Shown here: positions 1 through 64,000 of the stretch, one piece after another
How positions within the stretch are numbered: position 1 is the stretch's first letter
How the letters are laid out: each line of letters begins with the position of its first letter
Assembly: GCA_030603365.1 (NCBI GenBank)
Contig: JAUVXV010000002.1
Span: forward strand, 384,001 to 448,000
Direction of reading: 5' to 3'
Origin: Candidatus Heimdallarchaeota archaeon
GTDB taxonomy: Archaea; Asgardarchaeota; Heimdallarchaeia; Heimdallarchaeales; Heimdallarchaeaceae
Length of the DNA stretch: 64,000 nucleotides
Translations under genes and position numbers: made by a program
The notes under the pieces: generated by a model
Databases searched by the model: none
The model's input: the letters and a program-made list of their open reading frames with translations, nothing else
Told to the model about the DNA's origin: nothing

Positions 1-289
1 GTAAAATAACTTTAGTATGAATATTTGGTCTAGTGTAATCATCTATTACAAAAACAACTGGTTTTCCCTTTTCGTATTTTTGTTTCACAAGATCATCAAA
101 AGAGATGTTAAATCCAATTGGATCTGATAGCTTTCTCATTAAAGCTTCTTCAATTGTTCCCTCAAACATAGGACTTTTAGAAAATTCTGGAGGGTGTAAG
201 AATTTTGTTTGATCCTTATACTTTGCTGGAACGAAATGATTAATAATCTCTGAGCCCCAAGATATCGGTGTATCCAAGTATTCTGTCAT
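1..289 (-). CDS. larA: LarA-family (nickel-pincer lactate racemase/DUF2088) protein, N-terminal part; runs off the window edge
   Basis: Not in ORF track. Manual translation from ATG at 289: MTEYLDTPISWGSE...KLSDPIG...KPVVFVIDDYTRPNIHTKVIL. The 'PIG' and 'V.V.DD.TRP' motifs are typical of the LarA N-domain. Confidence 0.75.
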   Translation of the reverse strand, partial: MTEYLDTPISWGSEIINHFVPAKYKDQTKFLHPPEFSKSPMFEGTIEEALMRKLSDPIGFNISFDDLVKQKYEKGKPVVFVIDDYTRPNIHTKVIL

Positions 290-386
290 AAGCTTCCCAG
301 TGACAAAGTCTATATAAAACATATCTTTTGAACAAAAATATATCACCATCAATCAATTTTTAACGGTATTAGTTTTCATTTGTGAT

Positions 387-1907
387 ATGGCAATTCATGA
401 GGTAGCTCTTCATCCTTCTAGGAAGATAAACATACGTGTTTTAGTGATAGCTAACCTCATTTCTGGTCTTATTGCAGGTTTCTATAATGTAATTTTACAA
501 CCTTTTATTGTTGAATTGATTAATTTAAATGGAGGAAGTGTAAATCCTGAAGAAACATTAGGAACAATCATGACAATAGCATCACTGATACAAATTGTTC
601 CATTGATTTTTGCAGCCAAAATCAGCGATAAGATTGGACGAAAAAGAGTAATTCTTGGTAGTTTTCTTTTCTTTCCTGTAGCTATGTTATTATTTGGAAT
701 AGCAGGAATACTTCCTTTAAAGCATCCCATTTCCTTCTATACTTTTTCAGATGGATTCTTCGTTGATATTCTTAAGCATCCTCATCTTACCCAAAATGGT
801 CTTCCTTTAACTTATGCTCTTGCTGTAGCTTTCCTTGGTTTAAGCTGTGTATCCTTAGGATTTGGATTTGGAGATCCTGCAGGTGGTGCTTTAATAGCTG
901 AAAGTGCAGAAAAGAAAAAAACAGCATCATCTTTTAGTCTTATTAATATGGCTTTCTACGCAACAGGCTTAATTGGTCCTCTAATAATAAGAATCTTAAC
1001 TAACAAAATTGAAATCTGGGTGTATTTCTTTATCCTCGCTGCATTAAGGATAATAATGTTCATCTATCAATTGTTTGCGTTAAAAGAGCCACATGTGATA
1101 AAGGACTATAGTCCTAGTATATTCAAGCAATTTATTCAATCTTTGAAAGCTATCTATCTAATGTTTATCCAGATGTTCAAATCAATTTTCCTTTACCTTT
1201 CCATTCCAGTTGTATTAATCATTAATAGAATTAATAGAACCAAAAGAAACAACTATATAGAAGAAGTTAAAACTAATCTCAATCTCTTAAAAGAAATTTT
1301 TCGAAATCCTGGAGTACCTTACGCAATAGGATTTTTCATATTGGACGCTTTAACCTGGGGATTGAGTATAAGTATATTCTGGGGCAGTCTAGTTACTCAA
1401 TATAATTTTAATGAAGGAAATATAGCAGTTCTTCAGCTGGTTTTCAATTTAAGCACTCTTATATTTTTTATACCTGTAACAAAAGTATCTGATAAATTAA
1501 GTAAACCGCAGCTCCTTCTTCTTAGTCAACTTACAGGTGGATTATTCTTTACAGCAAACATAATTGCATATTTTACTCTTCCACAATACAGGTTGTATAT
1601 CATAATGATTGGATGGATAGGATTAGGAGCAAGCGTAGCATTCTGGATGCCTGGAATAATGTCTATACTAACAAATTTTGACAAAAGAAGAAGAGCTGAA
1701 GCATATGGATTAGTGCAAGGATTATCTAGTGTTGGATGGTTACCAACCTCTTTTCTTGCCGGTATCATAATTTCCAGAGTCAACTTCTTAACAGTTTTCA
1801 TTATTAGTTTAGTACTCTTACCTTTCAATCTACTTATGGCATGGAAGTTCCCAGATAAAGAGGAAGAAGATGAAGAAGATTCAAGCAAACAAATAGAATC
1901 AAACTAA
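387..1907 (+). CDS. MFS transporter
   Basis: About 12 hydrophobic segments; motif A 'AKISDKIGRKRV' repeated as 'TKVSDKLSK'. Confidence 0.85.
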   Translation: MAIHEVALHPSRKINIRVLVIANLISGLIAGFYNVILQPFIVELINLNGGSVNPEETLGTIMTIASLIQIVPLIFAAKISDKIGRKRVILGSFLFFPVAMLLFGIAGILPLKHPISFYTFSDGFFVDILKHPHLTQNGLPLTYALAVAFLGLSCVSLGFGFGDPAGGALIAESAEKKKTASSFSLINMAFYATGLIGPLIIRILTNKIEIWVYFFILAALRIIMFIYQLFALKEPHVIKDYSPSIFKQFIQSLKAIYLMFIQMFKSIFLYLSIPVVLIINRINRTKRNNYIEEVKTNLNLLKEIFRNPGVPYAIGFFILDALTWGLSISIFWGSLVTQYNFNEGNIAVLQLVFNLSTLIFFIPVTKVSDKLSKPQLLLLSQLTGGLFFTANIIAYFTLPQYRLYIIMIGWIGLGASVAFWMPGIMSILTNFDKRRRAEAYGLVQGLSSVGWLPTSFLAGIIISRVNFLTVFIISLVLLPFNLLMAWKFPDKEEEDEEDSSKQIESN

Positions 1908-2752
1908 AATGGTCTTTTTGTTAGGCTAAAGTCAATTTTTTCAGAAATTTCTATACCTGTTCTTCTTAGGATGTTAAGAATTTCCTCTTCATATCTTTCT
2001 TTGAAGAAGAAATATCCTACTAACCAAAAATCACTATCCTCTTTTGCTAATTGTTGACAAAACCATCCTTCAAAAATCTCAGATGTATCAATTCTTAGAC
2101 TATCAAGTCTCTTTTTCTCTCTTTGTGTTAAAGATGATTTAACAAAAATATCACTGTCAATTGAAAAAGCTAGTAGTAGCTCAGAAAAAAGCGAAATGCT
2201 ATTCTTCTCTTGAAGTTTTTCTCTATTGATAAAGGTGAAAACTTTACCTTGATCTATATCTCCTATAAATAAATCAGCAACATATAATTTTCCAGCTTCT
2301 TCTAGGTTTGTATATCTTTTTAATATAGAATCTATGAAAGCTGGTTCAATGCTTTCTTTAGGGAATATTTGAGTATATTTCACAATTTCCTTGACTTTAT
2401 GAGAAATATCTGTTGGAGGATCGTAAGTCTCAAAGGATATAAATGGAGAAAGAACTTCAAAGATTGCTTGTCCTTTTAATTCTAGATATGAATTATTATC
2501 AAAAAGATCTGTAAAAAACACGAAACGTAGCGGATTATTTTCTCCTCCAGGAGCATAAAGATAGATTTTGATATCTTCAAGTGCTGCATTAACCAATCCT
2601 CTCTCACTCTGTGTACATTCACCTACGAAATTGTTCAATGCACTTATCATTGGCCAGATTAATTCTTCACTTATTTGGATAGAATGATCATGGAAGATGG
2701 TTCTTCCTAATCCTGTTTCTATATCCATGAATGCAGCTAAATGTATCATCAA
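1904..2752 (-). CDS. Hypothetical protein, probable tandem longin-like domains
   Basis: beta-beta-alpha-beta-beta-beta-alpha pattern twice; 'ELIWPMISALNNFVGE' helix and 'FIGDIDQGKV' hairpin. Confidence 0.5.
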   Translation of the reverse strand: MMIHLAAFMDIETGLGRTIFHDHSIQISEELIWPMISALNNFVGECTQSERGLVNAALEDIKIYLYAPGGENNPLRFVFFTDLFDNNSYLELKGQAIFEVLSPFISFETYDPPTDISHKVKEIVKYTQIFPKESIEPAFIDSILKRYTNLEEAGKLYVADLFIGDIDQGKVFTFINREKLQEKNSISLFSELLLAFSIDSDIFVKSSLTQREKKRLDSLRIDTSEIFEGWFCQQLAKEDSDFWLVGYFFFKERYEEEILNILRRTGIEISEKIDFSLTKRPF

Positions 2753-2858
2753 ATAGCTTTAAACCTTATTCTACATAAGACTATCCCCTAAAAGGAGAAT
2801 CAATACATAAGCTTATTAATTTAATTCAAAACCTATAATAAAATACGTCGTTGATACT

Positions 2859-3308
2859 ATGGAATTAGAGACCTCTGCAGGAATTGTAATATACAATGCA
2901 GGAAGATACCTCCTACTTAATTATGGGCGTAGTCGCGTAACAGAAAATCGTTGGGGATTAACTAAAGGCAGAATTGAGGGGACCGAAACTGTTATGCAAG
3001 CGGCGCTAAGAGAAGCTTATGAGGAAACTAGTATCAAAGACATTGCTATTTTAGAAGAGTTTCAACATAAGATTACTTACTATTTCACTCGTGGATCACA
3101 TAGAATTAAGAAAACGGTAGTTTACTTAATCGGAATTTCACCAGTATCTGAAGTGCAGATTTCAAAAGAGCATATTGGTTTTCATTGGGCAAAATATGAG
3201 GAAGCTCTTGACATGCTCACTTTTGAAAATACACGAAAAGTTATAAGAGCCGCAGAAAGGTATTTGCGCGAGAACGAACTAGCAAAAGAACCTTCAGAGG
3301 GGAATTGA
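2859..3308 (+). CDS. Nudix hydrolase, Ap4A hydrolase-like
   Basis: Nudix box 'KGRIEGTETVMQAALREAYEET'; 'SAGIV', 'KTVVY', 'SKEH' typical of Ap4A hydrolases. Confidence 0.85.
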   Translation: MELETSAGIVIYNAGRYLLLNYGRSRVTENRWGLTKGRIEGTETVMQAALREAYEETSIKDIAILEEFQHKITYYFTRGSHRIKKTVVYLIGISPVSEVQISKEHIGFHWAKYEEALDMLTFENTRKVIRAAERYLRENELAKEPSEGN

Positions 3309-3875
3309 TTGGCACTTACTGAGAAAGATTTACTATCCAAAGTTCCTGTTGTTAAAAAACCAAAAACTCTTAATCCACTAGGAGCAGTAATCTGTGCTTT
3401 ACTTTTAGGAGGAGGACATACTTTGATTTATTCTAGTCTACTTCGTGTTAGATACTTCCATTACTTTAGTGTTTTTGGATTTCTTCTTGTAATCTTATCT
3501 ACATTCTTTATCATTGCATCTTTATCTCTTTCAGCCAAATTGATTTTATTTACTCATAAAATTGATAAAGTCAAATCTTTTTCAGCTCAGATAATCTTCC
3601 AGATATTAATATTCTACTTGGCATTTCTTCCAGTTTATGGTTTTAGCATTGTATATTTGGAGCAAACCATAAAATTATGGCAGATTCTTATTATAACTGT
3701 AATAGTAGTTGTTCTATTTGCAGGCAGTCTATTTTTTAATATACGACTAATGCTAAAGGATGAAGCAAGAATAGGGGATCTAAAGAAAGTCTTCTATCAA
3801 CCAAACAAACTATTACTGATCTGCATTGGTTTTGTTATTACTTCAATAGTAACAGGAGTTCTTTTCGTATTCTAA
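3309..3875 (+). CDS. Hypothetical membrane protein (about 5 TM)
   Basis: TTG start preceded by GAGGGG; hydrophobic segments. Confidence 0.7.
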   Translation: MALTEKDLLSKVPVVKKPKTLNPLGAVICALLLGGGHTLIYSSLLRVRYFHYFSVFGFLLVILSTFFIIASLSLSAKLILFTHKIDKVKSFSAQIIFQILIFYLAFLPVYGFSIVYLEQTIKLWQILIITVIVVVLFAGSLFFNIRLMLKDEARIGDLKKVFYQPNKLLLICIGFVITSIVTGVLFVF

Positions 3876-3881
3876 AAAAAT

Positions 3882-4262
3882 TTAGTGCATTATACGAAAT
3901 CCTTGACTGATAATTTCTTCCTTAAGTCTCTGGAAAGTTTTCACAGCTTCATTGAAATCGACTTTGTTAGAAATAGTTTCGACACCTTTTATTGTAGAAC
4001 CCTTAAATTTCCACATTTCTACACTATAGACATAAGTATCAGGTTCAGGGATGTGCAAACCAGACCTATCATAAACATACCCAGATCTTTGCCCGAAAGA
4101 GAGCATAAGTAGGAACCAATAGTGAGGACGAGGATCATCATCATCATCTGTAGGTTTTTCTAGAGTTATGGTCTCTTCAACAGTACCACTTTTGGTATCC
4201 GCAGATAGCTTTAGTTTCTGTAAATTCTTATACACATCTGGAGGTAATCTTTTGGATGACAT
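3882..4262 (-). CDS. Hypothetical protein (C-terminus weakly WGR-domain-like)
   Basis: 126-aa ORF fills the gap; ends 'FNEAVKTFQRLKEEIISQGFR'. Confidence 0.65.
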   Translation of the reverse strand: MSSKRLPPDVYKNLQKLKLSADTKSGTVEETITLEKPTDDDDDPRPHYWFLLMLSFGQRSGYVYDRSGLHIPEPDTYVYSVEMWKFKGSTIKGVETISNKVDFNEAVKTFQRLKEEIISQGFRIMH

Positions 4263-4449
4263 GTATCAACATTATTAAAATACACCAATCAGTTAAAAAT
4301 TTAACCCCTAAATTTACCAAATTTATATATCAAAAACTATTTTCTCAGATGATAATTATCAAAGAATAGCCATTAGTATTTAAAAAGGGTTTAAATATTA
4401 TAGTAGAAATAGATTATTACAACGGCTTCATTAAAAATGTGAACGAGAG

Positions 4450-7071
4450 ATGTCCAAACAACCTTCTCCGCTGAAATGTGTCATTATTGATATTGATTTT
4501 TTTATTCAAGAGAAGGAAAAAGCAATTGAAGAACCAATTATAAGAATTCGTGGTAAAACACAAGAAAATCAGCTTATTATTACCCATGTTAGTGGTTTCT
4601 ATCCATATTTCTACATAGATGAATTACCTGAAACTACCAATGCTATTCAGAGCCTGCTTTACAAAGAAAAGGAATTTGGAGATTGGATTAAGGATCATTA
4701 TCCTTTAACAAAATACAAATATTATCAGCACAAACCCATGTATCTTTACAAGATACTAGGTCGTAATCCATGGAAGATTATGAGATATAGTAAAAAACTA
4801 AAGGAAATTGGCATAAGAAGCTATGAAAATGATATTTCATATGTTTCCAGGTTCCTGATTGATAATAATATTAATGGATTGAACTGGATAAAAATCTCTA
4901 ATTACAAAGAAAAAGATTCTGGGAGCGATAGTAGGATTATAGAGGTAAACTATAGTGATATTGAACCCATTGAAGATGAAGTTGATTTTCCTATTAACAT
5001 TCTTTCTTTAAGTTTAGTAATAAATTCTTATACAGAAGAAGGTAAGAAAATTAAGAATTTCTCTAGTATCTTACAAGAGAAAGAGAAACGAATAATTTCC
5101 GCGAGTATTACTTGGGGAAGTGATAGGCAGTACACTAAAACTAAAAGTTTCATACTAGAAAAAAATGACGATGAAAATGAGCGAAATCTTATCAGGAATT
5201 TAATCAATGAAATACATACAATTTCACCAGAAGTCGTTGTAACATTCAATGGAGATCGTGTTACGCTTCCCTATTTGATTTCACGAATGGAAAAATTAGG
5301 TATAGATCCAGAGTTGTTGGGTCCTTTTCAAGATGTAAGAATCAAGGAACCTATAGGTTATCTCGGTTACAGGATTCCAGGTTACATTGTTTATGATTTA
5401 GTTAAAAGCACAAGATGGTTAAGAACTAGAACTGGTAAAAAAAGTCTATCCGATTTCTCACAAGAACTACTGCAAATTGAGAGAGAAGGAGGATATGCTA
5501 AAGTAAATGAAGTTTGGTTTAAGGCTGTTATAAAACAGGAAAAAAACCTGAAAAAGAAGCTGATTGAGTTAAGTAATCTGGATGCAAAAATCGTGCATGA
5601 ATTATTTTTTGAAATGGGGATGGAAGAATGGCTAGAAGTTATAAAACTTGCTGGAATACGTCCTTCTGAAGGGATTTACTCTACTCCAAGACACATCGGG
5701 GAGTTTCAACTTTTCAGAGTTTTACATCATAAGAAAACTCTAATTCCCAGTGAACCTACAAGAGAGGAATTGGCCTTCCGAAAAAGCACTAGATCTATGG
5801 CAATTGGAGGATTTGTTCTTGTTCCTAAAGGAACACTTCACGAAGCTGTTCTTATTGCGGATTTCCGGTCTATGTTTCCTTCTATAATGGTGGCTTTCAA
5901 TGTAGGTGGTGAAGGATACAATGGTTCTGTAGCCCTACCAGAGAAGAAGTTTAAGAATGAACCAGATTCTGGTTTGAGAATCATGATGAAAGAGCTTCTA
6001 GAAGAGAGAAGGAAGATCAAAAAACAAATTTATGACTTAGAAACCTACCTTCGAACATTTGAAGATTCTAAGAAGAAAGCAGAATTAGGTATTAAATTAC
6101 ACAAACTTAAAACTAAGTCAAGTGCTCTGAAAGTTACTGCGAATTCACTGTATGGTAGTCACAATTATGTAGGTAGTCGTTTTTATGATACAGAAATTTC
6201 AAACGCAATTACAAGCATAGCAAAAGATTACATTAAGAAAATAGACAAATGGACACAAGAGTTCTCTGGTAATAGTTGTCAAGCGATTTATGGGGACACT
6301 GACAGTATCTTCATCAAATTATCAGACAAAGAAAAAGTCTTTGAGATTGCAGAAAAAGTAAAACAGAAAGAAGCTTTTTCTTTACAAGAAGTTCCTGAAG
6401 CTTTCGAGTTGTTAGCGTTTTTCGAGACAAAACTACCTAAGGAAATGGAATTAGAATTTGTTGACTTAGCTACAAGAATAGTCTTTGCACCAGAAACAAA
6501 AAAACGGTATAGTTACATAAGTGCAGTTACAGGCGAGTTAACAATAATTGGTTTTGAGGCGATTAGAAGTGACACTTCACCCTTTGCAAAAGAGGTTCAG
6601 ATTGAAGCTTTAAAATGTGTTTTAGAGGATGGGGATCTCGAAAAAGCTAGACAAAGAGTAATCGAATTAGGATTAGATTTCAAAAAGATAGCTGACCAAG
6701 AATTAATTGATAAAACGACTATTTTAGGTCCGATCAGAAGGAATCCTAAAGATTACAAATCAAAAACTTCAGCAATTGGAGCTTTGGAAGATTTTGCCAT
6801 TAGAATGGATTTGAATGTAGATGAAATCTGGAAAGAATATGAGCGATTTCCATTTGTAATCATGGAGGGAAGCTCTTCATTATATAAACGAGCAATGCAT
6901 CCTTCTTTAGCTGATCCTACTAAAATCGATAAAAACCACTACTTGGAAGAAGCAATCAGAGATGTCCAAAGAATAGGAGTTAAAGTAGAACTAAAAGACC
7001 TTCAATCTTCTAGTCAAAAAACTCTTGATTTCTCACTAACATCTGCAGATGATCAGAAAGAAAAGGATTAA
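4450..7071 (+). CDS. polB: Family B DNA polymerase with degenerate 3'-5' exonuclease motifs
   Basis: Motif A DFRSMFPSI, motif B KVTANSLYG, motif C YGDTDS, KKRY; N-terminal 'GFYPYFYI'. Confidence 0.95.
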   Translation: MSKQPSPLKCVIIDIDFFIQEKEKAIEEPIIRIRGKTQENQLIITHVSGFYPYFYIDELPETTNAIQSLLYKEKEFGDWIKDHYPLTKYKYYQHKPMYLYKILGRNPWKIMRYSKKLKEIGIRSYENDISYVSRFLIDNNINGLNWIKISNYKEKDSGSDSRIIEVNYSDIEPIEDEVDFPINILSLSLVINSYTEEGKKIKNFSSILQEKEKRIISASITWGSDRQYTKTKSFILEKNDDENERNLIRNLINEIHTISPEVVVTFNGDRVTLPYLISRMEKLGIDPELLGPFQDVRIKEPIGYLGYRIPGYIVYDLVKSTRWLRTRTGKKSLSDFSQELLQIEREGGYAKVNEVWFKAVIKQEKNLKKKLIELSNLDAKIVHELFFEMGMEEWLEVIKLAGIRPSEGIYSTPRHIGEFQLFRVLHHKKTLIPSEPTREELAFRKSTRSMAIGGFVLVPKGTLHEAVLIADFRSMFPSIMVAFNVGGEGYNGSVALPEKKFKNEPDSGLRIMMKELLEERRKIKKQIYDLETYLRTFEDSKKKAELGIKLHKLKTKSSALKVTANSLYGSHNYVGSRFYDTEISNAITSIAKDYIKKIDKWTQEFSGNSCQAIYGDTDSIFIKLSDKEKVFEIAEKVKQKEAFSLQEVPEAFELLAFFETKLPKEMELEFVDLATRIVFAPETKKRYSYISAVTGELTIIGFEAIRSDTSPFAKEVQIEALKCVLEDGDLEKARQRVIELGLDFKKIADQELIDKTTILGPIRRNPKDYKSKTSAIGALEDFAIRMDLNVDEIWKEYERFPFVIMEGSSSLYKRAMHPSLADPTKIDKNHYLEEAIRDVQRIGVKVELKDLQSSSQKTLDFSLTSADDQKEKD

Positions 7072-7076
7072 TCTTT

Positions 7077-7778
7077 CTATACATCGTCCATTTCTTCATA
7101 TAACAAGGAAAGTAAATCTTCAACTTTTTCTCGGGATTTTGAATCCTCTGATAATTTCTTAACTGAATTTAAAACAGAAAGGTTTGAGAATAAAACAATT
7201 AAATTCCAGAGTTTGTCATCTATTTCAAGACCATAATCTTCTTTCAAAGAATTCATAGATTCGTGAGCATGGTCAATCATATCCTTAACTACGGAAGTTA
7301 GAATTTCTATCTTAAACTCATTCACTTCCTTAAAGACTTTATCAGCCATTTTGCGAACAATTCTTTGTACTGGTCGTTCAGGTATCGGAACTCTTGATTG
7401 TAATTCAGTTAGTTCGACTTCGTCAAGAGGAGCCCATAATATTAGATTGATGGCATCTGGTTGATAGCTCGCACGATAGAATTTTATTGTCTTAGCCATA
7501 TTTTTGATACTCTCTTCTCTAACTACGAATATTAGTTTTGATTTTTCTAAAATCTGTAGATGATGATACACAGCTTGGGGAGTACTTTCAATCTTTGCAG
7601 CAATCTCAGAAAGGTTAAGCTCATTTTCTGAAAGATGCTTCAAAATAGCTAATCTTTTATTTGAACCTAATGCTTTAGTCACATTAACAGTTTCTCCTTT
7701 CTTAAGTTTGATAATATTCAAATCTTTAAATTCACCTTTATCAGAACCAGATTTTTTTGTCATTTGTGACTTAACCAT
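7077..7778 (-). CDS. ArsR-family winged-helix transcription regulator
   Basis: 'KALGSNKRLAILKHL...LSEIA...PQAVYHHLQILEKSKLI'. Confidence 0.85.
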   Translation of the reverse strand: MVKSQMTKKSGSDKGEFKDLNIIKLKKGETVNVTKALGSNKRLAILKHLSENELNLSEIAAKIESTPQAVYHHLQILEKSKLIFVVREESIKNMAKTIKFYRASYQPDAINLILWAPLDEVELTELQSRVPIPERPVQRIVRKMADKVFKEVNEFKIEILTSVVKDMIDHAHESMNSLKEDYGLEIDDKLWNLIVLFSNLSVLNSVKKLSEDSKSREKVEDLLSLLYEEMDDV

Positions 7779-8027
7779 TTAAAAACGGCACTTCAGCCTT
7801 TTTTATCTTTTTGGTAGAAGTTATCCAACTGTGAGTAGCCAAAAAATGATTTTTCAACATATTGCAAAGAATATTTTCCAGTGGAAGCAACAAGGTTCTT
7901 CTTGGATATATCTCCTTCTTAAAAGAGTAAAAACAGGAATTTCTGCCTTACATCTTATTCTTCAATTATCGTCACATTTATAGTAGTATTAGAGAACATA
8001 ACTTGCACATCGGCTGATGAGGTATCC

Positions 8028-9053
8028 GTGATACATTTGATGTTGTTTGAAGCAGAACATTATGAAAAGAAAGAGGGAAATTTTGTTCACTGCCTTTTAT
8101 GTCCACGAAATTGTGTGATTCAATCTGGAAATCTGGGAAATTGTAAGGCTCGGAAGAATATAGATGGAACACTTTATGCATTAGGTTACAATCGGTTCAC
8201 ATCAGTTCATGATGATCCTATAGAGAAGAAACCTGTTTATCACTACAAACCTGGTTCAACCACAATGAGTTTTGGAACAGCTGGATGCAATCTTCATTGT
8301 GCTCATTGTCAAAATTGGAGTATAAGTCAAATTTCTGCAGAAAGTAATAATCTTATAACAATAACTCCTCAGAATGCAATTGAAATCACTGGAAAAAACA
8401 ATTGTGAGACAATTGCTTATACCTATAATGAACCTCTCATCAACTGGGAATGGATAAGAGATACAGGAAAGCTTGCTCATGAACATGGATATGGAAATAT
8501 TTTAGTCTCGAATGGTTTGATAAATAAGAAGCCTCTAGAGGAAATTATACCTATCATAGATGCAGTCAATATTGATATTAAAGCATTTACTGAAGACTTC
8601 TACAAAGAAGTTACAACTTTTCCAGGTTTGAAACACATAAAAAGAAACGTAATCAGAATGTGGGAAGAAGGGATTCATGTAGAACTTACTATGTTACTCA
8701 TTCCAACTTATAACGACAATCCTTCTGAGATTGAAGCTTTTTCGAAATGGGTATTGGAATCAATGAATTCAAAAGTTCCAGTACATTTCAGTAGATTCTA
8801 TCCACATTATAAAATGCAACATGTTCCTCCAACTCCCGTTGAAACGATTTTGAATGCTAGAAAAATTGCAGAAGCAGCTGGTTTGAAATATGTTTATACT
8901 GGAAATTTACCCTATTCTGAAATAAATACAACTTACTGTCAGAATTGTGAAGCGACTTTAGTTGAGCGTGTTCATTATAATGTTAAAATTCAAGAACTTG
9001 GAAAAGATGGTAACTGCAGAAAGTGTGGAGAACATTCTGACTTTCGACTTTAA
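8028..9053 (+). CDS. amrS: AmmeMemoRadiSam system radical SAM enzyme
   Basis: N-terminal CLLCPRNC, 'DPIEKKPVYHY.PG', GCNLHCAHCQNW, YTYNEP, HFSRFYP, C-terminal CxxC pairs. True start may be ATG at 8040. Confidence 0.9.
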   Translation: MIHLMLFEAEHYEKKEGNFVHCLLCPRNCVIQSGNLGNCKARKNIDGTLYALGYNRFTSVHDDPIEKKPVYHYKPGSTTMSFGTAGCNLHCAHCQNWSISQISAESNNLITITPQNAIEITGKNNCETIAYTYNEPLINWEWIRDTGKLAHEHGYGNILVSNGLINKKPLEEIIPIIDAVNIDIKAFTEDFYKEVTTFPGLKHIKRNVIRMWEEGIHVELTMLLIPTYNDNPSEIEAFSKWVLESMNSKVPVHFSRFYPHYKMQHVPPTPVETILNARKIAEAAGLKYVYTGNLPYSEINTTYCQNCEATLVERVHYNVKIQELGKDGNCRKCGEHSDFRL

Positions 9054-9122
9054 GTTCATTCTTCAGTAATTCTATTGTTAAACAATTATCCTTATATTCT
9101 CATAGAAAAAAAAAGAAAACGT

Positions 9123-10520
9123 ATGTTAGACATATTAGAGAATGTTATCAACTCTGTAACTCTTACTCCTAAAGATTTTCTAGATATCCGTTATGCTTAT
9201 GCTATGGGGGAATCTTTAACTGTAAGAAATGGTCGATTTGATAGTATAAGTAATCAGACAACTGGAGGCGTAGCCATTAGAGCTTTGATAGACAATGCTT
9301 GGGGTTTCACAACAATAGTTAACACTGATAAGGAATCAATCCTAAAGGCAGCTAATAAAGCAATTAAGATGGCTAAAGCTGGATCAAAATACACTAAACA
9401 AGAAAGAACCATTGGAGACAAATGGGTGTATGAGGGAAGTGGAGCAACAAAACTAGAGATTGATCCAAGAGATATAGATAAAGAGACAAAATTCGAGAAA
9501 ATTGTTAAAACAGAACAAACTGCACGAGAATACTCGGATACAATTGCAGAAGCTTCTGCAACTTATCAGGAATCACATAGTAAAGAATTTGTCGTAAATA
9601 ATCGCGGAACAAAGGTTAGCAATAAAACTCATACAATCAGATTAATGAAAAATGTTGTAGGGAGAGAAGGCACGAAAATGCAAAATGTCTTTGATTCTAT
9701 TGGTGGTGTAGGTGGTTGGGAACTTATAGAGAATTGGAACCCCGAAGAAGAAGGGTTAAAATCAGCAGTATTAGTAGAAAAATTATTGTTAGCCAGAGAA
9801 CCACCATCTGGAAAAATGAATGTAATTATGGACCCTTCACTTACCGGTGTGTTTATCCATGAAGCATTTGGACATGCTTGTGAAGCAGATGGGATTATTG
9901 CAAAAAACTCTATTTTAGAAGGAAAAATAGACCAACGTGTAGGTGTTGAAGGCATTAATGTCTATGACGACCCCACCATTCCCCAATTACGAGGTACTTT
10001 TGAATATGATTCAGAAGGCACAAAAGCTCGAAAGAGAGTTTTAGTGGAAGACGGTATTCTCAAGGAGTACTTCCACACTCTAGAAACAGCAACAACTCTT
10101 GGTATGGAACCAAATGGTTCTGGTAGAGCAATGAATTTCAATGTCACTCCTCAAGCACGTATGGGAAACAGCTACGTTGATGATGGTGATATGAAACTTG
10201 AAGAAATTGCTGAAATGGCAAAAGATGGTGTATATCTAAAAGATTCATACGGTGGTTATGTTGTTCCAGCTAAAGGACAATTCTACTTTACATGCCAACT
10301 AGGATATTATATCGAAAACGGAGAGATTACAGATATGATGGGAAATGTTGGGATGTCGGGTATGACTCTTGAAGTGTTGCAAAATACTTTCGCAATTGGA
10401 GAAAAATGGGATGCTGCTTTTCAAGGGACCTGTGGTAAGGGAGGTCAATGGGTTCCAGTAACGGGTGGTGGTCCTAATCTGGGTGTTTCAGATTTAGTTG
10501 TAGGAGGTACTAAACAATGA
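9123..10520 (+). CDS. tldD: TldD metalloprotease
   Basis: HEAFGHACEAD metal motif, 'DDPT', 'YDSEG', 'RMGN', C-terminal CGKGGQ; ATG at 9123 preferred over TTG at 9075. Confidence 0.93.
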   Translation: MLDILENVINSVTLTPKDFLDIRYAYAMGESLTVRNGRFDSISNQTTGGVAIRALIDNAWGFTTIVNTDKESILKAANKAIKMAKAGSKYTKQERTIGDKWVYEGSGATKLEIDPRDIDKETKFEKIVKTEQTAREYSDTIAEASATYQESHSKEFVVNNRGTKVSNKTHTIRLMKNVVGREGTKMQNVFDSIGGVGGWELIENWNPEEEGLKSAVLVEKLLLAREPPSGKMNVIMDPSLTGVFIHEAFGHACEADGIIAKNSILEGKIDQRVGVEGINVYDDPTIPQLRGTFEYDSEGTKARKRVLVEDGILKEYFHTLETATTLGMEPNGSGRAMNFNVTPQARMGNSYVDDGDMKLEEIAEMAKDGVYLKDSYGGYVVPAKGQFYFTCQLGYYIENGEITDMMGNVGMSGMTLEVLQNTFAIGEKWDAAFQGTCGKGGQWVPVTGGGPNLGVSDLVVGGTKQ

Positions 10521-11866
10521 CATCAAAAGAAGACTTACATGAATTAGCAGAATACATTGTAAAGCATGGATTATCACTAGGTGCTGATCAAGTTGAAGCA
10601 TATACATTATACGGCTCCGCAAAGAGTGTTCAAGTAGAACGAGGTTCTATCAGAAAGTTTACAGATGTCAGTAATTCAGGTTTAGGGATTCGAATAATTA
10701 AAGACAAGTCAATAGGAATGGCTTCCACAACAATTTTCACAACAGAAAGTATTGAAAATTGTGTCAAAAATGCTTATTCTCTAGCTAAAGTAAGTCCTCC
10801 TGACCCTAACTTTGATTCTCTTCCTTTTGATGACAAACCATCTCCAGAAATTCCAGGAAGACATGATCAAGCTATCATTGATTTAGATGTAGAAGAGTTT
10901 ACAGAACTTATACTACAATCTATTCAAGAGGCTCAAATTCACGAGAATGCTGTAATTGGAGGTAACTTTACAACAGGACATGGAGTACGATATATTGTTA
11001 ATTCTCTTGGTATAGACCGAACTTCATCACAGACATCTGTTAGTGGTTATCTTGGAGTGAAAATAGCAGAAGGTGAGGATATTGGTAACGCTTATTATTA
11101 CGATGCTGCAACTGCTCTCTCTAATTTCAAGCATCTAAAAATTGGCAATGTAGCTGGAGAAAGAGCTAAGAAAATGCTAGGGTCTAAGAAAATAGAGACA
11201 GCATCTTTACCTGTTCTTCTTGATCCTGATAGTACCTATGGTACTGTTGAACCAATTCTTTCTAATGGAATTAATGCTCTAAGTGTCTTTAATAGAACAG
11301 CGTTCTTCGTTGATAAAATCGGAGATTCAATAGCAAGTGAAAAGCTAAACATTACAGATGACCCCTTCTATCCTGGAGGAACTGATTCATCACCATTTGA
11401 TGATGAAGGTGTCGTTCCTAAGAAATTAAATTTGATAGAAAATGGAATGCTCCAAACTTATATTACTGATTCCTATACTGCACCTTTAGTAGGTTTAGAA
11501 AATACTGGACATGCATCAAGGGGATCATTTGCATCAAGACCTCGACCTGCTCCTTATACACTTAGCATTAAACCTGGAACAACCTCAAAAGATAGTCTAT
11601 TGTCTGATATGAAAGAAGGAGTATTGATGATAGCTTCTCCTTTACATTCAAGTGGTAATAATCCTCAAATCTCAGCACAAATCAATCAAGGTTTCCTTGT
11701 GAAGAATGGTGAGATACTGCATCCAATAAAGAATGCTGTTATTGGTTGTACTGTTTTTGATGTTTATCAAAAAATAGATGATTTAAGCAAGGAAACAGAA
11801 AATCGAAGTGGTCATGAAGCTCCTTGGATGTTACTAGAGGAACTTCAAGTAAGTGGAGGAAAATAA
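10517..11866 (+). CDS. pmbA: TldE/PmbA protein
   Basis: Overlaps tldD stop (ATGA); 'DDP', 'FDDEG', 'TGHA.R'; no HExxH. Confidence 0.9.
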   Translation: MTSKEDLHELAEYIVKHGLSLGADQVEAYTLYGSAKSVQVERGSIRKFTDVSNSGLGIRIIKDKSIGMASTTIFTTESIENCVKNAYSLAKVSPPDPNFDSLPFDDKPSPEIPGRHDQAIIDLDVEEFTELILQSIQEAQIHENAVIGGNFTTGHGVRYIVNSLGIDRTSSQTSVSGYLGVKIAEGEDIGNAYYYDAATALSNFKHLKIGNVAGERAKKMLGSKKIETASLPVLLDPDSTYGTVEPILSNGINALSVFNRTAFFVDKIGDSIASEKLNITDDPFYPGGTDSSPFDDEGVVPKKLNLIENGMLQTYITDSYTAPLVGLENTGHASRGSFASRPRPAPYTLSIKPGTTSKDSLLSDMKEGVLMIASPLHSSGNNPQISAQINQGFLVKNGEILHPIKNAVIGCTVFDVYQKIDDLSKETENRSGHEAPWMLLEELQVSGGK

Positions 11867-11937
11867 TCCACTTTCCATTCTTTATTTTTCTAAAACACAT
11901 CAAAAGATTTATTGATATTGTATTATAACCAAATTTC

Positions 11938-12822
11938 ATGCCCAAAATCAGCTTAACTGCTATTGCTAACATACTCTCAATTGGGGTTAATGCATTACTT
12001 GTCATTTTAAAGCTGGTTATAGGATTTTTATTTAATTCAATAAGTCTAATCGCAGATGGTTTTGATTCTGTTCTTGATGTTGTCTCTGCAACTTTTGCAG
12101 GAGCTGGAGAAAGAATCAGTAGAAAACCACCAGATGAATCACATCCTTTTGGTCATCAGAAATACCAACTTATTTCAAGTTTAGTAATTGCTTTTACTAT
12201 GTTTGTTTCATCGTATTTTATAGCAGAAGAATCTATAAGCCGTTTAATTGTGGGTGAATCATATAATTTTGAGATTTTGGTACTTATTGCTGCAATTGTA
12301 TCACTTGTCACAAAACTAGGGATATCTCTAGTTCTTATGAAAATAGGTAAGAAAATTAAATCAACTATTTATATTGCTAATGCGAAAAATTATCGAACAG
12401 ATGCAATTTCCTCAGTTTTTGTAATTATTGCTTTTATTGGTGTAAGTTTTGATGTATGGTGGTTAGATCCTGTATGTGCATTTGTAATTGTAGCCTTAAT
12501 TCTCTTTACAGGATATGAAATCACAAAGATGTCTCTTCCAGAATTACTAGACAAAGGACCTACTCCAGAAATTATTGAAAAATTGAAATCAATAGCATTT
12601 TCATTTCCTGAGATTAAAGATGTTCATATAATCAGATTAAGATCTATTTTTGGTCAATATACAGGAGACTTTCATATCCTAGTGGATCCAGAATTAACTA
12701 TTTTTAGTGCTCATGAAGTTTCTGAAAAAGTTAAAGCAAAACTTGAATCTGAAGGTTCATTTAGAGATTTGTTAATACATATTGAACCTTTTACTCCTGA
12801 AGAGATTTTAGAAGATGGATAA
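11938..12822 (+). CDS. Cation diffusion facilitator (FieF-like)
   Basis: 'SLIADGFDSVLD', 'PPDESHPFGH', C-terminal 'IHIEP'. Confidence 0.92.
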   Translation: MPKISLTAIANILSIGVNALLVILKLVIGFLFNSISLIADGFDSVLDVVSATFAGAGERISRKPPDESHPFGHQKYQLISSLVIAFTMFVSSYFIAEESISRLIVGESYNFEILVLIAAIVSLVTKLGISLVLMKIGKKIKSTIYIANAKNYRTDAISSVFVIIAFIGVSFDVWWLDPVCAFVIVALILFTGYEITKMSLPELLDKGPTPEIIEKLKSIAFSFPEIKDVHIIRLRSIFGQYTGDFHILVDPELTIFSAHEVSEKVKAKLESEGSFRDLLIHIEPFTPEEILEDG

Positions 12823-13311
12823 TTATTCTTCAGTTAAGGATCTATTTTTTCTTTTCCAAGCAGTTAAGATTAAACTAAGCTCTCCTCCATGGTGGTTCAA
12901 ATGCTGAATATATTCAAATAACCAATCTTCAACAGATATACTATATTCCTTGTAAGATCTTGCTTCATTTAATTGAACATCTGTAATTTTGCTTAATTTT
13001 TCTTCTGCTTCAGATACTAAATCATCATAACCTTCTATCAAATCATCTAGATTTAGTCCTTCAGGTTTTGCCTTAAGATGATAACCTTCTTCTTTATTGT
13101 TTAGAATTACATTTACTATCCACATTTGGTCATGTATTAGATGCTCTATTATCCATCCTGCTGAATATAATGAATCGTGAACTTTCCAAGTCAAAATATC
13201 TTCAGGTAGATGTGTTAAGAATTCACGAAATGCTTCATGCGATCGTTCTATCATCTCGAGATAAAATTGTGATTTTTGGTTTGAAGTCATAGTTGTTAAC
13301 CGAAAAGACAT
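12823..13311 (-). CDS. DinB-family protein
   Basis: 'SAGWIIEHL' and 'QHLNHHGGEL' His motifs. Confidence 0.8.
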   Translation of the reverse strand: MSFRLTTMTSNQKSQFYLEMIERSHEAFREFLTHLPEDILTWKVHDSLYSAGWIIEHLIHDQMWIVNVILNNKEEGYHLKAKPEGLNLDDLIEGYDDLVSEAEEKLSKITDVQLNEARSYKEYSISVEDWLFEYIQHLNHHGGELSLILTAWKRKNRSLTEE

Positions 13312-13395
13312 CTTCTATTTAAGATATATTATGTGTAAAAATTTCTTTGTTTTCTGCTGAAAGATTTTTATTTATCATATTCCACATAATGTTGG

Positions 13396-14751
13396 ATGAA
13401 AAGTCTGAGCATAAATACTGATATTCTTATTGTAGGTGCTGGCCCTGCAGGAGTTAGTTTAGCTATTAATCTTGGAAAGAGAGATATATCAGCAATTGTT
13501 GTTGATCAAAAGATTAAGGAAAATATAGGTTACAAACCTTGTGGGGATGCATTATCACCAAATTCTACAAGAAGACTCTATGAATATTCTGGAATAAAAC
13601 AACCATATGATAATGAAATTTCTGAAAACTTAGAAACAGCTCATTTTCGTCCTGTCAGCGATTTCGAGTTATCCCTTGAATTCAAGTCACAAACAGTTGA
13701 TCGCTTGAAATATGGACAACGGCTTTTAGAATCTCTTGAAGATTATTCATCGTTAGAAGTTAAAACTGAACATAAAGTTGTTGGCACAATAATCAACAAA
13801 AATCAAGTTGTTGGATGTAAGGTTAGACAAAAAAATGGTAAACTAATCGATATTTATGCAAAAATAGTCGTTGATTGTTCTGGTGTGACAGGAATTGTTC
13901 GAAGAGGAATCCCTGATTCAACATGTGATAAATTCCCAAAAGTATTGAAGAAAACAGAAACGATTGTCTCTTACAGAGAGATTATAGAAACACCTAACGC
14001 TCATAATTATCAAAAACAAATGAGAATTGAATATCACGATGAGATGCCACCTCCAGGATATTTCTGGATTTTTTCCAAAGGAGAAAAACAGCTGAATGTA
14101 GGAGTAGGATGGTTACTCAGCGATAGGAACAAAAATGAAAATGTCAAGAAAATTCATGAAACCATTAGAAAGAAGATTTTCCCAGATGCTAAAGTAGTGG
14201 ATCGAGCAGGAGACACCCTATCTGGCAGATTACCACTATATTCAATGGTTTGTGATGGTTTTTTAACCTGTGGAGATGCTGCTACACTTGTTAATCCAAT
14301 TAGTGGTGAAGGCCATGGTCCAGCCTTATTAAGTGCATATTATGCTTCTGAGGTATTAGAAAAAGCAATTAGAAATGAAGATTATAGCGAAAAAGCTCTT
14401 TGGGACTACAATGTTAAAATATGGCATGAGTATGGTTACGATGGGGGCTTGGGGATAGCAGTTCATAAGCTTCTAAATGCAGTACCCTTCAGTGATTTTT
14501 CATTTTTATTTGAGAAAGGTATTATTTCACAAGATGATGTAGATGCTATAATGGGTTCTTACTCAGTCAAATTACCTATCTTTCAAAAGATATTGAAAGG
14601 ATTAAGAAAACCTAAATTACTTCTAAAAGTAGCAAAAGGATTGTTACTTGCTGAGAGAATCAAGAAATTATCCATGAAATATCCTCCAAATCCAAAGCGA
14701 TTTACCAAATGGAAAGAAAAAATCAAAAAGATGGAAAAGAAAAAAATCTAA
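13396..14751 (+). CDS. Geranylgeranyl reductase family FAD oxidoreductase
   Basis: GAGPAG, KPCGD, GYFWIF, GDAA..VNPISGEG. Confidence 0.9.
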   Translation: MKSLSINTDILIVGAGPAGVSLAINLGKRDISAIVVDQKIKENIGYKPCGDALSPNSTRRLYEYSGIKQPYDNEISENLETAHFRPVSDFELSLEFKSQTVDRLKYGQRLLESLEDYSSLEVKTEHKVVGTIINKNQVVGCKVRQKNGKLIDIYAKIVVDCSGVTGIVRRGIPDSTCDKFPKVLKKTETIVSYREIIETPNAHNYQKQMRIEYHDEMPPPGYFWIFSKGEKQLNVGVGWLLSDRNKNENVKKIHETIRKKIFPDAKVVDRAGDTLSGRLPLYSMVCDGFLTCGDAATLVNPISGEGHGPALLSAYYASEVLEKAIRNEDYSEKALWDYNVKIWHEYGYDGGLGIAVHKLLNAVPFSDFSFLFEKGIISQDDVDAIMGSYSVKLPIFQKILKGLRKPKLLLKVAKGLLLAERIKKLSMKYPPNPKRFTKWKEKIKKMEKKKI

Positions 14752-16619
14752 TCTGAAATGACTCTACCATCTCCAATTTTAATTAGTTTGTCACATGTAT
14801 TAGCCATTTCTAAATCATGTGTAACCAAAATTACTGCAGTTCCTTTTTCTTTTGAGAATCTACTAATTAAATCTATAACAATTTTCCCAGTAAGAGAGTC
14901 TAAATCACCTGTTGGTTCATCAGCAAAAAGAACAGCAGGGTTATTAATCATGGCTCTAGCAATGGTGACTCGTTGCATCTGACCACCTGATAACTTAATT
15001 GGAAATTGGTTCTGAAATCTTTCAAGATCTACTTCCTTAATTAGTTCCAGAGCTCTTTTTCTTACTTTTCTTCTAGGTTCGCCGACCATTAAGCCAGGAA
15101 GCATAACATTTTCTAGAACAGTCAGTTGAGGGACGAGATTATAGTATTGAAAAATGAACCCCATATTCTTTCTTCTAAACATGGAAACAGCAGAATCAGT
15201 CATAGTATCAATGTTCCTACCTAGAAGGAAGACAGCTCCTCTACTAGGTGTATCGAGACCAGAAAGTAGATTTAGTAAAGTTGTTTTACCACTTCCACTT
15301 GGTCCAACTATAGCTACCATTTCTCCCTTTTTTATATCTATATCAACTCCTCTTAGAGCATAAACGGTAGAACCAACTAAACGATATGTTTTGAATAATG
15401 AAACTCCTTTGAGGATTATATCTTCTTTAACATCTATAGTTTCTTGTTTCTCTATATCAAATTCAGTTGGTATTGATTGAAAGTAAGCTAAATCACGGAA
15501 TTTATCTGCGAAATATTTCATTAATTGAATTTCTGTTAGAATTTGTACAAAAATATGAGATAGCAGATCTATTCTATCTATTTCTTTTTCTGGTAGTTCT
15601 TTGAATTTGTTGATAATATTCAATAAGGATTGATAGAGATTCTTAACCTTAATTTGTAAGTTGTTTAAGCGAAGAGTTTGCTCATCACATTTAGTTACTG
15701 TGTCAACTAACATTAGATAATCCATCAATGGATTATAATCTAATTTTTTTACATCATATGTAAGTTCAATTTTCACCTCAGATATTCTTTTCAATTGCTT
15801 AAGAAGAATTCCGATTGATTGTTGTGTCGATGATAACAAACCGAATATTACGCGAAGTGTTCTCCAAAGCTTATTGCTCATTTGTTCTTCGAGAAGTCTT
15901 ACTTTCTCTTTATCTAGAAGCAAATTTTCTAATATCTGAATTGCTTCTTCGTTAGAAGATAAAATAGGCTGGAGATTTGCTGAACAAGCTTTCCCAAATT
16001 GTGCTATTAATAGATTTTCTGCAATTAACCTTAAAGGCATATTTTGTTTTTTATCACTAATATCTCTTTTCAATATTAGATCTGGAAACATAATAATATC
16101 AGGAAAGTCATCAGGAAAATCCCAAATTATAATAAAACTATTGAGAAGTACTCCGCTAACTCTTTCAATAACGCTAGTGGCTATAGAATCTTTACTTTCT
16201 TCAATATCCTGAATTATCTCTTTAGCTTTGTCAGTTCCTGAGCTTAAAACTAGTTGATTTAGCATCTTAGCTATATCTTTTATTTCAATGTTTTTCCCTA
16301 TTTCCTTTGAATAATTGTCACATTCTTTGTTACAGTAATTCTTTATGATCATTTCTAATTGATTAATTACAGATTTTCTTTGTTCATCTGATTCTACCAA
16401 ATGTAAAGGTACATTACACCTAATGAATAGAAAGGTATTAACTTCTAGTACTTCAAAAGAGTCCATTCTTAAAGAAGATATGATTTTTGACAAAAATCTC
16501 TTGATTTTTCTAATTAGAGTATTCAAAGAATCTCTATTTAGTTTATTTATGAGAACTCCAATAGTTAATTCTACGATAGTATCTTGACTGTGTTCTGTTT
16601 CTTGTATTATTGCAGTCAT
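14748..16619 (-). CDS. LolD/MacB-type ABC ATPase fused to about 395-aa N-terminal domain of unknown function
   Basis: GPSGSGKTT, LSGGQ, FADEPTG, VTHD in the C-terminal ~225 aa. Confidence 0.9.
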   Translation of the reverse strand: MTAIIQETEHSQDTIVELTIGVLINKLNRDSLNTLIRKIKRFLSKIISSLRMDSFEVLEVNTFLFIRCNVPLHLVESDEQRKSVINQLEMIIKNYCNKECDNYSKEIGKNIEIKDIAKMLNQLVLSSGTDKAKEIIQDIEESKDSIATSVIERVSGVLLNSFIIIWDFPDDFPDIIMFPDLILKRDISDKKQNMPLRLIAENLLIAQFGKACSANLQPILSSNEEAIQILENLLLDKEKVRLLEEQMSNKLWRTLRVIFGLLSSTQQSIGILLKQLKRISEVKIELTYDVKKLDYNPLMDYLMLVDTVTKCDEQTLRLNNLQIKVKNLYQSLLNIINKFKELPEKEIDRIDLLSHIFVQILTEIQLMKYFADKFRDLAYFQSIPTEFDIEKQETIDVKEDIILKGVSLFKTYRLVGSTVYALRGVDIDIKKGEMVAIVGPSGSGKTTLLNLLSGLDTPSRGAVFLLGRNIDTMTDSAVSMFRRKNMGFIFQYYNLVPQLTVLENVMLPGLMVGEPRRKVRKRALELIKEVDLERFQNQFPIKLSGGQMQRVTIARAMINNPAVLFADEPTGDLDSLTGKIVIDLISRFSKEKGTAVILVTHDLEMANTCDKLIKIGDGRVISD

Positions 16620-17317
16620 TTTTTCACAACTCCACTATCAACAATTTCACCGTCAACAATTCTAATTGTTCTGTGACAGAATGAGGCAATATGTTCAGAG
16701 TGAGTAACTACAAGGAACGTTTGTTGATAATTCTCATTGATTGAAACGAAGAGATTCATTATTTCTGTTGAAGTGTCTCGATCCAAATCTCCAGTAGGTT
16801 CATCTCCAAGAATAATTGCAGGATTCATTAAAAGAGCTCGAGAAACTGCAACTCTTTGCTGTTCTCCTCCACTAAGTTCGTTAGGTAAGTGGAAAATTTT
16901 ATCTCCTAAACCCATCTGCCTTAACATCATCTTTGCCTCCTCTTCAGCTTCTAACCTAGTCGTATTAGTCAAGAGTAAGGGTAAGACAGTGTTATCTAGT
17001 GCTGATAGAAATTCAAAGAGATTGAAGAGCTGAAAGATATATCCGATATTATGCAGACGAAATTCTGTCATTTCAATATCAGCTAATTCACTAATATCTT
17101 GTCCTTGAATGAAAATTTCTCCTTTAGTAGGCTGATCAATTCCTCCTAATAGATTCAGAAGAGTGGTTTTACCACAACCTGATGGTCCCATAATCGCTAC
17201 CATTTCTCCTTTTTTAATTTCTATATCTAAGCCCTTGAGTGCATGAACTTCCATAGAAGAATCTTCAGCGTAAATCTTATGCAGATTATTTGTTTTCAGT
17301 ACTATTTCATCACTCAT
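16616..17317 (-). CDS. LolD/MacB-type ABC ATPase
   Basis: [22 protein letters not shown]. Confidence 0.95.
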
Positions 17318-17321
17318 TATA

Positions 17322-20300
17322 TCACCCTACATACCTTATAGCTTCTGCTGGAGTAATCTGGCTAGATCTTATACCTGGTAATATCGACGCTGCTAAAGCT
17401 ATCCCTACCATTATACCTGTATAAAGTAACAGCTTAGTTATTGGTACAACCAACCTCCAACTATAGATGTTTGAGAATGCCCATCCAAGAACTAGGCTGT
17501 TTATGAATCCCATTAGTAATCCTAGAATAGCTAGTATGAATAATTCTAACATAATTGATCCTATAATCTGCCGTTTCTTGAATCCTATAGCTCTCATCAT
17601 TCCTATTTCTCTTCTTCTTTCAGACACGTTTCTCATGGCAATAATAATCATCCCTAAGGCTCCAACAACTAATCCAAAACCTACAAAGTATTCAAGGAAA
17701 GCAAATGTTTTAACTTGAAAGTCGACTAACTGTAACATTTCATCCCAATACGCATCTGCATCTGCAGCAACAAAATCTTCATTTTTGACAAAAGTTGAAT
17801 TAATTCCATTAAAGAATTCCTCTATTTCTTCTGAAATTTCATAATTTTTATTGTCTCTGAAGTCTTCTGTTGTTTTCACGAGAAATCTAGTATAGTCAGG
17901 ATACAAAGCAAAATTTTCTCTCAATATTGGCATAAAATCTGGAGTTATCAACAATCCAGGTAATCTTGATTCGAAGGAAAAGGGGTATTGCATAATTGAA
18001 GCAATAACCATTACTTGTCTTGGTGAATAGGGTCCCAGTCCATGAAAATTGAATATATCTCCTGGTCGAAGTATAGGCGTTGTAGAAATCACTGTTTCAT
18101 ATCCATTCTCATTGTCAATATAACCATCTATGTTGAATTTGGTTCTATTGTAAAAGAAATCCCATATAGTATGACTATATTCTCGTTGGTAAGCCTCTGA
18201 TGCAGCAGGTTTGTATTCATTTGTAAATTGATTAACAGATTGTTCAAAAATGAAATCAAATGTGTAATCAGTTCCATTTTTGAAAGTATTATTGTAAATC
18301 AAATCAATACCTGCAGGTAGGATTTCCGATGGTATTTCAAAATCATACCCTTCTATCGTTGTTATATAAACAATCGTTGAGTTGATTCCTTTCACATAAG
18401 TTATATTTTCATGAACCGATTTAATACCGACTTCAGGATCAACTAAAGACGAATTTGCAACAGGAGTATCTAGTTCAACAAATATTGCAGCTCCGCCACT
18501 GAAAAATTCTGCAGATTCTAATGTATTGTATGAATATGTTGCCTGGTAAATACCAGCAAAAATATTCATGGTTAGAACTAATGCAAAAATCCCGAAAGTT
18601 AGTGTACTTCTTGTTGATTTTGAGGTCATGTATTTACTTGAGATAAGAGATACACCTTTCTTCAATCGAGTCTTGTATAGTAGGTCTCTAAGAGAGTTAG
18701 TGACTGTAGAGAGATTTACACCGACAACAATAATTGAACCTAGCGCTAAAACTACTGCAAGAGTTGCAATTATTCGAGTATTCTCTGTAACTTCCTTCAA
18801 TGATGGTAGTGAGAAGAGAAGCATAACAACAGCAATCCCCATAAATGTTAAACCGATACCATTCCCCATAATTTTCTTAGAGAAAAGATATCCTAACAGT
18901 ATACTAACTCCAATGAAGAATGCTCCAGTTGCACCCATAAACATCCATTGTTCTAATGATGTATCCCAACCATCAGGAACAAAAAACGAACCATAAACTA
19001 GATATTGAGATACATAGATTCCAATTCCTCCTACAATAAAAGTTAATCCTAAACCTAGTGAAAAAGAACCAGTCCTCTTTGGTTTAACTTTCTTTATTCC
19101 TCTGATGACTTCTATAACATCTACTCTTGCAGCTCTTATAGCTGGAAACACACCTGCTCCTACTGACAAAATCAAACCTAGAACTATTGAGTACGTTACC
19201 GCCCCAAACGTTACAGTAGGCTGAAGGATAATAAAACCCTCGAAAAATGTTTGACCAATTTGGTACACTAAGAAGACAGACATTCCATAGCCTCCTGCAA
19301 CTCCTAGAAATGATCCGAAAATACCCAAAACAGTAGATTCTATCAAAAATAATTGAACAATTTCTTTTCTTTTTGAGCCTATAGCTCTCAAAATACCCAA
19401 TTGCTGAATTCTGTCTTCAACCTGTATAAGTTGTATATTAACTAAAAGGAGAATACCAGCAAAAATTATTAGGGCACCAAATAGATTAAAAGCAATCAGT
19501 ACATCCCCTAAAATTTCTTCAGATGCTTCAAGTATTAAAGCACGAAAAGCAATAACAATGAGTCCCTTGGCTTCAGCATCTATTAATATCTTGAGTTCTT
19601 CTTCCACCTGTTTAGCATATTCATTTTCTATTGGATTTTCTTCATGATTTGCACTCAGAGCAATGTTGATATCAGAACACTCATTTGATGAATAACCAAC
19701 AATGGATCTTACATTATCAATACTGGTCCATATAGCTCTTCCCCCAAATTGCTTCCCCTTACCTAAATCACCTATAAAATCAATAATCTTCATATCATAT
19801 GTTTTATATTCATATCTCAAAGTTCCTGTAGTATTCAACTCTGCAATTCTAATTTTAATTATAGACCCTATAGTAACATTTAGATCTTCTTGTAATTCTG
19901 ACCCTAACAAAACATGAGATTCATTTGTGAAATAATTTGTTAATTGTGATTGAGATATCTCTGTTTCATTTTCATAATAGAACTTCCCAAACACTGGATC
20001 TTCATCCAGCTCAACCCCAACAACATTAATACCTTTTTCTAGATCTCCAGTTTCAAGATTATATACTGCTACTTCTTGCATAACTCTCGCATTTATAGCC
20101 GCAAACTCTATTTCTGATGAATTGATTTGGTCAATTATTGCGCTATAATTTTCAATAGGAAAACCAAATCCACTGATGATAATGTCATTTTCTCCTATTG
20201 CTTCCACAAAGAAATCTAAAGCTTCTTCTGTGAAACTTGTAATCGTAATCTGAACTCCCACCATTAATGAAACCCCAAGTGAGATTGCAATTAAAGTACC

Positions 20301-20372
20301 TATGTTCTTTCCGAGTCTTCGTTTGAATGTTTTTCGGAAAAGATTTGTAATATAATTCATAATAGTAACCAT
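17322..20372 (-). CDS. FtsX/MacB-like ABC permease (two FtsX repeats)
   Basis: 'DRIQQLGILRAIG' and 'ERRREIGMMRAIG'; large extracytoplasmic loops; ends 'PAEAIRY'. Confidence 0.92.
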   Translation of the reverse strand: MVTIMNYITNLFRKTFKRRLGKNIGTLIAISLGVSLMVGVQITITSFTEEALDFFVEAIGENDIIISGFGFPIENYSAIIDQINSSEIEFAAINARVMQEVAVYNLETGDLEKGINVVGVELDEDPVFGKFYYENETEISQSQLTNYFTNESHVLLGSELQEDLNVTIGSIIKIRIAELNTTGTLRYEYKTYDMKIIDFIGDLGKGKQFGGRAIWTSIDNVRSIVGYSSNECSDINIALSANHEENPIENEYAKQVEEELKILIDAEAKGLIVIAFRALILEASEEILGDVLIAFNLFGALIIFAGILLLVNIQLIQVEDRIQQLGILRAIGSKRKEIVQLFLIESTVLGIFGSFLGVAGGYGMSVFLVYQIGQTFFEGFIILQPTVTFGAVTYSIVLGLILSVGAGVFPAIRAARVDVIEVIRGIKKVKPKRTGSFSLGLGLTFIVGGIGIYVSQYLVYGSFFVPDGWDTSLEQWMFMGATGAFFIGVSILLGYLFSKKIMGNGIGLTFMGIAVVMLLFSLPSLKEVTENTRIIATLAVVLALGSIIVVGVNLSTVTNSLRDLLYKTRLKKGVSLISSKYMTSKSTRSTLTFGIFALVLTMNIFAGIYQATYSYNTLESAEFFSGGAAIFVELDTPVANSSLVDPEVGIKSVHENITYVKGINSTIVYITTIEGYDFEIPSEILPAGIDLIYNNTFKNGTDYTFDFIFEQSVNQFTNEYKPAASEAYQREYSHTIWDFFYNRTKFNIDGYIDNENGYETVISTTPILRPGDIFNFHGLGPYSPRQVMVIASIMQYPFSFESRLPGLLITPDFMPILRENFALYPDYTRFLVKTTEDFRDNKNYEISEEIEEFFNGINSTFVKNEDFVAADADAYWDEMLQLVDFQVKTFAFLEYFVGFGLVVGALGMIIIAMRNVSERRREIGMMRAIGFKKRQIIGSIMLELFILAILGLLMGFINSLVLGWAFSNIYSWRLVVPITKLLLYTGIMVGIALAASILPGIRSSQITPAEAIRYVG

Positions 20373-20504
20373 TAAACTAAGTATTCAATGAATTTCAGTG
20401 GTTTTTCAAGTATATAAACTGTTATTTTTGTAGAAAATATTTATCAGTAATATGTTATATATTTTAACTAAACATTCTTAAAACAGTAGTTTGGATATTT
20501 AACT

Positions 20505-21077
20505 GTGTCTGATATTTATAAAACTAAATCACCTTATATTGGCGAAAAAATAAAACTCCGTCCTTTAGAAAAAGATGATTTAGATGATATCATGGAACAT
20601 TGGAACACTTATGAATCTAGAATTGGTTTAGGTTTATTAATACCTATGTCCTCAATGATGGAAGCTGAATTCATTGAAAGTGTTCATAATAAGGCAAAAA
20701 GCGGAAAAGAGTATGTTTTTGCAATTGAAGAAATTTCAACCGAAAATTTCCTTGGAACTTGTGGAATAGGAACAATCAATTCTGTAAGTAGATCTGCAGA
20801 ATTGGGAATTACCATTCATAATCCTGCAAACCATAGTAAAGGATATGGAACAGATACAATGAGATGTCTTATCAGTTTTGGTTTTAATATTCTAAATCTT
20901 CATCGTATTGAGCTTTTGGTAATGGAATATAATGAACGAGCGATCCATGTTTATAATAAAGTTGGATTCAAGGAAGTGGGAAGAAAGAGAGAGGCTCATT
21001 TTCTACAAGGTATCTATTATGATGTAGTTGTAATGGATATTCTGGAAGATGAATTTAGGAAGATCTATTCAGAATAG
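20505..21077 (+). CDS. GNAT N-acetyltransferase (RimJ/RimL-like)
   Basis: 'KGYGT', 'LNLHRIEL', 'NERAIHVYNKVGFKEVGR.RE'. Confidence 0.9.
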   Translation: MSDIYKTKSPYIGEKIKLRPLEKDDLDDIMEHWNTYESRIGLGLLIPMSSMMEAEFIESVHNKAKSGKEYVFAIEEISTENFLGTCGIGTINSVSRSAELGITIHNPANHSKGYGTDTMRCLISFGFNILNLHRIELLVMEYNERAIHVYNKVGFKEVGRKREAHFLQGIYYDVVVMDILEDEFRKIYSE

Positions 21078-21133
21078 CATCGGACTCATACACAAATCTT
21101 ATAATTAACTAGATTTTCCACATTCTGTCTCTA

Positions 21134-22696
21134 ATGAACAAAAATAGCAAAGAAGGGGCAGACGACAAGAGTACTATGAAGGTCTGGGTTCTTATTTCAG
21201 CAACAGGAATTGGAGCATTTTTAGCTTCTCTCGATGGAACTATAGTTAATATCAGCTTACCACAGATGATGGATAGTTTAGGTGTAGCACAGCATCAGAT
21301 TCAGTGGGTAGTTTTATGTTATCTTCTAACTATGATTGCCTTTACAACAGTTTCAGGAGATTTGGGTGACAGATTCTCTAATAAAAAAGTCTTTCAGATC
21401 GGTATGATTGTTTTTTCATTAGCTTCGCTTCTTTGTTTTTTTGCTAGATCTTTGTTTGTCTTAGTTCTTTTCAGAATCATACAAGGTATAGGAGCTACAG
21501 GATTAGTAGCAAATGGTATGGCTATTATAACAAGGTTTACAACAAGGGAAAATAGAGGTTTAGCAATAGGATTGAACTCCTTACTTATTGCAGTTGGAAT
21601 ATCTTTAGGACCTATTCTTGGTGGAGCTTTAACTGAATTTCTTGACGGTGTTTTGAATGGATATTCAGGATGGCCCTTTATATTTCTCATAAACGTACCC
21701 ATTGGTTTAATTGGCTTCTTCTGGGTTCAACATATTATACCTCCTACTCCTCCTCTCCAAGAAAGTCGACGTAAAGCTGATATTCTAGGTTCAATTTCAT
21801 TGTCAGGTTTTCTGTTCCTATTGGTGTTCTGTTTTAGTGTTTTTGCTAGTATATTTGATAAATTAATTTTTGGTTCAAACGCAGATATATGGACTGAAAC
21901 TGGACTAACTACGAATATCAATCTATATAGTACGTTTGGTCAACATGCTTCAGTATGGGCAGGATTGAGTTTTGCTATGAGCATAATTTTTCTTATCTTT
22001 TTTATCTTCTGGGAGAAAAAAACACCTCATCCTGTAGTCGATTTGTCAATGTTCAAGAATCGAAGGTTTACAGTTGGTATTTTTTCAGGGGTTTTAGCAT
22101 ATCTTGGTTTATGTGTGATTATCTATCAATTACCTTTCTTTGTTCAACAAATCCTGCATTATGATACTTTCCGAACAGGTGTAGCAATCATGGGGACACC
22201 AATTGGATTGGCACTTGCAGCTGTAGCCTCAGGAGCAGTAGCCAATAAAATTGATGTTAAATATCTTTCTACAACGGGAATCGGTATAATGATGTTAGCT
22301 CTTGTGTTAGGTGCCTTATTCATTACTGATGTTGTTCCAACAGTAGTAATAGTAATAATATCTTCAATTATTGGAATAGCTTTGGGGATTTTCATAGCAC
22401 CTAATAATACTTCTGTAATGTCAGCTGCGCCTGAAAAGAAACTTGGTATAGCCAACAGTATGCTGAGTCTTTCAACTAATGTTGGATTCAGTTTGGGAAC
22501 AGCACTAGCAACTGCTGTTTTTGTTTATACTCAAAACGTATTTCAAAGAGCTAATGGTGGTTCAATAGATGATGTCATTAACTATGTTCCAGCTATGAGA
22601 GTGCTATTTGGTGTATTTGCTGGGTTCATGCTATTCTCTACAATATTCTCATATTTCAGAGGACCAAAAATTGAGATAGAAAATAATAAGACTTGA
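21134..22696 (+). CDS. DHA2 (EmrB/QacA-like) MFS efflux transporter
   Basis: 'LDGTIVNISLP', 'GDLGDRF', 'RIIQGIG', 'GPILGG', 'FLINVPIG'; about 14 TM. Confidence 0.92.
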   Translation: MNKNSKEGADDKSTMKVWVLISATGIGAFLASLDGTIVNISLPQMMDSLGVAQHQIQWVVLCYLLTMIAFTTVSGDLGDRFSNKKVFQIGMIVFSLASLLCFFARSLFVLVLFRIIQGIGATGLVANGMAIITRFTTRENRGLAIGLNSLLIAVGISLGPILGGALTEFLDGVLNGYSGWPFIFLINVPIGLIGFFWVQHIIPPTPPLQESRRKADILGSISLSGFLFLLVFCFSVFASIFDKLIFGSNADIWTETGLTTNINLYSTFGQHASVWAGLSFAMSIIFLIFFIFWEKKTPHPVVDLSMFKNRRFTVGIFSGVLAYLGLCVIIYQLPFFVQQILHYDTFRTGVAIMGTPIGLALAAVASGAVANKIDVKYLSTTGIGIMMLALVLGALFITDVVPTVVIVIISSIIGIALGIFIAPNNTSVMSAAPEKKLGIANSMLSLSTNVGFSLGTALATAVFVYTQNVFQRANGGSIDDVINYVPAMRVLFGVFAGFMLFSTIFSYFRGPKIEIENNKT

Positions 22697-22698
22697 AA

Positions 22699-23754
22699 TC
22701 AAATCTTACAGAAATTTGTTACAAGTTTTATTGTATTAATTATGTCGTCTACCAATAGAAGACCAGCGTTAGCATGAATATATCTACAAGGAACAGATAC
22801 AACTCCTGAGGGCACTCCAGCTCTTGTTCTAGATATCGCTCCAGCATCAGTTCCTCCATATGTTGGTTTCTTGTACTGCCATTTTATGTTGTCCACTTCC
22901 GCAGCTTGTTTAATCCTATCTAGTATTTTTTTTGGTACAATCAAAGATCTATCTGCAGCTGTAACAGCAGGTCCATCTCCCAATTTAGTTACTATTTTCT
23001 GATTAGGAACACCAGGAACATCACTTGCAATAGTATTTTCAAGTGCTAGAGCTATACTTGGTTCTAATGTATAGCCAGCTACCATTGCACCTCTTCCACC
23101 AACTTCCTCTTGAACTGCGAAATTAATCAATAAGGTATGTGGAATTTCTGCATCCTTTAGTTCTTCCAGTACATGTATAATTACATTACAAGCAGTTCTA
23201 TCGTCGAATGCTTTTCCTAGAAGAGTGTCATCATTAAGCTTTTTACATTCAGTATAAAATGTACCAACGGAACCAATATCCAAACCTAGGGCTAATACAG
23301 CTTTTTTATCTTTACACCCTATATCTACAAACATTTCATTAATTGCTGGAACTTGTTCTCTTTCATCGGGTTTTGTAATATGAGGTGGTGCTGCTCCTAC
23401 AACACCCAGAATCTGTTCTTTTTTCACTGTTTGAAATTGTAGTAAAGCTCCTAGCATGAGTCTTTTATCTATACCACCTAAAGTTTCAATCGTGAGAAAA
23501 CCCTTATCATCTATGTGTGAGATCATAAATCCTACTTCATCAACATGACCATCTAGCATAATTCTTAATCCATTTGGATCAGTTCCTTCTTTTATTGCTA
23601 GAACATTTCCTAACGGGTCAATCCAAGCTTTATCTACACCTAATTTTTCCAACTTAATCAGGATATAATCAGTTACTTCTTCCTCGTGTCCAGGAACTCC
23701 AATAAGATTGCTTAATTCAATTTGTGTGTTAATTACGCTCTCTCTGTTTACCAT
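22699..23754 (-). CDS. M42 family (TET) aminopeptidase
   Basis: GHVDEVG, KAFDDR, QEEVG, GGTDAG, RYIH. Confidence 0.93.
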   Translation of the reverse strand: MVNRESVINTQIELSNLIGVPGHEEEVTDYILIKLEKLGVDKAWIDPLGNVLAIKEGTDPNGLRIMLDGHVDEVGFMISHIDDKGFLTIETLGGIDKRLMLGALLQFQTVKKEQILGVVGAAPPHITKPDEREQVPAINEMFVDIGCKDKKAVLALGLDIGSVGTFYTECKKLNDDTLLGKAFDDRTACNVIIHVLEELKDAEIPHTLLINFAVQEEVGGRGAMVAGYTLEPSIALALENTIASDVPGVPNQKIVTKLGDGPAVTAADRSLIVPKKILDRIKQAAEVDNIKWQYKKPTYGGTDAGAISRTRAGVPSGVVSVPCRYIHANAGLLLVDDIINTIKLVTNFCKI

Positions 23755-23880
23755 TTTGATTTCAAAAAGAATTTTGAAAGAATTTTATTAAAACTTTCTA
23801 TATGAATTGGATGATTCTGAACTAAATTTGATAAGTAGTAATCTTTATTTAATCCAATTTTTCACTTAACGTTGAGTACT

Positions 23881-24681
23881 ATGAAAATTATTGTGTTTAT
23901 AGACCAGATTGTAAGCACACAAGTTAAACTTCAAGGTGTAGATTATTTTGATCCCTCAAAAGTAAATGAGGATGATTTAGTTATCAATCCAACAAGTAAA
24001 AACGCCATTGAAGGTGCTCTAAAATTGAAAGATAGTTTAGAAGCAACAGTAACTGCAGTGTGTGTAAGAGGTTTAAAACCAATCAAAGCTTTAAGAGAAG
24101 CTATTGCTATGGGATGTACTGACGCAATTGAAATTGCTGATGAAATATTATATACTGAAGATCCTTTACTTCTTGCTAAGATTTACGTAGATGTTTTGGA
24201 GAAATTCGGTGATTTTGATTTAGTTTTTCTAGGTGTTGAAGAACAATCTACAAGCTCGTATGCTGTTGGAGCAATGCTTGCAGAAAAATTAGGTTTACCT
24301 AGTGTTCTATATGCTGAGGAAATGGAAACTATTGATAGTGGTTTTCAAGTAGGACATGTTCTAGAAGGAGGAAGAAATATTGTCACTATTCCTAAGAAAG
24401 CTCTAATAAGTGTTAGTGACAGTCAATATTTTACTCCTAGATATACTTCTATGAGAGGAATTCTAACTGCAAAAAGAGCAGAAATACCATCTTGGACAGC
24501 AGCAGACTTAGGATTAAGTACCGGTGTTGCAGGAAAAGAAGCAGCGTCTCTTCAACAAGTCTCTTTAACCAATATTGTGATTGAAAGAGAAAGCTACATA
24601 ATCAACGAAGGAGAACCTGAAGAAATGGTAGATAAGCTTCTTGCGAAATTAAAAGAAGATGAAGTTAAATTGGGAGCGTGA
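23881..24681 (+). CDS. etfB: Electron transfer flavoprotein beta subunit (EtfB/FixA)
   Basis: 'INP..NAIEGAL', 'LREAIAMG', 'PRYTSMRGI.AK'; upstream of etfA. Confidence 0.88.
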   Translation: MKIIVFIDQIVSTQVKLQGVDYFDPSKVNEDDLVINPTSKNAIEGALKLKDSLEATVTAVCVRGLKPIKALREAIAMGCTDAIEIADEILYTEDPLLLAKIYVDVLEKFGDFDLVFLGVEEQSTSSYAVGAMLAEKLGLPSVLYAEEMETIDSGFQVGHVLEGGRNIVTIPKKALISVSDSQYFTPRYTSMRGILTAKRAEIPSWTAADLGLSTGVAGKEAASLQQVSLTNIVIERESYIINEGEPEEMVDKLLAKLKEDEVKLGA

Positions 24682-24686
24682 AATAA

Positions 24687-25643
24687 ATGAAGATACTAGT
24701 ATACGGACAAATCAGAGATAATTTACTTGAAGAAAATCTTCTTGGTATTCTCAATAAGCTTTCTGAGGTTTTTCAAGGTAGTGAGATTTATGCTGCAATT
24801 CTTGGAAGTCAGATTAACAACGAATGGACTGGAGAATTGGGAAAACATGGTGTTAAGAAGGTATATACTGTTGAAGCACCAGAATTAGAGAATTATCTAA
24901 GTCGTCCTTATGTTAAATCCATGCTTGAGATTATTGAAAAAGCAGAACCAACTTTAGTTATGGCTGCTGGTACTGTGTTTGGTGAAGACTTGATTCCAAG
25001 ATTAGCAGTACATCATGGTGTATCATGCGCACAGAGAGTTGTAAATATCACCTTGGAAGGAGAAGATATTCTTTTCCATACACCAGTCAGAGATGATCAA
25101 GCTATGAAGATTACTAAAATTGAAGGTGTAATCAAGTTTGCAACATCACGTACTGGAGCTTTCTTTGAAAATGAAAATCCTTCAGGAAGTGCTCCTGAAA
25201 TAGAAAAAGTTGAAATTTCATTTGATGCTGATGATATGGTTGTTAAGCATGTTGAAGTTAGGAAAGCAGAAAGAACAGTTAATTTGAAAGATGCCAAACT
25301 AATCGTAGCTGGAGGAAGAGGAGTAGGCGGAAAAGATAATTTCCAGATTCTTAAAGATTTAGCTGAACTCCTTGGAGGAGAAATTGGTGCAACTCGAGCT
25401 TGTACCGATGTTCATTGGATAGAAGAAACTTATGAGATTGGACAAACTGGTCAATCAGTATCTCCTGACATATATATTGCAGCTGGAATTTCAGGTGCTC
25501 CTCAACATTTAAGCGGTGTAAAAGCAAAAACTTTTATTGCAATCAATACTGATGAGGGTGCTCCAATACTCAAGTATGCTGACTATGGAATCATTGGAGA
25601 CTTACTTGTAATTTTACCCTTACTCAAGAAGAAGTTAGAGTAA
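24687..25643 (+). CDS. etfA: Electron transfer flavoprotein alpha subunit (EtfA/FixB)
   Basis: 'VAGGRG', 'IGQTG', 'GISGAPQH', 'AINTD..API'. Confidence 0.93.
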   Translation: MKILVYGQIRDNLLEENLLGILNKLSEVFQGSEIYAAILGSQINNEWTGELGKHGVKKVYTVEAPELENYLSRPYVKSMLEIIEKAEPTLVMAAGTVFGEDLIPRLAVHHGVSCAQRVVNITLEGEDILFHTPVRDDQAMKITKIEGVIKFATSRTGAFFENENPSGSAPEIEKVEISFDADDMVVKHVEVRKAERTVNLKDAKLIVAGGRGVGGKDNFQILKDLAELLGGEIGATRACTDVHWIEETYEIGQTGQSVSPDIYIAAGISGAPQHLSGVKAKTFIAINTDEGAPILKYADYGIIGDLLVILPLLKKKLE

Positions 25644-25695
25644 AACTTCTTTCTTTTTTTCCATTTAAATCCCCAAGATTTATATTATTTCAATT

Positions 25696-26394
25696 TTGCA
25701 TATAATTGTGAAAGGAATATTCAGGAATGAAAGAGCTACTGAAATAGCAAATAATCGAACACCAATTAAATTCTTACCCAATGCTAAGATTATTCTTCAT
25801 TTAATTGCAGGAAAATCATCTACAATTGATAAGAACTATAACATCGAGTTGATTTCGAGAAATCCTAAACTCCTCAAACCCATCAAATATATGGGGATGG
25901 AATTAAGTCACACTTTTGATGGTTTTCTAACTCACACTTCAGATCTTTCAGGAGTTGCTAGATCATATGTTCACCTTTATCGTAAAGGTATAATTGAAGC
26001 TGTTGAAGGAAGTCTTTTTAAACCTGTAGCATCGAATTTGGAAATCCCTAGTATTGCATTCGAAGAAGAGATTCTGAAAGCTGTCCCTGATTATATTGAA
26101 GTTTTCAAACAAATTTCTGTTAATCCTCCTTTCAGTATTTATTTAACTTTAGTCCAGATTCGAGATTATACGATGAAATTGAATAAAGAAATTCTTGGTG
26201 TTCATCCTGTTCCTGTTGATAGAGATGAACTAAGACTACCAGAGATTTTTATTGAAGATTATGAACAAACAGTAGATATTCCCAGACTTTTTCAACCTTG
26301 GTTTGATGAAATATGGACTGTTTGTGGAATGTTCAAATCTTTCAATTACGATGAACATGGGAATTGGGGTTATGGATTGAACTCTAACAAGTGA
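25696..26394 (+). CDS. Hypothetical protein resembling the C-terminal domain of AlbA_2/Schlafen-domain proteins
   Basis: 'IILHLI', 'SYVHLYRKGIIEA', 'PSIAFE', 'RDELRLPE', 'PWFDEIWTVCG..S.NYD..G.W'; resemblance from memory. Confidence 0.55.
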   Translation: MHIIVKGIFRNERATEIANNRTPIKFLPNAKIILHLIAGKSSTIDKNYNIELISRNPKLLKPIKYMGMELSHTFDGFLTHTSDLSGVARSYVHLYRKGIIEAVEGSLFKPVASNLEIPSIAFEEEILKAVPDYIEVFKQISVNPPFSIYLTLVQIRDYTMKLNKEILGVHPVPVDRDELRLPEIFIEDYEQTVDIPRLFQPWFDEIWTVCGMFKSFNYDEHGNWGYGLNSNK

Positions 26395-26451
26395 AATCGT
26401 AATTTGACAAGTAGTATGATTTATAAATCGATATTTTGAACTCAAAGCATA

Positions 26452-27747
26452 ATGTCAGAAGAATATGATTTTGATGTTGCTATAGTTGGTGCAGGACCAG
26501 CAGGTATTGCAGCAGCTTTGACACTAGCACGAGCAGGAATAGAAACAGTTGTTCTAGAAAGAGGTCAATATCCTGGTTCTAAAAATGTTAGTGGCGCAGC
26601 ACTTTATGGTCCAGTACTACACGAACTAGTCCCAAACTACTGGGAAGATGACAAATCATTTGAAAGATACCTAACAACTAAGAAAATTTCTTTACTTTCT
26701 GAATCACGTTCTGTAACAATAGATGCAGATCTTAGAAATTTTTCTCAACCACCATATAATGGAGTTACAGTAATCAGACCTAAATTTGACAGATGGTTAG
26801 CAGAAAAAGCTGAAGAAGCAGGAGCTATGATTCTTCCAGATACCATGGTAGAGGATTTAGTATGGAAAGAAAAACAAGTTGTTGGTGTTAAATCAGGTGA
26901 AGAGGAACTCAAAGCTAAACTAATTATCATAGCTGAAGGAGCTAATAGTCTATTAGTTGAAAAAGCAAATTTGATGAAGAAACCCAAACCTAAGCATTAT
27001 GCTTTAGGTATGAAAGAAACATATGAACTTTCTAGTAAGAAAATAGAAGAAAGATTTCATCTTAGTGAGAATGAAGGTATAAGTAATGAAATTCTAGGGC
27101 ATACCAAAGGTATTCCAGGAGGAGGTTTTTACTATACAAATAAAGAGACAGTCTCTTTTGGTTTGATTTTGAACATGGATGTCTTGACTAAAAAGAAACT
27201 TGAAGCTCCAGATGTTTTTGAAGAATTCAAGAATCACTCTTACATAAGTAAACTTCTCAAAGATGCAAAGATGGTAGAATATTCCGCTCATATTATTCCA
27301 GAAGGTGGTTTTAAGCACATGCCAAAGCTGTATGGTAATGGTGTTTTAGTTGCTGGTGATGCAGCTGGAATGGTATTAAACGCTGGACTCTACATTGAAG
27401 GAATCAATTTTGCTTTAGAATCAGGCAGAATAGCTGGTGAATCAGCAATAGAAATTCTCAAATCTAATAAATTCAATAAAAGTGGTACAAAATTGTACAA
27501 AAAGAATCTTAAGAAAAGTTTTGCTTACAAAGATTTGAAAACATTCAGAAGAGCTTCGCATTTCTTAGAAAATAAGCATATGTTCACTACAGTGCCAGAT
27601 TTATTAACAGTATTAATGGAGAAACTTCTAAGAAATGATGGAAAACCCAGAAAAAGAATCGTTATGACTGCCATTGGTCATATACTAAGAAAAACACCTC
27701 TTTGGGGGATGTTTAAACTGTTATTAGGAGCGGTGAGATCATTATGA
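26452..27747 (+). CDS. fixC: FixC-like ETF:quinone oxidoreductase, FAD subunit
   Basis: GAGPAG, 'ERGQYPGSKNVSG', 'EYSAHIIPEGG', GDAAG. Confidence 0.92.
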   Translation: MSEEYDFDVAIVGAGPAGIAAALTLARAGIETVVLERGQYPGSKNVSGAALYGPVLHELVPNYWEDDKSFERYLTTKKISLLSESRSVTIDADLRNFSQPPYNGVTVIRPKFDRWLAEKAEEAGAMILPDTMVEDLVWKEKQVVGVKSGEEELKAKLIIIAEGANSLLVEKANLMKKPKPKHYALGMKETYELSSKKIEERFHLSENEGISNEILGHTKGIPGGGFYYTNKETVSFGLILNMDVLTKKKLEAPDVFEEFKNHSYISKLLKDAKMVEYSAHIIPEGGFKHMPKLYGNGVLVAGDAAGMVLNAGLYIEGINFALESGRIAGESAIEILKSNKFNKSGTKLYKKNLKKSFAYKDLKTFRRASHFLENKHMFTTVPDLLTVLMEKLLRNDGKPRKRIVMTAIGHILRKTPLWGMFKLLLGAVRSL

Positions 27748-28046
27748 GCAAAGTACAATCTATTGAGGAAAAATTGGATCTAACAAAGTTTATATCAGAT
27801 CAGAATTATGCACATATTACTATTAATCCAGAGATTTGTAAATCGAAATGTACTACATTCCAATGTGTATATGGGTGTCCTTCAAGTTGTTACAAATTTA
27901 CCGAAGGTGACGAAGCTGAAGGACCTGTATCTTTTGATTACATTTCTTGTCTGGAATGTGGTACCTGTAAACTTGTATGTCCTCATGAAAGTGTTGAATG
28001 GCACTATCCTAAGGGCGGATTTGGTGTTGAATTCAAACATAGTTAA
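27744..28046 (+). CDS. fixX: FixX-like ferredoxin
   Basis: CLECGTCKLVCP, 'W.YPKGGFGV'; overlaps fixC stop. Confidence 0.92.
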   Translation: MSKVQSIEEKLDLTKFISDQNYAHITINPEICKSKCTTFQCVYGCPSSCYKFTEGDEAEGPVSFDYISCLECGTCKLVCPHESVEWHYPKGGFGVEFKHS

Positions 28047-28155
28047 TTTTCTTAAAGCCAGATAGAAATATCTGAGCTTTAAGTTATCACATTTTTTCAT
28101 CCTTAAATATTCAAAAAACCTTTTTTTGTCAAGATATGTCCTTTGTGTGGTGGAT

Positions 28156-29394
28156 ATGAGAATTGAGAATATTCAAGCAAAAACACTCATTAGAACGAGT
28201 AATAGAAGCCCTCATCATATCCACATGAATCTATACCAAGGATGTTTTCACAACTGTGTATATTGTAATGGAACTGCTGAGACATACCATATGCATGATG
28301 ATTTTGGTTTGACAATTAAAGCTAAAGTGAATGCACCAGAGTTATTAGAAAGGTATCTTCTGAAAGAAGGGTATGTCCCTTTCAATCGCGATGGAAGAAT
28401 AACCTTAGATGAGTTTCTTTCAACACAAACTAAAACGAATACGAACTATGAATTGCCGAACTTTGTTCTGAGTTTATTTGGGAATGTATGTGACGTTTAC
28501 CAACCAGCAGAGGAAGAACTTGAACTAACAAGAACACTCTTGCAAATAGCATATGATTTTGGAGTTCCAGTAAGATTGCTGACAAAAAGCACATTAGTTT
28601 TGAGAGATTTAGACCTCCTCAAGAAAATTCATGACACCTCTTTCGCTCGTGTTGCTTTCACCATTACTCTTGCAGATGAGGAGGATCAAAGCAATTTTGA
28701 ACCAAATGCTAGCTCAACAGCTGAAAGGTTAGAAGCTTTGAGATTGTTAAGAAAAGAAGGAATTCCTTCTGGAGCATATATAACTCCTATTATACCTTTG
28801 ATCGGAGATACTGAGGAAAATCTAGGGCATCTCTTCAAGAAACTACAACAAATCAATGCAGAATTTGTTATTACAGGAGGGTTAACTCTGAAACCTGGTA
28901 GAAATAAGGACTCTTTCATGCAAGTTATAATAGATAAATATCCAGAATACTACTCACAAATATCCAATCTTTATTCAAATAATAGTCCTTATGGTCAACC
29001 AAACTCAGATGTAGCAAAAAGGTTAGATTTGCTCAAACCAGTTCAACAAGGATATGAACGAGCCAGAGAGTATGGTATTAATTTCTATGAACCCAGATTT
29101 ATTCCCAATGTTAAGTATAGGAAAAATCTTGAGGTGGCAACATATCTTGCGAGGATAGGATTTCTCAAAGAGGAAATATTTAGGGAAAATTATGGAGAAG
29201 CAAGAGAGTATAGAAATGCAGCCTCAAAGCTCGAATTTCTAGATAAAGACATTCAAGAAAAATCTGATTCTAAAATCAAGGGATTAGACTTTCCGGAATA
29301 CATAAAAAATCATATAATAGAAATAATTAGCACTGGAAAAAGTAATTATCTTGAAGAGAAAAACGATTTTGGAGAACTTTTTTACATTAAATAG
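28156..29394 (+). CDS. Radical SAM protein, SplB/Rv2578c-like
   Basis: 'NLYQGCFHNCVYC', 'DVYQPAE', 'LTKS.LVLRDLD', 'FEPNA...ERL'. Confidence 0.85.
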   Translation: MRIENIQAKTLIRTSNRSPHHIHMNLYQGCFHNCVYCNGTAETYHMHDDFGLTIKAKVNAPELLERYLLKEGYVPFNRDGRITLDEFLSTQTKTNTNYELPNFVLSLFGNVCDVYQPAEEELELTRTLLQIAYDFGVPVRLLTKSTLVLRDLDLLKKIHDTSFARVAFTITLADEEDQSNFEPNASSTAERLEALRLLRKEGIPSGAYITPIIPLIGDTEENLGHLFKKLQQINAEFVITGGLTLKPGRNKDSFMQVIIDKYPEYYSQISNLYSNNSPYGQPNSDVAKRLDLLKPVQQGYERAREYGINFYEPRFIPNVKYRKNLEVATYLARIGFLKEEIFRENYGEAREYRNAASKLEFLDKDIQEKSDSKIKGLDFPEYIKNHIIEIISTGKSNYLEEKNDFGELFYIK

Positions 29395-29462
29395 TTGGTT
29401 TTCACATACAAATTTGCCCTTTCCTTGCGATAGATTTTTGAATAAAGATTGAGAAAACATTC

Positions 29463-30332
29463 TTGAGTTTAATGAGTGATATTGATCAACTTAAAGAAAT
29501 TATCCCAGATGTTATTGCTGGATTTGTAAGATATGCGGATTATTTATCTGTTCCTGATATCTCTCCTATCAAAAACAAAGACACTCTTTTACCTGTTTTA
29601 AAGAGAATGAAAGAAGGGGGAGCTAATGGGTGCCTTTTCTACCTTTATGATGGAGAAATGGTTCAGTTTCTTAATACCCTTTATACAGAAATTAAAGATT
29701 TTCCAATTATGGTCATCGTTCGTTCAGCTGAAATAGGTAAAATTACAGAGCTACTCCAACAACTTGAATTTAAACCTTTTATGATCTTCCTTGATTACTC
29801 TATTGCAGATCAGAGAGACAATGAACTTGTAGTTAAATACACCAATGTTGTTTCAAAATACACTGAACATATTGGACTATTTAGTATAGAACCCATTGGA
29901 ACCGTATCGTTCTTTATTACAGCCAATCAACAAATTAAAACATACTTAATTCCGTTCAATATGTTAGGGTTTGGTGTTCAGAACCGAAGTTTGCTTGAAA
30001 TGATAGTTAATTCATCTGAGAATATATATATCACTATGAATCCGCTAGCTCAGGGAAGAATTAAGCCAAGGCAAGCCTTTGATTATATTACAACTCACAA
30101 AATCCATGGATCAATTGTTGAAATTGAGAATGTAGATATAAATTTAGAAGCGGTGAAATTTGCAAAATATTTCTTCGAAACACATGATTTTCTACAAATT
30201 GCTCTAGAATTTGAAGATCATGCTGAAGTTTGTGAAAACTGCGGTTTGGGAATGTACAGATATTTCCCACCATCAGGGGGAAGTGGTTTTTACTGTCCTC
30301 AATGCCAAACAACTAAAGATCTAGCAAAATAA
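29463..30332 (+). CDS. Hypothetical protein: aldo-keto-reductase-like barrel fragment plus C-terminal zinc ribbon
   Basis: 'PFNMLGF', 'MNPLAQGRIKP..AFDY'; CENC...CPQC. Confidence 0.5.
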   Translation: MSLMSDIDQLKEIIPDVIAGFVRYADYLSVPDISPIKNKDTLLPVLKRMKEGGANGCLFYLYDGEMVQFLNTLYTEIKDFPIMVIVRSAEIGKITELLQQLEFKPFMIFLDYSIADQRDNELVVKYTNVVSKYTEHIGLFSIEPIGTVSFFITANQQIKTYLIPFNMLGFGVQNRSLLEMIVNSSENIYITMNPLAQGRIKPRQAFDYITTHKIHGSIVEIENVDINLEAVKFAKYFFETHDFLQIALEFEDHAEVCENCGLGMYRYFPPSGGSGFYCPQCQTTKDLAK

Positions 30333-30343
30333 CAAACCAGTAG

Positions 30344-30913
30344 GTGAACCAAATTAAACCATGTCCTTTCTGTGAAAGGTCAATCCCCGATATCTCAGCT
30401 TTTTGTTGTTATTGTGGTAAGGATGTTAGAAGAGTAGAACAACCTAAGCTAAAAAAAACCAACCTAGATCTGCAAAAATCAATTGGTAAGCTGAAAAAAC
30501 AAGCTATATCTTTTATTTCCAATTTAGAGACAAAAGTTGAAAATTCTACTTCGCTTTCATATGTAAATAAACAGAGAGTTCTTAATATTCTGAACCAGTT
30601 TCAATATAAAGAAAAGGGAGAACTAGAAGGTGATCCTGAAGAATTGTCTGAATGGGTAAAGAAGGTAGAAGAAGCAATTTCAGGAGAAAAATGCATTATT
30701 TGTTTACAAGAATTTGTGATAAAAGAAAAAGAACAACTAAATGTCATTTTATGTCCACATTGCAATTATGCTGGACACCCTAATCATTTTATTACGTGGT
30801 TGGATACAAGGAAAAAGTGTCCTATGTGTAGAAGTGATCTCGATAAGGACAGTTTACTTAGAGGTTACTTATCAGAAAAAGATGAAAAACTAGTGTTTAC
30901 AAGTGAACCTTGA
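30344..30913 (+). CDS. Zinc ribbon + RING-finger protein (putative E3 ubiquitin ligase)
   Basis: N-terminal CPFC..FCCYCG; C-terminal CIIC..CPHC...GHPNH...W......CPMC. Confidence 0.75.
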   Translation: MNQIKPCPFCERSIPDISAFCCYCGKDVRRVEQPKLKKTNLDLQKSIGKLKKQAISFISNLETKVENSTSLSYVNKQRVLNILNQFQYKEKGELEGDPEELSEWVKKVEEAISGEKCIICLQEFVIKEKEQLNVILCPHCNYAGHPNHFITWLDTRKKCPMCRSDLDKDSLLRGYLSEKDEKLVFTSEP

Positions 30914-30926
30914 TTAAGAAACATTT

Positions 30927-31727
30927 TCAACTTTTCTTCTTCTCTCTCATCTCTTGTTTATATTTGTTCAGAAGATGTTTATACTCTTCTGCTTCTGCAC
31001 CAGGATCTTCTGAATAAACTATAGGGCCCCCAACACATATCATTGCGTTATTATCAAAATGATAAATTAGACTTTTGATAATCAAATGTTCATTCCCATA
31101 GATGGGTGCAAGGGCAAGTATATTAGGCCCTATTGTTTCTTTTAGTTTTCTTACATCTTTAACATCAATGTGTTCTGCATTACCTATCCAAAAACCATCT
31201 ACTTGAGTTTTTTTACATCTTTCTGCCACATACAAGAATAATGGTTGTTCATTAACAGCAGCAATTTTGTAAAACATAGATTCTGGATTTGACAACAAGG
31301 TTAAAACAATAATCCCTAATTGTTTCTGTCTAGCAAGGAGTGAGGCTTTGTCTATATTAGCACTAAAGGGGGAGAAAGTAAATGCATCAAAGTTTTCTTC
31401 TTTGAACCAAAAAATGGCTGAATCATTTGAAGTATCTATGTCTCCAAGTTTATGGTCTATTATTGACAACATATCATTCTGATGAATAAAAATATTAATC
31501 TGTCTAATTTCATCAGCAGTTAAACCGATTAAATACTGTCTGTTAAGCTTTACAGCACTACAATAAGGAGCAACTTCACTAATGATTTTTTTCATAAAGT
31601 TAATTCGATTATCATCGGGCATAACATGTCTTGATCGCTGTGAAGGTAAAGCTGGATCAAGACTAACACAAAGTAAGCTATCTTTCTTCTTTGAAATCTC
31701 CTTATACTTTTGAATAAACTGTGACAT
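30927..31727 (-). CDS. pyrF: Orotidine 5'-phosphate decarboxylase homolog (divergent phosphate-binding site)
   Basis: 'LCVSLDP', 'AVKLN', 'IIDHKLGDIDTS', 'LSNP'; pyr gene context. Confidence 0.85.
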   Translation of the reverse strand: MSQFIQKYKEISKKKDSLLCVSLDPALPSQRSRHVMPDDNRINFMKKIISEVAPYCSAVKLNRQYLIGLTADEIRQINIFIHQNDMLSIIDHKLGDIDTSNDSAIFWFKEENFDAFTFSPFSANIDKASLLARQKQLGIIVLTLLSNPESMFYKIAAVNEQPLFLYVAERCKKTQVDGFWIGNAEHIDVKDVRKLKETIGPNILALAPIYGNEHLIIKSLIYHFDNNAMICVGGPIVYSEDPGAEAEEYKHLLNKYKQEMREKKKS

Positions 31728-31837
31728 TTACTTATTCACAAGGAGAAAACGACCTATATTACTTATAAAGTTATATTGTCATGCAAATCTTTTTCAATTA
31801 ATTAAATGAGGATACAATAGATATTGGGGCGACAATA

Positions 31838-32617
31838 ATGTCCAATACAAACACTCCAGATAGTTATATTGATGCTCAAGAAAAATTAATGACTCTAAAT
31901 CTTCTTCAGATAGCTTATAAAAAATTTGAGAAACTTGATAGCTTCAAGTCATATCTTCAAGAAAACGGTGTTGAAGTTTCTGTTGCTAATCTTTCCAGAT
32001 ATGTCAATGGAAAAGCTCTACCAAAATCTAAATTGAAGGATTCACTTCTTAGAATTTTCGTAAACAATAAGAAGTTAGGTTTAACAATCGAAGAGCTAAT
32101 TACCAAGAATCTAGAGATCAAGAGAGATGAATCTGGTGTTGTATCAGTAAATAACTCATGTCTCCTCAACGATTCTAGAACCTTGAAAGCAATATTATTT
32201 TTAGCAATTAAACAAGGAATAATTCCTAGTATTGCTGATAAAGTCATCACTGCAGAAGTTGATGGCATACCTTTAGGGATGACTCTTGCTCATCTCTTAA
32301 ACATCGACTGTGTCTATGCAAGAAAGAAGAAAACGATAGGAACGTCTTCTTTCCACAGTGAAGATATTGTTGCTGCAAAATCAAGTAGAATTGAAACCCT
32401 CTTTCTACCTGAGAATTTTATTAATAAAGATGAGAATATCATAATAATTGATGATATTATACGATCAGGAGCTACTCAAACTGCATTGGTAAACCTAGTA
32501 TCAAAAAGTGAGGGGATTCCTTTGAAAATAGTGATTCTAACTGGAATAGGAGAGCATTGGGGAAAAACAAACATACTACGATTTACAGATTTCTCAGCTC
32601 TCGTGACAATAAGTTGA
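31838..32617 (+). CDS. HTH + type I phosphoribosyltransferase (PurR-like archaeal regulator/PRTase)
   Basis: HTH 'VSVANLSRYVNGKALP'; 'TAEVDGIPLG', 'YARKKK', PRPP motif 'IIIIDDIIRSGAT'. Confidence 0.85.
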   Translation: MSNTNTPDSYIDAQEKLMTLNLLQIAYKKFEKLDSFKSYLQENGVEVSVANLSRYVNGKALPKSKLKDSLLRIFVNNKKLGLTIEELITKNLEIKRDESGVVSVNNSCLLNDSRTLKAILFLAIKQGIIPSIADKVITAEVDGIPLGMTLAHLLNIDCVYARKKKTIGTSSFHSEDIVAAKSSRIETLFLPENFINKDENIIIIDDIIRSGATQTALVNLVSKSEGIPLKIVILTGIGEHWGKTNILRFTDFSALVTIS

Positions 32618-32664
32618 GTAGAATAAAGGGTATGTTTCACAGAGTAAGTGCATTTAATCTATCT

Positions 32665-33882
32665 CTACAATTCATTTTGAACAAGAATTTGTTTATTCTT
32701 AATTATGTATTTCATAGATCCACGTAACATTTTATTTTGAAAAGGTGACCAACCAGCTTTAGACTTTATCCAATCTGAATCTACATGGAAAGGAGTATGA
32801 GGATCCAAGATTACAATTTCTTCTTTAATAGCTTTCTCTTTAATATTAAGTAATGAAGAAGGGAATTTATAGAAAGCTTCGATTGCTCGTTCCCATTCCA
32901 AATCCCCTAAATTGATTAAAGTGCAAACTGTTGGTAATAGCTCTTGAACACCAGGCATACCACTTAAACATTCATTTTCTTTTTCTTCGATAGTATGAGG
33001 AGAGTGGCTAGAACTAATCATGTCAATTATTCCCATAGCTAGGGATTCAACAAGTATTCTGCTATCTCTTGTGTTTCTCAGTGGTGGTTTCACTTTTTTC
33101 AGATGTTCTTCAAGATCTGTTGCTTGATTGAAAAATAGATATCTTGGACATGTGTCTGATGTAAGATTTGGAGTATTCACTAATTCTAATAATTTTGAAG
33201 AAAGGGAACTGCTTACATGTGTTATATGTAGTTTCAGTGATGAATAATCTTTTGCCCACTGTAAAATCTTCTGAACAGCTACCGCTTCTGCTTCAGGAGG
33301 ATGTTTCTTATTGTGATCACTTTCAAAATCATGTTCTTTGAGTATATTGGGATCTTCAGCATGAAAGATTATTGGTTTATTAGTTTCTAGTTCCTCTAGA
33401 TTGTCCAATGCAGAAATTATTCTTTCTTCATCGATGGTTAAATCTCCTGAAGAATCAGACATGAAGATCTTATATGCATCACAATACTCATCTAATTCAG
33501 ATATATCTTCAGCATTGTTATTAGTAATTGCCGCTGCAATAAGAATATCAACAATATCCTGTTTTTTGGTCAGCTCACGTTTGTACTTGAGATCGTTAAT
33601 AGAATCAGTTACAGGATTTGTATTTGGCATATCTAAAACAGTTAGAACTCCTCCAAACAGAGCTGCTTCTGCACCTGTAATCATATCTTCTTTATGAGTA
33701 AATCCCGGTTCTCTGAAATGAACGTGTAAGTCAATACCCGGAGGTATGCCTAAATAATCCCTGCAGTCAATCTCATTTCCTAGAATTTTAATTAAGGATG
33801 GATTATAGTCTACTTCTAAATCTTGAATTTCAAAATCTCTTTTCTGATGGTTCCAGATTTTAAGATTCGAGAGAATGACCAT
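32665..33882 (-). CDS. pyrC: Dihydroorotase homolog (catalytic Asp replaced by Ser)
   Basis: DLHVHFREPG, DMPNT, YKIFM, FHAED, HITHVSS, KVKPPLR, SSSHSPH. Confidence 0.88.
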   Translation of the reverse strand: MVILSNLKIWNHQKRDFEIQDLEVDYNPSLIKILGNEIDCRDYLGIPPGIDLHVHFREPGFTHKEDMITGAEAALFGGVLTVLDMPNTNPVTDSINDLKYKRELTKKQDIVDILIAAAITNNNAEDISELDEYCDAYKIFMSDSSGDLTIDEERIISALDNLEELETNKPIIFHAEDPNILKEHDFESDHNKKHPPEAEAVAVQKILQWAKDYSSLKLHITHVSSSLSSKLLELVNTPNLTSDTCPRYLFFNQATDLEEHLKKVKPPLRNTRDSRILVESLAMGIIDMISSSHSPHTIEEKENECLSGMPGVQELLPTVCTLINLGDLEWERAIEAFYKFPSSLLNIKEKAIKEEIVILDPHTPFHVDSDWIKSKAGWSPFQNKMLRGSMKYIIKNKQILVQNEL

Positions 33883-33884
33883 GG

Positions 33885-34736
33885 TTATATCCTCACTTTT
33901 TCGCCTGATTCAAGTCTTTTGTATAGTCCAAAGTCACTGATTTGTTCCAACTGTTCAGTGTTAAAAACAGGACCATCTACACATATTCTCCAACCAGTTG
34001 GATCTACAGCACAATATGAACAAGCACCAAAACCACATCTCATATAACGGTCAGCTAAACTCATTTGCATATCCATAACATTCGAATATTTTTTCCCAAT
34101 ATTGAAAATTGCTTTCATCATTTTTTCTGGACCAGCAACATACATTACAGAAGGAGTTTGATTTTCCTGTAAGAAATTCTCCAAATCTACAGTAGGAAAT
34201 CCTTGGTAGCCGTAAGATCCATCATCTGTACAAACATGAAATGTAATTAGATCCTTGTCATGAAGATCTTGAAACCAATCAAGATACATCAACCTATCTT
34301 TTGTTCTCGCACCCTCAAAAACATGAATGTTTTGTTTACTATCTTTTTCCAATAGAGTTGTAGTTAAGAGTTTGAGAGGAGTCATACCAAAACCTCCTCC
34401 AATTAGCAGATGATTCACATCTTGTGGAGGTTTGAACGGTTTCCCATAAAATCCTCTAACACCTACTAAATCCCCAATTTGCTTATTAATCATTGCTTCA
34501 GTACCAGGTCCCATTTTAGCAATACCAACTTCTAAAATGTTTTCTTTAAAACCTGCAATTCCTATAGGAAATTCATCTACTCCAGGAACCCAAAGCATTA
34601 TGAATTGTCCAGGTAAAGCTCGCTGAGCTTTAATTGGAAGTTCTATAAGAAATTTGTAAGTATCTTCACATTCCAATTCTTTTGTAATTATTTTTCCCAT
34701 AAGGGGTTTGTCATTTGGCAAGGTTTGTTTTGTCAT
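33885..34736 (-). CDS. pyrK: Dihydroorotate dehydrogenase electron-transfer subunit
   Basis: PGQFIMLW, GGGFGMTPL, TDDGS, CGFGACSYC...C.DGPVF 2Fe-2S motif. Confidence 0.93.
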   Translation of the reverse strand: MTKQTLPNDKPLMGKIITKELECEDTYKFLIELPIKAQRALPGQFIMLWVPGVDEFPIGIAGFKENILEVGIAKMGPGTEAMINKQIGDLVGVRGFYGKPFKPPQDVNHLLIGGGFGMTPLKLLTTTLLEKDSKQNIHVFEGARTKDRLMYLDWFQDLHDKDLITFHVCTDDGSYGYQGFPTVDLENFLQENQTPSVMYVAGPEKMMKAIFNIGKKYSNVMDMQMSLADRYMRCGFGACSYCAVDPTGWRICVDGPVFNTEQLEQISDFGLYKRLESGEKVRI

Positions 34737-35653
34737 CTGTGAGCTCCTCCAGTAATTTCCTTTATTGAATTAAATTGATGCTCTTTCATGTATTTCTTAA
34801 TCTTCATTTGGAAGAATCTTATCATATTTTCAGGATAAGCTACACCCAGAGATGTGCCTATTTCGACTGCTGTGGCCCCCGCAAGGAGATATTCAATTAT
34901 ATCCTCTCCTCGATAAATTCCCCCAACACCGATGATAGGTATTTTATCGCCAAAATTTTCATATAAATCATAAACATAACGAATTCCTATTGGTTTGATT
35001 GCTGCTCCAGAGAGACCTCCACGTTTAAATCCAAGCACAGGCATTTTTGTTTGAATATCAATTACCATCGCTTTGAGAGTGTTAATAGCAACCAACGCAT
35101 CACTTCCACCTTTTATAGCTGCATCAGCTATTTCCAAGATGTTACTAACATTTGGTGTTAGTTTAACCCATAGAGGAATTTCTGTTTCTTTTCTTAACAT
35201 TGATACGATTTCCTTAACTAATTCAGGATCAGTTCCTATCTGAGTTCCTCCTTTTTCAGTGTTAGGGCAACTTAGATTCAATTCAAAAGCAAGAACAGAT
35301 AAATCCTTTAATCCATTTAGAACCTCTAAGAATTCTTCTTTATTTTCTCCAAAAATTGAAACAATAGTTGGTATTTTGTTTTCATTGAGAATTTGAATGT
35401 CTTCTCTGAAAATTGAATATCCAGGATTTGCTAATCCTACAGAATTTATTACACTTCTTATTTCTTGTAATGCAAATACACTAGGATTTGGATTGCCAAT
35501 TCTGGATCTTGGACCTATACTCTTTGTAATCACAGCACCCAAACCTGCTTCATAAGTTCTCTGAAGAGTAGAGTAAGTCGTTCCCAGAACACCAGAAGCT
35601 AAAATTAGCGGATTTCTGAGCTGTATATCACCGACTTCTGTATCAAAACTCAT
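34733..35653 (-). CDS. pyrD: Dihydroorotate dehydrogenase family 1B catalytic subunit
   Basis: ASG, TKS, NSVGLANPG, ELNLSCPN, KLTPN, INT, GGLSG, IGVGGI. Confidence 0.95.
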   Translation of the reverse strand: MSFDTEVGDIQLRNPLILASGVLGTTYSTLQRTYEAGLGAVITKSIGPRSRIGNPNPSVFALQEIRSVINSVGLANPGYSIFREDIQILNENKIPTIVSIFGENKEEFLEVLNGLKDLSVLAFELNLSCPNTEKGGTQIGTDPELVKEIVSMLRKETEIPLWVKLTPNVSNILEIADAAIKGGSDALVAINTLKAMVIDIQTKMPVLGFKRGGLSGAAIKPIGIRYVYDLYENFGDKIPIIGVGGIYRGEDIIEYLLAGATAVEIGTSLGVAYPENMIRFFQMKIKKYMKEHQFNSIKEITGGAHR

Positions 35654-35822
35654 GTAGAATAGTTTTTTTTAAACTTGAAAAGTTTTACTGATTTACGGAA
35701 TTTAGATCCAAGATTCAAAAAACTAAATTTTCTGAAAAAAAACACATTTCATATGAAAAATTTATTATATATTCAGAAAAAACAAAGATATAGAGGTCTT
35801 ATAATCTTCAAAGTGATATTCT

Positions 35823-36527
35823 TTGCCCCGAATCGCAGTCATTTCTGATATCCATTCAAACATCTTCGCTTTAGAGGCAGTTCTAAAGGATATTCAGAGA
35901 AAAAAAATTATTGATGAAATCATCTGTTTGGGTGATGTAGTGGGTTATTATCCTTTTCCTAACGAGTGTATAGAACTAATTCGTGAGCAATGCTCTATAA
36001 CAATGTTAGGTAACCATGATGCTGGCGTCATTGGAGATGAACCTTCTTTCTATTTCAATCCAACAGCTTATGAAATGATTGCATGGACTCAGGAAAATAT
36101 CAAACAAGAACACTTGAAATGGATAACCTCACTACCTAGAAGAAGAACGATTGAGAGAAATGGTAAAACCATCTACCTTGTGCATGGATCTCCGTTCAAA
36201 GTTTTTGATTATATGGATTCTAGCTCAGATAAACAATTGAAGGCAATGTTAAGTGAGGCTTTCGAAAAAACAGAAACTGATATACTTATGGTGGGACATA
36301 CTCATGTACCTGTTAAAACCAAATTTAAGAATAAACATTTCCTAAATCCAGGTTCTGTTGGACAGCCAAGAAATGGCACTCCAGGAGCGTATTATTCGAT
36401 AGTAAATACTAATCCATTCAATATTTCTATGATCCACCTAAAGTATGATTTTTCACCTTTGCAAGAAAAAATGAAAGAATTAGAACTTCCTAAGTCTTTG
36501 AGTGATAGATTAAATAGAGGTCATTAA
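35823..36527 (+). CDS. Calcineurin-like metallophosphoesterase
   Basis: SDIHSN, GDVVGY, GNHD, HGSP, GHTH, NPGSVGQPR. Confidence 0.92.
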   Translation: MPRIAVISDIHSNIFALEAVLKDIQRKKIIDEIICLGDVVGYYPFPNECIELIREQCSITMLGNHDAGVIGDEPSFYFNPTAYEMIAWTQENIKQEHLKWITSLPRRRTIERNGKTIYLVHGSPFKVFDYMDSSSDKQLKAMLSEAFEKTETDILMVGHTHVPVKTKFKNKHFLNPGSVGQPRNGTPGAYYSIVNTNPFNISMIHLKYDFSPLQEKMKELELPKSLSDRLNRGH

Positions 36528-36536
36528 TTAGAAAAA

Positions 36537-36923
36537 TTACTCGTAGTGAAAATCAAGATCTATTTCTTCATCATCTAAATCTTCCAATTCTGCTTCTAGT
36601 TTATCATTGTAAAGATCGTATAGAATTACTAATGCTACACCTTGATGAATTCCAGCTTTAACAGAAAGCCCCTTGTAGCTCATTTCTGGATTATCTGGAA
36701 GAATCTTTTCTCTGACATATCCCTTGAGATTATTGTAATTTGGAATAGTTCTTATTCCATCTATCAGTTCTTGTAATTTTCCCTCAAACCCTTTAAAATT
36801 AACGTTTAAGCGCTTTTGCTTTCTAAGACTTTCGAGGAATTCGTTATTAGCTTCTTCTTCTCTTACTAGGTCCTCTTCAACGCTTTTGTCTTTATCCCCA
36901 ATGTAATTGAACAGTGTATTCAA
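36537..36923 (-). CDS. Hypothetical protein, possible C-terminal HTH and acidic tail
   Basis: TTG start after AAGGGG; 'NPEMSYKGLSVKAGIHQGVALVILYDL'. Confidence 0.6.
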   Translation of the reverse strand: MNTLFNYIGDKDKSVEEDLVREEEANNEFLESLRKQKRLNVNFKGFEGKLQELIDGIRTIPNYNNLKGYVREKILPDNPEMSYKGLSVKAGIHQGVALVILYDLYNDKLEAELEDLDDEEIDLDFHYE

Positions 36924-37504
36924 CCTATAACCCCTTTCACTAAGTGTTGTTGTTCAGTGAAGGATTTTTACTATAAAATTGTTTTGTAATACGGGTTAAT
37001 CAAATAAACATTTATTTTATAGAAAAAGTATTATTTAGTTCGAAAAAAAATTTGTTAAAGGGAACATTATTTTTCTTTCCGTGAAAATAGACTTGGTCGC
37101 TAAGACAAATGTCTCTATATTTAATTAACACCTTACTAGAATAAGCATACACATCAAAGAATAGAAAATAAAACGAAAAGTTGATTAAATAACAATAGTT
37201 TCTAACTAGTGATTCTCTAAAAACCCGACAATAATAGACAAGCATACTGAAGAAGATAGTTTTATAGAGATTCTATCAACTAGAGTGAGAACAGAGTCTA
37301 AAATAGAATAATTTAAGCAAATTAATATTTTATCATACATTTGTAAAATATAATAAAAATATGTGTATTAGTATAGCTAAAAATTAGAATAAATATAACA
37401 ATATAAAATATCTTTGTCTAATTATCTAGTGAAACATTTTATTTAAAGGATAAACTAAGAAAATATAAATGCATTTTATTAAAAAAAACCATTATCAAAG
37501 CGAT

Positions 37505-38989
37505 TTATTTCCAATTCTTAGAACTTTCTACAGATTTTTTCCATCTAGAAAGCAAAGACTCTCTAGTTTCTATATCCATTTCAGGTTTATATTCTTCTTC
37601 TACAAGAAAATTTGATTGAATATCATCCAAATTTTCCCAATAATCTACTGCTAATCCCGCTAAATAAGCTGCACCTAAAGCAGTAGTTTCACTTATAGTA
37701 GGTTTCTGAACAACGACATCCGAAACATCTGCTTGAAATTGTAGTAATGGAGAACATTTAGTTATACCACCATCAACGCGTAAAATGTTTATATCTATAC
37801 CTGATTCTTCACGCATTATCTCAAATACGTCTTCAGATTGATAACATATGGATTCAAGAGTTGCCCGAATTATGTGATTTCGTGTAGATCCCCTAGTTAA
37901 GCCTAGAATTGTACCTCTTGCGTAAGGATCCCAATAAGGAGCACCTAATCCCACAAAAGCTGGAACAAAGAATACTCCTTCTGTACTTTTTGTATTGTTC
38001 ATGATGCTTGTAAGTTCGTTAATATTATCAAGTATTCTGAGACCTTCTTCTAACCATTGAATTGCTGCTCCTGTGATGAAAACACTTCCTTCCAAGGCAT
38101 AAGTAATTTTATTATCGATTTTCCATGCGATAGTTGAGAGCAGTCCCTTCTTCGAATCAACAACTGTTTCACCAGTGTTTAGAAGCATAAAATTACCTGT
38201 ACCATAGGTATTCTTTACAGAACCTTTTTCAAAGCAGGTTTGTCCAAACAAAGCAGCTTGTTGATCACCAATGGCTCCAGTTACTGACAACTGGGAAGAA
38301 AAGAGCTTTTCTTTTGTTAGACCATATGCATCTTTGTCACTACTTGGACGAACTTCAGGAAGAATGTCTAAAGGTATTTGCAGTAAATCTAATAACTCAG
38401 TATCCCATTCACCGTTATGAATATTGAAAAGTAATGTTCTGGATGCATTAGAATAATCCGTGATATGATTCCCAGTTAAATTCCAAATCAACCAACTATC
38501 TATAGTTCCGACCAGGAGATTGTTTCTGTTTTGGGTGTCTTTTGCTTTAGTATTGTTCTCTAATAGCCATTTAATTTTAGTACCAGAGAAATAAGGATCT
38601 AGAACAAGCCCAGTTTTTCTATTGAACAGTTCTGAATAGCCGTTATTTCTTAACTCATCACAAATATCTGATGTTCTTCGACATTGCCACACAATTGCGT
38701 TATGAAGAGGTAAACCAGTTTCCTTATCCCAAGCAACAATTGTTTCTCTTTGATTGGTTACACCTATTGAACAAATATCTGTTGAAGATAACTTAGCCTT
38801 AAGAAGAGAATTTTTTACTGTTTTGATGGTGTTTTCCCAAATTTCCATTGGATTATGTTCAACCCATCCAGCTTGAGGAAATATCTGTTTATGTTCAATA
38901 TAATCTTTTGATACTTCATTTCCAGCTTTGCTGAAAATAATCGATCTAGTACCAGTAGTTCCTTGATCAATACTTAAAACATACTGCAT
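37505..38989 (-). CDS. glpK: Glycerol kinase
   Basis: IDQGTTGTR, TNQRET, WQCRR, DPYFSGTK, GDQQAALFG, KNTYGTG, GLGAPYWD. Confidence 0.97.
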   Translation of the reverse strand: MQYVLSIDQGTTGTRSIIFSKAGNEVSKDYIEHKQIFPQAGWVEHNPMEIWENTIKTVKNSLLKAKLSSTDICSIGVTNQRETIVAWDKETGLPLHNAIVWQCRRTSDICDELRNNGYSELFNRKTGLVLDPYFSGTKIKWLLENNTKAKDTQNRNNLLVGTIDSWLIWNLTGNHITDYSNASRTLLFNIHNGEWDTELLDLLQIPLDILPEVRPSSDKDAYGLTKEKLFSSQLSVTGAIGDQQAALFGQTCFEKGSVKNTYGTGNFMLLNTGETVVDSKKGLLSTIAWKIDNKITYALEGSVFITGAAIQWLEEGLRILDNINELTSIMNNTKSTEGVFFVPAFVGLGAPYWDPYARGTILGLTRGSTRNHIIRATLESICYQSEDVFEIMREESGIDINILRVDGGITKCSPLLQFQADVSDVVVQKPTISETTALGAAYLAGLAVDYWENLDDIQSNFLVEEEYKPEMDIETRESLLSRWKKSVESSKNWK

Positions 38990-39030
38990 AGTTTGTAATA
39001 AAATACGAGAGTTTTAAATTTGTTTAGGTT

Positions 39031-40344
39031 TTATTTGAAAGTTTCATGTTTCTTTCCTTGACGAATTTTGCGCCTACGCTTTGGTTTATCAAGTTCTTTT
39101 AGTGTTTCAGCCCCCTGGGTTGAATAATATCTTCCTCTCCATGAAACTTTCTTTCCTCTTAAGCCATAAACAATTGCCACAACAATTACTACAAAGTTGA
39201 CTAATTGTGTTATTGGAAAGAATAAAGCTATCCACCATCTCAAATCACCCTTTTTCCTCCAATAAAAATAGTATGTTGCTGCATATGCTAGATATAAACC
39301 AGAATTAACAATAATTCCAAATGTGTAATCAGTCCAGAAGAAATACTGTCCATCATTAAAGAATGATTGAATTAAGAAATAAGGTGCAAACAGGAAGTAT
39401 AAGAGCCATAATATCATAAAACCTATTCTCCAAGGTGTTAATGTAACAATTCCACCCCATATTGCTCGTCTGAATGCTCTAAAGAATTGATTGAAACCTT
39501 CTGGGTACATTCGGGTTTGCACTAAACGGGTTCCATCTATGAAACTTAGCCCTAACTCTTTTTCTTTACACAACTTTGCTAATGCAACATCCTCTACAAG
39601 AGAACTACTTATAGCCATATGCCCACCTAGTTCTTCATAGCCATTTCTTGTAAAAAGCATATACTGACCAGAAGCTAGAAAAGAATCTTTGATGTAAGGA
39701 TTACTTATATCATCTCTTGGTCCGCCACATAGAAAACTCAAGAAATAAAGATAGGATGGGAAGAATTCGTAGAATTTGTAAGCTTCAAGATAGGGTAACA
39801 GAGAGAATAATACAACTTCAGAACCTAAAAGGTGTGAAACTGTAATCCTTAGTGATCCGGGAGTATGTTTTGTATCAGCATCAGTAAATAATAAAACATC
39901 TCCTTGAGCGGCTTGATAGCCTACGTGGCAGCCATAAGATTTACCAATCCATCCAGTTGGAAGATTCTCGTCAATTAGCACATTCACCCCGAAGGATTCA
40001 GCAATTTCGACAGTCTTATCTTTTGAACCTCCATCAACGACTAATATTTCATAGTTAGGATAATCAAGTCTAGTTAAACTGGTTAGACACTTCCGAATAT
40101 TTACTTCTTCTTCCAACGTTGGAACTATAATTGAAACAAACGGAAAATCCTCATTCTTTAAATCTAAAATATGCCAGCCATTACGACTGTTCTGTACCAG
40201 TACAAAAAAGTACACAAAACAGACTACAACTAGTGAAATATATAGTGATTCAAAGAACCAGCCCACTTTATACACCTGATGATTACGTTTGCGATTATAT
40301 GTACGAACTTCTTTATATACTTTATCAGCTTTTGTTTTCTTCAT
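39031..40344 (-). CDS. Membrane-bound GT2 glycosyltransferase (CrtQ/HpnB-like)
   Basis: VSIIVP, VVDGGSKD, 'GWIGK', FTDADT, GQY, VED; flanking TMs. Confidence 0.88.
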   Translation of the reverse strand: MKKTKADKVYKEVRTYNRKRNHQVYKVGWFFESLYISLVVVCFVYFFVLVQNSRNGWHILDLKNEDFPFVSIIVPTLEEEVNIRKCLTSLTRLDYPNYEILVVDGGSKDKTVEIAESFGVNVLIDENLPTGWIGKSYGCHVGYQAAQGDVLLFTDADTKHTPGSLRITVSHLLGSEVVLFSLLPYLEAYKFYEFFPSYLYFLSFLCGGPRDDISNPYIKDSFLASGQYMLFTRNGYEELGGHMAISSSLVEDVALAKLCKEKELGLSFIDGTRLVQTRMYPEGFNQFFRAFRRAIWGGIVTLTPWRIGFMILWLLYFLFAPYFLIQSFFNDGQYFFWTDYTFGIIVNSGLYLAYAATYYFYWRKKGDLRWWIALFFPITQLVNFVVIVVAIVYGLRGKKVSWRGRYYSTQGAETLKELDKPKRRRKIRQGKKHETFK

Positions 40345-40447
40345 ATATTTTCCTAATTGATTAATAATTCGTTTAAATCAAATTTGTAACCCAAATAGAA
40401 GTAAAAATAATAGAAATAGAAAATTAAAAGGAAAAGTAAATAGTAAC

Positions 40448-41413
40448 TTATGTTGTTTGGATTGGACCTTCGGGTGTCATATAAACGGTATGTTCATGTT
40501 GACTAATCAAAGCCTCTGAAGTATCAGAAAGAACATGATATTGATACAAAGCACCTACATTGCTTAATTCTCTTATACCCATTTTAGCTTTAGCAGGTCC
40601 TAATGCCTTGTAAATCCACCTGGTTGCGACAGGAAGACGATGATATTCTCTTTCCAACAATCTTCGAACTTGTTTTGCTGAATCTGTACGCAATGGAAAT
40701 CTTCCATCAGCTAAACGAACAATATACAACTTAGTTCTATCTTGATGTGATTCACCAGAACCAGTTGATGCAAAAGTTTCTATTGCATATACCTCATCTT
40801 GTAGAATCAGATTACCTTTCCTACCGGCTACATTAGGTATAGATTTAGGTCCGTGGACTCTATAAGGAAGTAGTAAATGACCTGAAAGATCCTTTACGGT
40901 GGTAAAACCATATCCTTCAATTATATTCTCAATAAGATCTCCTAGTTTCCCAGTATACCCACCTGCGCGAATAACTTTTACAGCTGTTTCGGTAGCTTCT
41001 TTGCTAGCCTTAATCAAATCATTGTGAACGTCATCAAAAGCTACTGTAAGTGCAGTATCAGCGATAAATCCGTCATATTGAACTCCACAATCAATCTTAA
41101 CTACATCTCCTTTTTTTAGAACCAATTCATCTTCCCAAGGACTTGTATAATGAGCAGCATGATTATTAATTGCAACGTTAAGAGGAAACGCTGGTTTCAT
41201 TCCTGCGTCTGCGATCATTTTATCAGCAGTTTCACACAAATCTAATGCTTTAATTCCTGGTTTAGCCATCCCTTTGAGATGTTGAAGAATACTCTTAGCA
41301 ACTTCCCCTGCCTTCTTGTATTTCTCTAAGGGAGTTTCTTCTATTTCTTCTTCTTTAACCTCTTCTGTTTTTTCTTCTTTGACTTCCTCTTTAGTCTTTT
41401 TTTCTTCAGCCAT
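40448..41413 (-). CDS. map: Type II methionine aminopeptidase
   Basis: AFP, AAHYT, KIDCG, DTA, LSGH, AIETF, QHEHT. Confidence 0.96.
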   Translation of the reverse strand: MAEEKKTKEEVKEEKTEEVKEEEIEETPLEKYKKAGEVAKSILQHLKGMAKPGIKALDLCETADKMIADAGMKPAFPLNVAINNHAAHYTSPWEDELVLKKGDVVKIDCGVQYDGFIADTALTVAFDDVHNDLIKASKEATETAVKVIRAGGYTGKLGDLIENIIEGYGFTTVKDLSGHLLLPYRVHGPKSIPNVAGRKGNLILQDEVYAIETFASTGSGESHQDRTKLYIVRLADGRFPLRTDSAKQVRRLLEREYHRLPVATRWIYKALGPAKAKMGIRELSNVGALYQYHVLSDTSEALISQHEHTVYMTPEGPIQTT

Positions 41414-41507
41414 TTATTTTCACCAGAATTGAATTCTACTCCATTTTAATATATTTAACTCTGATGTTTTGACACAAAAATTAGAAAAAGAAAAAGAGGG
41501 GAAAAGT

Positions 41508-43322
41508 TTAGGGTGGTATTATGTTAGGAAATCCAGCTATAATGCTCACAATCGCACCGATGAATAGAATAGCAACAAGCACCCATCCTGCAATATCTTT
41601 ATTAGAACTGAAAGTAGTTTGACCGTCTCGTGTATACATTTTCTTTATCATCACAATTGGTCTTGGTGTTCTTCTATACCATCCAATAATTGTTACTTGA
41701 GAACCTATCACTTTTTCAACTCTAAATATTGCAGTTATCCATCTCATGAAACCAAACAAAGGATTATAATCCAAAGTTATTATTCCAGTTGGATCTTGTA
41801 AGACCACATCTTCACTGAAGTAGTATCCTGGTGTACCTCTTCCAATTATTGTTCCTTGTAAATGGATTGGTTTACCTCTAAATGGCGAAGCTTCTGCATA
41901 TCCGTCATCTGAAACATCAGTGACAGAGTGCATAATGGGAACTAATGGAAGATCTTCATGGAGTTTAGGATAACGCACTCTAACTCTCCAAATCCACAAA
42001 AATCCAACTAATGCAAGTCCTACCCCAACTCCTATCCAAACCATGTTCATATCTACTGACCAGATACCATAGAGATCAAAGAAGTAGAAGAATGCTCCTG
42101 CTCCAGGAACAAGGAATAATAGTAATGGTGTGACATAAGACAAGAATAAGTCAATTAAGAACTCATCCCAAAGAGTTTCTTTTATCTGGTCTGTTCCTAA
42201 ATCTGGAAATGTTCTTGGCATCTGCATTTCTTCAGATAGATCGTCTAATGCTAGAAGTCTTTTTGCCGCCAATGGATGTGTGGATTGTAATTCTAGAAAT
42301 CCAGCCCATGGACTTTCCAAATCCCAAGCAGCGGCTTTAACTACCATCTCTGGTTTAACTTCACCAACTTTGGCTTGAGCATAAGCAGACATTATAAGAC
42401 CTTTAGCTGCTTTAATATCAAAAATGTTCAAGGATCGAGTTGTATTAGTAAAATTAGAACGTGAATAAGCTCTAGTTCTTGTTCTTCTGTCAACTCCTTT
42501 ATCGCTCATTGTAGTAGCATAAGCTGCCTGAGTTTGAACCATTCCGTAAGCTATTTTGACTAATGCCGTTGATAGTCCTTTAGGATTGTTAGTTTCTTGT
42601 CCTGAAAATCTATCAGCATAATATTCCCTAACCCTGCTTAGGAAAAGAACTATGAATTGGCTTATAATATAGAATATATAAGAAACAATCATGGTTACAA
42701 CAGCTGCAGTAGCAATTGCAGCAGCGGCTTTGTTATCATCACCACCAGAGATAAATCCTACTCTGAGGAATCCTCTAGAGAAAATATAGAAAGTGTAAAG
42801 TATCATAGGAACTGCGGCTGCAATAGTCATGAAAAGAAAATCACGATGAGCAATGTGTCCCAACTCATGAGCAACCACACCTTTTTGTTCTTCTGGGGTA
42901 AGAAGATTAAGTAATCCATCAGAAATTACTATTCTGGCATTCTTTTTGAATCTTCCATAAGTAAGAGCTGTTGGCATTTGATCATGAATCATACCTATTT
43001 TCTTAACTGATATATTTTGCAATTGGCTCTGGTCTGCAATTAATTGAGCAAGATGTGGTGGCAATTGCATAGGATCAATCCATGTCATTTTGTAAAGCCA
43101 TCTGAAATTTAGGTCTAGAAGCCAAGGAGATATTAGAAATTGTAGAAGAATAATCCCTATGGCAATCAATATTGGAAAGAGTATTATTGTGAAAGAATAC
43201 GAATCTGCTAATACAAATCCATAATAATTTGCTACAAGCACTGCTCCAATAACAACTGCATAAACTAATCCCCATAGGAAAGCTAACGTCAACATTCCTC
43301 TGAAAAGTATTTTAGATTTCAT
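41508..43322 (-). CDS. htpX: HtpX-like M48 zinc metalloprotease with C-terminal extension
   Basis: HELGH, SRVREYYAD, STHP; extra TMs and OB-like 'LQDPTG' region. Confidence 0.88.
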   Translation of the reverse strand: MKSKILFRGMLTLAFLWGLVYAVVIGAVLVANYYGFVLADSYSFTIILFPILIAIGIILLQFLISPWLLDLNFRWLYKMTWIDPMQLPPHLAQLIADQSQLQNISVKKIGMIHDQMPTALTYGRFKKNARIVISDGLLNLLTPEEQKGVVAHELGHIAHRDFLFMTIAAAVPMILYTFYIFSRGFLRVGFISGGDDNKAAAAIATAAVVTMIVSYIFYIISQFIVLFLSRVREYYADRFSGQETNNPKGLSTALVKIAYGMVQTQAAYATTMSDKGVDRRTRTRAYSRSNFTNTTRSLNIFDIKAAKGLIMSAYAQAKVGEVKPEMVVKAAAWDLESPWAGFLELQSTHPLAAKRLLALDDLSEEMQMPRTFPDLGTDQIKETLWDEFLIDLFLSYVTPLLLFLVPGAGAFFYFFDLYGIWSVDMNMVWIGVGVGLALVGFLWIWRVRVRYPKLHEDLPLVPIMHSVTDVSDDGYAEASPFRGKPIHLQGTIIGRGTPGYYFSEDVVLQDPTGIITLDYNPLFGFMRWITAIFRVEKVIGSQVTIIGWYRRTPRPIVMIKKMYTRDGQTTFSSNKDIAGWVLVAILFIGAIVSIIAGFPNIIPP

Positions 43323-43396
43323 GTTATCAAGATAAACAGTTCACTTACTAGTATAAATAACTTCATTTTTTGAAGAAAAATAAAATGAGAAGAAAA

Positions 43397-44881
43397 TTAA
43401 TTCTTTCTTCTTCTATTTATTATGAATACCACTGCAACAAAGAGTGAAATTATTGAGAAAAATGCAAAACTTCCTTCATCTGTTGGTGTGGGGGTTTCTG
43501 TTGGTGTGGGGGTTTCTGTTACTGGAACATAGAAAGGATAAGTAAAGTTTGATGTTCTTGCTCCTTCAACACTCGATAATGCTGTTCCTCCACAGACAAA
43601 ACCTGATTCTATTCCTAGAAGGGAGAGCGTAGTTGGTGCAACATCTCTAATACTTGTTCCGCCAATTGTAGAGTTTTGCTTAATACCTGGACCTGCAACC
43701 ATGAAGATTCCTTGCATTTCAAGATTATCGTTCAGATACCCATGCATACCCACATAAGGTGACCCAAAATGTCTTGACATCCCTTGATCTAACCAAACAG
43801 AGATATTTACACCTCGATCGTGATGGTTAAGATTTATTGCATCATTTTCTTCATTTACATAAACAGTTTGAATACCAGGTGCTCCTTTTAAGTAACTTGC
43901 AAATTCCTCTACTTTAGAAGTGTTTGTTTCTCCAATGAAGTAAAGTAGCTCAAATGCAGCATCATGTGCAATATAAGGAGTTAGAGAGGTATTTCCCACA
44001 GCATCTAAATAGAATTGTTTATCCTCTAAGAAATAGTAACTATCAGTTACTGTTGCCATTCCATGATCAGATGTTAGAATGACTACTGTATCCTTCAACA
44101 AATCATTTTTCTCTAGTTGGGAGAAGAAATTGTGCAGTGCATTATTTATAGAATGAATTACAGCTTCAACGGTACTAGAATCAACTCCTGAATAATGTCC
44201 TGCAGCATCAACTCCTGGCAACCAAGCATAGACAAGTTCTATTTCAGGATCACTAACAATTACCTGAGCTGTTTTTGCAGTTATTCCGTAATCAGTCCTC
44301 ATATCGTGATCTCCAAACCAGTCATAATCAAAAAGATATGTTGGACTAATTCCACCATAATATGTACCTTCATCTACATATGGCCATGCAAACACTGCAG
44401 TCTTAACAGCATTTTCTTCAGCATGTATTACTGAAGGTTTAGAAGTTAAAAGATGTAATCCTGTATTGGTATCTCGATATGGATCTAAGGGGTCAGAAAA
44501 GAGTGAGTATGACTTATTGTCTTCCCAGTCATAGAATGTGTTTCCTATAATGCCATGTTCATCGACATGATTTCCAGTTATCATAGACACATGATTTACA
44601 GCAGTTACTGTAGGATTTGATGAAACTTGATAATCAGCTACGACACCTTCATCCATGAACCATTGAAAAACAGGTTCATCATCTGTTTTGGATATATAAT
44701 CATAGCGGAAAGCATCTATACTGAATACGACGACCCTATTTATGGTATTAACAACATAGTTCAATTCTGTTATTTTTTCATTTTCTTTTGCAGTTATTAC
44801 TGATGAGGAGATTAACAGAGTTCCTAACAGTAAAACAATCATTAGGGATTTTGAAAATGTTTTTGCTTTCATATTACTCAA
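43397..44881 (-). CDS. Surface-anchored alkaline-phosphatase superfamily enzyme (nucleotide pyrophosphatase/phosphodiesterase)
   Basis: SIDAFR, PTVTAVNH, DAAGH, SDHGM, GMHGY; signal peptide; PT linker, TM and RRRK tail. Confidence 0.9.
   Translation of the reverse strand: MSNMKAKTFSKSLMIVLLLGTLLISSSVITAKENEKITELNYVVNTINRVVVFSIDAFRYDYISKTDDEPVFQWFMDEGVVADYQVSSNPTVTAVNHVSMITGNHVDEHGIIGNTFYDWEDNKSYSLFSDPLDPYRDTNTGLHLLTSKPSVIHAEENAVKTAVFAWPYVDEGTYYGGISPTYLFDYDWFGDHDMRTDYGITAKTAQVIVSDPEIELVYAWLPGVDAAGHYSGVDSSTVEAVIHSINNALHNFFSQLEKNDLLKDTVVILTSDHGMATVTDSYYFLEDKQFYLDAVGNTSLTPYIAHDAAFELLYFIGETNTSKVEEFASYLKGAPGIQTVYVNEENDAINLNHHDRGVNISVWLDQGMSRHFGSPYVGMHGYLNDNLEMQGIFMVAGPGIKQNSTIGGTSIRDVAPTTLSLLGIESGFVCGGTALSSVEGARTSNFTYPFYVPVTETPTPTETPTPTDEGSFAFFSIISLFVAVVFIINRRRKN
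43480..43520. repeat. 18-bp tandem repeat (CTGTTGGTGTGGGGGTTT x2 plus partial) encoding the TETPTP linker
   Basis: Read directly; in frame within the ENPP gene. Confidence 0.9.
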
Positions 44882-44938
44882 GAATTAGTTATTATCATTC
44901 ATTATATTTCTTTCGTAGAGAAATGTGACATCTAAGTA

Positions 44939-45607
44939 TTATTTGCAATACATTTGAAGAAGGTCTGTCATAGAACCAATAATTGCCTTAGCTTCAATCT
45001 TCTTTCTTCGTGTTCCTGGAGCACCTTCTGAACCAAAGTAAATGAAATCAATATCTGCGTTTAATGCAGTCTCTGCATCTACCCATGAATCTCCAATAAA
45101 AACTGTAGTTTCTTCATTCTTCTGGAATTTCTCCATTAGTTTATAAATTCCTTCTGGATTTGGTTTACTATTAGTTACATCATCCCTAGTTAAAACATAC
45201 TCAAAAAGATGATTGAAATTATATTTTTCTAATGCATAATCAGTTAGTTTTCTTGAGTTATTTGTATAAATAACCAAAATATGTCCTGCATTTTTTAGTT
45301 CTTCAAGTGAATTTACCACATCTTTTTCGACAAATGCTTTTTCATAGCCTTCAAGTTCATGGTTTTCAACCATTTTCCAAGCTTTTTCATGTAGTCTGTT
45401 GGATGGGTCTTTATCTTTAATGAGTTGAACTAATTCAAGAATTGTGTAAATTGTACCCTCAATCTCAAAATATTCCTCTTTCGAAACAATATCTTTCAGT
45501 AACTCTCTTAATCCATCTCTCACACCCATATAATCAATATCAGACTGAATCAAAGTTCCATCCATATCAAATATCAGAAGAAGTTGAGCAGAATTCATTT
45601 CTTTCAC
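44939..45607 (-). CDS. HAD-superfamily hydrolase (IA)
   Basis: FDMDGTL, YTN, KPNPEG, IGDSWVD. Confidence 0.92.
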   Translation of the reverse strand: MKEMNSAQLLLIFDMDGTLIQSDIDYMGVRDGLRELLKDIVSKEEYFEIEGTIYTILELVQLIKDKDPSNRLHEKAWKMVENHELEGYEKAFVEKDVVNSLEELKNAGHILVIYTNNSRKLTDYALEKYNFNHLFEYVLTRDDVTNSKPNPEGIYKLMEKFQKNEETTVFIGDSWVDAETALNADIDFIYFGSEGAPGTRRKKIEAKAIIGSMTDLLQMYCK

Positions 45608-45710
45608 TTTTTGAAGATTTTACATGAATTATTAATAATTTGGGAATATACATTACAGAACTATAGTTAATCTTTTATTTTTAGTTCTTCAATAGTATTT
45701 TGGTGTTCCT

Positions 45711-46934
45711 TTGGCTTCAAAGATTCTTGAATTTAAGTTCATAAAGTATGAACCTGTTTTATCAAACCTTAAAGATACATATAATCAATATTCAAATTGT
45801 TACAATGATTTCAAAAAAGCTGGAGAGGAAAATGTTGCTTTTAAGGTTCTCTCATATCATTATGCAGGAATGCTATATGTGATAAAAGGAGACGAACTAG
45901 TTTCGAAGAAGAAATTTGAAGAAGCTCTCACTAACTACGAAGAAGGTTTAAAGCTGATTAATCGTTCCAGAGCTTCAAGAGGAAGAGAAGGAGATAAGAT
46001 CTTCAATGAAATGTTTATGTGGATTAACCATTGCGAAGGAATGCTAAGAATATGTAAAAGTTTCACTGAGACAGACACAACTAAAAGATTAAACCATATC
46101 GAAGAAAGTGTCACATATTTCAATAATTTTTATGATACGAGAAAACTTGAGGAAGACATTATTAACACAAAAGCAGCTGAAGCGAGATTAAGCTATGCAG
46201 AATATAGGTTTAATTTCATCAAATCAGAATTGTATTCTGATGACACAAAAACTTCTAAGAAGCATCTTTTAAAGGCAAGATCTAGCATTATGAAGGCTAA
46301 TTACGTGTATAATTCTTTGTTCGATGAACTGGAAGACTTACAAAATAGAGTTGATGAAATTACTAAACTTCACATAGTTGGTAGGGCTGAAGGCTTCTGG
46401 GATCAAGGAATACAACACATAACGGAGAGCAATTTTAATGAAGCTCAAAGGCATTTTACCATAGCATCAAAATACTACGCCCGAGCAAGCGTTATTTGTG
46501 CTAATTTCATGGAACAGAGATTGTATCTAGCCTTATCTAGAATAACTGAAGCAAGTCAGTACGAATCAGAAGCAAATGAGATGTATAAAAGGCAAGATAA
46601 ACCAAAAGAAGCTAGTGAGTTGTTCAACGAAGCGGTTAATATTGTTGATATAGCTTTAGGGTTGTTAACAAGTATAAAGAGTGAATCTTTGATTAATAAT
46701 ATGACTGCTCAAAGGTCTTTTTATGAAGCTCTTTCATTCGAAACAGAAGGAATATATCTATTTGATTGTGAACAATTTGAAGAAGCTTTAAAATTATTCG
46801 AAGATGCTATGAAGAAGCTTGAAGAAACCCAATTAAGCGCTTCAGAAGGTAACATTGACCAGTTATTAGAGTTTGTTAGAACTGCTAAGAGTGAAGTAGA
46901 AGGGTATATTTCCATGACACAAGCAATGATCTAG
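45711..46934 (+). CDS. TPR-like alpha-helical repeat protein
   Basis: Recurrent 'G......FEEA...(Y/F)E.(G/A)' helical hairpins. Confidence 0.6.
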   Translation: MASKILEFKFIKYEPVLSNLKDTYNQYSNCYNDFKKAGEENVAFKVLSYHYAGMLYVIKGDELVSKKKFEEALTNYEEGLKLINRSRASRGREGDKIFNEMFMWINHCEGMLRICKSFTETDTTKRLNHIEESVTYFNNFYDTRKLEEDIINTKAAEARLSYAEYRFNFIKSELYSDDTKTSKKHLLKARSSIMKANYVYNSLFDELEDLQNRVDEITKLHIVGRAEGFWDQGIQHITESNFNEAQRHFTIASKYYARASVICANFMEQRLYLALSRITEASQYESEANEMYKRQDKPKEASELFNEAVNIVDIALGLLTSIKSESLINNMTAQRSFYEALSFETEGIYLFDCEQFEEALKLFEDAMKKLEETQLSASEGNIDQLLEFVRTAKSEVEGYISMTQAMI

Positions 46935-49143
46935 AAAAAGATAAGGGTTGTTCTAGTTTATTTACTATCACGCTAATCTCGAATTTCACAGACGTATGTA
47001 TGTTCAAACCGGTTTGTATCCATTGAGGTGGGCTGGGTGGATTTGTATCCAGCATGCTATACCAAGCTTCATCAGTTAAACGATCACCTGAAGGATGTTC
47101 AAATTCATAATATGAAAATGTTGCTCCACGAGTTAAATACAAATTTCCTTCATGATCTTGAACTACAACATAGATTGTATAAGGATCTCCTACACCAACT
47201 TCTAATACCTTATCATCACAAGTATGGACGTCTGCAATTACAGCTGTTCTATCTTCTTCCTCATTAGAATCGGGATCTTCAGAATCGAAAGTTGTGATCT
47301 CAAGTAAACTCCCACCAACTCCATCAATATAATCAAGATCAGAATCTATTGATTTATTCTCTAATTCTTTCACACTTATCTCAGCTAGTTTTTCAAAATG
47401 AAAAGCTGCCCAATATAGTTTACTTTCAAAATCATCGAGTAGTAATCCACGTGATTCTAAACCATCATACATCATTCTTGTTAAACTAGCTAGCCTTGAG
47501 TAAACGTGTGGATAGGGTTCAACATATCCATGATGAATATCAGGCCATATTACTCCAGGTATTGTATAGGATTGTTTAGCATATAAAATTGTATCATGCC
47601 TCAACTCTGCCCAAGAACCCAAAGTTGTCATTAATGCTTTATCAGCCCATCTGGAACTCTGCATAAAGCCAGGATAACCATCAAAAGAATCACTTAACAG
47701 AGGAAAGAGAACATATAACCAAGTCCAATAAAGATTTTGAACCCATTCACTCTCATTCAAGCTTCTAAATTCATATCTTAGTTCACTTATTTGGTTATCA
47801 TAATCTGGATAGTCATCATTTTCGTTTTGCATGTAATAATCAGATCTTGGGCTACCGAAAACTGAAAAAACATCCAAACCGGTTGGAAATTTTCTACCTG
47901 AAACCTCTGTATCTACTAATTTTTGAAAGATATAAGAATCGGGGACAAATCTTTGCCCCATGAGTTTAAAACCAGGAAGGTTTCCTTGTGTCCCCATAGA
48001 ATTAATAAGAGGATTGCGAAGGGTAGAAATAGATTCTATCATAGTGGATATGAGTGACGATGAAGAAAGATCATCTCCAGATGGATAGTAGAAATTTTCC
48101 CAAACCTCGTAATATTCTTTTGGGGTTAGATCATCAGAAGCACCTACATAAAATTTTGTTGGCTCATATAATTTATCCCAATAATCCCATACAGTTTCAG
48201 AACCTATAGTTGAATTGAATGAAGAGATGAGTAACATAGCCATTCTAGTTTGTTCTATGTCTAATTCAGGATAATCGTCTATAGGGACAGTTGAAAAAAC
48301 CATTCTTCCAGCATACATCATTGCTTTGAAGTAATTTGCTAGAATTTCAGTACGAGTATAGTGTCCTCGAACAATATATTGAGTATAATCTTCAAAGTAA
48401 TCGAAAATCGCTGAAGGGGTTCTTACAGTGGCATTAATTAGATCAAGTTCTGCTTGAGTAAGCGTTACGACTTCAGTAGGAATTGTATTAGTTTCACTGA
48501 TAAGGTAAAGCATTACAGAAAGATAAGCAATATTTTTGTTTAAAGCATCATGAACACTTGATTCAGTTACTGTGGTATTTAGAGCAATTTGAGCATCTCG
48601 AAGTGCATATAGCATAGTCTCAAAATATTCAACAAATCTTTGCATCTCCAATAGTCTTAAACTGGTGTCATAAAGAACATGATAAGTATGTAAACACAAA
48701 TCAGTAGTTACAAATTTGGGTATCTCATACCCATCGTATTCGTTATCATAAACATCATATATATTCTTATATCCTTCATCTGCAATAGCGAAACCATATT
48801 GGCTTAATTGCTCTTTTATATTTGAATATACATATAGATCTTGTGTGTCAACATTTGACAAGTCAGATTTTATTTTCTTTGGACTAATACTTGGGGTATA
48901 ATTAAGATTTAAAGGAATAAAGGTTGAAAAATCATTTTCAATTTCATATTGTATGTTTAGAGTAGCTGCTGTATCCGCAATGAAACCTTCACCACTCCAG
49001 CCACCATCAGATGTTTCAGGTCTTAAAACAACAATGAGACTTGTTGTTATAATTATTATCAATAAGCTTGAAATTCCAATTATCAGCGTCTTCCTTCCTA
49101 CTTTAAACATACTATCACAAATCGCTAAAAATAGCTCATACAC
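46885..49143 (-). CDS. DUF3160 domain protein with N-terminal membrane anchor
   Basis: 'FVTTD..LHTYH', 'DYTQY.VRGHY', 'SWAELRHDTILYAKQSY', 'GYVEP', 'IADVHT', 'SYYEF'; likely start ATG 49110. Confidence 0.85.
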   Translation of the reverse strand: MYELFLAICDSMFKVGRKTLIIGISSLLIIIITTSLIVVLRPETSDGGWSGEGFIADTAATLNIQYEIENDFSTFIPLNLNYTPSISPKKIKSDLSNVDTQDLYVYSNIKEQLSQYGFAIADEGYKNIYDVYDNEYDGYEIPKFVTTDLCLHTYHVLYDTSLRLLEMQRFVEYFETMLYALRDAQIALNTTVTESSVHDALNKNIAYLSVMLYLISETNTIPTEVVTLTQAELDLINATVRTPSAIFDYFEDYTQYIVRGHYTRTEILANYFKAMMYAGRMVFSTVPIDDYPELDIEQTRMAMLLISSFNSTIGSETVWDYWDKLYEPTKFYVGASDDLTPKEYYEVWENFYYPSGDDLSSSSLISTMIESISTLRNPLINSMGTQGNLPGFKLMGQRFVPDSYIFQKLVDTEVSGRKFPTGLDVFSVFGSPRSDYYMQNENDDYPDYDNQISELRYEFRSLNESEWVQNLYWTWLYVLFPLLSDSFDGYPGFMQSSRWADKALMTTLGSWAELRHDTILYAKQSYTIPGVIWPDIHHGYVEPYPHVYSRLASLTRMMYDGLESRGLLLDDFESKLYWAAFHFEKLAEISVKELENKSIDSDLDYIDGVGGSLLEITTFDSEDPDSNEEEDRTAVIADVHTCDDKVLEVGVGDPYTIYVVVQDHEGNLYLTRGATFSYYEFEHPSGDRLTDEAWYSMLDTNPPSPPQWIQTGLNIHTSVKFEISVIVNKLEQPLSFSRSLLVSWKYTLLLHS

Positions 49144-49237
49144 ACTAATAAACTTTCTTGCTAAACGCTCTTAGACTTAAGGAATCATAAAATAACTAAA
49201 CAAAGACGAATTACTACTAATACGTTTTAGTTCTTTA

Positions 49238-49251
49238 CAGAAAACTTTAAA
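49238..49251 (+). promoter_or_regulatory. BRE + TATA box of the C/D guide RNA
   Basis: CAGAAAA-C-TTTAAA; the TATA ends 24 nt before the 5' stem at 49275, matching archaeal promoter spacing. Confidence 0.6.
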
Positions 49252-49274
49252 CTAGACCTAATCAAGTTCATTTT

Positions 49275-49353
49275 GGAGAATCATCTGTGAAGAAACAACG
49301 GTCTCGGATTCAGTAGAATATGACAGCTGATGGGCGGACTGAGGTGATTCTTC
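49275..49353 (+). ncRNA. Box C/D methylation guide sRNA (predicted targets 16S C1402 and 23S ~C2591, E. coli numbering)
   Basis: 11-bp terminal stem; C box GTGAAGA 49287-93; D' CGGA 49305-08; C' ATGACAG 49320-26; D box CTGA 49339-42; 11- and 12-nt guides antisense to conserved rRNA; T-rich tract after. Confidence 0.85.
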
Positions 49354-49359
49354 TTTATT

Positions 49360-51096
49360 TCATTCTAAGACAACTTCAATTATCGAATTATATCTATCAA
49401 ATGAAAGCCTCTTGTGCCCAGTTGCTGAAACTAAACCTAAGGAGTTTCCTCCAGACAAATCATCTTGTAAAGAGAAGTAAACAAAGCCTTTAATCTTTGG
49501 TTCATTAAGGCAGAGTTCCAACATTCTTGCTAAAGTAGCTGCTTGAATTCTTTCACCATACATAACTGCTGAAATACCAAATTCACATATCCATAGTTCT
49601 TTTGTTGAAGCTGTAGCATCTTGTAGAAATAGAGTCAAGTCCAATTCTCGAGCATGCACAATAAAATAATCGATTCCCAGAAAATCAAGGGTTGTGTTTT
49701 TCCACAAGGATTGGAAAACACTTACTTCATAATACACTCCAAAGTCGTTATATGATAGATTTACACCTATTTCTGTATCATTTGAGTAAGTTCGTAGAAC
49801 TGTTACTGTATCTTCTATAGCTTCAGCCCATTCATCAGGTGTTGGAAGGTCTATAACATAAGCTGATGAAAAACCATAAGGCTCTGGGTAAATCAAAAGA
49901 AATTCAGGGTCACATAATTGAATTATCTCTATTGCTTGATTTTCTATTTCTGCGATATAATCAGTAAAGTTTATTGTTTGGAAATTCCATATTGGGAAAC
50001 CATATCCATATGTTGACAACATAATTTTGAAACCATTTGCTTTAAGTTCATCTGTTATGCCTTGTAATTCCGTACTATGATTATAAAGTAATTCAGATTT
50101 TATATCCATTCGAACAGTGGTTACATTGAGATCCAACAGTATCTCCAATTCATATTGAAATTCTTCATAATAATTGTCTGATAAACTTTGCTGATAAGTA
50201 ACTGTCTTTAATGATACACCAAATTCAAAATCATTTCTTACAGGATATTCAGGAGCATAATTTTTGGAGGTAAACTCTCCATATGAAGCCATTGTTCCAA
50301 TATTTAGAAGTGTGAATACAATTAGAAGTATAATCCCCATCGCATATATTCCCTTAGCACCATTATCTAGAAAAACTTTAATTTGAGGTAATATTGGTAG
50401 TTTTTCTCTTTCTGAAGGATCAAATCCGTCAGTAAAAACACTTGATTTAGAATTTTCATCAGTTTTTGTTTTCTTCTTTTCTGATTTTTTCTCAACAGAT
50501 GCCTCTTTCTTTGGTTTATTCTTCTGTTTTTCATCCACACTTTTACCTTTCTTTTTGAATTTAAGTGGAATTGCGAGAGGTATTAAAATAAGTACAGGAT
50601 AGAAATACCCAACTGCGCCATATAGAAAGGCTTCAAAGGAAGCATATCCTATCGAAGGGATAATCATGAACCACTCAAGAGCCTTAGGTAGAATGAAGGC
50701 AGTCTGAGCTTCTATGAAGTTCAGTAAAAGCATACAGGATTGGAGGGCAAGCACTGTGAATAAAACATTGATTATCTTTCCCCATCTTGTAGCTTCGATT
50801 GATTTCTTGAAAGCGAGAATAGTTACCACTAGATTATTTACAAAGAGTATAAAACATCCTACAAGACCACCCCAAATAAACTCAATTGATAAAGATAAGC
50901 TAAACCATAGAAAAGCTAGAACCGTTCCTATTAACATCACTCCTGCTGAACTCAAGTTCCATGCTTTCTTTGTAAAATCAGGTTTTGCCAAAGATTCATA
51001 AATTAATTTTCCTGATACACTAGCATTATATAACAATGCTAAATAAGCAAAAACAATTGAAGCTTCTGGTGGTAAGATAGACATAGTGCTCAACAT
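49360..51096 (-). CDS. Multi-TM protein with C-terminal clan GH-A-like glycoside hydrolase barrel
   Basis: About 6 TMs, charged linker, then 'VRMD', 'YPEP', 'DFLGIDY', 'LWICEFG', 'GFVYF'. Confidence 0.65.
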   Translation of the reverse strand: MLSTMSILPPEASIVFAYLALLYNASVSGKLIYESLAKPDFTKKAWNLSSAGVMLIGTVLAFLWFSLSLSIEFIWGGLVGCFILFVNNLVVTILAFKKSIEATRWGKIINVLFTVLALQSCMLLLNFIEAQTAFILPKALEWFMIIPSIGYASFEAFLYGAVGYFYPVLILIPLAIPLKFKKKGKSVDEKQKNKPKKEASVEKKSEKKKTKTDENSKSSVFTDGFDPSEREKLPILPQIKVFLDNGAKGIYAMGIILLIVFTLLNIGTMASYGEFTSKNYAPEYPVRNDFEFGVSLKTVTYQQSLSDNYYEEFQYELEILLDLNVTTVRMDIKSELLYNHSTELQGITDELKANGFKIMLSTYGYGFPIWNFQTINFTDYIAEIENQAIEIIQLCDPEFLLIYPEPYGFSSAYVIDLPTPDEWAEAIEDTVTVLRTYSNDTEIGVNLSYNDFGVYYEVSVFQSLWKNTTLDFLGIDYFIVHARELDLTLFLQDATASTKELWICEFGISAVMYGERIQAATLARMLELCLNEPKIKGFVYFSLQDDLSGGNSLGLVSATGHKRLSFDRYNSIIEVVLE

Positions 51097-51138
51097 AAAA
51101 AAGATAAGATGTTTAAATGTCTTACCATTTTTGGTTTA

Positions 51139-51858
51139 TTAAGGCATTAATAACCGATGTAAATCTGATATAGTTCCTCTGTAATCTGGTTCAATTTCCT
51201 GAGTGATTTTATCTTCATTTTCTAAAGCTGTTTCTACCAGAAAAGTTTGATAGCCATGTTTTTTTGCAACAAGGTCTCTATAACCATCATTTCCGATCAT
51301 CAAAGAATTATTAGGATTTATGTTCATTTCTTTAGCTATATTCAACCAGTAATTCTTGTTATTTTTGCAATAGAAACTATTTTGAGCATGAGTGATTAGT
51401 TCAAAAAACTCTTCTGAAATATTCCCCCATTTCATTCTCTTCTGAACAGCAATAAATGGAAAAACAGGATTTGTTGCTAAAATTACTTTTGTTTGTGGAA
51501 GATGTTGTTTAATTTTTGAAAGTAAATTCTTTGCACCATCCATTTGACTTATTAAAGGTTTAATCGCACTATAATCAGTTTGATAGAATTGAAGAAATCT
51601 CTCAGTTATTTTATCGCACTCAACCTCAAATTTAGGGCAAAAGTCTAGAAGAAATTCTTCTAGTGTTGTGGTTTCCTTGTTATCACTGTTTTCCATAACA
51701 TCTGTTGATCTTAGAAGTTCTTGATAGAAGTTTTCTGGATTAGGGATCAAATCAATGAAAAACTTAGCTGCTGTACCTAAGTAGGTTTTTACAAATAGAT
51801 CAGGGTCAAAATAGATTAAGGTTCCATCTAAATCAAAAAGTAAAGCTTCAAACGTCAT
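51139..51858 (-). CDS. HAD-superfamily hydrolase
   Basis: FDLDGTL, LATNPVFP, MIGND...D. Confidence 0.9.
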   Translation of the reverse strand: MTFEALLFDLDGTLIYFDPDLFVKTYLGTAAKFFIDLIPNPENFYQELLRSTDVMENSDNKETTTLEEFLLDFCPKFEVECDKITERFLQFYQTDYSAIKPLISQMDGAKNLLSKIKQHLPQTKVILATNPVFPFIAVQKRMKWGNISEEFFELITHAQNSFYCKNNKNYWLNIAKEMNINPNNSLMIGNDGYRDLVAKKHGYQTFLVETALENEDKITQEIEPDYRGTISDLHRLLMP

Positions 51859-51870
51859 ATCATCACTTCT

Positions 51871-52749
51871 TCATCTTAGAAATTTATAATGGGTATCTAA
51901 GCATATTCCTATACACCCTGGACCTGTATGTGTAACAATCGTCATTCCGAGTTCATCTATGGACACATTAAAATCTTTAGGTTGGATTACATCTTCTATG
52001 TGTTTCTTTAACATGTTAGCAGATTCTTCATTTTTCGCATGCATTATGTATGCATTGAATTTTTCTGGTCTTCCAGTTTTTTCATAGACAGAATTAAAGG
52101 ATTCTATTACAGCATTTTTGTGCCCTCTAACTGTTTTTACAACTTCCATTTTTCCTGAGATGAAGTTAATAATAGGTTTCATGTCAGCAAGTTTAGCAAT
52201 CCAATATTTTGACTTACTCAATCTACCTCCTCTATGTAAATAGATTAAGTCAGCAACTGTAAAACCTACTTCAAGTTTATTTCGATATTCATCAAGTTTA
52301 ACCATTATTTCTTCAGGTGATAGGTCCTCTTGCGCTAATTCAGAAGCCATAATTGCAAGTATTCCTATACCAAATGTAGCTAATTGCGAATCATATATGT
52401 AAACTTTAGCAGCATCTTCTACTTTTTTCTCGTACATCCTTTTTGCATTAATAGCAGTATTATAAGATCCAGATATTCCCGAAGAAATTACAATGTTAAG
52501 TACTTCATCGGCTTCTTTTCCTAATTGTTCAAAAAGTTCATACTGGTGATGAAGTGTCGGATTAGCAGTTTGAGGATATTCTTTTGATGCATAAAATTTC
52601 TCATAGAACTGCTCTAAGGTTATATCAACACCTTCATAGTAGATGTCGTCACCAAATCTAATTACAGTAGGTACAAGAGAAAGGTCGTATTTTTTTACCA
52701 TTTCAGGTGTAAGATCAGCTGCACTATCAGTCATTATTTTTACTGTCAT
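51871..52749 (-). CDS. DegV/FakB fatty-acid-binding protein
   Basis: TDSAADL, PQTANP, ISSGISGSY, YLHRGGRL, KPI, THTGPG. Confidence 0.93.
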   Translation of the reverse strand: MTVKIMTDSAADLTPEMVKKYDLSLVPTVIRFGDDIYYEGVDITLEQFYEKFYASKEYPQTANPTLHHQYELFEQLGKEADEVLNIVISSGISGSYNTAINAKRMYEKKVEDAAKVYIYDSQLATFGIGILAIMASELAQEDLSPEEIMVKLDEYRNKLEVGFTVADLIYLHRGGRLSKSKYWIAKLADMKPIINFISGKMEVVKTVRGHKNAVIESFNSVYEKTGRPEKFNAYIMHAKNEESANMLKKHIEDVIQPKDFNVSIDELGMTIVTHTGPGCIGICLDTHYKFLR

Positions 52750-52806
52750 CTTTGAAACCTAAGGGAAAAGAAAAAAAGAGGAATTTAAACTTTGCTTGTA
52801 AAAAAG

Positions 52807-53694
52807 TTACAATTCCACATTTCGAGTCATAATAATAACTATAGTTCCAGGACCTGTGTGAGAAGTAATGACACCACCTATATCGTATATCTCACCGATG
52901 TTTATCTCTGGGTATTTCTCCTTTATCTTCTTTGCATAAGCTTCTGTTTCAGTTCTAAAAGCAGCTTGAGTGAAATGCACTGTAAGATTGCTCAAATCAT
53001 CTTCAATATCATTTAGTTGCATTTCTAATATAGTATCAATTGCTTTATCTAAACCTGTTACACTTTTTACAACCTCAACTTTTCCGTCTACGAGGCTTAA
53101 TATAGGTATTTTAGATAGAAGAGATCCTAGATAGTATTTAGCCCTACTTAAACGTCCACCATCAAAGAGCCATCTTAAATCAGAAACAGTGAAATAGAAA
53201 GAGTAATCCTTTTCTCTCCATTCATCTAGCTTTTTGACAATTTCCTCTGCTTTCAAACCTTGTTTTACAAAATTAGTGGCTTTGATCACAATTAAACCGA
53301 AGGGAGTACTTGTTGATCTACTATCATATACGAAGATTTTAGCTCCATCAGGATTGGATTTTTCATACATTTTCTTTGCCATTCTAGCATTATTTACTGC
53401 CCCACTTATATCACTAGAAAGATGCATGGAAATTATCTGATCGTATTTATCTCCATAAGTTTCATATGCCTTTAACAAATCAGCTTGTGTTGATTGAGAG
53501 GTAGTAGGATGTTCAGTAGTTTTAGATAATTTCTCATAAAATTCTGAAGTTTTGAGATTTTCTAATTCTTTATACTCTTCTACACCAAACATAATTTGCA
53601 TGGGAACCCATTGAACGTCGTATTTATCATATAGTGTTACGTCATTAGGAAAATTCAAATCTGCACTTGTATCACAAATAATCTTAATAGTCAT
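52807..53694 (-). CDS. DegV/FakB fatty-acid-binding protein
   Basis: DTSADL, PTTSQ, LSSDISG, GGRL, SHTGPG. Confidence 0.93.
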   Translation of the reverse strand: MTIKIICDTSADLNFPNDVTLYDKYDVQWVPMQIMFGVEEYKELENLKTSEFYEKLSKTTEHPTTSQSTQADLLKAYETYGDKYDQIISMHLSSDISGAVNNARMAKKMYEKSNPDGAKIFVYDSRSTSTPFGLIVIKATNFVKQGLKAEEIVKKLDEWREKDYSFYFTVSDLRWLFDGGRLSRAKYYLGSLLSKIPILSLVDGKVEVVKSVTGLDKAIDTILEMQLNDIEDDLSNLTVHFTQAAFRTETEAYAKKIKEKYPEINIGEIYDIGGVITSHTGPGTIVIIMTRNVEL

Positions 53695-53841
53695 GACTTT
53701 GTTAAAAGAAATGGTTTTTTTTAAATATTTGCTACTTTTATTGCCAAATAATATTAATGTATATATTTTTTAGAATTTAATGAATTAATAAGTAGCCAAA
53801 AGATACAGAAGAGCAAAATATTTAAGTTGGCTGTATAGAGC

Positions 53842-54618
53842 ATGATTAGAAATCGAAGGATTAAGGAATCAATGTTGCAAAGAATCAAGACAAAACTCCT
53901 AGTAAATCTTACAATCATTCTGTTTGTAGGATTGACTTTATCTCAATTAGCCAATAATAATACTACATATGCAGACTTTGAAAATGAAGTAAACAGAAAA
54001 GAAGCTATCTGCTTCCCTAATTTGAGTCCAATTAATGATTCTTTTCTAGAAAGACCTATCCTGGATGTTTCCAAATCAGTTAATGCTACAGTTATCAATC
54101 CAGATTTGAGTGAATGGATATGTGTAAATGTGACAATAACAAACATAAGCAATTATACTGCTTACAACTTAACTACAACAGATCCTGGATTTGAAGATTG
54201 GGCTGTTTCCAGCCTTAATGTAACTGAGCAAAAGTGGGTTATCATTGAAAATAACGCATCAGTTTATTATTTTTATTACTTTAAACCATTATCAGAGGGG
54301 AATTTCACTTTAGAACCAACTGACATAGTATATGTTGATGTTAATGGAACAGAATATCATGCTCAATCTCAGCGATTTATTATAATTGTAATAAAACCAG
54401 AGAGTATCGAAGTTATAGATGCAGAGTTATGGTTAAACATTCTTTATTACACTATTATCATATCAGGTGTTTTAGGAGCTATCGTCTTGTTTGACCTCTT
54501 TGTTATTAAGAGACCAAAAGGAACTAAAAAACAGAAACAAAAAGTAGTGGATAAAAAGGGTACTTCAACTCAAAAGAATAAGAAACAAGTTAAACGAAAA
54601 ACCAAAAAGCGAAGATAG
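53842..54618 (+). CDS. Translocon-associated protein beta (TRAP-beta/SSR2)-like type I membrane protein
   Basis: Signal peptide; Ig-like 'LDVSKS...ITNI....A.....D..F...KW..I.....V.....KP...G.F......I.Y'; TM; Lys-rich tail; many N-x-S/T sequons. Confidence 0.65.
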   Translation: MIRNRRIKESMLQRIKTKLLVNLTIILFVGLTLSQLANNNTTYADFENEVNRKEAICFPNLSPINDSFLERPILDVSKSVNATVINPDLSEWICVNVTITNISNYTAYNLTTTDPGFEDWAVSSLNVTEQKWVIIENNASVYYFYYFKPLSEGNFTLEPTDIVYVDVNGTEYHAQSQRFIIIVIKPESIEVIDAELWLNILYYTIIISGVLGAIVLFDLFVIKRPKGTKKQKQKVVDKKGTSTQKNKKQVKRKTKKRR

Positions 54619-54675
54619 ATTTTCTTTCTTTTACAAATCTCATATTTTATATAGGCTTTAGTCAAAGTGTGATTA

Positions 54676-55659
54676 ATGTCCTTAAAAGAAATTCTCGATA
54701 TGGATTTAAAGTATCTATTAGTAGGCGGGAAAGGTGGAGTCGGAAAGACCAGTGTTGCTTCTTCTTTAGCTATTGCATTAGCTGAACATGGAAAAAAAGT
54801 TCTCATAATTTCAACTGATCCCGCGCATAGTATTTCTGATTCTTTTGATATGGATTTTTCTAAAGGAGAAATTACAAGGGTTAAAGGAGTTGTAGGTGAT
54901 TTATTTGCACTTGAAATTAATCCTTCTGCCGCAGGTGAAGAAATCTCACAAGCAATAGGTCAACCAATGGGAGCAGACCAATTTTCACAATTTGCAGCTA
55001 TTCCTGGTTTAGGTGAACTGCAACAAGGTCTGGGAGAAGATCTAAAATCAATCCCTCCCCCAGGAATGGATGAAGCTTTATCTTTTGCAAAAATACTTGA
55101 ATATGCTGAAGATGATGTTTACGATACAATAGTCCTAGATACAGCTCCCACAGGTCACACTCTAAGATTATTGAACATTCCCGAGTTTTTAGATTCGTTT
55201 CTTGGTCGTATATTAAAAATGAAAACTTTTCTCTCTAATGCTATGAGCATGATGAAATCTCTTTTTGGAGGTGGCCAAGAGAAGGATAGAACTATAGAGA
55301 CATTAGAAGCAATGAAAGAGAAAGTATTAGTTGCGAGAGACAAATTAATGGATGAAACTAAAACTCAATTTGTTAAAGTCCTTATACCTACTATGATGAG
55401 TGTCTTTGAAACAGAAAGACTTGCTGAAGAACTAGATCAACATCTCATTCCTCACAAATATACTATTATCAATATGGTAAATCCAGAAAATAGTAATTGT
55501 CCATATTGTATGCATCGACATCAAGAACATCAAAAAAACATTGAATATATTCAATCTACGTTTCCATTGGATCAACTAACTACAATTGAAGCATTTGATA
55601 GAGAAATAAGAGGTCTAGATATGCTTAAAATTCTTAATTCAAAGCTATTAAAAGAGTGA
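54676..55659 (+). CDS. get3: Get3/TRC40-type (ArsA family) ATPase
   Basis: GGKGGVGKTS, STDPAHS, PGMDEALSF, DTAPTGHT, Met-rich insert, CPYC. Confidence 0.85.
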   Translation: MSLKEILDMDLKYLLVGGKGGVGKTSVASSLAIALAEHGKKVLIISTDPAHSISDSFDMDFSKGEITRVKGVVGDLFALEINPSAAGEEISQAIGQPMGADQFSQFAAIPGLGELQQGLGEDLKSIPPPGMDEALSFAKILEYAEDDVYDTIVLDTAPTGHTLRLLNIPEFLDSFLGRILKMKTFLSNAMSMMKSLFGGGQEKDRTIETLEAMKEKVLVARDKLMDETKTQFVKVLIPTMMSVFETERLAEELDQHLIPHKYTIINMVNPENSNCPYCMHRHQEHQKNIEYIQSTFPLDQLTTIEAFDREIRGLDMLKILNSKLLKE

Positions 55660-55663
55660 TAGT

Positions 55664-56464
55664 ATGGGTATGCATTCTGATGCTGTGAAATTAATAGAAA
55701 AAGATTCTAAGAGTTCATATGCTGATGCTCATTGTCATCTTGTACCTGAATGGTATACTAAAGACGATATAAGTGAAATCACTGTTAAAGCTAAGGAGAA
55801 TGGTGTAAAGATTATTATTAACAGTGCAATTGATCCCGCACATTACAAATTTGGTCTGGAGACTACAAAGCACGATAGTATCTTTTTATCAATAGGTGTG
55901 GAACCAACAAAAGTCTCTGATGAACGAATTCATGAATTCAAGGAATTTTTCAACTCAAACAAAGAAAAAATTGTCGCAATAGGAGAAATAGGATTAGATT
56001 TTCATTGGGTTAAGGAACCAGAAAAAAGAACCAAGCAAGAAACTCACTTCAACTCATTGATCGATTTTGCTATAATTAATGAGAAACCTATTGTGGTTCA
56101 TTCAAGAGGTGCAGAAACTAGAGCAATTGAAATATTAAAACAAAAGGGAGTAGAAGATGTTCTAATGCACTGTTTTGAGGGAACAGAAGAACAAGCGAGA
56201 GAAATTTCAACACTTTCTTGGTATGTTACTGTTCCTACTAGCACAATCTATAGAAAGAACTTTCAGAAGATTCTAAAGTCAGTTTCAATTGATAGTCTAA
56301 TGCTTGAAACTGATAGTCCGTTTCATTCTTTAGAAAAAGGTCAACAGAACACCCCATCAAGTATTCCAACTTTATGCAGACATGCAGCTAGAATTTTAGA
56401 AATTGATGAACAAGATCTTGCAGAAATAACATTCAATAATACCAAGACTTTCTATAGAATCTAA
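55664..56464 (+). CDS. tatD: TatD family hydrolase
   Basis: DAHCHL, GEIGLD, VHSR, MHCF, LETDSP. Confidence 0.93.
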   Translation: MGMHSDAVKLIEKDSKSSYADAHCHLVPEWYTKDDISEITVKAKENGVKIIINSAIDPAHYKFGLETTKHDSIFLSIGVEPTKVSDERIHEFKEFFNSNKEKIVAIGEIGLDFHWVKEPEKRTKQETHFNSLIDFAIINEKPIVVHSRGAETRAIEILKQKGVEDVLMHCFEGTEEQAREISTLSWYVTVPTSTIYRKNFQKILKSVSIDSLMLETDSPFHSLEKGQQNTPSSIPTLCRHAARILEIDEQDLAEITFNNTKTFYRI

Positions 56465-56471
56465 GATTTAT

Positions 56472-57308
56472 CTAAATAAATGCTACACTAGCATATTCCT
56501 TTCCAAGCACATAATAGGAAATGATAGATTGCTTAGTTTCAGTTTTTGGAACTTTTCTGAATCGTCTGATAATATCTTTAGTATTTTTAGTATACTTAGA
56601 ACTTGATGAGTAAAAAATACTCTCTACTTCCTTTGTTTTACTAACGATGTTAATCCTATGGTTTGCTTCTTTGAATAGATTGTGAGCTTTTCTATCTTGA
56701 GAAATATTGGTCCATTGAGTATGAAAATAATGGTATAGATTATGGTTTGTAAAAGAAAATGGAAATGTTTTCTGAGTGTTTACTTTCCCTTTTCCTTCTT
56801 TTACTAAATTGTCATTCTCTGTTATTGTATAGGCACTAATGCGCTTATTCAATTCAATTGCTTTCTTCCTAATTTCGTTAATGTTTTTTGCGTCAGGAAT
56901 GAACTTTACTAACTCTGCTGTGAAGAGTCCAGATGCAGGACCAATGGTTGGTGAATCAACTAAATCAATCGTAATACCAGAAACCATTTTCTTTGCTAAA
57001 AGTGCATGTTCATAAACCGAAGGAGTGAAGAGTGAAGAGTGTATACTGATCAAGGAGTCATATTCTTCAGCAAGGAAAGTGTAGAGTTCTACAAATTCTT
57101 TTATGTTTGGAGCGAAAATATTTGCTTTTTTATCTTGATTTACAATCGACATTAATCTTCCTGTGTTCAAGCTGTGAGTATGCTCTCTTTCAGAATAAAT
57201 CTGTCCTTTAGAATCTTCTATTGAATAACCTACTGGGAAAATTTGCTCTTCTTTGTATAGTTCCAATGGTATCTCTCTGGAGCTATCTATTACAATTGCT
57301 TGTTTCAT
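56472..57308 (-). CDS. Degenerate DegV-like protein
   Basis: 'IVIDSS..IP', 'YDSLISIHSS', 'A.LAK', 'LVDS'; lacks SG, GGR and HxGP motifs. Confidence 0.7.
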   Translation of the reverse strand: MKQAIVIDSSREIPLELYKEEQIFPVGYSIEDSKGQIYSEREHTHSLNTGRLMSIVNQDKKANIFAPNIKEFVELYTFLAEEYDSLISIHSSLFTPSVYEHALLAKKMVSGITIDLVDSPTIGPASGLFTAELVKFIPDAKNINEIRKKAIELNKRISAYTITENDNLVKEGKGKVNTQKTFPFSFTNHNLYHYFHTQWTNISQDRKAHNLFKEANHRINIVSKTKEVESIFYSSSSKYTKNTKDIIRRFRKVPKTETKQSIISYYVLGKEYASVAFI

Positions 57309-57349
57309 AGTAACAGTCTATACTCACTTGGTGTTTTGATAAATCTTTC

Positions 57350-57610
57350 TTAATCACTGATTTCGTTTTCAGATTCCTCTTGTTGCCTCTGTTTTACAAA
57401 TTCTCTATAATCATCCAATGACACTTCTATTGCTATAGTTCCAGACCAACCACATTCTTCATTTTTACAAGAATGTTTGGCCATACCAAAAACAGCTGCT
57501 AAATAATTCGTTGGATAAAAACAAACTGGACAAACAGATACAACTTCCTTTATAGAACGTTTTTTAATTGAAGGAATAGGGAAGTTTTTATCCGACTTGT
57601 TTTTAGGAAT
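57350..57610 (-). CDS. Small zinc-ribbon protein (86 aa) with ATT start codon
   Basis: Not in ORF track. AGGTGA, 5-nt spacer, then ATT; PKNKSDKNFPIPSIKKRSIKEVVSVCPVCFYPTNYLAAVFGMAKHSCKNEECGWSGTIAIEVSLDDYREFVKQRQQEESENEISD*. Confidence 0.75.
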   Translation of the reverse strand: MPKNKSDKNFPIPSIKKRSIKEVVSVCPVCFYPTNYLAAVFGMAKHSCKNEECGWSGTIAIEVSLDDYREFVKQRQQEESENEISD

Positions 57611-57625
57611 TTAGTTCACCTTGTT

Positions 57626-57943
57626 TTAGAATTGTACTTCAATATTATTTGATGGAAAACCAAAGTCTTCAAGAATTGATTTAATCTTAAATCTATGATC
57701 TCCTTGAAGTTCAATTCTACCCTCTTTTTGAGTTCCACCACAAGCAAGCTTAGATTTCAGTTTCTTTGCTAATCCACCGAGATCTACTTCATTAGGATCA
57801 ATTCCAGTTACAAGAGTATACTTTTTACCGTACCTTCTTTTTTCCATGAAAACTCTAATAATCTGTTCTTCTTTCGCAATTTCCTCGCAGACGCATAGGT
57901 CTTGAGGAAGACCACATACCATACATAATTCGTCTTCTAGCAC
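57626..57943 (-). CDS. sui1: Translation initiation factor aIF1/SUI1
   Basis: '[19 protein letters not shown]', 'RRYGK', '[10 protein letters not shown]', 'IELQGDH'; GTG start. Confidence 0.96.
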
Positions 57944-58044
57944 ATCAATAAGAAACGTGAAAGGTTATTTATATTTTTTCATCTAAACTTTTAATTAAAC
58001 TAACAAGGAAATTATTAAAATAGAAGAACAAAATCTTAGGTTTA

Positions 58045-59664
58045 ATGACTATTCTAATCGTAGACGCTCTTGCAGCTAATGAAGGACGTAGAAAGTTCTC
58101 TCGAGATGCAATAGGAGTAGGTCCACGATTATTAGCAGGGATTTGTGAAAAAAATAATAAAGATGCAAAAATCGTTAGAGTAGAGGATATTTTAGAGAAC
58201 AATGACTTCTTCAACCAAACAGATTTTGAGGTTTTTTTAATAAGTGGAATGAGTGTTGACAAAATAGCTGTTAAAAGAGTAATCAAGCATATTTACAGAT
58301 ATTCATCAAAATCTAGGGTAATTTTAGGAGGTCCAATAGTTTCAGACATAGCTATTGTGAAAGAAATGGATGTTTTAGCAGGGGTTGTAGGTGAAGGAGA
58401 ATCCGTTTTAGAAGATTTAATCAGAAGCGATTTTTCTTTTCAATCTTTTGAAGATAATCATGCCAAGCAATATGAACTAAATAGATTACAAGACATTTGG
58501 TTGATTAAACAAAACACACTAAGTACAGCTTCCATTTTTGATAAATATCCTGCTTCTACAGATCGAATTACTGATTATCCAGATTTTTGGTTTTCGAAAG
58601 TTTATGTTGAAATCACAAGAGGTTGTTCCAATCATTTTAGAGGAGAAATTGTCAAAACAGAAGGAGGTTGCAGTGATTGTGGAAACTGTGAAGATCCTGA
58701 TTCAGTAGTTACAGGAGATTGTCCTGAAGACATTCCTCCAGGTTGTGGATTCTGCTCAGTACCTGCTACATTTGGTGCTCCAAGAAGTAAATCAAAGAAT
58801 CTAATATTAAATGAAGTTGAGGAACTTTTCAAAAAAGGAGTTCGAAGAATAATCCTTTCTTCACCTGGATTTTTTGATTATTATAGAGGAAATAATGAAG
58901 TTTCAATCTTTTCTCCTACAATACCAGCTGCCAATTTAACAATTATATCCGAGTTGCTTGAGGAACTCGTAAGATTGAGAGATCAACAGGAAGAAATCTG
59001 TAGTATTTCTATTGAAAATGTTAAACCTTCTCTTGTTACAGAGTCTTTAGCTAAGATGTTGGGAAAATATCTTCCAGGTACGGCCATAAGTATAGGATGC
59101 GAAACTTTTGATACCAAACACAGCTCAGCAATAGGAAGACCAGCTTCATCAAATCAAGCATTAGAAGCAGCTAAGTTGTTTAAGAATGAAGGTCTAGATA
59201 CGCAAATATATTTGATTCACTCTTTACCAGGTGAAACAGTAAAGTCATTAGAGATTACTAGAAAAGTGATTAAGGAAGATTTGAAAGATTTTGTTGAAAA
59301 AATTACTGTTTACAAGTATCTTCCATTACCTAATTCTCCATTTACAATTACTAACTCTAAACAACCTATAGTGAGACATTTCTTAAAAGAAAAACGAGAA
59401 GAATTAAAGAAGAATATTATTGAATTTAATAAGAATAAGAAGAGAGATTTAATTGGTAAAAAACTTGACTTAATAGTTGCTGAAGAAGATTCTCAACGTC
59501 AAAACAATTACTTTGCTTATCCAATATTTAGTGGTCCAGCTGTGAGTGTTTATTCAGAAGAGAATATTTTAAAGCAAACAGTTTCTGCTGAGATTACAGA
59601 GGTGTTATCTGATAGACTAGTAAAGGGAAAAATAGTTCGAATTTTCAAACAAAGAGGTAATTAA
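58045..59664 (+). CDS. B12-binding radical SAM protein with C-terminal TRAM-like domain
   Basis: 'VILGGP', 'VGEGE', 'VEITRGC...GCGFC', 'IGCE', 'LPGET', C-terminal beta-rich segment. Confidence 0.85.
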   Translation: MTILIVDALAANEGRRKFSRDAIGVGPRLLAGICEKNNKDAKIVRVEDILENNDFFNQTDFEVFLISGMSVDKIAVKRVIKHIYRYSSKSRVILGGPIVSDIAIVKEMDVLAGVVGEGESVLEDLIRSDFSFQSFEDNHAKQYELNRLQDIWLIKQNTLSTASIFDKYPASTDRITDYPDFWFSKVYVEITRGCSNHFRGEIVKTEGGCSDCGNCEDPDSVVTGDCPEDIPPGCGFCSVPATFGAPRSKSKNLILNEVEELFKKGVRRIILSSPGFFDYYRGNNEVSIFSPTIPAANLTIISELLEELVRLRDQQEEICSISIENVKPSLVTESLAKMLGKYLPGTAISIGCETFDTKHSSAIGRPASSNQALEAAKLFKNEGLDTQIYLIHSLPGETVKSLEITRKVIKEDLKDFVEKITVYKYLPLPNSPFTITNSKQPIVRHFLKEKREELKKNIIEFNKNKKRDLIGKKLDLIVAEEDSQRQNNYFAYPIFSGPAVSVYSEENILKQTVSAEITEVLSDRLVKGKIVRIFKQRGN

Positions 59665-59668
59665 GAAT

Positions 59669-59947
59669 CTACATACCACTCTTATAATCAATTCCTAACG
59701 CTAAGTACTTGACTAATTCAGGATCTTTGATTCTTAGAATTCTTCTTACCGTAAACGGGAGAATTAATGCAAATACAATGCATGCTCCCCCAAACCAAGG
59801 ATATATCCATATATTCCATTCAAGTAGGAAACCAATTAGGAAGATTATAAAACCCAAAATAATCAATAACAAGGAAACCCACCTGAATTGATTGTATATT
59901 CTTATTCTCCTTTGAAAGAATTCTTCAACATTAATTTCTTCTGGCAA
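59669..59947 (-). CDS. Small 2-TM membrane protein
   Basis: TTG start after AGGTG; two hydrophobic helices. Confidence 0.7.
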   Translation of the reverse strand: MPEEINVEEFFQRRIRIYNQFRWVSLLLIILGFIIFLIGFLLEWNIWIYPWFGGACIVFALILPFTVRRILRIKDPELVKYLALGIDYKSGM

Positions 59948-60025
59948 TTTTACACCTAGTATTGAAAATTATACAGCTTTATTAAGTTTAACTTTATCAA
60001 ATAACAATTTAGATATTTCTCTGAA

Positions 60026-60442
60026 CTAACTTGATGAATATATACCAGTAAAACGATTATAGTTTCCTGTCAGTTTACCATTATTCTGAAGGAATAGAAG
60101 CCAATTGTGAATTTCACCAGGAAGAAAAGGAATTATTTCTTCAATTCTCAATTTTCTTTGACCAATTACTAAATTCCCTAAAAGATTGTATAAACCTCTT
60201 TCATAAGTAGCTTCAGCAATTGAAACAGTAGTAATCTCTTGTAAGTGAATCTTTCCTGATACGCTCAGAATGCACCAGAGAAAGGATTTCGCAAGGTCTT
60301 CAATTATCCTTTTGAATTCATCATTTACATTAGGACTTCGATATCTTTCCATCACAAAAGGGATTAGAAACTCCTTAAGGCTTTGATATTTATTTTCTAC
60401 CATAGTTATTATTTTCATTAATATCCTATTAATTTTTCTCAA
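60026..60442 (-). CDS. Hypothetical protein (C-terminus winged-helix/PCI-like)
   Basis: 'EIHNWLLFLQNNGKLTGNYNRFTGIY'; likely start at MVENK. Confidence 0.55.
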   Translation of the reverse strand: MRKINRILMKIITMVENKYQSLKEFLIPFVMERYRSPNVNDEFKRIIEDLAKSFLWCILSVSGKIHLQEITTVSIAEATYERGLYNLLGNLVIGQRKLRIEEIIPFLPGEIHNWLLFLQNNGKLTGNYNRFTGIYSSS

Positions 60443-60507
60443 AAAACCTCATTTCATGCATTTGAAGACTAATCATTAAAAAATGGATAGATTAATATTA
60501 CATTGTT

Positions 60508-61179
60508 TTGAAAATAGTAGTGATAGAAATGTTCTCCAAAAGAAAGAAAAAAGCTAAAAGTTTAAAGGAGCTATTTATTGACTGTAGTAAATCTACAAAA
60601 GAAGCATTCCATTCTATGGAAAGTGCTGTTTTAGCATATGTTGATGAAGATTTCATTTTAGCTCAAGAAGAAGCAAATAAAACCATCGCTCTTGAAAAAA
60701 AACAAGATCGAGTTAAAGAAAAAATCTTTGAAAGAATGTTTTCTAGAGAAACAATGGTTTTTTCTCGTTCAGACCGCATTCAGATTATTGAGAACATAGA
60801 TAAAATCACTGATAAAATAGAAATTGTTGTCAGAAAATTACTTCTTTATCAACATTCAATCAAGAACCCTTTAAAAGAGATTTTAAAAGAGATGGCAACT
60901 CTGAACAGTGTAATAGGTGATGATGTTCATAACTTATTAACAAATGTTTTAGATGATTTTGAATCTGCTAAAGATTTCATTACAAAAATTACAGATTTGA
61001 GAAGAGAAGTAAGAGAAAAGCAATGGCATTTGCAGAAATTAAATTATGAATATCAGCAAGATGATCATTTATCTTTCAGATATGTTGAATCTCTTGCAAA
61101 ATATCTCATGGAAACAGCTGATAGAGCTGAAATATTTGCAGATAGAGTATTCGTTCTGATTTACAAATATACACTTTGA
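60508..61179 (+). CDS. DUF47/PhoU-like phosphate transport accessory protein
   Basis: 'LEKKQD', 'SRSDR', 'D.I.D..E', 'ADRAE..ADR'; directly upstream of PiT. Confidence 0.88.
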   Translation: MKIVVIEMFSKRKKKAKSLKELFIDCSKSTKEAFHSMESAVLAYVDEDFILAQEEANKTIALEKKQDRVKEKIFERMFSRETMVFSRSDRIQIIENIDKITDKIEIVVRKLLLYQHSIKNPLKEILKEMATLNSVIGDDVHNLLTNVLDDFESAKDFITKITDLRREVREKQWHLQKLNYEYQQDDHLSFRYVESLAKYLMETADRAEIFADRVFVLIYKYTL

Positions 61180-61204
61180 TTGAAAAACGGAGTAGATTAA
61201 CCAT

Positions 61205-62230
61205 ATGGATCCAATAGTCATAGTTTTATTAATTTTGATGTTAGCTCTTGCTTTTGGAATAGGAGCAAACGATGAAACTATGGCAACACTTGTTGGAAGT
61301 CGTTCCATAAAAACAAAATATGCAATCATCTTAGGATCGGTACTAGCATTTGTGGGAGTTATATTCTTATCAGAACAGGTCGGAAAAACGATTGGTGAAA
61401 ACCTTTTAGGAGAAAATGTGGAATATAACAATTTCATGCTTTTTGCAATTATAGTCAGTACAACAATATGGTTAATTGTAGCTTCACAAACAGGAGCTCC
61501 TATCTCAACAACACATTCTGTTGTTGGTTCAGTTTTTGGGGTTGCAATAGTCTGGAGTTTCCAGCAAGGGGGTTCATTTCTGGAATCTCTAAATTGGGGA
61601 AAATTAGGAGAAGTAGCTATCGGATGGGTTTTATCTCCTCTTTTAGGTTTGATTGGAGCATTTCTATTAAAAATTCTGGTTAACAAAATTATATCCAAAG
61701 TTCAACGGGGATTAGAAAGACTAGAAAAAATAGAAAAGGTTTCTTCTTTTCTTTTAATTGGAATAATTAGTTGGACACAAGTTAGTAGAGGTGGGAATGA
61801 TTCTGCTAATGCTTTGGGAATTCTATATGGATTGATAGAGAAAGGAGGGGAAGATGCAGAGATACTAAAACAGAATAAGATCTATTTACTAATTGGTACA
61901 GGAGTGATGCTATCTCTTGGACTTCTGATAATTGGAAGAAAAGTCATCAAAAATGTTGGAAATAACCTGTTGGATTTGAAACCTTCTGATGGTTTAAGCA
62001 TTGAGCTTTCAACGAGTATAGTTTTGTTCGTTGCAACAATTTTAGGATTTCCAGTTTCAGGTACCCATGTACTTGTGTTTGCAATTATAGGTGCGGGTTT
62101 TGTTAAAGGTGAACGACCAGAAAAGAAATCTTTCAGAAAAATGATTATAAGTTGGCTAATAACTTTTCCAGTTGCTGCAACATTATCAGCAGTACTTTAT
62201 GGTTCACTATATGCAATATTTATCATATAA
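61205..62230 (+). CDS. pitA: PiT family inorganic phosphate transporter
   Basis: GAND, PISTTHSVVG, GGNDSANA, PVSGTH. Confidence 0.93.
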   Translation: MDPIVIVLLILMLALAFGIGANDETMATLVGSRSIKTKYAIILGSVLAFVGVIFLSEQVGKTIGENLLGENVEYNNFMLFAIIVSTTIWLIVASQTGAPISTTHSVVGSVFGVAIVWSFQQGGSFLESLNWGKLGEVAIGWVLSPLLGLIGAFLLKILVNKIISKVQRGLERLEKIEKVSSFLLIGIISWTQVSRGGNDSANALGILYGLIEKGGEDAEILKQNKIYLLIGTGVMLSLGLLIIGRKVIKNVGNNLLDLKPSDGLSIELSTSIVLFVATILGFPVSGTHVLVFAIIGAGFVKGERPEKKSFRKMIISWLITFPVAATLSAVLYGSLYAIFII

Positions 62231-62256
62231 AATGAATTTTAGAGAAAGAGATTAAA

Positions 62257-62403
62257 TTATCGAGCTTTTACAGGTTTTGCTATCAATGATCTTTGTTTTA
62301 TAAGAATTCTATTAGAGCATTTTGGACATTTAACTCCTGGTAATAATCGCAATTCACTAGGTGTTATTTCATTCTTACATCTTTGGCAAACGTATTTTGT
62401 CAT
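62257..62403 (-). CDS. rpoP: DNA-directed RNA polymerase subunit P (Rpo12)
   Basis: Not in ORF track (48 aa): MTKYVCQRCKNEITPSELRLLPGVKCPKCSNRILIKQRSLIAKPVKAR. Confidence 0.92.
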   Translation of the reverse strand: MTKYVCQRCKNEITPSELRLLPGVKCPKCSNRILIKQRSLIAKPVKAR

Positions 62404-62488
62404 CGTTTTTCACTTTATCCGTTCATTCTTAATCTTTTCTGTTGATGATTGATAGTAATTGCAGATTTGAGAATAATTTAGCTTTAAA

Positions 62489-63997
62489 TCACTTCTCTCC
62501 TGTAGTGAATTCCTCGAAACCAGCTTCTTCATCCATTAGTTCTCCTAAAGCTATTTCCAAGTCCTCGATTGGTAGTTTAATCTGTTTCATAGTATCTCTA
62601 TCTCTAATTGTAATTGAAAATTCTTTCAAAGAATCATAATCAACAGTAACACAGTAGGGGATACCTATTTCATCTGCTCTTGCGTATCTCTTACCAATTT
62701 TTCCGCTTTCATCATAATATGAAAGATAACCTGCATCTTTTAGTTCGTTGTGAATTTCTTGAGCTAATTCTGCTAATCCATCCTTTTTCATCAGAGGGAA
62801 AACAGCTACTTCTAAGGGTGCAATAGGTGGTGGAAATTGGAACCAACTCCATCCCCTTTCATCTTCTCTATAACACTTTTCCAAGACGGTATAGAAAATT
62901 CTCCCTACTCCGAGAGAAGGTTCACAAACATGAGGTACAATCTTTTTCCCATCAGGAGAAACAATTTCAAATGCAGAATTTGTTGCTTTAGCATGTTTTT
63001 GAAGGTCATAGTCTGTTCGTAAAGCATTACCAATTATTTCCATATGACCAATTGATAAATTAGCTTCTAAGTCGAAATTCCCTGCAGAATAGTGTGGTGC
63101 TTCATGATCTTGCATGTGTCTAAACCAAAAATCATCTTCAGGAATACCGAATTCTTTTAACAACAGTGTCTCCATTGCAAGATAATAAGCTAGATACTGA
63201 TTAGGGATTATTCCATCATCAACTGCTTTTTCAGCTGTAATCTTGAGTAACTTTTCCCATCCTTTTTCTTGCATCTCACGAGTAACAATATTGATTTCTA
63301 TATCAGCTACTTCTTGAAAACGTGGATGTTCATTCTCTTTAGCAGGATCATAGAACATCTCTATTTCCATCTGTTCAAATTCTCTACCTCTTATCAAGAA
63401 GTTTCTAGGTGAAATCTCATTACGAAATGCTGAACCCATTTGAGCTATACCAAAGGGAAGTTTATTTCTCATGAAATTTGCTAAGCGTTTGAAATTGATG
63501 AAAATATTTTGAGCAGTTTCTGGTCGGAGATAACCTTTAATTCCTCCTGTGGAGCCTATCTCAGTTTTGAACATTAAATTGAAGTCTCTAGCTTTTGATA
63601 ATGGACCTTTACAGCTAGGACATTCTATTTTATTTTCAGCTATTATCTTATCTAGTTCATCTAAAGAAAGACCTTCAGCGCTAGTACCTGTGATACGTTT
63701 GATTGTATCATCAGCTTTGAACATAGATTTACATTTTTCACATTGAATAAGAGGGTCATCAAAAGAATCTAGATGACCAGATGCTTTGAATACAGATTCA
63801 GGTAACATTGTTGAGCCTGCAATTTCAAAGATATTATCTTCATCTAAAACAAAACTTTGCCTCCATAAGTCGATAATCTTTTGTCTCATTAGTGTTCCAA
63901 GAGGTCCATAATCATAAAATCCTCCAGCACCACCATAAATTTCAGCTGTAGGACTAACAAATCCTCTTCTTAAACAAACTTCAATGATTTTATCCAT
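62489..63997 (-). CDS. glyS: Glycine--tRNA ligase (homodimeric, archaeal/eukaryotic type); start may lie just outside the window
   Basis: RRGF..EIYGG, LRPETAQ, FRNEISPR, REFEQMEIE, PHVCEPSLGVGR, IGKRYARADEIG. Confidence 0.96.
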   Translation of the reverse strand: MDKIIEVCLRRGFVSPTAEIYGGAGGFYDYGPLGTLMRQKIIDLWRQSFVLDEDNIFEIAGSTMLPESVFKASGHLDSFDDPLIQCEKCKSMFKADDTIKRITGTSAEGLSLDELDKIIAENKIECPSCKGPLSKARDFNLMFKTEIGSTGGIKGYLRPETAQNIFINFKRLANFMRNKLPFGIAQMGSAFRNEISPRNFLIRGREFEQMEIEMFYDPAKENEHPRFQEVADIEINIVTREMQEKGWEKLLKITAEKAVDDGIIPNQYLAYYLAMETLLLKEFGIPEDDFWFRHMQDHEAPHYSAGNFDLEANLSIGHMEIIGNALRTDYDLQKHAKATNSAFEIVSPDGKKIVPHVCEPSLGVGRIFYTVLEKCYREDERGWSWFQFPPPIAPLEVAVFPLMKKDGLAELAQEIHNELKDAGYLSYYDESGKIGKRYARADEIGIPYCVTVDYDSLKEFSITIRDRDTMKQIKLPIEDLEIALGELMDEEAGFEEFTTGEK

Positions 63998-64000
63998 AAA

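Follow-up and report, generated by a model that had tools for sequence, protein, structure and literature searches.

A conserved locus in Heimdallarchaeota very probably encodes a box C/D sRNA with guides predicted to pair with 23S helix 93 and 16S helix 44

The window analysed here, a stretch of 64,000 nucleotides from a Heimdallarchaeota MAG, contains a short segment which the initial annotation interpreted as an unannotated, self-promoted dual-guide box C/D sRNA aimed at the decoding centre and the peptidyl-transferase region of the ribosome. The locus raises two questions, namely whether it encodes a guide RNA at all and, if it does, which rRNA nucleotides its two guides would address.

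Architecture of the locus

On re-reading the sequence we located every element of such an RNA where it had been placed, in a 79-nt gene at 49275-49353 on the forward strand with boxes C, D', C' and D all present (Table 1). The terminal stem comprises 11 bp, including 2 G:U pairs, and has the geometry of a K-turn: it stops 3 nt before the GA of box C and resumes directly after box D, with T49286 and box C together supplying the 3-nt bulge and the tandem GA. Box C matches the RUGAUGA consensus at 6 of 7 positions. The proposed BRE/TATA element (AGAAAAC-TTTAAA) is likewise present, ending 24 nt before the terminal stem, and transcription likely starts at or near the 5' arm. The T-rich tract noted downstream is there and is possibly a weak terminator; it contains no run of 5 or more T, so that this part of the proposal is weakly supported.

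Two other readings of the segment were considered and rejected. An ORF at 49320-49493 (forward strand, 57 aa), which starts in the C' box, is unlikely to be protein-coding because relatives have GTG or AGG in place of its ATG and the arm lengths differ by 1 nt. An RNA from the reverse strand is disfavored because the G:U pairs of the stem, which are compatible with the forward strand only, would turn into C.A mismatches. The product of the convergent gene has no Pfam or NCBIfam match; this gene adjoins the sRNA in 18 of 20 loci, where the amino-acid identity of its product is 36-86%.

Table 1. Features of the sRNA locus, in window coordinates
Feature	Position	Strand	Remarks
BRE-like AGAAAAC and TATA-like TTTAAA promoter element	49239-49251	+	sequence; conserved in the family
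Terminal stem, 5' arm GGAGAATCATC	49275-49285	+	pairs with 49343-49353; covaries in the family
TGT bulge	49286-49288	+	
Box C GTGAAGA	49287-49293	+	RTGA in 22/22 unique members
D' guide, 11-nt spacer	49294-49304	+	antisense to host 23S
Box D' CGGA	49305-49308	+	GA invariant
D'-C' linker with TTC/GAA hairpin	49309-49319	+	internal K-turn, not K-loop
Box C' ATGACAG	49320-49326	+	degenerate; matches the consensus in the RUGA half only
D guide, 12-nt spacer	49327-49338	+	predicted to pair with host 16S or 23S
Box D CTGA	49339-49342	+	GA invariant
Terminal stem, 3' arm GGTGATTCTTC	49343-49353	+	covaries with the 5' arm
T-rich tail TTTATTT	49354-49360	+	adjoins the stop codon of the convergent gene
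Convergent gene, 578 aa, no known family	49360-51096	-	conserved neighbor of the sRNA

Conservation of the sRNA and its predicted RNP

Taken as a single sequence, the locus does not rise above chance in its boxes, its stem or its complementarity. A genome-wide scan combining a loose C/D descriptor with rRNA complementarity, for which the reversed genome and reversed rRNA served as decoys, recovered 8 loci with the real rRNA and 15 with the reversed rRNA, i.e. no enrichment over the decoys. Likewise, the match of the D' guide to 23S is equalled by 1.25% of shuffled rRNAs and that of the D guide to 16S by 20% of them; look-alike rRNA sites make target calls from one sequence unreliable. What places the locus far above chance is its conservation and covariation in relatives.

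BLAST searches recovered 13 matches at 70-86% identity from the same genus as the host. Of 30 genomes of a single Heimdallarchaeota family searched with a covariance model, 26 contained the RNA, in one copy each and at 57-91 bits. The 22 unique members compared come from five genera, and the boxes, the guides and a covarying stem are conserved in them. Identity is about 98% in the guide cores, about 50% in the arms and about 40% in the flanks, the invariance of the guides being partly by construction because some members were ascertained with guide-containing patterns; the set free of this bias consists of the 13 BLAST matches and the member from genome G016 only. A comparison of the members showed that: 1) the GA dinucleotides are invariant in every box of all 22. 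2) The terminal stem is paired in 87.1% of cells, with double changes in 10 of 10 pairs; its covariation score of 0.652 compares with 0.337 for shuffles (none of 500 reaches it) and 0.15-0.33 for slid registers, and cognate arms pair with a mean of -12.85 kcal/mol as opposed to -8.48 kcal/mol for non-cognate arms (0 of 5000 permutations). 3) Position 6 of box C and position 1 of box D form a G-C pair in 20 of 22 members, and at 3b.3n of the internal K-turn (position 5 of C' and position 2 of D') only C-G, U.U, A.C or G.U are seen, these two positions being associated across members, in agreement with the C-G pairing originally described for the host. 4) The TTC/GAA linker hairpin is retained in most members, with pairing preserved in the variants TCC/GGA (L112) and TTGCC/GGCAA (G016), and in one clade a K-loop of 4-6 nt replaces it. 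5) Box C' begins with RTGA in 18 of 22 members and with AGGA in 4; the C-D' spacer measures 11 nt in 16 members and 12 nt in 6, and the C'-D spacer 12 nt in 20 and 15 nt in 2. 6) The promoter, AGAAAACyTTAAAC, is kept in 18 of the 22 unique members, 27-31 nt upstream of the nominal arm start. Beyond this family, weak covariance-model matches in family f5 were not treated as homologues, their guides being too different. An sRNA of family f11, whose genomes come without assembled rRNA, shares the D' guide, and its D guide is 23S-like.

The host genome encodes L7Ae-family proteins as well as fibrillarin and Nop5, the genes of the latter two being adjacent on contig C1. The locus had no cover in one small metatranscriptome from a sample containing this DNA, which is not evidence either way. 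It combines the above architecture with conservation, covariation, complementarity to the host rRNA and a genome carrying the RNP genes, and the best explanation overall, which we hold with high confidence, is that 49275-49353 (+) encodes a box C/D guide sRNA with its own BRE/TATA promoter. By analogy with characterized archaeal C/D RNPs, this promoter would drive transcription of the sRNA, L7Ae would bind both the terminal C/D K-turn and the internal C'/D' K-turn, and a Nop5 dimer with two fibrillarins would assemble onto the RNA. Each guide of 11-12 nt would then base-pair with nascent rRNA, and fibrillarin would methylate the ribose opposite the guide base that lies five positions upstream of box D' or D.

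Predicted targets of the two guides

Both guides were aligned to the host's own 16S and 23S rRNA, and each showed complementarity of at least 9 bp with a Watson-Crick pair at N+5, as expected of archaeal box C/D guides. For the D' guide, bases 49295-49304 form 10 of 10 Watson-Crick pairs with host 23S at E. coli 2587-2596 (L007:1168-1177), one more than the 9 of 10 initially counted. The host target reads AGACCGUUGU, with a U at E. coli 2594 that is present in all sampled relatives and agrees with the guide; the D' guide thereby tracks a lineage-specific rRNA substitution. In G016, whose sRNA was found by the covariance model only, the D' pairing is kept through a C-to-U wobble change. The +5 base of the guide, G49300, faces C2591 in the host, as had been proposed, and the +5 nucleotide is C2590 in the six family members, from sister lineages, whose C-D' spacer is 1 nt longer, at 12 nt. 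C2590 is the position of 25S Cm2959 in yeast and 28S Cm4506 in human, which are guided by snR73 and SNORD35 (U35), respectively, through the same AGACCG target motif of helix 93. Relative to these snoRNAs the host +5 thus lies one nt 3', whereas the members with the 12-nt spacer fall exactly on their site; the methylated position is uncertain by one nt because the host D' spacer, at 11 nt, is one short of 12 nt. Orthology to snR73/U35 cannot be shown because guides converge easily. Pairing in the host and its relatives hence supports the prediction that the D' guide is aimed at the peptidyl-transferase region of 23S, at or beside the yeast Cm2959 position, where it would be directed to the 5' strand of helix 93, beside the peptidyl-transferase centre. 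The host 23S has an intron insertion point 4 nt beyond this target.

The D guide had been read as antisense to 16S around C1402 with one G:U pair. In the host, bases 49328-49337 pair with 16S at E. coli 1399-1408 over 10 bp, with the +5 base G49334 facing C1402; the target reads CCGCCCGUCG, and the G at E. coli 1408 gives the duplex two G:U pairs. A near-equal second match, which the initial annotation overlooked, lies in 23S helix 92, 33 nt upstream of the D' target: bases 49328-49336 pair with E. coli 2556-2564 over 9 bp with one G:U, placing +5 on C2558. This look-alike is a candidate for an alternative or additional target of the D guide. tRNAs offer no competitor, their best matches carrying mismatches within 10 nt.

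From the pairing and its pattern of substitution we think it probable that the D guide is aimed at 16S helix 44, where it would address C2 of the GCCC motif (E. coli C1402). The C1402 duplex is the most stable D-guide duplex in the host, and 16S duplexes of -19.6 to -20.5 kcal/mol stand against 23S duplexes of -15.9 to -16.8 kcal/mol in 13 of 15 homologues (the host and 12 of the 14 others analysed). Positions 8 and 11 of the guide are only ever U or C, as expected opposite G1405 and G1408, and position 10 is G throughout, which suits C1407 and not U2563, with which it would wobble; no drift to A is seen across the class. In G053 and G079 positions 8 and 11 have become C despite A2561 and A2564, which breaks the 23S pairing, and the best rRNA target of the diverged G053 guide is still the 16S C1402 site. 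The derived A2555 of the host subclade has elicited no compensating change in the guide. Further, the 16S C1402 site is matched, in the identical register and by Watson-Crick pairs throughout, by a guide of an unrelated sRNA from another Asgard family. Tentatively, one may instead suppose a double guide confined to 23S domain V, its D guide directed to the 3' strand of helix 92 at C2558 (U2555 in G003 and G006); the helix-44 match would then reflect nothing more than the resemblance of CGCCCGUC to CGCCCAUU. Beyond the host's own 23S duplex, several relatives favor such a guide: a 3-nt insertion in G003 and G006 shifts the 16S pairing out of register and extends the 23S pairing to 13 bp in the canonical register with +5 on U2555; the D guides of G040 and G028 form 11 and 10 bp, respectively, with 23S as against 9 bp each with 16S (in G040, both measured on its own rRNAs); and in genus g3 guide position 8 is C exactly where 23S carries G2561. 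About half of archaeal sRNAs (262 of 489) are double guides with targets within 100 nt, which favors 23S a priori, and the equivalent of C2558, C2832, is the predicted target of Methanopyrus sR64 (PMC4644070). A genuine two-target guide for both 16S helix 44 and 23S helix 92 appears unlikely, though wherever CCGCCCGUCG of 16S and CGCCCAUUA of 23S differ the guide base is a U or G that pairs with both, and these bases are almost invariant in the family. If it were true, one 79-nt RNA would mark three functional-centre sites, 16S C1402, 23S C2558 and 23S C2590/91, and would touch the precursors of both subunits, possibly coupling their maturation. Returning to the preferred reading, the D guide would most likely direct methylation to C1402 of 16S helix 44; the original assignment is borne out in that this duplex is the most stable and fits the guide substitutions, and is weakened in that the match is not significant alone and has the 23S C2558 site as a rival.

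These pairings could also be put to a different use. We regard it as quite improbable that the RNA serves chiefly as a chaperone of rRNA folding, holding the helix 92/93 strands or a 16S strand during assembly, with little or no methylation at one or both sites. Such a function was previously proposed for double guides (PMC4644070), and it would suit both the position of the D' target 4 nt upstream of the 23S intron insertion point and the way the D-guide register moves by 1-3 nt (G030, G003/G006) with complementarity retained. Against this stand the Watson-Crick pair at +5, which nearly all members retain in both guides, and the conservation of the 11-12-nt spacers and box GA cores required for catalysis. 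Least probable of all, to the point of being scarcely credible, is that there is no RNA gene and that the segment is a cis element, either the terminator or 3' UTR of the 578-aa gene or part of the promoter region of the DUF3160 gene. The stem could serve as a bidirectional terminator hairpin, and in 18 of 20 loci the segment is tightly linked to the 578-aa gene at its 3' end. Yet the G:U pairs make the stem specific for the forward strand, and the guides are invariant while the neighboring protein drops to 36% identity; a terminator leaves unexplained the invariant GA box cores, the exact 11-12-nt spacers, the conserved forward-strand promoter and the flawless pairing with the variant 23S of the host itself.

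Relationship to known guide RNAs

The sRNA is of an ordinary archaeal kind, and its family is uncatalogued, being without an Rfam family. Searches of the whole window against Rfam gave nothing at gathering thresholds, in keeping with its description as unannotated, and a permissive scan of the locus gave sub-threshold matches only, with no SNORD35, snR73, SNORD43 or snR70 among them. The best-scoring curated C/D family is sR2 of Pyrococcus (RF01139), whose box layout and spacing align with the Heimdallarchaeal sRNA end to end; at 15 bits the match falls below the gathering score of 42, hence the sRNA is not a member. Our literature search turned up no description of C/D sRNAs from Asgard archaea.

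sRNA targets at the equivalents of E. coli 2590 and 2558 were already predicted in Crenarchaeota and Euryarchaeota by Dennis et al. 2015, as was one at the 1402 equivalent, there with a target-site mismatch (PMC4644070); targeting of these positions is therefore not specific to Asgard archaea. Two thermophile double guides are closest in kind, Pyrobaculum calidifontis sR30, with a D' guide to alignment C2864 (E. coli 2590), and Methanopyrus kandleri sR64, directed to C2832 (E. coli 2558) (PMC4644070). They share with the Heimdallarchaeal sRNA the N+5 logic and target nucleotides in helices 92/93, but have no detectable sequence relationship to it and differ in their partner guides. The Heimdallarchaeal RNA is also longer, at 79 nt with a covarying terminal stem of 11-12 bp, has an internal hairpin K-turn in most members in place of their K-loop, and comes from a mesophile-type, AT-rich genome of 33% GC.

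The picture of how C/D guide RNAs work is unchanged by this sRNA, and its interest lies in the sites. If the 16S reading is right, the D guide addresses the same nucleotide, C1402, that yeast snR70 and human SNORD43 (U43) address as 18S Cm1639 and Cm1703, respectively. In bacteria the ribose methyl of m4Cm1402 is made by RsmI, a stand-alone protein enzyme. The original suggestion that one Asgard RNA may cover sites at or beside those of two eukaryotic snoRNAs is weakened by the earlier predictions in other archaea, and holds as a prediction for these sites, less surely for 16S, and not as an Asgard-specific trait. Heimdallarchaeia rank among the archaea most closely related to eukaryotes, and we predict that they bear ribose methyls at or beside the equivalents of 18S Cm1639/Cm1703 and 25S/28S Cm2959/Cm4506, positions universally methylated in eukaryotes, the first of which is modified by a protein enzyme in bacteria.

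Architecture of the guide RNA gene and its conservation among relatives

The boxes, terminal stem, bulge, internal hairpin and BRE/TATA-like element of the initial annotation were all found exactly as described, and their coordinates are collected in the table. Folded by itself, the sRNA closes its terminal stem (-25 kcal/mol, z = -2.65). Both flanking ORFs lie on the minus strand, and the T-rich tail 3' of the sRNA reaches the stop codon of the convergent gene. A close-strain metagenome contig, of low depth and possibly containing errors, differs at 8 positions, all within 49253-49271, the 19 nt that separate the TATA box from the RNA start, and its remaining 283 aligned bases are identical.

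Features of the sRNA gene and position of the host 16S rRNA (window coordinates unless a contig is named)
Feature	Position	Strand	Basis
BRE/TATA-like AGAAAAC-TTTAAA	49239-51	+	read in sequence
5' arm, terminal stem	49275-85	+	read in sequence
TGT bulge	49286-88	+	read in sequence
box C GTGAAGA	49287-93	+	read in sequence
D' spacer, 11 nt	49294-304	+	read in sequence
box D' CGGA	49305-08	+	read in sequence
TTC/GAA hairpin linker	49309-19	+	read in sequence
box C' ATGACAG	49320-26	+	read in sequence
D spacer, 12 nt	49327-38	+	read in sequence
box D CTGA	49339-42	+	read in sequence
3' arm, terminal stem	49343-53	+	read in sequence
host 16S rRNA (L001)	G000:C8:10098-11577	-	

Considered as a single sequence, these features do not rise above chance. 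A loose C/D descriptor matched 89 loci in the host genome (3.65 Mb, 33% GC) and 56 in the reversed genome; adding strong rRNA complementarity left 8 loci with the real rRNA and 15 with reversed rRNA. Of the shuffled rRNAs, 20% equalled the D-guide match and 1.25% that of the D' guide. The decisive support comes from comparison with relatives. BLAST recovered 13 homologues in the same genus (70-86% identity), and pattern and model searches enlarged the set to 22 unique sequences from five genera, across which conserved boxes, guides and a covarying stem were found. A covariance model detects exactly one copy per genome, at 57-91 bits, in 26 of 30 family genomes; homologues are confined to MAGs labelled Heimdallarchaeota, AB_125 among these, which bears out the Asgard host proposed initially. 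Across the family identity is ~98% in the guide cores, ~50% in the arms, 32-71% at variable box positions and ~40% in the flanks, with the GA dinucleotides invariant in every box. Guide invariance is partly by construction, because part of the set came from guide-containing patterns; the BLAST hits and G016, a genome found by the model only, are free of this bias and give the same picture.

The comparison further showed that: 1) RNAalifold independently recovers the terminal stem, in which 87.1% of cells are paired and all 10 pairs show double changes. 2) Its covariation score is 0.652, against 0.337 when shuffled (reached by 0 of 500) and 0.15-0.33 in slid registers, and cognate arms bind more strongly than non-cognate ones in all 5000 permutations; its G:U pairs restrict the stem to the plus strand. 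3) The 3b.3n positions of the internal K-turn are only C-G, U.U, A.C or G.U, and the internal hairpin changes in compensatory fashion to TCC/GGA and TTGCC/GGCAA. 4) The promoter motif is kept at a fixed distance in 18 of the 22 members. 5) The convergent 578-aa gene (49360-51096, minus strand), whose stop codon lies 7 nt from the 3' arm, is a conserved neighbour across the five genera; its protein matched neither a Pfam nor an NCBIfam family and retains 36-86% identity, whereas the guides are unchanged. The DUF3160 gene on the opposite side is not conserved as a neighbour. Conservation and covariation among relatives thus bear out the box C/D sRNA gene call.

Predicted targets of the two guides

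With E. coli numbering set by alignment to MG1655, host 23S 2587-2596 reads AGACCGUUGU and has U at 2594, a position that is C in E. coli and in the archaeal/eukaryotic consensus cited earlier. The D' guide ACAACGGUCU is therefore fully complementary, forming a perfect 10-bp Watson-Crick antisense to the host's own 23S; the region initially proposed is retained, and the consensus-based 9/10 match becomes 10/10. U2594 occurs in all sampled relatives of families f1 and f3, and the ACGACGGUC guides of a distant Asgard family, whose rRNA is not assembled, suit the C2594 form. The +5 rule applied to host 23S reproduces the earlier C2591 call, and points to C2590 in six members with a 12-nt D' spacer. 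We take C2590 to be yeast Cm2959, counting 38 nt from Um2921 (= U2552) on the yeast sequence; this count agrees with Am2946 on an A and Cm2948 on a C. Yeast Cm2959 (snR73) corresponds to human Cm4506 (U35) (PMC8817022). The predicted D' target is solid to within one nucleotide.

The D guide pairs with host 16S CCGCCCGUCG, with G at 1408, over 10 bp including two G:U, which places C1402 at +5; this is yeast Cm1639 (snR70) or human Cm1703 (U43) (PMC2794176, PMC8817022). The +5 position initially assigned, 16S C1402, holds in the host as a prediction; a second match, to 23S 2556-2564 (CGCCCAUUA; 9 bp, one G:U, +5 = C2558), is nearly as good. The C2558 site is 33 nt away from the D' target, and roughly every second archaeal sRNA is a double guide with both targets inside 100 nt (PMC4644070). 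That the guide addresses C2558 (helix 92) rather than 16S is further suggested by G003 and G006, in which a 3-nt insertion lets the guide pair in canonical register over 13 bp of the A-loop strand (+5 = U2555) and throws the 16S pairing out of register, by G040 and G028, in which own 23S is better paired than own 16S (11 bp vs 9 and 10 bp vs 9, respectively), and by genus g3, in which 23S G2561 occurs together with C at guide position 8. Against this, the 16S duplex is the more stable (-19.6 to -20.5 vs -15.9 to -16.8 kcal/mol) in 13 of 15 homologues analysed, host included, and guide position 10 is invariably G, as expected opposite C1407 and not opposite U2563. We consider such an exclusively 23S role rather unlikely.

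Positions 8 and 11 are only U or C, the two bases able to pair with G1405 and G1408. The D guide of G053 departs from consensus at 5 of 12 positions and its best target is still the 16S site, with all pairs Watson-Crick save one internal mismatch. An unrelated complete C/D sRNA of another Asgard family (L090/L091, from G109 and G110) has the D guide ACGACGGGCGGA before CUGA, fully Watson-Crick to 16S 1399-1409 in the same register (+5 = C1402). Hence 16S C1402 is the favoured reading of the predicted target and is probably a real one in the host; C2558 is a tentative candidate for a real target, at somewhat under even chances, and it is unlikely that both are. No tRNA competes as a target. An sRNA of sister family f3 (L146, L147) is alike in D-side architecture and has a different D' guide.

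Ribosomal RNAs, RNP genes and further candidate guides of the host

The fibrillarin gene adjoins the Nop5 gene in the host, and there are two L7Ae-family genes. The 16S is complete and has an eukaryote-like G at E. coli 1408 (A in E. coli; L001 position 1358, CCGCCCGUCGUU), shared by all sampled relatives of f1 and f3. Near its 3' end (L001 ~1440-1505, minus strand), just past the 3' edge of the Rfam 16S match, a ~33-nt palindromic insertion GTATGTAGG...CTTACATAC, which could be a mini-intron or expansion, separates CTGCGG from the anti-Shine-Dalgarno GGATCACCTCC. The 23S contains insertions and is divided between two contig ends. Two of these insertions, likely introns, lie in domain V, in the 3' part of the 23S on contig C14 (L007:668-1015 and L007:1181-1330); the second begins 4 nt past the D' guide target, after GUGAGA. 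Some relatives of the same genus carry it, and it is missing from others (G003, G023, G053 and G054).

Two further loci, on the minus strands of C3 (~66544) and C14 (~94469), have the look of genuine dual-guide C/D sRNAs. Both combine good boxes with an 8-bp terminal stem, are preceded by AT-rich, TATA-like sequence and match 16S or 23S with a score of 10.5 (11 bp, one G:U).

Relation to known box C/D sRNAs

No curated Rfam family claims the sRNA. The Rfam model RAGATH-27, matching window 49231-49308 (plus strand) with just 18 bits overall, aligns in its 5' unpaired part nearly base for base with UUUACnGAAAACUUUAAACUA of the promoter region, and may contain an Asgard promoter consensus. Our literature search found no paper describing Asgard C/D sRNAs. 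Dennis et al. 2015 predicted targets at alignment positions C2864 (= 2590) for four sRNAs including Pca sR30, C2832 (= 2558) for Mka sR64, and C1389* (= 1402), where the target nucleotide itself is mismatched; in their account, predictions in helix 44 are sparse (PMC4644070). Targeting of these sites is therefore not peculiar to Asgard archaea. The sRNA displays all the testable features that define an archaeal box C/D sRNA, differing only in minor oddities, namely the long covarying terminal stem and, in most members, the internal hairpin K-turn. Judged from sequence comparison, the locus is very probably a genuine box C/D sRNA gene of a familiar archaeal kind, conserved and not yet catalogued.

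Follow-up and report, generated by a model that had tools for sequence, protein, structure and literature searches.

A probable AUU start on a small zinc-ribbon gene behind sui1 in Heimdallarchaeaceae, and a class of Shine-Dalgarno-led near-cognate starts

The sui1 locus and its zinc-ribbon neighbour

The window, i.e. the whole stretch of 64,000 nucleotides that was analysed, comes from a Candidatus Heimdallarchaeota archaeon. On its minus strand lies sui1 (57626..57943), the sole, single-copy PF01253 gene of the genome (E 4.5e-21), which encodes aIF1, a protein of 105 aa with an N-terminal zinc knuckle; it begins at the GTG at 57943, as the initial annotation had it, and ends at the TAA at 57628-57626. 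A TATA-box-like element (57966..57973, minus strand), with an A-rich BRE-like run upstream of it, stands 22 nt before this GTG and is kept at all loci of the source genome's genus (g1 below); genome-wide, TATA-to-ATG distances peak at 21-24 nt. From the position of the box we infer that the sui1 mRNA is leaderless or nearly leaderless. Two bases ahead of the GTG stands an ATG in another frame; it was considered as a conserved feature and rejected, relatives having ATG, TTG or CTG there. In genera g4 and g5 (L024, L026, L290) an out-of-frame ATG lies four bases upstream of the sui1 ATG and overlaps it.

Behind sui1, also on the minus strand, is an ORF for a C4 zinc-ribbon protein of 86 aa (57350..57610, stop at 57352-57350), hereafter the zinc gene. 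Because its stop-to-stop frame covers 57350-57610 exactly, an in-frame TAA (57613-57611) directly precedes the ATT codon at 57608..57610. There is no ATG, GTG or TTG among the 26 codons preceding the first Cys (residue 27), and the first canonical start codon in the ORF is the ATG at codon 43, so the intact ribbon needs a non-canonical start. The 15-nt spacer between the sui1 TAA and the ATT holds a Shine-Dalgarno (SD) sequence, AGGTGA (57616..57621, minus strand), whose complement is found at the 3' end of the 16S rRNA of this very genome. Six nt separate its GGTG core from the ATT, and an SD-to-start spacing of 5-7 nt is the mode for ATG genes in this genome. Between the SD and the ATT the minus strand reads ACTAA (57615-57611), and a start-stop triplet, GTG-AAC-TAA (57611..57619, minus strand), overlaps the SD in the frame of the zinc gene. 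The initial annotation had described the layout from the sui1 stop through AGGTGA and TAA to ATT, the need for a non-canonical start ahead of the first CxxC, and the triplet; on rereading the minus strand the layout was identical and the other two stood as well. The public gene call on the source contig (P0019, 44 aa) is a cut-down version; public records have the protein as fragments of 44 and 63 aa, or as products begun at the GTG of the SD.

Further downstream on the minus strand is a DegV-like gene (56472..57308; PF02645, E 4.2e-21), which starts at ATG at all loci read. A promoter-like box, TTTATC(A/T)A (57336..57343, minus strand), precedes it and is present past the zinc-gene stop in most loci of the family, which suggests that sui1 and the zinc gene form a two-gene unit. 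Divergent from sui1 is a B12-binding radical SAM gene (58045..59664, plus strand), whose relatives start at ATG or GTG; as a control for GTG use, this neighbour has GTG in 10 and ATG in 9 copies in g1. The window has three DegV-like genes within 6 kb (51871-53694 and 56472-57308), surrounding an ArsA/Get3-like ATPase gene and a TatD-like gene, both named by eye. RNA structure over the sui1-zinc junction was unremarkable (z -0.22), Rfam comparison at the locus gave no match, and a sigma-70 promoter scan, using a model not suited to archaea, stayed at chance level.

The zinc protein consists of a variable charged N-terminal tail, a basic patch, a CPxC...CxNxxCxWxG ribbon and a C-terminal helix, with C27, P28, C30, C48, C53, W55, G57, E62, V63 and Y68 invariant in the orthologue alignment. 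In the structure model (pLDDT 79.6) the charged tail is disordered, the C4 ribbon consists of four strands (23-26, 33-37, 45-48 and 61-64) and the C-terminal helix is present; the two conserved Cys pairs sit on beta hairpins, as in a C4 zinc ribbon, and zinc binding is predicted. For this protein and ten distant homologues Pfam returned nothing above cut-off; one distant homologue, P0031, has an extra C-terminal zinc ribbon. With the zinc protein as query, nothing in the PDB reached E 0.001 in Foldseek, which does not show a new fold, and a wide VIA structure search peaked at Z 3.3; the structure searches linked its fold to no translation regulator. An Atlas feature search brought up unnamed clusters only. 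Among predicted models the nearest (TM 0.58) come from Thorarchaeota and other archaea, in clusters without a name. A complex prediction for aIF1 with the zinc protein scored 0.01, which counts neither for nor against interaction. At most, the protein may be a small nucleic-acid- or protein-binding accessory factor.

Conservation of the zinc gene and of its start

Orthologues of the zinc gene were found in 28 of 30 other Heimdallarchaeaceae genomes. Over ten close pairs, pN/pS is 0.46 from the ATT to the first Cys and 0.25 thereafter; the former value indicates that the segment supplied only by the non-canonical start is also under selection. Conservation shows that the ORF is a genuine gene under selection, encoding a small protein of Heimdallarchaeia. 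All 24 orthologues with a 5' end, from g1 and one further Heimdallarchaeaceae genus (g2), have GGTG-N6-AT(T/A), with 19 ATT, 5 ATA and 0 ATG; the GGTG is invariant, the codons flanking the ATW vary freely, and on a four-gene tree the third base of the start shows several changes from T to A or back and none to G. Two independent metagenome contigs from a close relative have ATT at the same place; a search for related loci on genome contigs gave no match, nor did the exact DNA pattern searched in metagenome contigs. The start proposed by the initial annotation therefore appears real: comparison of the orthologues argues strongly that in two genera the zinc gene starts at AUU or AUA, as second cistron behind sui1.

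The TAA directly before the ATT is found in 4 of the 24 orthologues, on at least two separate branches, and excludes the GTG of the SD as a start in those four genomes; elsewhere the codon is TAC, TTT, TAT, TCA, ACT or TCT. Like stops occur in RNase HII and cofE, and four other genes of the genome have an in-frame stop between GTG and a near-cognate codon. The GTG-AAC-TAA triplet, described by the initial annotation as a start-stop element, is not conserved and is, as judged from these alignments, incidental, a by-product of having the SD in frame at the given spacing.

The order radical SAM (divergent), sui1, zinc gene and DegV-like gene holds in most of the family, and the zinc gene lies behind sui1 in every genome of family f1 with context, and also in family f2. 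The distance from the sui1 stop to the zinc start is 13-15 nt in 23 genomes, where every relative frame occurs; one further genome has 77 nt and still ATT. The three frames rule out a sui1-zinc fusion; a read-through or frameshift fusion with aIF1 was rejected on these grounds, and in the source genome the in-frame TAA stands in its way. Termination-reinitiation is efficient with overlaps or very short gaps and is nearly abolished at ~20 nt (accessible part of PMC10666635), so the zinc gene is more likely to be initiated de novo.

Beyond g1 and g2 the picture changes. In g3, g4, g5 and f2 the zinc gene is still behind sui1, further off, lacks an intact SD and starts at ATG; homologues in f3, f5 and f6 start at ATG or TTG, far from sui1 and beside a panB-like or M20 peptidase gene. 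Such unlinked, canonical-start homologues indicate that the role of the zinc protein needs neither linkage to aIF1 nor a weak start. The idea that orthologues would share the weak start and the link to sui1 was thus borne out in g1 and g2, where there is no ATG and all copies are behind sui1, and not outside them, other genera having ATG and other families being unlinked. In one g4 genome (L027:230-1440, G004:C7) an IS200/IS605-like insertion, with a tnpB remnant recognized by eye, splits sui1 from the zinc gene.

The start of sui1 itself is GTG in 23/23 g1 genomes and in g3, and ATG in g2, g4, g5, f2, f3, f5, f6 and f7; it does not covary with that of the zinc gene (sui1/zinc ATG/ATA in g2, GTG/ATG in g3). 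Such a GUG could possibly be self-limiting. In several f4 sui1 genes (L280-L292, L308) the stretch ahead of the zinc knuckle lacks a canonical start, and the apparent start is ATA or ATT, in one case TTG. The aIF1A gene (G000:C14:235926-236120, minus strand, L067), divergent to a unit of aIF2-beta, a small ORF and NMD3, has TTG at every g1 locus read, GTG in g2 and g5, and TTG in g4 (read at L067 and the NMD3 loci L068-L095 and L168-L178). The genes for aIF2 alpha, beta and gamma and for aIF5B have ATG starts in this genome.

Near-cognate starts across the genome

We surveyed the genome for genes without a canonical start at SD distance, counting ATT, ATA, ATC and CTG as near-cognate. These codons occur exactly 6 nt behind GGTG in 34 of 124 cases, against 35 of 501 at 3, 9, 12 and 15 nt (odds ratio 5.0, p 4e-9); under a stricter rule, 28 of 879 SD-led starts (3.2%) are near-cognate. 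Genome-wide there is no such excess behind TATA boxes, so that the class depends on the SD. Its members are functionally mixed, including NMD3, RNase HII, CofE, V-ATPase E, acetate-CoA ligase, TldD, an Lrp regulator, an E2-like protein and a VPS28-domain protein. The E2-like protein and a UQ_con + VPS28 protein (G000:C17:26753-27271 and G000:C1:329166-330557) are ubiquitin-system candidates for an ATT start. GTG and TTG together make up ~23% of SD-led and ~23% of TATA-led starts, with GTG at ~15% of the latter. In g1 the start class is mostly stable gene by gene (58 genes), which makes conservation alone weaker evidence of regulation than it appears.

Five genes of the class, none of them linked to sui1, were followed through their relatives. 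An intact GGTG at 6 nt goes with a near-cognate start in 75 cases and with ATG in 6, other SDs with a near-cognate start in 2 and with ATG in 33; SD and start thus agree (intact GGTG with near-cognate, eroded SD with ATG) in 108/116 cases, where the choice of the five for a near-cognate start in this genome inflates one cell of the table and the counts from kin are not independent. Joint switches of SD and start occurred on ~2 branches each in RNase HII, V-ATPase E and a nucleotidyltransferase, ~6 in all. The zinc gene fits the covariation: its copies that lack the intact SD (g3, g4, g5 and f2) all start at ATG. NMD3 (G000:C14:237171-238265; L030:672-1766), which lies two genes behind aIF2-beta, has AUU or AUA genus-wide, with GGTG-N6-ATT/ATA in 23/24 genus genomes, three of them ambiguous through an ATG at the preceding codon, and with ATG in g4 and g5. 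Judged on these alignments, its start is about as conserved as that of the zinc gene, without a sui1 link.

RNase HII, V-ATPase E, the nucleotidyltransferase and cofE (loci L097-L126, L227-L245, L247-L271 and L197-L225) alternate between an intact SD with ATT, ATA or ATC and an eroded SD with ATG; the start position is GTT in two nucleotidyltransferase copies and TTT in one RNase HII copy. An MBF1-like gene (L127-L155) varies among CTG, TTG and ATG across the family, and within g1 CTG pairs with 6-nt spacing and TTG mostly with 7-nt. In the literature searched, with incomplete coverage, no account of AUH starts as a class spanning a Heimdallarchaeia genome turned up, and we regard this SD-dependent, lineage-wide class, with its SD-start covariation and no prior description found, as the more interesting result.

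The weak start and its parallels

We propose, with a probability of about 0.7, that the intact, exactly spaced SD licenses the weak start of the zinc gene and sets a modest output. A GGUG SD exactly 6 nt upstream would pre-position the 30S subunit and so let the initiator tRNA settle on a near-cognate codon with reduced efficiency; a gene of the class would move to AUG mostly when its SD erodes. A strong SD with a weak codon could then be an alternative to a weak SD with AUG, giving modest, stable output, and would be a habit common to the lineage, in ~3% of SD-led genes. That this habit is lineage-wide and switches with the SD makes it most likely that the weak codon sets such an output, and its spread over ~3% of SD-led genes argues for lineage-wide output limitation and not for a dedicated sensor. 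In archaea the SD does pre-position the initiation complex, and aIF1 destabilises non-AUG complexes (PMC6237735, PMC7531240); in an E. coli reporter AUU output was 6-8 times below that of AUG or GUG (PMC3592434). As aIF1 disfavours non-AUG complexes, output of the zinc gene may fall when aIF1 rises, a plausible response on known biochemistry, and one that would be passive and common to the whole class instead of a dedicated circuit. Two observations sit less well with SD-licensed output limitation. Within its class the zinc gene stands at the end of least variation (24/24, against 3/19 to 24/25), and with SD and codon both fixed in it something specific is conserved; and its position directly behind aIF1 would be a ~3% coincidence if random, a figure calculated post hoc.

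The main rival, partly compatible with this reading, makes the class-wide response to aIF1 the reason why selection keeps the class: near-cognate genes, aIF1 with its GTG and aIF1A with its TTG would rise together when start checking relaxes, the zinc gene being one output that co-transcribed aIF1 damps in an incoherent feed-forward arrangement. Destabilisation of non-AUG complexes by aIF1 in S. solfataricus (as cited in PMC6237735) and the rise, on loss of KsgA in H. volcanii and E. coli, of proteins with non-AUG annotated starts (PMC7897474) speak for it, as do the GTG of sui1 in 23/23 g1 genomes, the non-ATG starts of aIF1A (TTG in g1, non-ATG in the other genera read) and the place of NMD3, the other near-invariant AUU gene, two genes behind aIF2-beta. 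Yet the members are functionally mixed and most become ATG in some branches, aIF2 alpha, beta and gamma and aIF5B are at ATG, and GTG and TTG are common and mostly fixed gene by gene; we consider selection for such a joint response unlikely. Less likely still, and frankly speculative, is the larger version in which the weak-start genes (aIF1 at GUG, aIF1A at UUG, the zinc gene and NMD3 at AUU, and ~25 others) would be a translational regulon read by aIF1 stringency, with an AUU reporter or effector inside the sui1 operon itself, and a prokaryote-style forerunner of the eukaryotic eIF1/eIF5 stringency circuits.

The initial annotation had favoured a sensor or feedback specific to the sui1 operon, the zinc protein being made when aIF1 is scarce and acting on aIF1 level or activity. 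Linkage to sui1 throughout f1 (where context is available) and in f2, the invariant near-cognate start in g1 and g2, and a basic patch and zinc ribbon that could bind nucleic acid are what one would expect of it. The start, however, tracks SD integrity and is ATG in g3, g4, g5 and f2 despite the adjacent sui1, homologues in f3, f5 and f6 are unlinked (M20 peptidase or panB-like neighbour), sui1 and zinc starts do not covary, the mini-ORF is not conserved, and the structure searches tied the fold of the zinc protein to no translation regulator. Nor is the layout peculiar to the operon: ~27 other genes share it (~28 in all), and NMD3 is unlinked and about as invariant. A dedicated sensor thus seems quite improbable.

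More improbable still is the assumption of gene callers that most relatives truly start at the GTG of the SD, copies with TAA being broken or truncated. This GTG is in frame and open in 20/24 orthologues, and public calls give products of 87-92 aa, but the ATW is invariant while the two intervening codons vary freely, with TAA in at least two branches, and only 20 of 101 Ile columns are invariant in control proteins. No second SD lies upstream, selection persists in pairs including the TAA copies, and like stops are found in essential-type genes, e.g. RNase HII. A sequencing or assembly error hiding a true ATG can be practically dismissed, given purifying selection on the zinc frame, ATT or ATA in 23 other genomes and the two independent metagenome contigs.

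Gene callers limited to ATG, GTG and TTG would cut short or mis-start ~3% of SD-led genes in Heimdallarchaeaceae, and the SD-start covariation offers natural leader pairs to probe how an SD offsets aIF1 proofreading. Eukaryotic initiation lost the SD and became AUG-strict, and Asgards are close prokaryotic relatives of eukaryotes; if it is true that the class responds jointly to aIF1, archaea would have their own counterpart to the start-stringency control of eukaryotes.

Several known systems bear comparison. (i) E. coli infC (IF3) autorepresses through an AUU start (Butler 1986, cited in PMC3592434) and eIF1 autoregulates through a poor start context (Ivanov 2010, cited in PMC6237735). As far as these secondary citations go, the likeness is a weak start within the transcription unit of a start-fidelity factor; here, however, the AUU is on aIF1's neighbour and not on the factor, aIF1 itself having GUG on a probably leaderless mRNA, with AUG in three of five genera. 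Nor is the weak start exceptional in the genome, with ~28 SD-led near-cognate starts. (ii) With termination-reinitiation, as the accessible text of PMC10666635 presents it, the locus shares a second cistron close after the first stop and an SD just past that stop; it differs in the gap, 13-15 nt with every frame represented and once 77 nt, which is not a conserved short distance. (iii) Small archaeal ribbons of the CPxCG or TFIIB-like type resemble the zinc protein in size (<100 aa) and in having two Cys pairs, four Cys in all, carried by beta hairpins, but the latter has the CPxC...CxNxxCxWxG pattern and a C-terminal helix, and no curated family reaches cut-off. (iv) In archaea, near-cognate starts are among putative initiation sites of Haloferax (PMC7261190), and the Kariarchaeaceae tubulin AtubA, likewise an Asgard gene called too short, has an inferred ATT start that was placed by RBS and protein structure; that was a single gene in a methods section, whereas a genome-wide class and a conservation analysis are given here (PMC13394414).

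The closest parallels are E. coli pcnB, where an AUU start limits expression (Binns and Masters 2002, cited in PMC3592434), and Enterococcus faecalis ebpA, where an ATT start attenuates it (PMC4447247). On the accessible parts of these sources, in both, as proposed for the zinc gene, an AUU behind an SD limits output and the gene is not itself a fidelity factor. Like them, the zinc gene has no canonical start for the intact product and a near-cognate codon at SD distance, conserved in 24/24 g1 and g2 orthologues. As those sources describe them, pcnB and ebpA are single bacterial genes, whereas the habit here extends to ~3% of SD-led genes, with AUU, AUA, AUC and CUG at one spacing and, unlike in pcnB and ebpA, with SD-start covariation across species; the effect on output is for the present case predicted from sequence. 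The zinc gene probably belongs to a known kind, that of AUU-limited genes, and its start is a useful correction to annotation.
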